Below, one piece after another: positions 1-64,000 of a DNA stretch of 64,000 bases. The translations under genes were made by a program, and so were the position numbers. The stretch is taken from positions 87,174 to 151,173 of the forward strand of contig JAWQFM010000002.1 in the NCBI GenBank assembly GCA_033442325.1, written 5' to 3'. Position 1 is the stretch's first letter; each line of letters starts with the position of its first letter. The DNA comes from Salpingoeca rosetta (taxonomy: Eukaryota; Protista; Choanoflagellata). The notes under the pieces are model-generated. The model was not told the origin of the DNA. It was given only the letters and a program-made list of their open reading frames with translations, and made no database searches.

Positions 1-139
1 AGACACAAGCCAAGGAGGCCACGGTACGTGAGAAATTGCATGTGTGTGGACTGCGTGCGCGTTTATGAGCCCAAGCGTGTGTCTGAGTATGTGCGCGTGC
101 GAGTGTGTGTGTGTGTGCGCGCGTACGAGTGTCTGAGTA

Positions 140-215
<76 letters not shown>

Positions 216-2200
216 CATGGGCGACCCTGACTCAAGCATGAGTTCGCATGCACGTGCTGAGCACACTCGCAACCAACCACGCTTACAGCCACACACCTCC
301 GTGCACACTGACGATTGCTGCTCGCCCGCGAAACCCACGTTTGCTTCACAGGCACGACAGAGGGACATGGAACTGCGAGTGAAGATGTTGCGGGAGCAGC
401 TTGCACAGACCGAAAAACAGCTGAAACAAGCAGATGCCTCAGCGTCCACCATCAAGGTGCGCGCGTGTGTACAAGTATGTGTGTGTGTGTGTATGTGTGA
501 ATGGCTTGGGCACACACCGTGCATTGATACTGATGTGGCCGGCACTGCTCCATAGCTCATGCTTGATGGGGGGGGGTTCCTTATGCGCGTGAATCGTGTG
601 CACGCGCACCAATTGTACGCGATGCGCGTTGCTCTGCCCATTGTATTGCTTCGAGCCATGCACTGTCATGTCCATCAACCACCAGCCTACCAACAAGTTT
701 GCCAATCAATTCCTCATGCGTGTCTGCACTCCCCCCCCCCCCGAAACACACACCAACACCATCACCATCAGCTTGAGGTCCAGTCCTTGCGCGCTCGCTT
801 GAGAGCTCGTGAGGACGCGGGAACGCAAATCGCCACTCTGCAACAAGGTGCGCCTGCCCGCTTTCGTGGTTGTGTGTGGTTGTGAGTGGTTGTGAGTGTG
901 GGTGCTGTTTACGAATGGGTGTGTATTCAGGCCTTCGAAGTTGACGTGCTCTCGTTGTATGCTGTGTCTGTGACTGTGCATGCGAGCAGAGCTGAAGACA
1001 GCAACAGCAGACAAGCACAAGCTTAGCTCGTGTGTTGAGCAACTGCACGCAAAGGTGAGGGCGGGCGAAGATGCTCCGTGCTTCGTCTGCACGTTCATGC
1101 GTGAGCCTACTTTGCCCGTGATGCACCACCAGAGTTTCATGCGAGCTACCCATTCAAGGCTTTTCTTTTCTCATCACGCACGTACACTACCCTTGTGTGA
1201 TTTTATCTTGTGTGTGTGTGTGCGTGTGTGCGCGCGCAGCTGAGGAATGCGGAGTTTGAGCAAACGAAGCAAGCGCAGCACATCCAAGCACTGGAAGCGG
1301 ACCAGCGCGCGCAAACGCGGGAGCTGGAGCGGTTGCGGCGGCAGAGCAGCCGGTGGGGCGACCAGCAACAGCAGCAACGGCATCACCACCAACAGGAAGC
1401 ACGAGAACACGAGCAGATACAGCGTACACCCAATCCGCGATGGCCGGCAAGACAACAGCAACAGCAACAACAACATGGTTCCGTGGGCGAGCCTGTGTAT
1501 GATCAGGGGAGAAAGGGGAGACGTGGGCGGATCTCATTAGTAGCAGGAAAGAGCACAGCAGATGTGCGCGAGCGAAGCGCTGTTGACACGCCACTGAGAG
1601 GCGGGGGGATGGTGCGCGCTGACGACAACGATGGCCGTGGTGGACATGGCACTGGCATTGGTGGTGATACCAAGTTGACGGAAGAGATGCTGAAGCTGAG
1701 GGAAGACAACCTGCGGCTGCAGGATGTGGTGACTGCTCTCAAACGCGTGCAGACGGATCTCATGGGAGAGGTGCGCTGGTCGTGTATGCGGGTTCGTGTA
1801 CACATCTGGTCTGCGATGGCAAGGGAATAGTGGGTGGGAGGCCACATTCATCGCTGAATCACACAACGCCATTGTGTTCGGACTTGGCGGTGTGCATTTG
1901 CTCACAACACACACACACACACATGCACTTGCTGCAGGTTTCGCGGCTTCGCAAGTTGTTGTCGATGCACACAAATCTGCAGGAGCAACCGAAGCAACTG
2001 CTCAAATTGGTGCGAAGACAGCTTGCGTGATGTTCTTTAAGCTTGCGTGCAAGCGAGTGCTGAAACATGGCATGTGTGATGTCACCACGTGTAGTGCTCA
2101 TTGCAACCGTTGTACATGAACACACAGGACGACGTGCTGGAGAGCGTGTCAAAGATTCGCCAGCAACAGCGAACAGCAGCCCTGGAGCAGGTGTGTGTCT

Positions 2201-2236
<36 letters not shown>

Positions 2237-2253
2237 CTCTGTGTATGTGTGTG

Positions 2254-2332
<79 letters not shown>

Positions 2333-3626
2333 GTGCATGTGGCTTATGCGCGTGTAATTGCACAAGAAGCGTGCAGCTTTTTGCACATTGGAACAGCCAT
2401 GCAATGTTCATCATTTGCATCACAGTGCCAACTTAAACGCAAGCACACACGCATTCTCATCAATGCCTTTTGCCACATCCAACACGTCCCTCCCCCAACG
2501 AAACTGTCCCGTTCAGATGGAGGACTTGGCTGCCATCAACCGCACGCTGCAGGGTGCATATGCCCGCTCCCGGATGGCGTCACAGTCGTTCACGGCCGAT
2601 CGGTTTGCATCATCGTCCGAGACGGATGTTTATTCCACCGAGAGCAACAGTCCTACCGCCGATGCAGCTTCGGTATTGTTGTTTGAAGTTGTTATTGTTT
2701 ACGTTGTTGTTTGGGTTGGTTTTGTTGCGGTTGGCGTCGCCGTTTTCATGGAAGCGTGAATGCTCATCAACACACACACATGCACGTGCACGTGTCGCGT
2801 GTGTAGGTGTATGGAGGCGACTTGTATGGTGGACTCGTTCGAGAAACAGGTTTTCAGCTGTCTCCCGCGCATGCTGATCCAGTCTCCTTTGACGTCGTTT
2901 GTCATCCGTCCACGGCAGCATACACATTTGGTTCGTCAATGCTGTGCACGCACCAGTGATGGTGCCACGCTCATGCACACATACACGCACACACGCATAC
3001 ACACGCATACATGTTGCATGCTGACCTCACCGCATACTGTTCCGTGTGCGTGTGTGTGTGTGTGTGTGCGTGTGTGTGTGTGTATCACTGCTGCAACAGG
3101 GCTGCAGGGTCCATGCCGCCTTGTGCTCTCTGAGAACGACGTGCGCATCCAGCACATGTCAACACGACGCCAGCACGCGTGGCCCTGGCACAGCATCGCC
3201 AGGTCAGATAATACGCACATAATCGCCCCCGTGTGATTGGCCCCTGTTTGTGTATGTGCATGTGTGAAAGCTGTATCTCACGCAGATGCGTTGTGATGGT
3301 CAAACTGCATCACTGTCAGGCTTGTGCGAGACGAGGCGTACGTGAGCTTACTCGTGGACGGTGTTGACGGGTAAGCGCACTTTGCGTGTGTGTGTTTGTG
3401 TGTGTGTGTGCACTTGTCTTGTTTTGATCTTGCTCGTCTGTGTTGCATGTGTGCATGCACGCGTGCCTGCCGTTGTGTCAAGTCTGGCAGTTGTTGGGTC
3501 GCGCGTTCTTGTTCCAGCCTCATGCCGCCATGTTCATGATCTCTATCGTATAGACGGGAACTCGAGCTGCTCATGTATTCGGACGAAGCCGATCGAATCG
3601 CAAAGACTTTCAGCCTCTTCGTCTAA
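1..3626 (+). CDS. Coiled-coil protein with C-terminal IRS/DOK-type PTB-like domain (multi-exon, 5' end outside window)
   Basis: GT-AG exons approx. 352-456, 772-847, 990-1053, 1240-1770, 1938-2009, 2128-2190, 2517-2671, 2807-2930, 3100-3202, 3320-3370, 3554-3626. Early exons are heptad-rich (ELRVKMLREQLAQTEKQLKQ; EMLKLREDNLRLQDVVTALKRVQ). The last exons join in phase to FDVVCHPSTAAYTFGLQGPCRLVLSENDVRIQ...WPWHSIARLVRDEAYVSLLVDGVDGRELELLMYSDEADRIAKTFSLFV*, which resembles the DOK/FRS2 PTB pattern. Confidence 0.65.
2256..2331 (+). repeat. (CT)n microsatellite, intronic
   Basis: Directly visible. One of many intronic simple repeats; (GT)n, (CA)n, (GTCT)n and (CACT)n tracts occur throughout. Confidence 0.95.
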
Positions 3627-4354
3627 CACATGCATGTCTGCAACTGTTGCATGTTCGTGCACAAGCGCTGTTGAACGCACGAGGGTTTTTTCTTCCTGTG
3701 AATGGTAAACCCTTCGTTGTGAAAGTTGTTTCCTTGGCGTTATCATGGGTCGTCACACCTGTTCTTGGGGCACCTGTTACACAGTCGCACGCTGATCCTT
3801 GAGCGTGTGCGCCTCGTTCCTTCACTGTTGTCCCTGGCTTCTGGACCTCACACTTCTTTCTGGCTGTTGTCATTGACCCTCGTTTCTATTTGTGGTGGCT
3901 TTGCACTTGTTCATTTCTTGCCTCTTGTGATCCTTGAAGGATGCACGCTGTTGATGTTCAACCCACGACTACACGACCTCTTTCGTCTCCAAAGCAGAAA
4001 ATACACACAAAACACAGACACTCGCACACGTCTCTATGTGTGCTCCTTTGTAGTGTGTCTGCGTCTGTATCTGTATCTGTGTGTGTGTGTGTGTCTGTCT
4101 GTCTGTGTCTGTGTGTGTTGGGGTATGCGTTGTGGTATCAGTTGGTGCGTAATTGACTTCGAATTGTGTACTTGGTCACGCGATGCAGAAGGAAGCAACC
4201 ATAGATGGCAATAAACCATGATCAACATGTCTCGAGCAATACACAACACACACACCCCAATACATAACACACAACACAGCACACTCACACACACACACAC
4301 ACACAAACACGTCCAAAGTGCCACTGAGCATATCATGCAAGCCGCACGTCAAGC

Positions 4355-7300
4355 TCAAAAGTACACGCGGGCAATGTGCTGCATAATCTCGTGCAGCAGC
4401 TCTGCTGTCTCCTTGTCGTCGTCGTTGTCCAAGAGCTCAGCCCGCTTGTCTGCCAGCCACTGCAGCAGGATCGCCTTGCCCTCAAGCAACCGGAGCATGG
4501 CAGATCGGACAGTACCGGGCGAGAACACGTAGGAAAGCAGCAGCGACTCCCAATCCGAAGCAACCTTCGCACGAATGTATCCCCTTGGGTTGGCATGCAG
4601 CACACGGCGAGGGCGCTCCCGAAGCCGCGTGAAATAAGACGAGTGAAGCATCTTGCCGGGTTTGCACATGAGACCAAAGTCCACGATGCAGCCGTTGGGC
4701 AGGATGTTGTGCGAGCGGATGTCGCAGTGACAGAGATTGTTCTTCGACAAAATAAGGAGGTATCCAGCAGCGGTTGTAAGCGCCTCCTTGTCCTTGATGC
4801 CCGTGCCTCTTTCGGTCGGCGCTAGATGGGGAAAGGCAAGAACAAGACGCAAATCAAGGAAACGGCGTGACCGCTCGAGCACTTCCACCTTTTCGTCCGG
4901 ATAGAGCAGTTGCCAGGCCTGCAGCTCCCTGTCAGCCTCCTCTTCCCTGACACCCAGCTCTTCCAATTCCGTTTCCGCGGAATAGTAAGAGTTAATTCTC
5001 CTAATTGCAGCCACCTCTTTCCTGGCAGCCTCCACTGTTCTGTAGACCTTCCGAGAACGATAAACGCCCTGGCCGCTACACACCTTCAACATCTTGCCGT
5101 TCACCATTGCAACCGCTGCCGTGTCTTCGCCGCCTTTGTAGACGCACATCTCGTATCTCGTGGCAACTTTGGCAGACCTGGCCCTGGCTCTTTTGGTGAC
5201 TGCATGCTGACGCTGCTCAGCCTTGCTGCTGCCTGCTGTGTCAGTCTTGGTGTCTGCTTTGGTGCTTGGTGTTCTTGTTGGGGCTGTTGTGGTGGCGGAA
5301 CGAGATGGTGTTGTGGATGGTGTTGTGGATGGTGTTTTGGATGGTGTTTTGGATGGTGTTGTGGATGTTGTTGTGGCTTTGCCTGCCTTGGGTTGCTGAC
5401 GCCGTCGCCGTGCGGTCGCGGCTGTGGTCGGGCGGGTTTTCTTCACTGTGCGGCTACGCCCGGTACCCGGTCTTGCTGGCGTGCTCGAAGCGGCGCGACT
5501 TGCGGCTTGACGTGTCTTCGCTTGCTGGCGCTGGCGCTGCTCCTTTGTGGTTGCTGGTGCGGAGTGGTCGGTTTTCTTCACGACCGCGCTAGCAGGCCCG
5601 CCGCTGCGTGTTTGTGACACTCTGGAGGCGCCGCGAGTTGCCGGTCTGCGTGTCTTTGCCTGGTGGCCCCGACCCTGCTGCGGTGCGGGTTTGGCTTTGG
5701 CCTTGCCCTTGGCTTCGGCTTTGGCTTCGGCTTTGGCATTGGCTTTGACTTTGACTTTGGTTTTGGCCTTGGCTGTCTTTGCGCTGCACTGCGTGTCGAC
5801 AGCCTGCTGTTGTGGCGTGGACTCTGCCTGGGCTTCCTCCTCCTTGTCGCTGGTGCTGGTGGTGCTGGTGGTTGGGCAAGCAGGCGGGTCCGAGGCGCTG
5901 TCAGTTGTGGCTGTCGTCTCAGGCGCAAGTGCTGGGGTTGAGGGAGAAGGGTCCTCTCGTCCCTGTGTGTGTGTGTGTGTGATTGCGGAGGTGGGTGGCA
6001 TCGTTGATGTTTGAACACAAGAAAGAAGGTGCACGAGGGGTGTGTCTTGATGGCAGAATACCAAACCAAGACAGTAACAGAGCAAGAGGGCAAGAGAGCT
6101 GGAGGGCTCAACATCACGAATGCAACGGCTACCTGGGCAATGGCGGAAATCATCTCGTAATGCGCCATGTGCTCTTCGTCGAGCAGCCACTCAATGACAT
6201 GCCCAAGCCTGTTCAACTGAATCCCGCGACCAAGGTAGCAATGTGAGCGCAGCGTCCAACGAGAATTACCAGTAGACAAGGCAACAGCCAGTCGACAGCA
6301 ACTGCACAGATGCACGTGCTGGATCATGTGTGCCACATACACCCACACACACTCACACCCACACACACTTACAGACACACACACACAGACACACAAAAAC
6401 ACAATGCACATACAAACACACAATGCAAACACCCTCCTTCACTGTTCGCACATGTGGTGGCAACTCACGTGGATGTCGCCAAGTTTTGTGTAAAGGACAC
6501 TGGGAAAGGCCTCGCCACCGTGCATCTCCTCACCCAGTGTGCACGCGTACACGGACACTGTATTCGCGCAGACGGTGATGGCGAAGGGGAACAAGTATCC
6601 GTTCAACCGACGCCACTCCGGGCCTGCGGACTTGATGGCCTTTGCTGCGTACTCCAGCACCTGCGCCTTGGCAGCATCCTGCGCCCGCTTGCCGTTGCGG
6701 GTCTTGAGCTCAATCACCAGCGGGTAGCAGTCATAGTTTGAGACCAGACGCACAGCATAGTCAACACGAACAGCGGGGTCAGCTTCAAACGACGCTTTGC
6801 TCTTGACGTCTACCGCTGCTCCAGCACACGCCTCGACCAGGGGCCCGTAAATGCGGTCGTTGAACCGCCTTTCCCGTGACGGAACGGAAAAATAAAAGTC
6901 TGCAGTGCAGTGGGCGTACACAGGGCAGCGTTGTTGTGAGAGACAGAGAGATACTGTCCTTCAGGCTTCTTAGGAGGAGCACACACATATGCTGTGCAAG
7001 CAAACACATACGCACAAATACGCAGACGCAGGCAGGCAGGCAGGCACGCACACACACATGCCACGTTCTCTCATGGACAGCACGCTCACATGTACACATG
7101 AACATAGCAAGCAAGCGCATCCTCCACAGTGACCCTACCTGGCGTTTCGTCCCTGCGCTCAAACACTTGAAACCATTCGTTGTGCAGATGCCAGTCAGGG
7201 CAGAGAAGCTTGGCAGAGAATGGCTGCGCATAGACTGTTCTGTGGGCGACATCCACGTCCTTCTTCTTCTCCGTGGCAGCGTGGCGGGGCTCCACGCTCG

Positions 7301-7411
7301 ACTGCAAATCTGTATGAACCACACGAACAGCCAGAATGAGTTCCAACAATGCGCCAGACGGAGTGCTCAAGCACAGCGGTGCTCGCAGCAACAGCACTGA
7401 TGTACACGCAC

Positions 7412-7486
<75 letters not shown>

Positions 7487-8250
7487 CACACACACGCACG
7501 CACGCACACGAAACAACGGTGCATGTGTTCACTCAGCCACATATGTGAGACACACCGAGCAACAAGGGCAAGGTCAACGCACCTTGTCGAAACTGCCCCA
7601 ACTCTTTGCACTCGGCCGGTCCTTTGCGTGCGATGTCGTCAAGACGACGAAGGAAGCTTTCCGCCTCGTCGAAGGTCACCTGCGTCTCTTCCGTGTCCAC
7701 CACTCTGTGAATTTCCTGCAGCAGGGTCTGGATGTCTTCAGTGAAGGACAGCTTCATCATGTCTTCCACGTATCTCGTTGTCTCATATTGGTTGCGGACA
7801 TACTCAAGTGGAAGGGTTTCAATCCCATTCTTGGTTGCAATTGTCCGGATCTGCTCGGCGAAGGTGTGGTATTGTGAATCGCCGTCTTGCTTCTTGTCGT
7901 CAAAGAGCTTCTTGTACTCTTTCTGTGCTGCTTGCAGATATGCGCGCGCAAGAACACCAACCTGAACGGAGGGGTGGGGGAAGAAGTGGGTTGAACAAGA
8001 TATACAGCAGGTGCCCACAAGTGAGAAGGAGAGGTAATCTTGCTGTGGCGCATGTTGGCGGCATTTGTGGGCAGATGCCACTTTCCAAGTGTACACACAC
8101 ACACACACACACACACGCCGTGTGTTGCATTCAACAAGTCCAAACGTCACCCACCTCGCCTGCCGGCACGGTTGTGTAGATCACAGGAACATCATCTTCG
8201 GCTGTGTCGGCCATGTACGTCTCCTCCGTGCTCTCAAAGGACGAGTTGCG
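4355..8250 (-). CDS. Multi-domain protein: helical N-terminal region + PD-(D/E)XK restriction-endonuclease-like domain + T/A/K-rich linker + atypical protein kinase (Crinkler/CR-effector-like)
   Basis: Phase-compatible exons 8250-8155, 7961-7583, 7396-7139, 6899-6469, 6216-6133, 5962-4355. The true start is unresolved (possible ATG at 8646). Exon 6899-6469 encodes RVDYAV...PLVIELK...AQVLEY (D..ExK plus QxxxY). The last exon encodes KVY..AARKEV, HCDIRSHNIL, DFG and DWESLLLS. Confidence 0.75.
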
Positions 8251-8763
8251 CTTGTTGCGTGATGTATGCGTGTGTTGCATGTGTTTGCGCATTGTATGTG
8301 CGTGTGTGTGCGTGTGTGTGTGCGTGTTGCACGTGTGCGTATTGTGTGCATGTGCGTGCGTGCGTAGTGTGTGTGTGCGTAACATTAGCATTGTGTGAAA
8401 CAAAAGCGCGGGTTTGTCCAGCAGCCTAGGCCTAGCAGAGAGCAGGCACATGGTTCAACCACTTCACCATGTCAGAAGCCACATGGAGTGACGCCCTTGT
8501 CAGTTCAGTGTCTCCATCCCCTTCCCCCTCAACCGCCTTTCCGCCTCCTCTTTCAAGGAGGTCTAGCAGGCAGGCAAAGGCAGGTCTCAGGGTCTCACCT
8601 CGTTTGGGATCTTGAAGTCCCACACAGGCACACTCCACACAGGCATGATATTCGTTCGACGGGTTCCTCCTCGTGCGTGTGGTTTGAAAAAACCCCGGGA
8701 AAGGCGGATGCGAAAAATGGTAATGATGCACATAGAATTCATCACCACGGACAGTGCAACAAC

Positions 8764-23620
<14,857 letters not shown>

Positions 23621-23890
23621 CCTTGCAGCAGGTGTACACTCTGCTTAGCAGGCAAACAAGGCTGCTGAGTTGGGAAGTCGAGTGATGGAGTGTGAGAGGA
23701 GTGTGTGTGTGTGTGTTGTGTGTGTGTGTGTGTGTGTTGTGTGTGTGTGTGTGTGAGTGAGTGTGTGAGAGAGAGCAACACACAGAGCAGTGCGCTTTCC
23801 TCTCCACGCGTTCTTGTGTTGTGTAATTGGGCACTCGCAGTTGTGACGATTAGTGAATGTTTCCCATTATTTTCGGCAGTCAGGCGGAAG
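23621..23890. promoter_or_regulatory. Putative bidirectional promoter between POLR3A and TAF2
   Basis: 270 bp between divergent ATGs. Confidence 0.5.
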
Positions 23891-35023
<11,133 letters not shown>

Positions 35024-35352
35024 GTAGAGATGTGTCTGTCTATCTGTGTGTCTGTGTGTGTGTGTGTGTGTGTGTCTGTCTGTGTGTGTGTCTGTGTGTG
35101 TGTGTGTGCGTGCGTGTGTGTCTGTGTGTCTGTGTGTCTGTGTGTCTGTGTGTGTGACACTGTGTGTGACACTGTGTCGCTGTGTGACACTATGTGACAC
35201 TGTGACAGCCCTCGGCACACACGCGCTCTTGTATGAGAGCCGTTCCCCCCCCCCGGCCCCCACGCGACGTTTTGTGGTGGTCACTGACGTGCGTACGTGC
35301 GTGTGTGTGTGTGGCTTTGTGCACTGTTGGCACTTGTTGACAGGGGACGGGG

Positions 35353-35985
35353 NNNNNNNNNNNNNNNNNNNNNNNNNNNNNNNNNNNNNNNNNNNNNNNN
35401 NNNNNNNNNNNNNNNNNNNNNNNNNNNNNNNNNNNNNNNNNNNNNNNNNNNNNNNNNNNNNNNNNNNNNNNNNNNNNNNNNNNNNNNNNNNNNNNNNNNN
35501 NNNNNNNNNNNNNNNNNNNNNNNNNNNNNNNNNNNNNNNNNNNNNNNNNNNNNNNNNNNNNNNNNNNNNNNNNNNNNNNNNNNNNNNNNNNNNNNNNNNN
35601 NNNNNNNNNNNNNNNNNNNNNNNNNNNNNNNNNNNNNNNNNNNNNNNNNNNNNNNNNNNNNNNNNNNNNNNNNNNNNNNNNNNNNNNNNNNNNNNNNNNN
35701 NNNNNNNNNNNNNNNNNNNNNNNNNNNNNNNNNNNNNNNNNNNNNNNNNNNNNNNNNNNNNNNNNNNNNNNNNNNNNNNNNNNNNNNNNNNNNNNNNNNN
35801 NNNNNNNNNNNNNNNNNNNNNNNNNNNNNNNNNNNNNNNNNNNNNNNNNNNNNNNNNNNNNNNNNNNNNNNNNNNNNNNNNNNNNNNNNNNNNNNNNNNN
35901 NNNNNNNNNNNNNNNNNNNNNNNNNNNNNNNNNNNNNNNNNNNNNNNNNNNNNNNNNNNNNNNNNNNNNNNNNNNNNNNNNNNNN
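35353..35985. other. Assembly gap (N)
   Basis: N run. Confidence 1.
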
Positions 35986-36339
35986 AAAATGACCCCCTTC
36001 ACAACCCGCTATCCGTGGAGGTGCTCCCCCTGGTCCGCTTGACGATTACTCCCAAACCAGTCTCAGACACTGAAGTGTGAGGTGGAGATCGACCCACCGC
36101 CCAAAGAAATGGGGACGGAAGTGTGGCTGATTCCTTTGTTGCAGGCGCTTAGCTTAGAAACCGTGGACCTTGACCTGTTGCGTTGAAAGGGGGTGGTGTT
36201 GAGAGCGGGGACAAGATATGTGATGCAAAGCAGCACGTGAGTTGAGCAGAGATGCAAGCGCGTATGGGGTGTTTGCGGCAAGGTGCGACTGACAGTGGGT
36301 CAAGGCAAATTGAACAAACAAGAAGAAGCAAGGAACAAA

Positions 36340-36404
36340 AAAGGAGCAAGCAGCAACAAAGGAGCAAGCAGCAACAAAGGAGCAAGCAGCAACAAAGGAG
36401 CAAG
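36340..36404 (+). repeat. 18-nt minisatellite (AAAGGAGCAAGCAGCAAC), about 3.5 copies
   Basis: Directly visible. Confidence 0.85.
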
Positions 36405-36520
36405 GAACAAGGAACAAAGTGCGAGTGGGCAGCGACGAACCTGATCTTGGCCAGCAATACCGACACCAACCAAAAAGTCCTTGACGTTCTTTCTTTGGTC
36501 ACCCTGATTGAAGAAGAAGA

Positions 36521-36614
<94 letters not shown>

Positions 36615-37127
36615 TGTGAGTTGGGATGCGCAGTAGTTGGTCACATCGCGCGAGTTGTTCACAACAACGATTGATCACACCAACTGCTGATTCTTTGCTG
36701 TCGACGGACACCAGCACTTAACACATGTACGTGCACACACGCACAGCTACGTATGCACACACGCACGCACCGTGTGCTTGGAGGTTCTGGATCGACATGG
36801 CTGCTTGGTGTGTTCGTTCGAGATGTGCTGTTGTGCTGTGTGTCTTGTGTGTGTGAATGGCGTCTGCCCTTGTGGTCTCTTCTGTCGTGGCGCGTGTGTG
36901 CTTTTCTGGTTATGGCGTAGACTGAATTCAGTTTTACATTGTCGTTTATGTAATTTTATGCTGTCGCAGCAACAAACTCAATAAGCGCAATGGACACAGA
37001 AAGCTCCAACAAAGCTCCAACGCTCTCCCCACCCCCCCCCCCCCTCCGCGCCTGCGCTTACCCCTACCCCACACAACCATACAACAGAACACTCCTCAAC
37101 AACACACATCACAATTTGAGCACACAT

Positions 37128-38786
37128 TCACTTCTTCTTGAAGAAGGAGCTGAAGACGGAGCTGTCCTTTGCCTTTTTGCGCATGACACCACGGGACGCT
37201 GTGGTGTAAGTCGAAGGCGCCGAGGCGCGCTGGTTGCAGTGCATCTGCATCATGGCCGTGGCCTTGTACCTGCCAGCGCCATTGTAGGCCGCGGGCGTGC
37301 TGAAGTTGCCCTGGCACTCGTCCATGTCCGTGAGCAGCTGCTGGATGTAATCGTCCGCGGCCGCCTCCGTGCGCATGGCTGCGCTGGTCGTGGTCAGGTT
37401 TGCCTGTGCCGACGCAAAGTCGCCGCGACGCGCTGCCTGCAGCGCTTCCCGCATGGCGTTGGCGGCCTCCACGCGCCGCACCTGCCGACGCACGTTCTTG
37501 TCGGGCTGAGCCTTGGGCGGCGCCTGTGCCGGCCGCGTCAGCGTCAGCGAAGCCGTCTCCTTCTCAAACGCTGCGCTGATTACGTTCACATACTCCAGCA
37601 CGGCCGCAGCATACGTCACGTGCGGCACGCCCACATCCTCTGGGCGCGGCTTCTTCACATCATCATCACACTTGGCCGCTGTCTCTGTGTCCTTCTCCTC
37701 CTGCTGCTCTTCCTCCTTCTCTGCGTCTTTCTCTGATGCTGGCTTGACGTCATCGCCATCGCCCTCGTCGTCCTCATCCTCGTCGTCGTCGTTGTTGTGA
37801 ACAGCAGCGGCGGTGGTGGTGGTGGTGGTGGTGGTGCGGTCGTTCTTGTCTGGCTGCGGCAACTCGAGTGGCGGGATGTCCAGCTCCACCAGGAGGTCCC
37901 GCTGCTCCTCGGCCTGGATGTCGCCCAGCTGGATCTCCGCCCGCGTGCGATCCGAGGACACCGTGTGCTGGCGCTGCGTGTGCAGGGTGGTGATCTTGGC
38001 GCCGTTCTGCGTGGTGATGGTGACCTTGACGTTCTGGCCGACGACGGAGAGCAGGCCGCCCAGGCAGTCGCCAAAGGACTCCGGGATGGTGTCGTTGTTC
38101 TCAATGTAGTAGTACATGCCGTTGCCCACCTCGGACAGGTCCTTGAGCAGCTCCTCCTCGTGGTTGCTGCCGTAGCCAAAGGTGTAGAGGGAGTAGCTTG
38201 GGTTGTCGCCCATGAGCTGGCGCGTGGCGGTGATGAGGTTGGGCCCGCGCACGCCCTCGTTGGCGATGCCGTCTGTCATGAGCAGCACAGAGGACACGCT
38301 GGCTGCAGACCGCTCGCGGCCCTGCATCATCTCAATCCCCTTGAAGAGCCCGCCGCTGAGGTTGGTGCAGCGCTGCGCGCGCAGCGTGGACAGGGCGGCC
38401 GTCGCCGTGCGCTTGCCCTCAGCGTCCATGCGTGTGAGCGGGAAGGCAACGCTCACGTCGGAGTGGTACACGACGAGGCCCATGTGGTCCGTTTGCGACA
38501 GGTTCTTGATGAGAAACTCCAGCGTGGCCTTGGCAAGGTCCAGCTTGGAGCCGGACATGGATCCGCTCACGTCAATCACGGCCACAATGTCCACCGCCCC
38601 GCGCGCGGCTTCCTCGCCCTGGTACTCTGGCGCCTGCACATGGAACACGCTGTTGATCTTGTGCCGCTGTCCACGCGAGTAAGCCACAAACTCGCTTGTG
38701 CTCTCAAACGTCAGCCGCGCCGCGACAGAGCTGTTGGGAGCTTGTGCAGTGGCTGGCTGCTGCCCTTGCTGATCCTGGTCTGCCAT
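37128..38786 (-). CDS. Intronless von Willebrand factor A (VWA) domain protein with intact MIDAS motif and a Vwaint/WAV3-like C-terminal region
   Basis: Single ORF from MADQDQQG (38786). Motifs DIVAVIDVSGSM, TNLSGGL, VLLMTDG, YTFGYG.NH and FGDCLGGLLSVV. The C-terminus MHCNQRAS..YTT resembles plant RING-VWA proteins. Confidence 0.88.
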   Translation of the reverse strand: MADQDQQGQQPATAQAPNSSVAARLTFESTSEFVAYSRGQRHKINSVFHVQAPEYQGEEAARGAVDIVAVIDVSGSMSGSKLDLAKATLEFLIKNLSQTDHMGLVVYHSDVSVAFPLTRMDAEGKRTATAALSTLRAQRCTNLSGGLFKGIEMMQGRERSAASVSSVLLMTDGIANEGVRGPNLITATRQLMGDNPSYSLYTFGYGSNHEEELLKDLSEVGNGMYYYIENNDTIPESFGDCLGGLLSVVGQNVKVTITTQNGAKITTLHTQRQHTVSSDRTRAEIQLGDIQAEEQRDLLVELDIPPLELPQPDKNDRTTTTTTTTAAAVHNNDDDEDEDDEGDGDDVKPASEKDAEKEEEQQEEKDTETAAKCDDDVKKPRPEDVGVPHVTYAAAVLEYVNVISAAFEKETASLTLTRPAQAPPKAQPDKNVRRQVRRVEAANAMREALQAARRGDFASAQANLTTTSAAMRTEAAADDYIQQLLTDMDECQGNFSTPAAYNGAGRYKATAMMQMHCNQRASAPSTYTTASRGVMRKKAKDSSVFSSFFKKK

Positions 38787-39365
38787 CTTGCTCTTGTCTT
38801 GTCTTGGTTGTTCCTTGTCGGTGGTGTTGTTCCTTGTTGTTCTTCTTCTTGCTTGTCTTGTTCTCTTGTTGTTGTTCTTCTTCTTGCCCGTCTTGTTCCT
38901 TCGTGGTTTTGCTTGGTTGCTCGTCTTGGTCGATGTGAAAATGAACACGGCACTGGGTGCGATCGCACTTCTGCCTGTCACCCCTTGCTGACAGCTAAGG
39001 CAGGCATTCTGCTGACTGCTGATTCCTGCCGACACCGCACGCTCGCACTGGTTTTGGGTGCAAACCAGTCGTGCAGGCGGTCCTTCTTGCTTCTTGCTTC
39101 TTGCTTCTTTGCCTTGTTGTTTGTTCTGTGCCAAAAATACATGCAAGCGAACGATGAGTCACCCACCAAGTGGGCGTGGTTTCTGCACAGTCAGCAAACC
39201 ACCAAACCAAAAAATTACGACTGAATTCAGTGGGATCATCACACACAAACAAAACACACACAAACAACACGCAGCACAACAAGCAAGAAGCAAGCAAAAA
39301 GAAGACACAGCAAAGGAGTAAGTGATTTGATGTGAAGACGACTGACTGGCTGGCTGGTCCTGACG

Positions 39366-50426
<11,061 letters not shown>

Positions 50427-50490
50427 AGGCTCGTCGAGTCAGTGATGTGACTGACACGTATGACATGACTGATGCAGCATTGATGAGATG

Positions 50491-50743
50491 TCATGTGATG
50501 TGCTCGTTGGTGCGCTCTGCACCTTGTCTTTTGTCTCCGTGCCGTTGTGTCTGTGCTTGCTCCCTTTTTTCCCTTACTTGTGGATGTTGAGTTTGCTTCT
50601 TCTCTCCTGTAACTGATGAATCTGTGACAGCCTCCCGTGAACTTTGCTTCCCACACGTTTTGAATTGAGCCAAGGGACACATTTCCAATTTCTCTCTCTC
50701 TCTCTCTCTCGACACAAAAGAAGAATATGACAAGAGAGTGTAC

Positions 50744-50804
<61 letters not shown>

Positions 50805-51082
50805 GGGAAACACAGACATGACATAGACACGACACAGACAAGACACGACAACACAAAACGTGCGCGCCATGCGAAGGCAACAGCAAGTGCGGTGGTGCAC
50901 GTACGGTTTGCTTGTCCAATGTCGCGTTTCCTCTTCTCCTTTGCCTTGAAGGTCTTGCTTGAGTCTTCCTTGGCGCTGTCCGCTGACTGCGCACGCGGCG
51001 GTGCCGGTCGCGACGGCGCGGGCTTGTCCGTGTCAGATTTGTACATCTGTGATTGTGTGTGTGGGGGGGAGGAGGGACGAGC

Positions 51083-51113
<31 letters not shown>

Positions 51114-52340
51114 GCAGACAGGCAGACAGACAGACAGAGCGCACGAGAGAAGGAGGGAGCAGAGAAGTGGAAATGAGTCCCTGCCAATGTTGCTAAAAAC
51201 GCTCGTGACACCAGCGATGGGGTTTCTGTAAAGCCATCACACACACAACACACACACACACAGACGCACACATTGACGCACAGAGCTGAAAGCGTGGGCT
51301 GCAGCCATGACTTCCAGTGCCACGCCGTCTGCCTTTGCCTGCTGCTCGGCCCGCTTCCGCTGTTGGTGATGCAGCACACCAGAAGCACGCGTCTCGTGAA
51401 TAAACAGAACCACACCCCTCGTTAGCCAAAGACCACTGCCTGATAGCACGCCCACCACACACCACACTACAGCAAGCACAGCAAGCACAGCAAGCACAGC
51501 GGCAAGCCTAGCAAACAAGTTCATCAAACAACAACAACCACCACCACCACCAGCAGCAGCAGCAACCACCACCAGCAACATGCAGTATGATGCAGAGAGG
51601 TTGCTCCATGTTACCTCTTGCTTTGCCTTTTGTTCAGCAGACTTCTCCTGCCCAGGCAGCTTCACCCACGGTGTGGGCGCCACCTCGGGCTCCCTTGCGT
51701 CAAACGTCTTGACATCCTTTGCGGTGAGCTGGTTCTCCAGGAAGGTTGGCTTGGCCAGCTTCTTGTCGGAGAGCAAGTCATCCAGCGAAGGCAGCGCCTC
51801 TGCTTTGCTCTTCTTCGCTGCCAGTTCGCCACCATCGTCTCCTTCATCGCTCCCATCGTCTCCCTTCTTGGTGCGTTTGCGATCACCGTCCTCGTCATCG
51901 GTATCCGAATCGTCAGAGTCTAAAGGGCAGAGGCCGGGAGGAATGAGAAGGAGGATGGAGTTGGGTTGAGTGTGAGATGAGCAGGCAGTCCGAGGTTGAG
52001 CGTGATTGAGGAGAATTCTTTGTGTTGAACCGCGCCCGTGACCTATCTGACCGTTGGGGAGCGGCAGCCCACGTAAACACGCAGCAACACACACACACGC
52101 ACACGCTACCAAACGTGCATGCACACGCGCGCACACACGCACACACGCACACACACGCATGCGCACACGACACGCGTGTACACCTGTGAGATCGATGTCG
52201 TCTGCGCTCGCAAAGAAGGAGAACGCCTTCTTGGGCTTGCGATCTTCTTCTTCTTCTTCTGTTTCTTCTTGTTCTTGTTTGCTGCGCTGGTGCGCGTTAT
52301 CCTCGACACGACGCGTTGCTGTTGGCGGAGAAGTGGGCAT
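50491..52340 (-). CDS. C1orf52/DUF4660-like acidic-basic nuclear protein (multi-exon; last exon tentative)
   Basis: Motifs KKAFSFFAS..DSDDSD, EALPSLDDLL..KPTFLENQL and KEKRKRDIGQ. Exons approx. 52340-52184, 51919-51614, an exon within about 51390-51281, 51046-50905 and 50607-50491. Confidence 0.55.
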
Positions 52341-52411
52341 GGCGCCGTTGCTGCTTGCTTTGCTGGCTGCTTGCTTTGCTGGCTGCTTGCTGTGCTGGTG
52401 GTGTGCCCTGC

Positions 52412-52950
<539 letters not shown>

Positions 52951-53043
52951 TGGGTCGTGAAGATTAATTGATGACTTGCACCAATCTTCCCAACGTGTAT
53001 TCTGCTGACTCAGAAGCAACAACGTCACACCGCATCATTCGTG

Positions 53044-53054
53044 TTTGGCGGGAA
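53044..53054 (+). promoter_or_regulatory. E2F-like site TTTGGCGGGAA in the divergent uORF/OvoA intergenic region
   Basis: 11-nt match to the E2F consensus TTTGGCGGGAAA. Confidence 0.3.
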
Positions 53055-53358
53055 CGCCCTGACGCCCGCTTGCCTCAGGACTGCAAATTTTTGGAGGACG
53101 CATGTGTGTGCGTGTTGTGTGCACGTTTGCCTTTTTGTTTGCCTTGAGTGTGTGTGTTTGTGTGTGCGGTGACAGGTGGAAAACAAAACACACGCACCCT
53201 TCCTGAGCCCCGCCACCACCTTCCTCATTGATTGTTGCGCACACTCCACTCTCTCGACTACCAATCAACGACCAACCAATACCAACACCCCACCACTGCC
53301 CGTTGGTTCCCTTCCCTTCCACCACACCGGCTGCTTATCAACACCACCAACTGAGAGG

Positions 53359-56167
53359 ATGGCTGTGTTGAGTGCCCGCCTCTTGCACAGTGGAGGGCTG
53401 TCCGTGGCCCGCGTGCCTGCGGCTGTGGGTGCCATGCTGCGCGGCAGACATGCGGCAGCGCAGCACCGCGCCGCCCGCGTGTTTGCCCGTGCCCTCTCCG
53501 TGTCCACAGACGAGGACACGCAGGGCCACCAGGACGTGGTGGACTCCTGGCGCGTCAACATCTCCGGGGACCCCAACAAGTTTGTTGGACCACGACCAGA
53601 GTCGTGGTGGACAGGCAAGCCGCCAGTGCACGGAACATGTCCCGGCGTGAACAGCGACGGCATCATCCGCTCCCTGCCCCAGCCGGACCTGAGCAACGTC
53701 ACGCGGCAGCAGCTGCGCGACTACTTTGACAACTGCTGGACCATGACCGAGGTGCTCTTTTCTGCGCTGCAGACAGAGGAGCCCTTCTACCGCCCGCCCT
53801 ACCACAACCTGCGCCACCCAAAGATCTTCTACTACGCCCACCCGGCCTCCGTCTACGTGAACAAGTGCCGCGTCGCCGGCCTCATCAGCAAGCCCATCAA
53901 CGAGTACTACGAGCACATCTTCGAGACGGGCGTCGACGAGATGCAGTGGGACGACCTGAGCAAGAACGACATGCGCTGGCCCACCGTGGACGAGGTCAAG
54001 GCCTACCGCCAGGAGGTCTACAACACCGTCGTCGACATCATCGAGAACCACCCGGCCTTTGAGACGATTGACCAGCTCGAGGCATCCCCCTTCTGGGCCG
54101 TGGTCATGGGCACCGAGCACGAGAAGATCCACCTGGAGACGAGCAGCGTGCTCATGCGCGAGCTGCCGCTCGAGCTTGTTCGCCCGCCAGAGCACTTCCC
54201 CGCCATCCACCCAAGCGCACGCGAACACGGCGTCACGCCCGACCAGGAGCCCGTCGCGGGCAAGGACTACCCTGTCAACCAGTTTATCGAGGTGGAGGCC
54301 GGCTCTGTGAAGCTGGGCAAGCCCCGCGACTTCCCCTCCTACGGCTGGGACAACGAGTACGGCGAGAAGCACATGAACGTCAAGTCCTTCAAGGCTACCA
54401 AGTACCTCATCAGCAACGGCGAATTCCTCCAGTTTGTCAAGAGGTGCGCGTGTGCCTCTGTGTGTGTGTTTGGGTGCGTTTGGGTGCAACTTCGACAAAT
54501 GAGAGTGAGGGCTTGTGCTCGTATGTGTGAACGTGCATGTGTGAACCCTTCTTTTTACCACTGCTTGTTCAGCTTCTCACGACATCCTCCCCTCCTTTCT
54601 TCAAACACGCACACGCACACACACACACAAACGCAACGCGTGCAGTGGCGGATACCTGGACGAGAACGTGTGGGAGCCCGAGGGCTGGAAGTGGCGCTGC
54701 TTCCGCAACGTGAAATGGCCGACATTCTGGGTGCCCACCGGCCCCTCTGGCCTGCACCAGTACCGTCTGCGCACCGCATTTGAGGTTGTCGACATGCCGT
54801 GGTCGTGGCCCGCCAACGTCAACTACCACGAGGCCAAGGCGTTTGCCAACTGGAAGAGCGACATGGAAGGGCGCGACCGCACGCAGGGGTACCGCATCAT
54901 GACGGAGGCCGAGCACCACCGCATCCGCGACGACTACATGTCCGACGAGAGCCTCGGCGTCGCGCGCGACCCGGGCATGGTGGCAGATGGACACGAGATG
55001 GCAGACAAGTACGGCTTCAACCTCAACCTGGCACACGGCTCTGAGTCGCCCGTCGACGCGCTCAAACCAACCAGCCTGGGCTTCCACGACGTGTTTGGCA
55101 GCGTGTGGAACTGGTGCGAGGACCACATCAGCGCGCTGCCCAACTTCAAGATCCACCCATACTACAACGACTTCACCCTGCCCTGCTTTGACGGCCAGCA
55201 CAACCTCATTCTCGGCGGGTCGTTTATCTCGTGCGGTGACGAGGCGAGCTCCTTCGCCCGCTTCCACTTCCGCCCCCACTTCTTCCAGCACGCGGGCTTC
55301 CGCCTCGTCCTGCCCAACCAGACCGACCCTGCCCTGGTCACGTCGTGCATGGACAACCAGGGGCCCTACGTCGGCACGAACCCCTTCCGCAGCAGCCGCC
55401 GCGATGAGACGGAGCGCAAGTACCAGGCCGAGGAGGTCCTGCGCCAGTACGTCCACCTCCACTACGCCGACGACGCCAACGTCCCCGAGGCCGCCCGCGG
55501 ATACACAGACAAGGTGACTCAGCTGCTTGTGGACGCCGCCCGCGAGCACGGCGTGGCCACGGACCGCGTGCTCGACATTGGCTGCGGCGTTGGCGGCACC
55601 ACGTTTGCCCTTGCGCGCGCGTTTGAGAGCGTGCTTGGCGTGGACATCAGCGCGTCGTTTATTGATGCGGCACAGCAGCTGAAGGAGGAGGGATCCCTGC
55701 CCTACTTTATCCGCGAGGAGGGCGACATCAAGGAGGAGGCCGTCGTCGGTCTTCCGCAAGGCGTGGACCCAGCCCGCGTCGAGTTCAAGCAGATGGACGC
55801 CATGTGCATTCCACCCGACACAGGCTCCTTCAGCGCAGTCCTCGCTGCAAACGTGCTGGACAGACTGTCCTCCCCCGGCACGCTGCTGTCGCGGCTGGGC
55901 GGTGCGCGCGGCCTTGTGCGCCCCGGCGGAATCCTGGTCCTGTCGTCCCCATACACGTGGATGGAGCAGTACACGCCCAAGGACCTGTGGATTGGCGGGC
56001 ACGAGACCCCCGAGGGTAACGTGCGTTCGCTGGACGGCCTCAAGGCGGCCCTTGGCGAGAACTTTGAGCTCCTGCGCACAACACAGGTGCCGCTCGCCAT
56101 CCGCGAGCACGCGCGCAAGTTTGAGTACGTCATCTCGGAGGCGACCGTGTGGCGCCACCGCTCATGA
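53359..56167 (+). CDS. ovoA: Ovothiol biosynthesis protein OvoA (5-histidylcysteine sulfoxide synthase + SAM methyltransferase)
   Basis: Two exons, 53359-54443 and 54646-56167. DinB-like motifs LRHPKIFYYAH and FETGVDEMQWDD; iron motif HEKIHLE; FGE-sulfatase motifs GWDNEYG and FRPHFFQHAGFR; methyltransferase motifs LDIGCGVGG, ANVLDRL, SSPYTW and IREHARKFE. Confidence 0.95.
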
Positions 56168-56588
56168 GCCCGCCGCCCACCAGCACGCGGCCTGTGCTGT
56201 GCTGTGCTGTGATTTGAGTGCTCGTGTTGTGGTGTTGATCGCCGCAACCACAAGCTAATGATATCACTCAAAAGCGCACGCGCGCACACATGCACACGCG
56301 CATGCACATGCCAGCACGTGTTGGCCCCTGTTCTGACACTCCTCCGTTTTTCTACCTCCTCCTCCTCCTCCTCCTCCTCCTCCTCCCCCCTCCTTTACTC
56401 CTCTCTTTCTCTCCTCTCCTCTCTTACTCCCCTGTCTTACTCTGTTCCTCTCTTCCTTTCCATCTCCTATCCTGCTTGTTGTGTTACGACCAACACCAAC
56501 CATGCACACATTTGTTGCTACTGTTCTTGTTTCCTTCAATTGCAGCCGTGTGCCTCCGTTCGTCTAGTTGCTCTCCTTGGCCGCTTTT

Positions 56589-56638
<50 letters not shown>

Positions 56639-57239
56639 CCCCATACCATTGCGCCATGGTTTCTTTCGTTGCGTTGTGTGCTTTCTGTTCCGTCCACTGT
56701 GCTGTTGTTGCTTCTCCCTGTGTTGATTGCTGTCTTTTAACTTCATACGCGAACCCCTCTCCCCCCCCCCTCCCCACTGTAGTTCCTGCACCGTCACCTG
56801 CAACCTGCAACCAACCACCAACCCACCACGCGGCCCAATCTGCGCCATTCAACTAGCCACACACTTGGCCCTTTCTGTTCCGCCTTCACGTGGCCTTGGT
56901 TCAGTGCGCTGTTCTGATGTTGTTGCAGCCACGATGGCACGCCCCTTTTTTTCTTTCAAACCAACACCATTGAAGTTACAACCCCCACAGCATGATGTGA
57001 TAGTCCACAGACACCATCCACGCACAACTCACGGGACATGATGTCGTTGGAGAGAGAGAGAGAGAGACGGAGAAGGGAAAGGTGAGTGGAAAGAGATACA
57101 AAAACAAGAAGACAGTGGGTCGTTACAAACAAAGCTAGCATTAGCGTGGTGGCCACAGCAGTGCCGGGTGTGCATGCGGTCTTGTGGATCCTTCTTGCAC
57201 CATCCATCGCGTGGCGTGGTCTGTTGTTCCTTCCTGTCC

Positions 57240-57516
57240 TCATTTGCTTGAATCATTTGCATCGCCGCTGCTGCTTCCGCTCGTGAAATCCAGCTCCACA
57301 CCAAGAAACTGTTTGCGTGTTTGCGCAATGGGCGGATACAAGGGATGGTGGATGGAAGGGGGATGGGGAGAGGAATTAAGAAGCAACCATGAATGGTGGG
57401 TGGAAGAAGAATGGTGGAAGAAGAATGGTGGGTGGAAGAAGAATGGTGGGTGGAAGAAGAATGGTGGGTGGAAGAAGAATGGTGGAGGTGAAAAAGTGCA
57501 ATAGCCAACACGTACA

Positions 57517-57588
<72 letters not shown>

Positions 57589-57907
57589 GCACACCACACA
57601 CACCACACCACACACACACACACACACACACAAAACACACACACACACACAAAACACACACACACATATCGCATCTCACACACACGCGCGCGCACACAAA
57701 ACACAACACACGACACACGACCCACCTCGCCGCCTGCTGGTGCTGGGATTTCCTCGTCGCCCTCAACAGTGCGGATGACAAACAGATCGGGCTTTGGCGG
57801 CACAGGCTCCTGGGGACCGTCAAGCACAGCATAGATGTTGCGGTCGTACGGGTGTTGCTGTGGTCGATGGACAGTGTGATGCATACGCGCGCAATCAGCG
57901 ACAGTGT

Positions 57908-57948
<41 letters not shown>

Positions 57949-58835
57949 CGAATGCACAACAGCGAGCTGTTGAGTACGAGGGTGGTGTTTGGCCTCTCGG
58001 TTGTTTGGAAGAGTCATAGGGAGGCGCAATAGCATGAAGGACCTTACGTCGTCCTCGAAGATGTGAAGGTGGCGCATAAACTGTTTTCTCAAGTTGTTCT
58101 TCGGCAACATTCCATCCACGGCTTTCCTCACAACCTATAACACAAACAGCGGGGATGTGTGTGTGTGTGTGTGTGCGTGGGTGAAAAGGAGGGTGAGACT
58201 CGAAGGAGAGAAGCGCGTGTTTGGGATGAACATGCGTCGAGAAGAGTCATGGACTCGAACATGCACATGCGCGGCAACATGCACGCGCAAGCGTACCTCT
58301 GTTGGCTTGCGTGCGTGTAAGCTGGCAGCCGTCTCCTCCCGGAAACCGCCGGGCCAGCCCGTGTGCTTTCTGTACAGCTTCTGATTCCACTTGCGACCGG
58401 TGAAGACAACATCCTGCAACACGCAAGAAGGGCAACACAAGGGGGTTGGACGTCAGGCAAAAGACAATGACAAGCAAAGGGGCTTGAAATGGCCAGCGCA
58501 ACCATACACGCACGCACACATGCACGCACGCACATGCACGCAAAAGCAAATACAACACACACATGCACACACAGCACCCACGCTCACGCAAACACACTGA
58601 GCACCCACGCTCACGCACCCACGCACATGCACACACATCCACATGAGCACACCTTTGCATTGATGACGACGACGTGGTCTGGTGAGAGGACGCCGGGGTG
58701 GAAGGTGGGCTTTGTCTTGCCCCTCAACACAGCCGACACCATATTTGCCAGCCGGCCAACCTTCTGCCCACGCGCATCAACCAGGTACCATCGCTGCGTG
58801 TGCGTCAGCAGCGACTGCGAAAACTTGGTGGCCAT
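57240..58835 (-). CDS. MRPL13: Mitochondrial ribosomal protein uL13m
   Basis: Motifs RWYLVDARGQKVGRLA..LRGKTKPTFHP, DHVVVINA, KLYRKHTGWPGG and AVDGMLPKNNLR, over five exons. Confidence 0.93.
57391..57486 (+). repeat. 18-nt minisatellite (GAATGGTGGGTGGAAGAA), about 5 copies, in the last MRPL13 intron
   Basis: Directly visible. Confidence 0.85.
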
Positions 58836-59096
58836 GGTTGTTTGCTGTTTGCTCGCCCTCTCGCTTGCCCTCTCGCTTGCCCTGGCTGCTTGGCTGGTGA
58901 AGTGATGTGATGTGAAGGTCTGTGCCTCACGCTCTCTTGTCTTATCTTGTGTGGTGGCAGCAAGCAAGCGTGTGGTTCGAAAAATGGTTGTTGAGTTCAT
59001 AAATTTCTACAATCACCAGCTGCAAGTGAGACCACCACCAACAGCACCATTTTCACTTCGCAGGACCACCTTTACCCTCACACACAACCAACCGCC
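58836..59096. promoter_or_regulatory. Putative bidirectional promoter between MRPL13 and MMAB
   Basis: 261 bp between divergent ATGs; contains CGAAAAATGGT, also found at 8711-8721. Confidence 0.5.
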
Positions 59097-61033
59097 ATGG
59101 GGAGCAGACAAGACACAGGGCCGCAGGCGCGGAAGCCTCCAAAGTCCATGTTGTACACTCGGACCGGTGACAAGGGAACATCTCAGCTCTACACGGGCCA
59201 ACGCCGTCCAAAAACAGACATTGTGTTCGAATGCCTCGGTGAGTTGGCTTGTCACTCTGCATGTGTCTGTGTGCTTGTGTGCCTGTGTGTATGGCTGTGT
59301 GTCAGTGTGTGTGTGCGTTTCAGTGTGTGTGCGTGTGTGTGTTTCTGTGTGTCTGTGTGTGTGTCTGTGTGTGTGTGTCTGTGTTTCTGCCTATCTATCA
59401 GTCTGTCTCTGTCTGTATCTGTTCGTTTGCGTGTCTGTTCATCTCACCAGGTTGTTTCTGTCCACAACCACCCACACCCACACGCCTACCTTCTGTGCTG
59501 TTTGTGGACACCAGGACACGTGGATGAATTGAATTCACAGTTTGGCTTGGTCCGAGAGCACCTGGACGCACGCCTGCTGCACGACGTCGATGCTGATTTG
59601 CACGAGATTCAGTGTCTTCTCATGGAGCTGGGCACGCACATTGCCAGCCCTGGCGTGGTGTCCGTCAAGGTGTGCATGTGTATGTGCGTATGTGTCTGTG
59701 TCTGTGTGTGTCTATGCCTGTGCATGTGTGTCTGTCTGTGCCTGTGCATGTGTATGTTGTGTACGTGTGTTGCATGCACGCGTGCATGACTGTGCTGTAT
59801 GCACTGTGTGCCTCTGTCTATGTGTCTGTGTGTCTGCTTATGTGCATGGGTATGTGTACCTGTGCCTGTGTGTCTGCTTATGCGCCTGTGCCTGTGTCTA
59901 TGTCTGTGTGTCTGCTTATGTGCATGTGCATGTGTATGTTGTGTACGTGTGTTGCATGCACGCGTGCATGACTGTGCTGTGTGCACTGTGTGCCTCTGTA
60001 TGGGGTGGTCTCACGACGGTCATGGGTGTGCACGCGCGCCATTTCGGGAATTCCAGGACTTTGACGATGATGCAACGAACCTCAAGTGCGTTGTGTGCGT
60101 GTGCGTGGCAAAGGGAAGCACTCATGCGTTGGCTCTTTCAAGTGTTTGCTTTGTTCCATGTCTTTGTTTGCTTTTGCTTGTCCATGCTAACTCCACACGA
60201 GTAACTGCATCTGTAGGTGGCTGGAGCGCCGCATTGACGAGCTGGACAGCGAACTTCCGCCCCTCAGGAACTTCATTCTTCCCTCCGGCGGTAAGGCTGC
60301 CGCACACATGCACTTGGCGCGCTGTGTATGCCGCCGGGCAGAGCGCGCCCTTGTCCATCTCCGCCAATGCAGCAACGACGACGACAACGACGATAATGGT
60401 AGTGATGATGACGATGACGACGATAGTGGCGGTGCATGCTCGGCTGCTGCTCTCAAGTTCATCAACCGGTTGTCGGACTTTGCATTCTGCTGCGCACGCG
60501 TTTGTGCATTCAGGTGTGTGCCTGTGTCTCTGTGTCTGTCGATGTGTGTCTGTGGATGTGGATGTGTGTCTGTGGATGTGCGTCTGTCCGTCTATCTGTC
60601 TGTCTGTCTGTCTGCCTCTGTTTGTCTGTCTGTCTGTCTGCCTCTGTTTGTCTGTCTGTCTCTCTGTCTGTGCTGATCATCAGCTTATTATTCATCGGAA
60701 CTCACTGAACAGCATCCTGAGTACCCTCAAACTTATTCACTCACATGCGCTCGCACACACACACATGCGCACTCACTCACACACTCCCTTCCCCTCCTCC
60801 CTCCCAACGGTGTCCTGTCGCTTGTTCGCACCACCAGGACTGGCGGTATCGAGACGGTGTTTCAAAGCAAGCCGGACCGGCGGCACATTCACACACGAGC
60901 AGCAACCAGCAAGGAAGCACGTGCCCATGGTGGTGGAAGTGGAAGCAGCCAGGTCTTGGTGGTGGCAGCTGTGGCTGTGGCGGCGGCCGTATGTGGCGCT
61001 GCCATCATGCACACTGTTCGCCGGCACTCATAA
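59097..61033 (+). CDS. MMAB: PduO-type ATP:cob(I)alamin adenosyltransferase with C-terminal hydrophobic tail
   Basis: Motifs [53 protein letters not shown] and KFINRLSDF. Exons approx. 59097-59238, 59515-59669, 60057-60085, 60218-60513, 60838-61033. Confidence 0.92.
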
Positions 61034-61279
61034 ACGAACCGAAACGAATGAGCAGAACGAGAGCGCAACAGAGGGAGGGGAGGGAGTGGGAAAGAAAGGG
61101 AAAGAGAGTAGGAAGAGAGTAGAGACGCACGAAACAACATCATGTCATGTGTCAACAACACAGCACGCTTTCGCTTTTCGCTTCTCATCACAGCGAAAAC
61201 CGCGCACAAATCCACCCACGTGTTTGCTTTGCACACGCGATTTGAACCAACAAACAAAGCAAGCAAGCAAGAGACGAAG

Positions 61280-64000
<2,721 letters not shown>

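Follow-up and report, generated by a model that had tools for sequence, protein, structure and literature searches.

Gene structure and reading frame

The window, a 64,000-nucleotide stretch of Salpingoeca rosetta DNA, carries on its minus strand a gene at 8646-4355 whose seven exons join into one frame of 938 aa. The product is letter-for-letter identical to XP_004987949.1 (PTSG_11025; P0010 below), a database entry with six introns that is named only 'serine/threonine protein kinase' and whose nuclease part has no name. The nuclease-kinase fusion is therefore not hidden, as an annotated gene model already exists; only the nuclease has gone without a name.

Exon 1 (8599-8646, aa 1-16), with its start codon at 8646, was placed by identity with P0010, and exon 2 (8155-8250, aa 17-48) encodes an acidic N-terminal tail of low confidence, its AAG acceptor being the least certain splice site. 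An all-helical header domain is encoded by exon 3 (7583-7961, aa 49-174), and the end of the header, together with a QPFSAxLLCxxWHxH segment ahead of the nuclease, by exon 4 (7139-7309, aa 175-231; low model confidence); the splice sites of both exons are the same in a paralogous genomic copy, L001. Exon 5 (6469-6899, aa 232-375) holds a predicted PD-(D/E)XK restriction-endonuclease core and exon 6 (6133-6216, aa 376-403) two modelled helices that would close the nuclease domain. The first part of exon 7 (5192-5962, aa 404-660) is a disordered basic T/A/K/R linker and the second (4355-5191, aa 661-938 and the stop codon) a predicted atypical kinase.

The initial annotation of this DNA, made from the sequence alone, had linked three of these exons through GT-AG, phase 0 joins at 6469|6216 and 6133|5962, and one open frame does run across both: the three joined exons give 707 open codons, and the other two frames contain 10 and 20 stops. 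As it also stated, no single ORF links the domains, the nuclease motifs lying in the stop-to-stop ORF 6439-6960 and the kinase motifs in 4355-6190. The motifs that it named were located in the protein (RVDY at 276, IELK at 294, AQVLEY at 310, HCDIRSHN at 815, VDFG at 830 and SDWES at 872), and LKVC, RELQ and RRRRQQPK were placed at 695, 748 and 588. Its gene extent, 8250-4355, missed the first exon, 8646-8599. The intron between 6133 and 5962 is 170 nt long, and its retention would change the frame and yield a product lacking the kinase. Because the joined frame aligns gap-free across both junctions to annotated paralogues, and the five splice sites covered by L001 sit at the same positions, the joins are more than chance, and sequence comparison confirms the spliced frame that had been observed.

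The predicted nuclease and kinase domains

The nuclease residues encoded by exon 5 (minus strand), E241 (6873), D278 (6762), E295 (6711), K297 (6705) and the QxxxY pair Q311 (6663) and Y315 (6651), are all intact in P0010. In a predicted structure built from an alignment of 17 sequences, residues 241-402 have a pLDDT of 73-93, except for aa 351-370 at 64-69, and are ordered helix, three strands, helix, strands, with D278 on strand 2 and ExK at the end of strand 3. The best structural matches of this region among 48,161 chains were BpuSI (Z 12.1, rmsd 3.1, 141 aligned), DrdV (Z 10.2, rmsd 2.7, 125 aligned) and HsdR 3h1t (Z 8.9, rmsd 4.5, 126 aligned), and its Atlas neighbours included HSDR_N, McrBC, PDDEXK_12 and fungal-kinase-associated clusters. 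Together with the intact residues, these restriction-endonuclease matches bear out, as a prediction, the PD-(D/E)XK fold with QxxxY that had been claimed from motifs; structure prediction had been proposed as the check, and the alignment model does contain the alpha-beta-beta-beta-alpha-beta core of the PD-(D/E)XK superfamily, as found in restriction endonucleases. A single-sequence AlphaFold model of exon 5 alone (pLDDT 58), which matched unrelated alpha/beta folds and no nuclease, was set aside as superseded by the alignment model, and exon-by-exon Pfam searches of P0010 gave no match above threshold. The modelled fold and catalytic layout are those of the Type IIG and Type I endonuclease domains, but identity to BpuSI, DrdV and HsdR is only 12-15% and, unlike them, the S. 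rosetta protein lacks methyltransferase, specificity or helicase parts, and its nuclease domain shares a spliced eukaryotic gene with a kinase.

The divergent kinase that had been proposed is likewise recovered in the model, where residues 661-935 form a compact (about 275 aa), bilobal, predicted atypical kinase with K, HxDxxxxN, D(FG) and the helix-F D. The residues concerned, in exon 7 on the minus strand, are K696 (5086), E749 (4927), HCDIRSHN (4729-4706), the DFG D831 (4681), the ERP E852 (4618) and D873 (4555). Structural matches to the kinase reached Z 7.1-8.8, with a best Foldseek E of 1.8e-3; Foldseek with the full model returned kinases only (none in the PDB at E<=0.001, one in the viral library), and profile searches of PDB sequences gave weak kinase matches only (best E 0.38 and 0.022). 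A GxGxxG loop was not seen in the kinase, the helix-C E is present only in the 10 close family members, and an insertion of ~37 aa ahead of helix C in P0010 is shared only with P0001. The absence of APE had been remarked on at the outset; a literal APE is indeed lacking, but all 14 kinase-bearing family members carry an E-R-(H)-P motif (E852) that probably stands in for it.

Header and linker

The helical N-terminal region expected from the initial annotation appears in the predicted model as helices at aa 46-191. Of the ordered domains this header varies most (mean identity 55% across the 10 close paralogues) and, compared as part of the full model, gave generic helical matches only, with no family found. 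A sequence scan of P0010 detected no hydrophobic N-terminal stretch or signal peptide.

The T/A/K/R-rich basic linker, put earlier at roughly 270 aa, is present in P0010 at 257 aa, with 56% T/A/K/R, a net charge of +32, short tandem repeats at 5304-5375 and 5691-5774, and RRRRQQPK at 5410-5387. Neither its length nor its charge is conserved across 14 members (68-342 aa, net charge -22 to +32), and a run of at least four basic residues or a similar motif occurs in 5 of the 16 family proteins, so that the special role or NLS suggested for it is not supported. An NLS or nucleic-acid-binding linker as a family feature was rejected on this range of length and charge.

An expanded family with shuffled domains

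Sequence searches recovered 16 named relatives including P0010, all from S. rosetta and spread over 13 contigs; the eight family entries listed have 4-7 introns per gene. Among the 12 proteins matched at E<=0.001 in 1.84 billion representatives there was no named match from outside S. rosetta, and no relatives in other choanoflagellates were found in sources that included a eukaryote protein set. In viral contigs 0 of 37 pattern matches were confirmed, and phage genomes searched with the distant paralogue P0015 gave no match. P0020 is a truncated family member, and L001 is a frameshifted copy; PTSG_03118, PTSG_04927, PTSG_06682 and PTSG_11187 are natural chimeras.

Trees of the header, nuclease and kinase reject each other (AU p <=0.017 in six of six cross-tests), a conflict that shows recombination between family members, and these 16 S. 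rosetta proteins with recombined domains bear out the expanded, diversifying family that had been predicted. Identity among close paralogues is highest in the nuclease (77%), followed by the kinase (69%) and the header (55%). Of 15 members, 10 retain the full set of six nuclease residues, among them two that are about 27% identical; these residues are altered in five, three of which keep the kinase and are expressed. One nuclease-exon pair gave a dN/dS of 0.57, which indicates mild constraint only. Scored for both domains, 10 of the 15 members have nuclease and kinase intact, three an altered nuclease with an intact kinase, two both defective, and none an intact nuclease with a defective kinase. 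The last asymmetry is not significant (Fisher p=0.095, n=15), and the count rests on gene models, among which P0011 may be incomplete, and takes in non-independent members, P0001 and P0011 sharing one change.

Expression of the family

In published RNA-seq data PTSG_11025 is among 480 colony-upregulated genes, at a modest 13-17 FPKM at its peak, and is absent from the kinase table of the colony RNA-seq paper. Thecate cells express each of the 15 family genes checked at a lower level than colonies do, and five of the 15 are in the 480-gene list against 0.6 expected (p=2.5e-4, with members not independent). A second study has 12 of 13 family genes higher in swimmers than in thecate cells. The published data thus show that the gene is expressed, with high levels in swimmers and colonies and low ones in thecate cells.

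Comparison with Crinkler-type and fungal kinase proteins

CRN headers are ubiquitin-like and carry LxLFLAK and HVLV motifs. A pattern scan found LFLAK/HVLV-type motifs in 0 of the 16 family proteins, and the header is modelled as helical, not ubiquitin-like, so the Crinkler membership proposed in the initial annotation is not upheld. The definition of CR (Crinkler-RHS-type) proteins, an N-terminal header followed by REase and kinase, fits the predicted protein by architecture only; no CR-REase, CR-kinase or named header profile surfaced in Pfam scans. According to the CR review (PMC5289972), header, nuclease and kinase together make up roughly a sixth of CR C-termini, CR headers may be alpha-helical and free of signal peptides, and there are CR proteins in free-living eukaryotes too. 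CR proteins such as Phytophthora CRN8 share with the S. rosetta family the header, restriction endonuclease and kinase, header variation and recombination (PMC5289972). In contrast to CRN8, the S. rosetta protein has its own helical header in place of a ubiquitin-like LxLFLAK header, the likeness being one of architecture only, and S. rosetta is free-living, with no known delivery.

The nearest Atlas neighbours of aa 190-403 were FunK1/Pkinase_fungal (PF17667) with N-terminal DUF6826, and DUF7924 (features 0.90 and 0.87; structure TM 0.73 and 0.56), values too low for the tool to name a family. P0015 matched PF17667 at E 8e-4 and 18.6 bits, below the cut-off of 24.1, but neither the window exons nor eight close paralogues had a Pfam match above the gathering score, and the P0010 kinase is compact (about 275 aa). 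The initial interpretation is in sum partly supported: the predicted folds, helical header and family are borne out, Crinkler membership and linker role are not supported.

A SPOK-like parallel and its alternatives

The closest functional parallel that we found, one the initial annotation did not name, is SPOK, the fungal spore-killer proteins (Podospora Spok1-4, Fusarium FuSpok). The SPOK literature describes SPOK3 as an N-terminal domain, a PD-(D/E)XK domain with QxxxY (best match V. vulnificus HsdR), an unstructured region and an ELK-like kinase (PMC6660238), so that both systems combine an N-terminal domain, an HsdR-like nuclease, an unstructured region and an atypical kinase in one intracellular protein; the likeness of the S. 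rosetta chain, with its QxxxY nuclease before an ELK-like kinase, is to that published description. Both are also multicopy, dispersed and chimeric, with nuclease-dead variants (PMC6660238; PMC12693581). K240A abolished killing by SPOK3 and D667A or kinase truncation was toxic (PMC6660238), and SPOK1 kills via DNA in E. coli and yeast (PMC9972908). The two differ in that database searches detected no sequence homology, and that the cluster C-x3-C-x13-C-x5-H-x7-H before the SPOK kinase was found in none of the 16 S. rosetta proteins with a relaxed pattern; the S. rosetta genes are intron-rich and non-fungal, and a poison-antidote role would be by analogy only.

Our leading, though tentative, reading is that the 938-aa protein may be a SPOK-like self-restrained DNA toxin. 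By analogy with SPOK, the predicted nuclease would cut DNA, its own kinase would keep it harmless in producing cells, the header would act as the specificity part, and recombination between paralogues would supply new specificities. Killing would strike cells that have been given the protein but not the gene that matches it (meiotic products, fusion partners, bridge-linked neighbours), or cells in which control by the kinase is lost. It is unlikely, in our estimate, that each variant kills cells sharing cytoplasm or descent with the carrier but lacking the matching kinase, with the family serving either for gene drive during sex or for kin-policing in bridge-linked colonies.

The poison-antidote reading is supported by the predicted nuclease fold, the SPOK3 domain order and the domain trees with recombination, by the nuclease being the most conserved domain (six residues kept in 10 of 15), by the lack of an N-terminal hydrophobic stretch in P0010, and by the pairing of an intact nuclease with a defective kinase in 0 of 15 members (not significant, p=0.095). 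It is weakened by searches that found no homology to SPOK or to any named protein from outside S. rosetta, by the missing SPOK cysteine cluster (absent in 16 of 16), by the mild constraint (dN/dS 0.57) and the exon-5-only model without a nuclease match, and by the co-regulation of the family by cell type in vegetative cultures, which suits a function under host control no less than selfish drive. The CRN8 kinase, moreover, is not an antidote: its disruption did not abolish cell death, and kinases are cast as regulators, according to the CR review (PMC5289972).

Pathogen effectors and the meiotic drivers of fungi are already known to have a nuclease-kinase architecture. We found no description of it in choanoflagellates in the literature searched, and the CR survey of Zhang et al. 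2016 may list these genes. A colony-upregulated gene without useful annotation gains a concrete, testable function. Should the poison-antidote reading be true, genetic conflict or self/non-self killing could be tested directly in the main model organism for how animal multicellularity arose, and an independent system, with natural variants that are nuclease-dead or chimeric, would become available for the question posed by SPOK, how one protein is poison and antidote.

The cell-type control of the family (all 15 genes expressed more in colonies than in thecate cells, five in the 480-gene list at p=2.5e-4 with members not independent, and 12 of 13 higher in swimmers than in thecate cells in the second study) would also suit host defence, in which an intracellular nuclease acts against viral, mobile-element or prey DNA, or as a suicide switch set off by infection, the kinase serving as sensor or activator and not as antidote. 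Such a role agrees with the lineage-specific expansion and the shuffled domains, and action on invasive intracellular DNA is proposed for some versions in the CR review (PMC5289972). We nevertheless consider it rather unlikely, as no sensor domain was recognised and PADLOC had no match for P0010, none of its models matching more than 3 of 17 sequences. Feeding does not account for the expression pattern, because thecate cells feed too. Cell-type-specific expression in two studies likewise favours a domesticated regulator, in which a kinase carrying a DNA-binding module of nuclease fold would take part in the programme that separates swimmers and colonies from thecate cells and would cut little or not at all, as do the altered nuclease residues in five of 15 members (three with the kinase intact and expressed) and the basic linker of P0010. 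This is distinctly unlikely in view of the full catalytic set, which 10 of 15 members keep across deep divergence, and of a nuclease more conserved than the kinase; mosaicism, the truncated P0020 and the frameshifted L001 are unlike a core regulator, and searches that included the eukaryote protein set found no relative in other choanoflagellates.

A Crinkler-type effector, exported by means of the helical header to act on competitors, predators or prey, would draw on the headers swapped between paralogues and on the CR architecture, helical signal-less CR headers and free-living CR carriers described in the CR review (PMC5289972). With the CRN motif in 0 of 16 proteins, no signal-like stretch in P0010 and modest expression (13-17 FPKM at peak), we regard this as highly doubtful. 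No delivery route is known for a free-living bacterivore, which also counts against it. Transposon termini were not seen in the listed repeats of 3000-10500 or in the L001 flank comparison. We give the least credence to a transposon-encoded endonuclease spreading its own locus: the spread of the 16 proteins over 13 contigs of distinct length and the 4-7 introns of the eight entries listed argue for DNA-level dispersal, and CR nucleases are linked to transposons (PMC5289972), but the repeats listed for 3000-10500 (20 of the 45 direct families and 25 of the 1410 inverted pairs) are microsatellites and linker repeats only, L001 shares no flank past 8026, an NTPase or transposase partner was not seen, and the gene is single-copy in the window, where it adjoins one gene for RNase PH and one for an RNA polymerase large subunit.

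Gene structure and splicing

Joining seven minus-strand exons with GT-AG introns, on sequence-based joins across 8646-4355, gives 938 aa in a single frame (8646-8599, 8250-8155, 7961-7583, 7309-7139, 6899-6469, 6216-6133 and 5962-4355), and in a database comparison this translation matched, without one letter changed, the S. rosetta protein P0010 (XP_004987949.1, EGD81080.1, F2USH1), named 'serine/threonine protein kinase'. The nuclease and kinase exons lie in one spliced frame, as the initial annotation had proposed, and the fusion is therefore an already existing gene model, PTSG_11025 (6 introns; PMC7971027, Table S1), of which only the nuclease part is without annotation. Its splicing appears to be supported beyond annotation by paralogue alignments, which span both nuclease junctions gap-free, and by a paralogous genomic copy (L001), which has five splice sites at matching positions and stops before the nuclease-linker join. 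In the kinase-less relative P0011 the acceptor after exon 6 differs from that of P0010. Intron 6 (6132-5963, minus strand, 170 nt) holds no stop in the exon-6 frame, and its retention would extend that frame to a stop at 5578, giving a kinase-less nuclease product.

PTSG_11025 has one copy within the 64-kb window, near an RNase PH-domain gene (10670-11143, plus strand) and the gene for the largest RNA polymerase subunit (12840-14357, minus strand); the repeats around it, among those listed, are microsatellites and linker repeats.

Predicted domains

Pfam gave no match above threshold for the PTSG_11025 exons or close paralogues. An AlphaFold2 model of P0010, built on a 17-sequence alignment, has a mean pLDDT of 55 and a pTM of 0.41, so that domain packing is undefined; it comprises the expected N-terminal helical header, modelled at low to medium confidence (aa 46-191), an alpha/beta domain (aa 241-402, pLDDT mostly 73-93), a disordered linker (aa 408-649) and a kinase-like region (aa 687-935). 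Compared with 48,161 solved chains, the model matched BpuSI best (Z 12.1, rmsd 3.1, 141 aligned); DrdV (Z 10.2, rmsd 2.7, 125 aligned), a mitoribosomal chain (Z 9.2), HsdR 3h1t (Z 8.9, rmsd 4.5, 126 aligned), a kinase (Z 8.8) and TT1808 (Z 8.7) were also among the top matches, and most of the remainder were kinases (Z 7.1-8.8). In the ESM Atlas, aa 190-403 matched DUF7924 (TM 0.73), HSDR_N (0.61), and McrBC and fungal-kinase-associated clusters, all below the Atlas family-naming bar; the feature matches to exon 5 by itself included BpuSI_N (0.94). The restriction-endonuclease fold initially put forward is thus favoured by the alignment-based model, with BpuSI, DrdV and HsdR at the top, but not by a single-sequence model of exon 5, which was of poor quality and gave no nuclease match; nuclease and kinase folds are both predicted. 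The kinase retains K696, E749, HCDIRSHN, DFG and D873, and GxGxxG was not found in it; its earlier description as a divergent kinase without APE holds to the letter, but ERP occupies the usual APE place. An N-lobe insertion of ~37 aa (5074-4942, minus strand), common only to P0010 and its relative P0001, looks like a duplicated helix C.

A mosaic paralogue family

Relatives passing in the searches numbered 8 of 6,447, 11 of 7,993 and 12 of 7,997 scored candidates, and 12 matches were found at E<=0.001 among 1.84 billion representatives. The expanded family anticipated from the single gene was recovered as 16 named proteins, every one from S. rosetta and spread over 13 contigs that differ in length. 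Eleven are close, four are distant (about 20-26% identity) and one consists of a header only; four unnamed fragments come in addition. A metagenome scan confirmed 2 of 57 candidates, the same sequence filed twice (L001=L002). This frameshifted copy, nearest the relative P0008 at its N-terminus and 96% like P0004 in its nuclease, is either a pseudogene or an assembly error; within 1193-2622 its header exon is broken by frameshifts, exon 4 contains a short duplication, and the likeness to P0008 and P0004 is mosaic.

Among ten close full-length members (P0011 omitted as kinase-less), mean identity was 77% in the nuclease, 69% in the kinase, 55% in the header and 49% in the linker. Header, nuclease and kinase data each reject the trees of the other two (AU p 0.017 or lower), and the header of P0006 is 94% like that of P0003 while its nuclease and kinase are 96% like those of P0007; by these comparisons the proteins are mosaic in domain ancestry. 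One nuclease-exon pair gave a dN/dS of 0.57. Linkers range from 68 to 342 aa and from -22 to +32 in net charge, so a basic linker is not a family trait, and the special role once suggested for its length and charge loses its footing. Variable tandem KKETAALQDKSDD repeats lie near the C-terminus in P0004, P0006, P0007, P0008 and P0009, the last with its linker and kinase N-lobe duplicated.

The nuclease residues E/D/E/K/Q/Y are all kept in 10 of the 15 members having a nuclease region, the exceptions being P0001, P0011, P0005, P0017 and P0019. Both kinase-defective members, P0005 (DFG to GFG) and P0011 (no kinase), fall among these five (Fisher p=0.095, 15 members), a suggestive sign only that kinase loss may occur just alongside an altered nuclease.

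Expression

Published tables covered 15 of the 16 named genes (P0019 was unmapped). PTSG_11025 has 968 sense reads and 1 antisense, with FPKM of 13-17 across four samples from colonies, 6.4 in a single swimmer sample and 1.4-4.4 across three from thecate cells, and belongs to the 480-gene colony list (Fairclough 2013, PMC4054682). That list includes five of the 15 family genes where 0.6 would be expected (p=2.5e-4), a figure to be read with caution, since paralogues cannot be treated as independent and reads may be shared between close ones. In the same data colony expression exceeds thecate in 15 of 15 family genes but swimmer in just eight of 15, so the firm family pattern is low expression in thecate cells. 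In Gahan 2025 (PMC12572184), PTSG_11025 changes by log2 -3.0 in thecate cells relative to swimmers (padj 5e-20), and swimmers exceed thecate cells in 12 of 13 family genes looked up, a family-only count without a genome-wide baseline; the exception is the kinase-less PTSG_08312. The 2013 kinase table does not list PTSG_11025, and that analysis discarded two paralogues and filed two others as CAMK and TKL (PMC4054682).

Likeness to known systems and possible function

Fungal spore-killer (SPOK) proteins are described as an N-domain, an HsdR-like PD-(D/E)XK nuclease with QxxxY, an unstructured region and an ELK-like kinase, the nuclease killing and the kinase protecting in cis and trans (PMC6660238); DNA is the target of the killing (PMC9972908), and homologues are toxic during vegetative growth, the architecture being noted as widespread (PMC12693581). 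In the CR (Crinkler-RHS-type) class, about one-sixth of C-termini combine header, restriction endonuclease (REase) and kinase, with toxicity from the REase (PMC5289972). By architecture only, the PTSG_11025 protein is a CR/SPOK-type nuclease-kinase. The label Crinkler-like survives in that sense, but strict membership is ruled out because no Ubl/LxLFLAK header was found in P0010. SPOK likewise places nuclease before kinase in one protein, but its cysteine cluster was not found in P0010 and homology was not detected (E<=0.001, 1.84 billion representatives), so on present tests PTSG_11025 is not a SPOK member.

SPOK nevertheless appears to be the nearest functional precedent, and by analogy PTSG_11025 may act as a poison-antidote, whose nuclease would kill and whose kinase would protect, a proposal we favour tentatively. 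A role in host defence, in which the kinase would act as regulator, is a weaker candidate, and a domesticated regulator is unlikely; an exported effector seems improbable, and a transposon enzyme slightly more so. Among the papers listed on Crinklers, REase effectors and meiotic drive in Salpingoeca or choanoflagellates, we found none on this nuclease-kinase family, and portions of PMC12957317, PMC13412767 and PMC9758233 add nothing on one; the Zhang et al. 2016 supplement may already list these genes.

Other features of the window

Assembly gaps (14617-14803, 18055-18154, 33924-34023 and 35353-35985) total 1,020 N. Two long open frames had no Pfam match at E 0.01 (24340-26172, plus strand, 611 aa; 51240-52682, minus strand, 481 aa), and an uninterrupted 676-aa frame with GC above 60% (37131-39158, minus strand) matches a VWA domain. 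Two long overlapping ORFs (53173-56164, plus strand) match DinB_2, FGE-sulfatase and methyltransferase domains, which we take to be the layout of an ovothiol/ergothioneine-type synthase, and are seemingly intron-poor within an intron-rich genome.

What the first reader, a model, noticed from the sequence alone, without database searches (positions are those of the whole stretch)
59097..61033. Cobalamin adenosyltransferase with a tail anchor instead of a mitochondrial presequence
Seen: only 18 residues precede LYTRTGD. The donor at 60514 joins the acceptor at 60837 in phase, continuing the conserved end ([25 protein letters not shown]). It then adds a linker, a 19-aa hydrophobic run [19 protein letters not shown] and a short basic end HTVRRHS*. 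Established: animal MMAB is a soluble matrix enzyme with an N-terminal presequence. A moderately hydrophobic TM plus basic tail typifies mitochondrial outer-membrane or peroxisomal tail-anchored proteins. Inference: AdoCbl is made on the cytosolic face of an organelle, implying different B12 trafficking or a cytosolic AdoCbl client such as class II ribonucleotide reductase.
Basis: partly seen in the sequence, partly recalled or inferred. Interest (0 to 1): 0.7.

Follow-up and report, generated by a model that had tools for sequence, protein, structure and literature searches.

The report
Membrane-anchored second B12 adenosyltransferase in choanoflagellates
This Salpingoeca rosetta gene encodes an intact vitamin-B12 adenosyltransferase with no mitochondrial leader and a C-terminal membrane anchor. 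It is a second copy, conserved across choanoflagellates, that sits beside an ordinary mitochondrial-type copy, which suggests coenzyme B12 is also made outside the mitochondrial matrix.

Summary
A five-exon GT-AG gene (59097-61033, +) encodes 272 aa, identical to NCBI PTSG_11014 of Salpingoeca rosetta. It matches Pfam Cob_adeno_trans end to end, and its model best fits human MMAB. Eighteen residues precede LYTRTGD. The 60513/60838 junction continues the conserved domain end. The protein ends in a basic linker, a 19-aa hydrophobic helix and HTVRRHS.

Three things change the reading.
- The genome has a second MMAB gene on another contig, with a 55-75-aa leader and no anchor. The window gene is therefore an extra paralogue, not a retargeted sole MMAB.
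- The short-N, anchored form recurs in Microstomoeca, Barroeca, Stephanoeca and two unnamed contigs. These form a supported clade, and three genomic loci share the last intron position.
- C-terminal anchors also occur on unrelated eukaryotic MMABs, some fused to DUF5522, so they were gained repeatedly.

The genome holds methylmalonyl-CoA mutase and an RTPR-type class II ribonucleotide reductase, the latter already reported. That reductase carries a presequence-like N-terminal extension, so the client stays open. Sequence features do not settle which organelle takes the anchor: ER or mitochondrial outer membrane.

Verdict: real, a new variant of a known enzyme, moderately interesting.

The parts
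58653..58835 (-). Neighbour gene: first coding exon of a bacterial-type (mitochondrial-type) ribosomal protein L13. It is divergent from the adenosyltransferase gene, and its ATG at 58835-58833 leaves only 261 bp between the two start codons.
   Evidence: PF00572 Ribosomal_L13, E 1.2e-16, residues 16-62 of window:58611-58838:-. Sequence read.
58995..59007 (+). 13-nt promoter-proximal element GTTCATAAATTTC, 90 nt upstream of the ATG. The identical 13-mer lies upstream of the second MMAB gene on C18.
   Evidence: Single match in the 64-kb window. The 12-mer core occurs 6 times in the 55-Mb genome, each 8-170 nt upstream of an ATG in the same orientation. No flanking similarity between the two MMAB promoters.
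59097..59238 (+). Exon 1: start codon, 18-residue N-terminus, ATP-binding motif [11 protein letters not shown], ending at ...FECL plus the first base of G48.
   Evidence: translation. PF01923 positions 1-28, E 4e-07. Donor CCTCG|gtgagt.
59515..59669 (+). Exon 2: HVDELNS...[21 protein letters not shown] (helices 1-2).
   Evidence: PF01923 positions 32-75, E 9.8e-08. Acceptor ..caccag|, donor TCAAG|gtgtgc.
60057..60085 (+). Exon 3: 29-nt micro-exon encoding DFDDDATNL plus two bases of K109.
   Evidence: Splice sites. Present in annotated protein P0001. An equivalent 35-nt micro-exon is seen in the Barroeca monosierra genomic contig L021.
60217..60513 (+). Exon 4: catalytic core [10 protein letters not shown]...NFILPSGG...[11 protein letters not shown]...[16 protein letters not shown] plus two bases of R208.
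   Evidence: PF01923 positions 94-171, E 9.7e-25. Aligned to human MMAB 2idx.
60374..60433 (+). Species-specific 20-residue acidic insert (N162-G181, Asp/Asn-rich) in the loop between the last two helices of the domain.
   Evidence: 20-column gap in the Microstomoeca and Barroeca orthologues. Low-confidence loop in the model, pLDDT 62-68.
60838..61033 (+). Exon 5: end of the domain ([10 protein letters not shown]), linker, hydrophobic helix, basic tail and stop.
   Evidence: Acceptor caccag| at 60832-60837. The domain continuation aligns with human ...EGNQEKIYMK and with mRNA-derived orthologues.
60863..60952 (+). Basic, low-complexity linker (Q217-Q246).
   Evidence: The 20 residues just before the helix have net charge +2. 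pLDDT about 61-62.
60953..61009 (+). Predicted transmembrane helix V247-M265 ([19 protein letters not shown]).
   Evidence: Kyte-Doolittle 19-mer mean 2.73, the only window above 1.1 in the protein. Falls within the predicted helix 244-271, pLDDT about 85. A hydrophobic segment occupies the same place in 5 related proteins.
61010..61033 (+). Seven-residue tail HTVRRHS (net +2, two His) and the TAA stop at 61031-61033.

Best explanation
The window gene encodes a catalytically competent PduO/MMAB-type ATP:cob(I)alamin adenosyltransferase. It is a choanoflagellate-specific paralogue of the ordinary mitochondrial MMAB.

Shown here:
- The gene model is sound.
- The full adenosyltransferase domain is present, with all family-invariant residues.
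- There is no N-terminal leader.
- There is a single C-terminal hydrophobic helix followed by a 1-10-residue basic end.
- A second, leader-bearing and anchor-less MMAB gene exists in the same genome.
- The anchored form is conserved in both choanoflagellate orders.

Inferred:
- The protein is inserted post-translationally as a tail-anchored protein. The (presumably trimeric) catalytic domain then faces the cytosol on an organelle surface, either the ER or the mitochondrial outer membrane. Sequence does not decide which.
- There it adenosylates cob(I)alamin outside the matrix.

Speculative: the client. The only AdoCbl enzymes found in the genome are methylmalonyl-CoA mutase and an RTPR-type class II ribonucleotide reductase. 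The anchored enzyme may supply the reductase, or it may capture cobalamin at a membrane hand-over point.
For: Gene model:
- Exon translations and splice sites agree with the 272-aa NCBI protein PTSG_11014.
- All four intron positions recur in the Barroeca monosierra genomic contig L021.
- The last intron, phase 2 after A-F/Y, recurs in contig L027.

Enzyme identity:
- PF01923 at 175.6 bits over model positions 1-171/171.
- Human MMAB 2idx at E 4.5e-36.
- AlphaFold2 model with mean pLDDT 87.4. Its best Foldseek hit is human MMAB 6d5x_B: TM 0.89 on the target, 39% identity.
- All 28 columns invariant in a 51-sequence family alignment are kept, including Y20, T21, G24, D25, F128, R144, R148, R149, E151, R152, N192, R193 and D196.

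Paralogy:
- A second PF01923 gene at G000:C18:~64400-66400, annotated as PTSG_12477.
- It has 55 residues (annotated start) or 75 residues (MFGRTLVAAAKRCVRSVGRGG... start) before KIYTRTGD, and no hydrophobic tail.
- Stephanoeca diplocostata also has both forms, P0125 and P0127.

Conservation of the anchor:
- Microstomoeca, Barroeca, Stephanoeca, P0241 and P0268 all combine an 8-14-residue N-terminus (P0268 taken from its internal start MAAAPKSMLYT) with a C-terminal hydrophobic segment. Where it could be scored the tail charge is +1 to +2; no uncharged 17-mer window was found for P0241.
- Contig L026, which has an uninterrupted ORF, has in-frame stops upstream of its ATG.
- The clade of these proteins has support 99/88 in a careful ML tree.

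Tail-anchor layout: one hydrophobic window only, at residues 247-265 of 272.

Clients present: methylmalonyl-CoA mutase, MMAA, and an RTPR-type reductase (also reported for Salpingoeca by Crona et al. 2013, PMC3605638).
Against: - No localisation, topology or activity data exist.
- No read-level RNA evidence for S. rosetta was obtained.
- The organelle cannot be called. The Ala/Val-rich helix scores as ER-type on Kyte-Doolittle (GRAVY 2.73), while the +2 tail leans mitochondrial.
- One member of the clade (P0242) has no hydrophobic tail, so the anchor is not obligatory.
- The class II reductase ORF has a long, acid-poor N-terminal extension that may target it to mitochondria. That would remove the most obvious cytosolic client.
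- MMACHC was not detected. That search had no working control, so it says nothing either way.
Confidence: 0.6

Rival explanations
1. The protein is still a mitochondrial enzyme. It is imported by a non-canonical or internal signal, and the C-terminal helix anchors it in the inner membrane with the domain in the matrix, next to methylmalonyl-CoA mutase.
For: - The gene sits head-to-head with a mitochondrial-type ribosomal protein L13 gene, 261 bp between start codons.
- The canonical C18 copy shows an apparent frameshift in the assembly. If that were real, another enzyme would have to serve the mutase.
- Both MMAB genes share a 13-nt promoter-proximal element.
Against: - N-termini in the clade are 8-18 residues before the first catalytic motif. 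They are Lys/Pro-rich and too short for an amphipathic presequence.
- A matrix-facing domain with a C-terminal anchor normally needs a presequence.
- Stephanoeca keeps an apparently intact canonical copy alongside the anchored one.
Confidence: 0.1
2. The domain is retained, but the protein does not make AdoCbl for a client. It acts as a membrane-bound cobalamin-binding or hand-over protein (chaperone, scavenger of ingested bacterial corrinoids), or the hydrophobic end is a regulatory or degradation element rather than a stable anchor.
For: - MMAB is known to act as an AdoCbl chaperone as well as an enzyme (PMC8633584 abstract).
- Choanoflagellates eat bacteria.
- One clade member lacks the tail.
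- The craspedid proteins have unusual extra cysteines ([16 protein letters not shown]) and Ser instead of Thr in the ATP motif region, HIASP.
Against: - Every family-invariant residue, including the ATP-binding N-terminal motif and the Arg/Glu cluster, is kept. That argues for catalysis.
- The hydrophobic segment is conserved in position and character in six proteins while its sequence drifts, as expected of a true membrane span.
Confidence: 0.12
3. Gene-model artefact: the hydrophobic last exon or the short first exon is wrongly joined, and the real mRNA encodes an ordinary soluble or presequence-bearing MMAB.
For: No S. rosetta reads could be laid on the locus. The annotation of the sister gene on C18 is visibly imperfect.
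Against: - The junction continues the conserved domain end in phase.
- ORFs marked 'type:complete' in transcriptome assemblies of Microstomoeca and Stephanoeca show the same N- and C-termini.
- Intron positions are conserved in two other genomic contigs.
- Intron retention would give a Cys/Val/Leu read-through of a TG-rich intron.
- Upstream there is an in-frame stop and a neighbouring gene 261 bp away.
Confidence: 0.03

Closest known systems
Human/animal MMAB (cblB protein; PduO-type ATP:cob(I)alamin adenosyltransferase), PDB 2idx, 6d5k, 6d5x
   Same: Same domain over its full length and the same fold (TM 0.89, 39% identity). The YTxTGDxG ATP motif, FILPSGG, the RxxCRRAER cluster and NRLSD are all kept.
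   Different: - No mitochondrial presequence: 18 residues before the first motif, against tens of residues in animals.
- About 55 extra C-terminal residues forming a basic linker, a transmembrane helix and a short basic tail.
- A 20-residue acidic loop insert.
- It belongs to a choanoflagellate-only paralogue clade rather than grouping with the animal sequences.
The second MMAB of the same genome (PTSG_12477, G000:C18) and the canonical copies of Stephanoeca (P0127) and Didymoeca (P0162)
   Same: Same family and same catalytic residues. The same 13-nt promoter-proximal element lies upstream in S. rosetta.
   Different: - The canonical copies have 43-75-residue Arg-rich, acid-poor leaders and end soon after the domain, with no hydrophobic segment.
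- By eye, the introns I located in the C18 gene do not coincide with those of the window gene.
Classical tail-anchored proteins (Fis1, OMP25, cytochrome b5, Sec61-beta, ACBD5)
   Same: A single transmembrane helix within the last ~30 residues, a short lumenal tail, no signal peptide, and basic residues flanking the helix.
   Different: None of the classical examples carries a cofactor-synthesis enzyme of this family. A full-text search for 'MMAB' together with 'tail-anchored' found no paper.
Other eukaryotic MMAB homologues with C-terminal hydrophobic ends found here (P0256, P0299, P0356, P0361; DUF5522 fusions P0354, P0337, P0342, P0370)
   Same: Adenosyltransferase domain plus a C-terminal hydrophobic segment with a short basic end. 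Several also have short N-termini.
   Different: - They fall outside the choanoflagellate clade.
- At least 6 changes of state are needed on the tree, and a single origin is rejected (p-AU 0.0069), although the group was defined after the tree was seen.
- Four carry an N-terminal DUF5522 Cys-rich domain.
- Their organisms are mostly unknown (metagenomes, MMETSP).

Membership tests
PduO/MMAB-type ATP:cob(I)alamin adenosyltransferase (Pfam PF01923) | Full-length match to the family model above its gathering score | tested here: met
   175.6 bits (cut-off 24), model positions 1-171/171, protein residues 19-205. Exon-wise matches.
PduO/MMAB-type ATP:cob(I)alamin adenosyltransferase (Pfam PF01923) | N-terminal ATP-binding motif (I/L)YTxxGDxG(T/S) and the conserved FILPxGG / RxxCRRAER / NRLSD residues, which include sites of human cblB mutations (R186, R190, R191, E193; residue numbers recalled from memory) | tested here: met
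   [11 protein letters not shown]. [19 protein letters not shown] and NRLSD align to human 2idx. All 28 invariant columns of a 51-sequence alignment are kept.
PduO/MMAB-type ATP:cob(I)alamin adenosyltransferase (Pfam PF01923) | Helical-bundle fold of the solved enzymes | tested here: met
   AlphaFold2 mean pLDDT 87.4, pTM 0.77. Foldseek top 50 are all PduO-type enzymes or close homologues. Best is human 6d5x_B: E 1.5e-12, TM 0.89 on the target.
PduO/MMAB-type ATP:cob(I)alamin adenosyltransferase (Pfam PF01923) | Homotrimer with active sites at subunit interfaces; adenosyl transfer from ATP to cob(I)alamin | not testable with these tools
   Needs a multimer model or biochemistry. Only the monomer was modelled.
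Mitochondrial-matrix MMAB as in animals | Cleavable N-terminal presequence (tens of residues, Arg-rich, acid-poor) | tested here: not met
   18 residues with Asp6, three Pro and two Gly, and 8-14 residues in the orthologues. Canonical choanoflagellate, animal and ichthyosporean copies have 43-94. No upstream coding potential. No dedicated predictor (TargetP/MitoFates) was available.
Mitochondrial-matrix MMAB as in animals | Orthology to animal MMAB | tested here: inconclusive
   The anchored proteins form their own clade (99/88), sister to canonical Stephanoeca (87/88), while animals group elsewhere with some fungi. The backbone of the 189-column tree is unresolved.
Tail-anchored membrane proteins | One transmembrane segment, located within about 30-40 residues of the C-terminus, with a short tail | tested here: met
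   Residues 247-265 of 272, followed by a 7-residue tail. Kyte-Doolittle mean 2.73. Falls within predicted helix 244-271.
Tail-anchored membrane proteins | No N-terminal signal peptide or other hydrophobic segment | tested here: met
   The best 19-residue window outside the last 45 residues scores 1.06 and lies inside a domain helix. The N-terminus is polar.
Tail-anchored membrane proteins | Post-translational insertion with the N-terminal domain in the cytosol; identity of the target organelle | not testable with these tools
   GRAVY and tail-charge values are ambiguous between ER and mitochondrial outer membrane under the rules of PMC5450235.

The most novel reading that the evidence does not exclude
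Choanoflagellates, and independently several other protist lineages, run a second, extra-mitochondrial AdoCbl-synthesis station. This is an MMAB trimer tethered to an organelle surface. It serves the cytosolic or otherwise non-matrix demand for coenzyme B12, for example the class II ribonucleotide reductase, or it gates cobalamin hand-over at the membrane. On this reading, eukaryotic B12 trafficking has an unrecognised membrane-anchored branch that animals lost.
Probability: 0.3. Interest if true: 0.7.

Novelty: new variant of a known kind. Interest (0 to 1): 0.55.

Why it matters
In the animal model of B12 trafficking, adenosylcobalamin is made only inside mitochondria, by soluble MMAB, for a single client. 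Several protists, choanoflagellates included, also carry an AdoCbl-dependent class II ribonucleotide reductase. I found no account of where its cofactor is made in eukaryotes.

A conserved MMAB paralogue that lacks a leader and carries a tail anchor is a concrete, testable candidate for a non-matrix source of AdoCbl. [quoted passage not shown] Similar anchors appear independently on other eukaryotic MMABs, some with a DUF5522 domain. This suggests that membrane tethering of the enzyme is a recurrent solution rather than a curiosity.

Tried and rejected
- Joined spliced model: I did not type or search a joined translation. I searched exon by exon by reference. From then on I used the database protein P0001 returned by the exon-4 search, which equals the model.
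- NrdJ model hit at C2:2737532-2739393: rejected. The ORFs there are an ordinary class I large subunit, with NSGTP..QLSSCFLL and NLCTEI motifs.
- PF02310 hit on C17: rejected as an IMP-dehydrogenase-like false positive. The C5 hit is the methionine synthase B12 domain.
- The 13-mer GTTCATAAATTTC as a B12-specific regulatory site: rejected. The other four genomic copies lie upstream of unrelated genes, and none lies near the mutase, MMAA, reductase or MetH loci. It looks like a rare promoter-proximal element. Its presence at both MMAB genes remains a coincidence worth noting.
- GPI-attachment signal: rejected, because there is no N-terminal signal peptide.
- N-myristoylation of Gly2: the recalled PROSITE pattern is not met (Asp at the required small-residue position). 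This rests on memory only.
- A single origin for all anchored MMABs: rejected by the AU test.
- MMACHC and diol-dehydratase searches returned nothing but had no positive control, so they are uninformative. EutB was absent, with a working control.
Full report
**Organism and locus**

The window is G000:C2:87174-151173 of a 55.4-Mb, 68-contig assembly. I confirmed this: the exon-4 search returned NCBI protein PTSG_11014 [Salpingoeca rosetta] at 100% identity.

**Checking the observation**

Reading 58600-61500 gives a five-exon gene on the + strand: 59097-59238, 59515-59669, 60057-60085, 60217-60513 and 60838-61033. Every intron is GT...AG, and the introns are TG-rich.

The exon translations, joined through the split codons G48, K109 and R208, are the same as the 272-aa database protein P0001.

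- Eighteen residues precede LYTRTGD.
- The donor at 60514 and the acceptor ending at 60837 join in phase, and the sequence continues as [10 protein letters not shown]. This aligns with the end of human MMAB (...EGNQEKIYMK).
- The protein then runs through a basic linker and a 19-residue hydrophobic segment (247-265), and ends HTVRRHS.
- That segment is the only strongly hydrophobic window in the protein: 2.73 against at most 1.06 elsewhere.
- In the AlphaFold2 model it falls within a helix (244-271, pLDDT about 85) set apart from the domain by a lower-confidence linker.

A hidden presequence exon is unlikely. The frame upstream of the ATG is closed by a stop at 58992-58994 with no intervening ATG. 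A divergent bacterial-type ribosomal protein L13 gene (PF00572, E 1.2e-16) has its start codon only 261 bp away.

From then on I used the database protein that the exon search returned.

**What the protein is**

- P0001 matches Pfam Cob_adeno_trans over the whole model: 175.6 bits, positions 1-171 of 171.
- Its best solved relative by sequence is human MMAB (2idx, E 4.5e-36).
- Its model (mean pLDDT 87.4) superposes best on human MMAB 6d5x_B, with TM 0.89 on the target and 39% identity. Bacterial PduO-type enzymes follow.
- In a 51-sequence alignment spanning animals, fungi, amoebozoans, algae and bacteria, all 28 invariant columns are kept. These include the ATP-binding YT..GD, F128 of FILPSGG, the R144/R148/R149/E151/R152 cluster and N192/R193/D196.

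Nothing suggests loss of catalysis.

A 20-residue Asp/Asn-rich insert (N162-G181; 60374-60433) is specific to S. rosetta. It sits in a loop where other eukaryotic homologues also carry inserts.

**The main correction: it is a second copy**

Searching the whole genome with PF01923 found a second gene at G000:C18, about 64400-66400 on the minus strand. NCBI annotates it as PTSG_12477, 'Corrinoid adenosyltransferase MMAB'.

That gene has 55 residues before KIYTRTGD in the annotated model. It has 75 if translation starts at the ATG that follows the promoter-proximal element, giving MFGRTLVAAAKRCVRSVGRGG..., a classical Arg-rich, acid-free beginning. It ends ...ELVYLSATKRRERSLTRRTAQHQQQ with no hydrophobic segment.

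So S. rosetta has a conventional leader-bearing MMAB as well as the anchored one.

**Conservation**

The exon-4 search and a profile search returned proteins with the same layout:

| Protein | Source | N-terminus and C-terminus |
|---|---|---|
| P0002 | Microstomoeca roanoka | transcriptome ORF marked complete; 8 residues before LYT; ends with a hydrophobic segment then GKPPRAAPSV |
| P0004 | Barroeca monosierra | 10 residues before LYT; hydrophobic segment then QRRS |
| P0125 | Stephanoeca diplocostata, an acanthoecid (the other order of choanoflagellates) | 14 residues before LYT; ...LTLWAAATSLFLGPILATLR |

Stephanoeca also has a canonical copy with a 60-residue leader and no anchor (P0127), and Didymoeca has a canonical copy (P0162).

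An exhaustive profile search of 1.84 billion representatives added three relatives:

- P0241, on contig L026, which has an uninterrupted ORF and in-frame stops upstream of its ATG.
- P0268, on a genomic contig. Its real start is evidently MAAAPKSMLYT, and its last intron is retained in the called protein.
- P0242, which has no hydrophobic tail.

In a careful maximum-likelihood tree (58 rows, 189 columns, domain columns only), these seven proteins form a clade with support 99/88. That clade is sister to canonical Stephanoeca (87/88). The backbone of the tree is otherwise unresolved. The S. rosetta canonical copy sits on a long branch, probably because its annotation is flawed (see 'Noticed in passing').

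Gene structure agrees:

- The Barroeca genomic contig L021 has introns at the same four positions, including a micro-exon and the intron after ...CAF-R.
- L027 has the last intron at the same place and phase.
- By eye, the introns I located in the canonical S. rosetta copy do not coincide with those of the window gene.

The simplest history is a duplication in the choanoflagellate stem. One copy then lost the leader and gained the anchor.

**Anchors elsewhere**

Among the 379 family members fetched, a scan for C-terminal hydrophobic windows also picked out the following:

- P0256, P0299, P0356 and P0361, with short or modest N-termini.
- P0354, P0337, P0342 and P0370, which carry an N-terminal DUF5522 Cys-rich domain instead of a leader.

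They come from metagenomes, MMETSP or unnamed transcriptomes and fall outside the choanoflagellate clade. The trait needs at least six changes on the tree. Forcing all anchored proteins into one clade costs 51.8 log-likelihood units (p-AU 0.0069). The group was defined after the tree had been seen. Membrane tethering of this enzyme has therefore arisen repeatedly.

**How it most likely works**

The layout is that of a tail-anchored protein:

- no signal peptide;
- one helix within the last 30 residues;
- a tail of 1-10 residues with net charge +1 to +2;
- basic residues upstream of the helix in the three craspedid species.

Such proteins are inserted post-translationally with the N-terminal domain in the cytosol. 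This is established knowledge and is reviewed in PMC5450235.

Which membrane takes it is not decided by sequence. In yeast, ER anchors have GRAVY above 1.75. In mammals, hydrophobic helices with low tail charge go to the ER, intermediate tail charge favours mitochondria, and high charge favours peroxisomes. The craspedid proteins have GRAVY 2.2-2.7 with +2 tails, and Stephanoeca has 1.67 with +1. I rate ER and mitochondrial outer membrane as roughly equal and peroxisomes as unlikely. The head-to-head arrangement with a mitochondrial-type L13 gene is a weak hint towards a mitochondrial connection.

**Possible clients**

The genome contains the following:

- One methylmalonyl-CoA mutase gene, on C6.
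- MMAA/MeaB, on C12.
- The methionine synthase B12 domain, on C5.
- An RTPR-type class II ribonucleotide reductase, on C7. It scores 195.5 + 39.2 + 35 bits against TIGR02505 over model positions 17-702 of 724, and matches PF21995.

No EutB was found. Class II reductase genes in Salpingoeca and Monosiga were already reported by Crona et al. 2013 (PMC3605638), and another note of this scan flagged the same gene.

However, the reductase ORF begins with a 150-200-residue Arg/Ser/Thr/Ala-rich extension. From its internal Met (MLAAARRTTPSVAAAACRG...), the first ~35 residues have no acidic residue. This looks like a presequence. The reductase may be mitochondrial and served by the canonical MMAB. What the anchored enzyme supplies remains open.

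**Comparison with what is known, and novelty**

The enzyme family, its fold and its mitochondrial role in animals are well known. The gene itself is in NCBI, as a hypothetical protein. I found no paper containing both 'MMAB' and 'tail-anchored'. Papers on eukaryotic B12 use do not mention anchored or paralogous adenosyltransferases in the passages I read (Orlowska et al. 2021, PMC8085122; Crona et al. 2013).

I class it as a new variant of a known kind: a conserved, leaderless, tail-anchored paralogue of MMAB.

**Noticed in passing**

- The C18 gene's conserved exon (IQCMLQDVGAHVATP...) cannot be joined in frame to the next exon in the assembly. The frame shifts within or just after a CCTTTCC run. 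The NCBI model avoids the problem by using another acceptor, which drops the conserved helix. This may be a homopolymer error or a real lesion, and I could not tell without reads.
- A 13-mer, GTTCATAAATTTC, lies upstream of both MMAB genes. Its 12-mer core occurs only six times in the genome, always 8-170 nt upstream of an ATG in the same orientation.

**Verdict**

Interest is 0.55. Confidence in the tail-anchored, cytosol-facing reading is 0.6.

Noticed in passing
L007 (G000:C18:62500-68500), minus strand, about 2960-2880 and 4031-3890: The canonical MMAB gene (PTSG_12477) has an apparent +1 frameshift in the assembly, within or just after a CCTTTCC run. The conserved IQCMLQDVGAHVATP reading cannot be joined in frame to the next exon. 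The NCBI model uses a different acceptor that drops this helix. It also starts at an upstream ATG (MDDGRL...) and splices out the presequence-like MFGRTLVAAAKRCVRSVGRGG... start, using the GT of the promoter-proximal 13-mer as its donor. Either an assembly or annotation error, or a damaged gene.
   Followed up: partly
window 58995-59007 (+); L007 3941-3929 (-); also G000:C3:1382247, C9:360243, C9:1171282, C15:822389: GTTCATAAATTTC lies upstream of both MMAB paralogues, with no flanking similarity between them. The 12-mer core occurs only 6 times in 55 Mb, every time 8-170 nt upstream of an ATG in the same orientation. It looks like a rare promoter-proximal or TSS element. The other four genes appear unrelated to B12.
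   Followed up: partly
L020 (G000:C7:1043000-1052000), minus strand, 6211-3260: The RTPR-type class II ribonucleotide reductase is split by introns. It has a 150-200-residue Arg/Ser/Thr/Ala-rich, initially acid-free N-terminal extension (MLAAARRTTPSVAAAACRG...) that looks like a mitochondrial presequence, and it ends in a Cys pair (...ACAGPDSCEL).
   Followed up: partly
proteins P0354, P0337, P0342, P0370 (marine metagenomes, TARA, MMETSP): A three-part architecture in unidentified marine eukaryotes: an N-terminal DUF5522 Cys-rich domain (CCGCGCRHCP), then an MMAB domain, then a C-terminal hydrophobic segment with a basic tail.
   Followed up: partly
proteins P0123, P0124, P0136, P0189, P0243 versus P0048, P0134, P0141, P0142 and others: Early-diverging fungi fall into two separate MMAB clades in the tree. 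The first clade (98/93) includes proteins with short N-termini (e.g. VPKSGLYT in Paraphysoderma). This hints at leaderless MMAB forms outside choanoflagellates too.
   Followed up: no
window 58653-58835 (-): A bacterial-type (mitochondrial-type) ribosomal protein L13 gene lies head-to-head with the anchored MMAB gene, 261 bp between start codons. This is a possible bidirectional promoter.
   Followed up: no
window 60374-60433 (+): A 20-residue Asp/Asn-rich insert is specific to S. rosetta. It lies in the same loop where Dunaliella, a cercozoan and metagenomic homologues carry unrelated acidic or long inserts.
   Followed up: no
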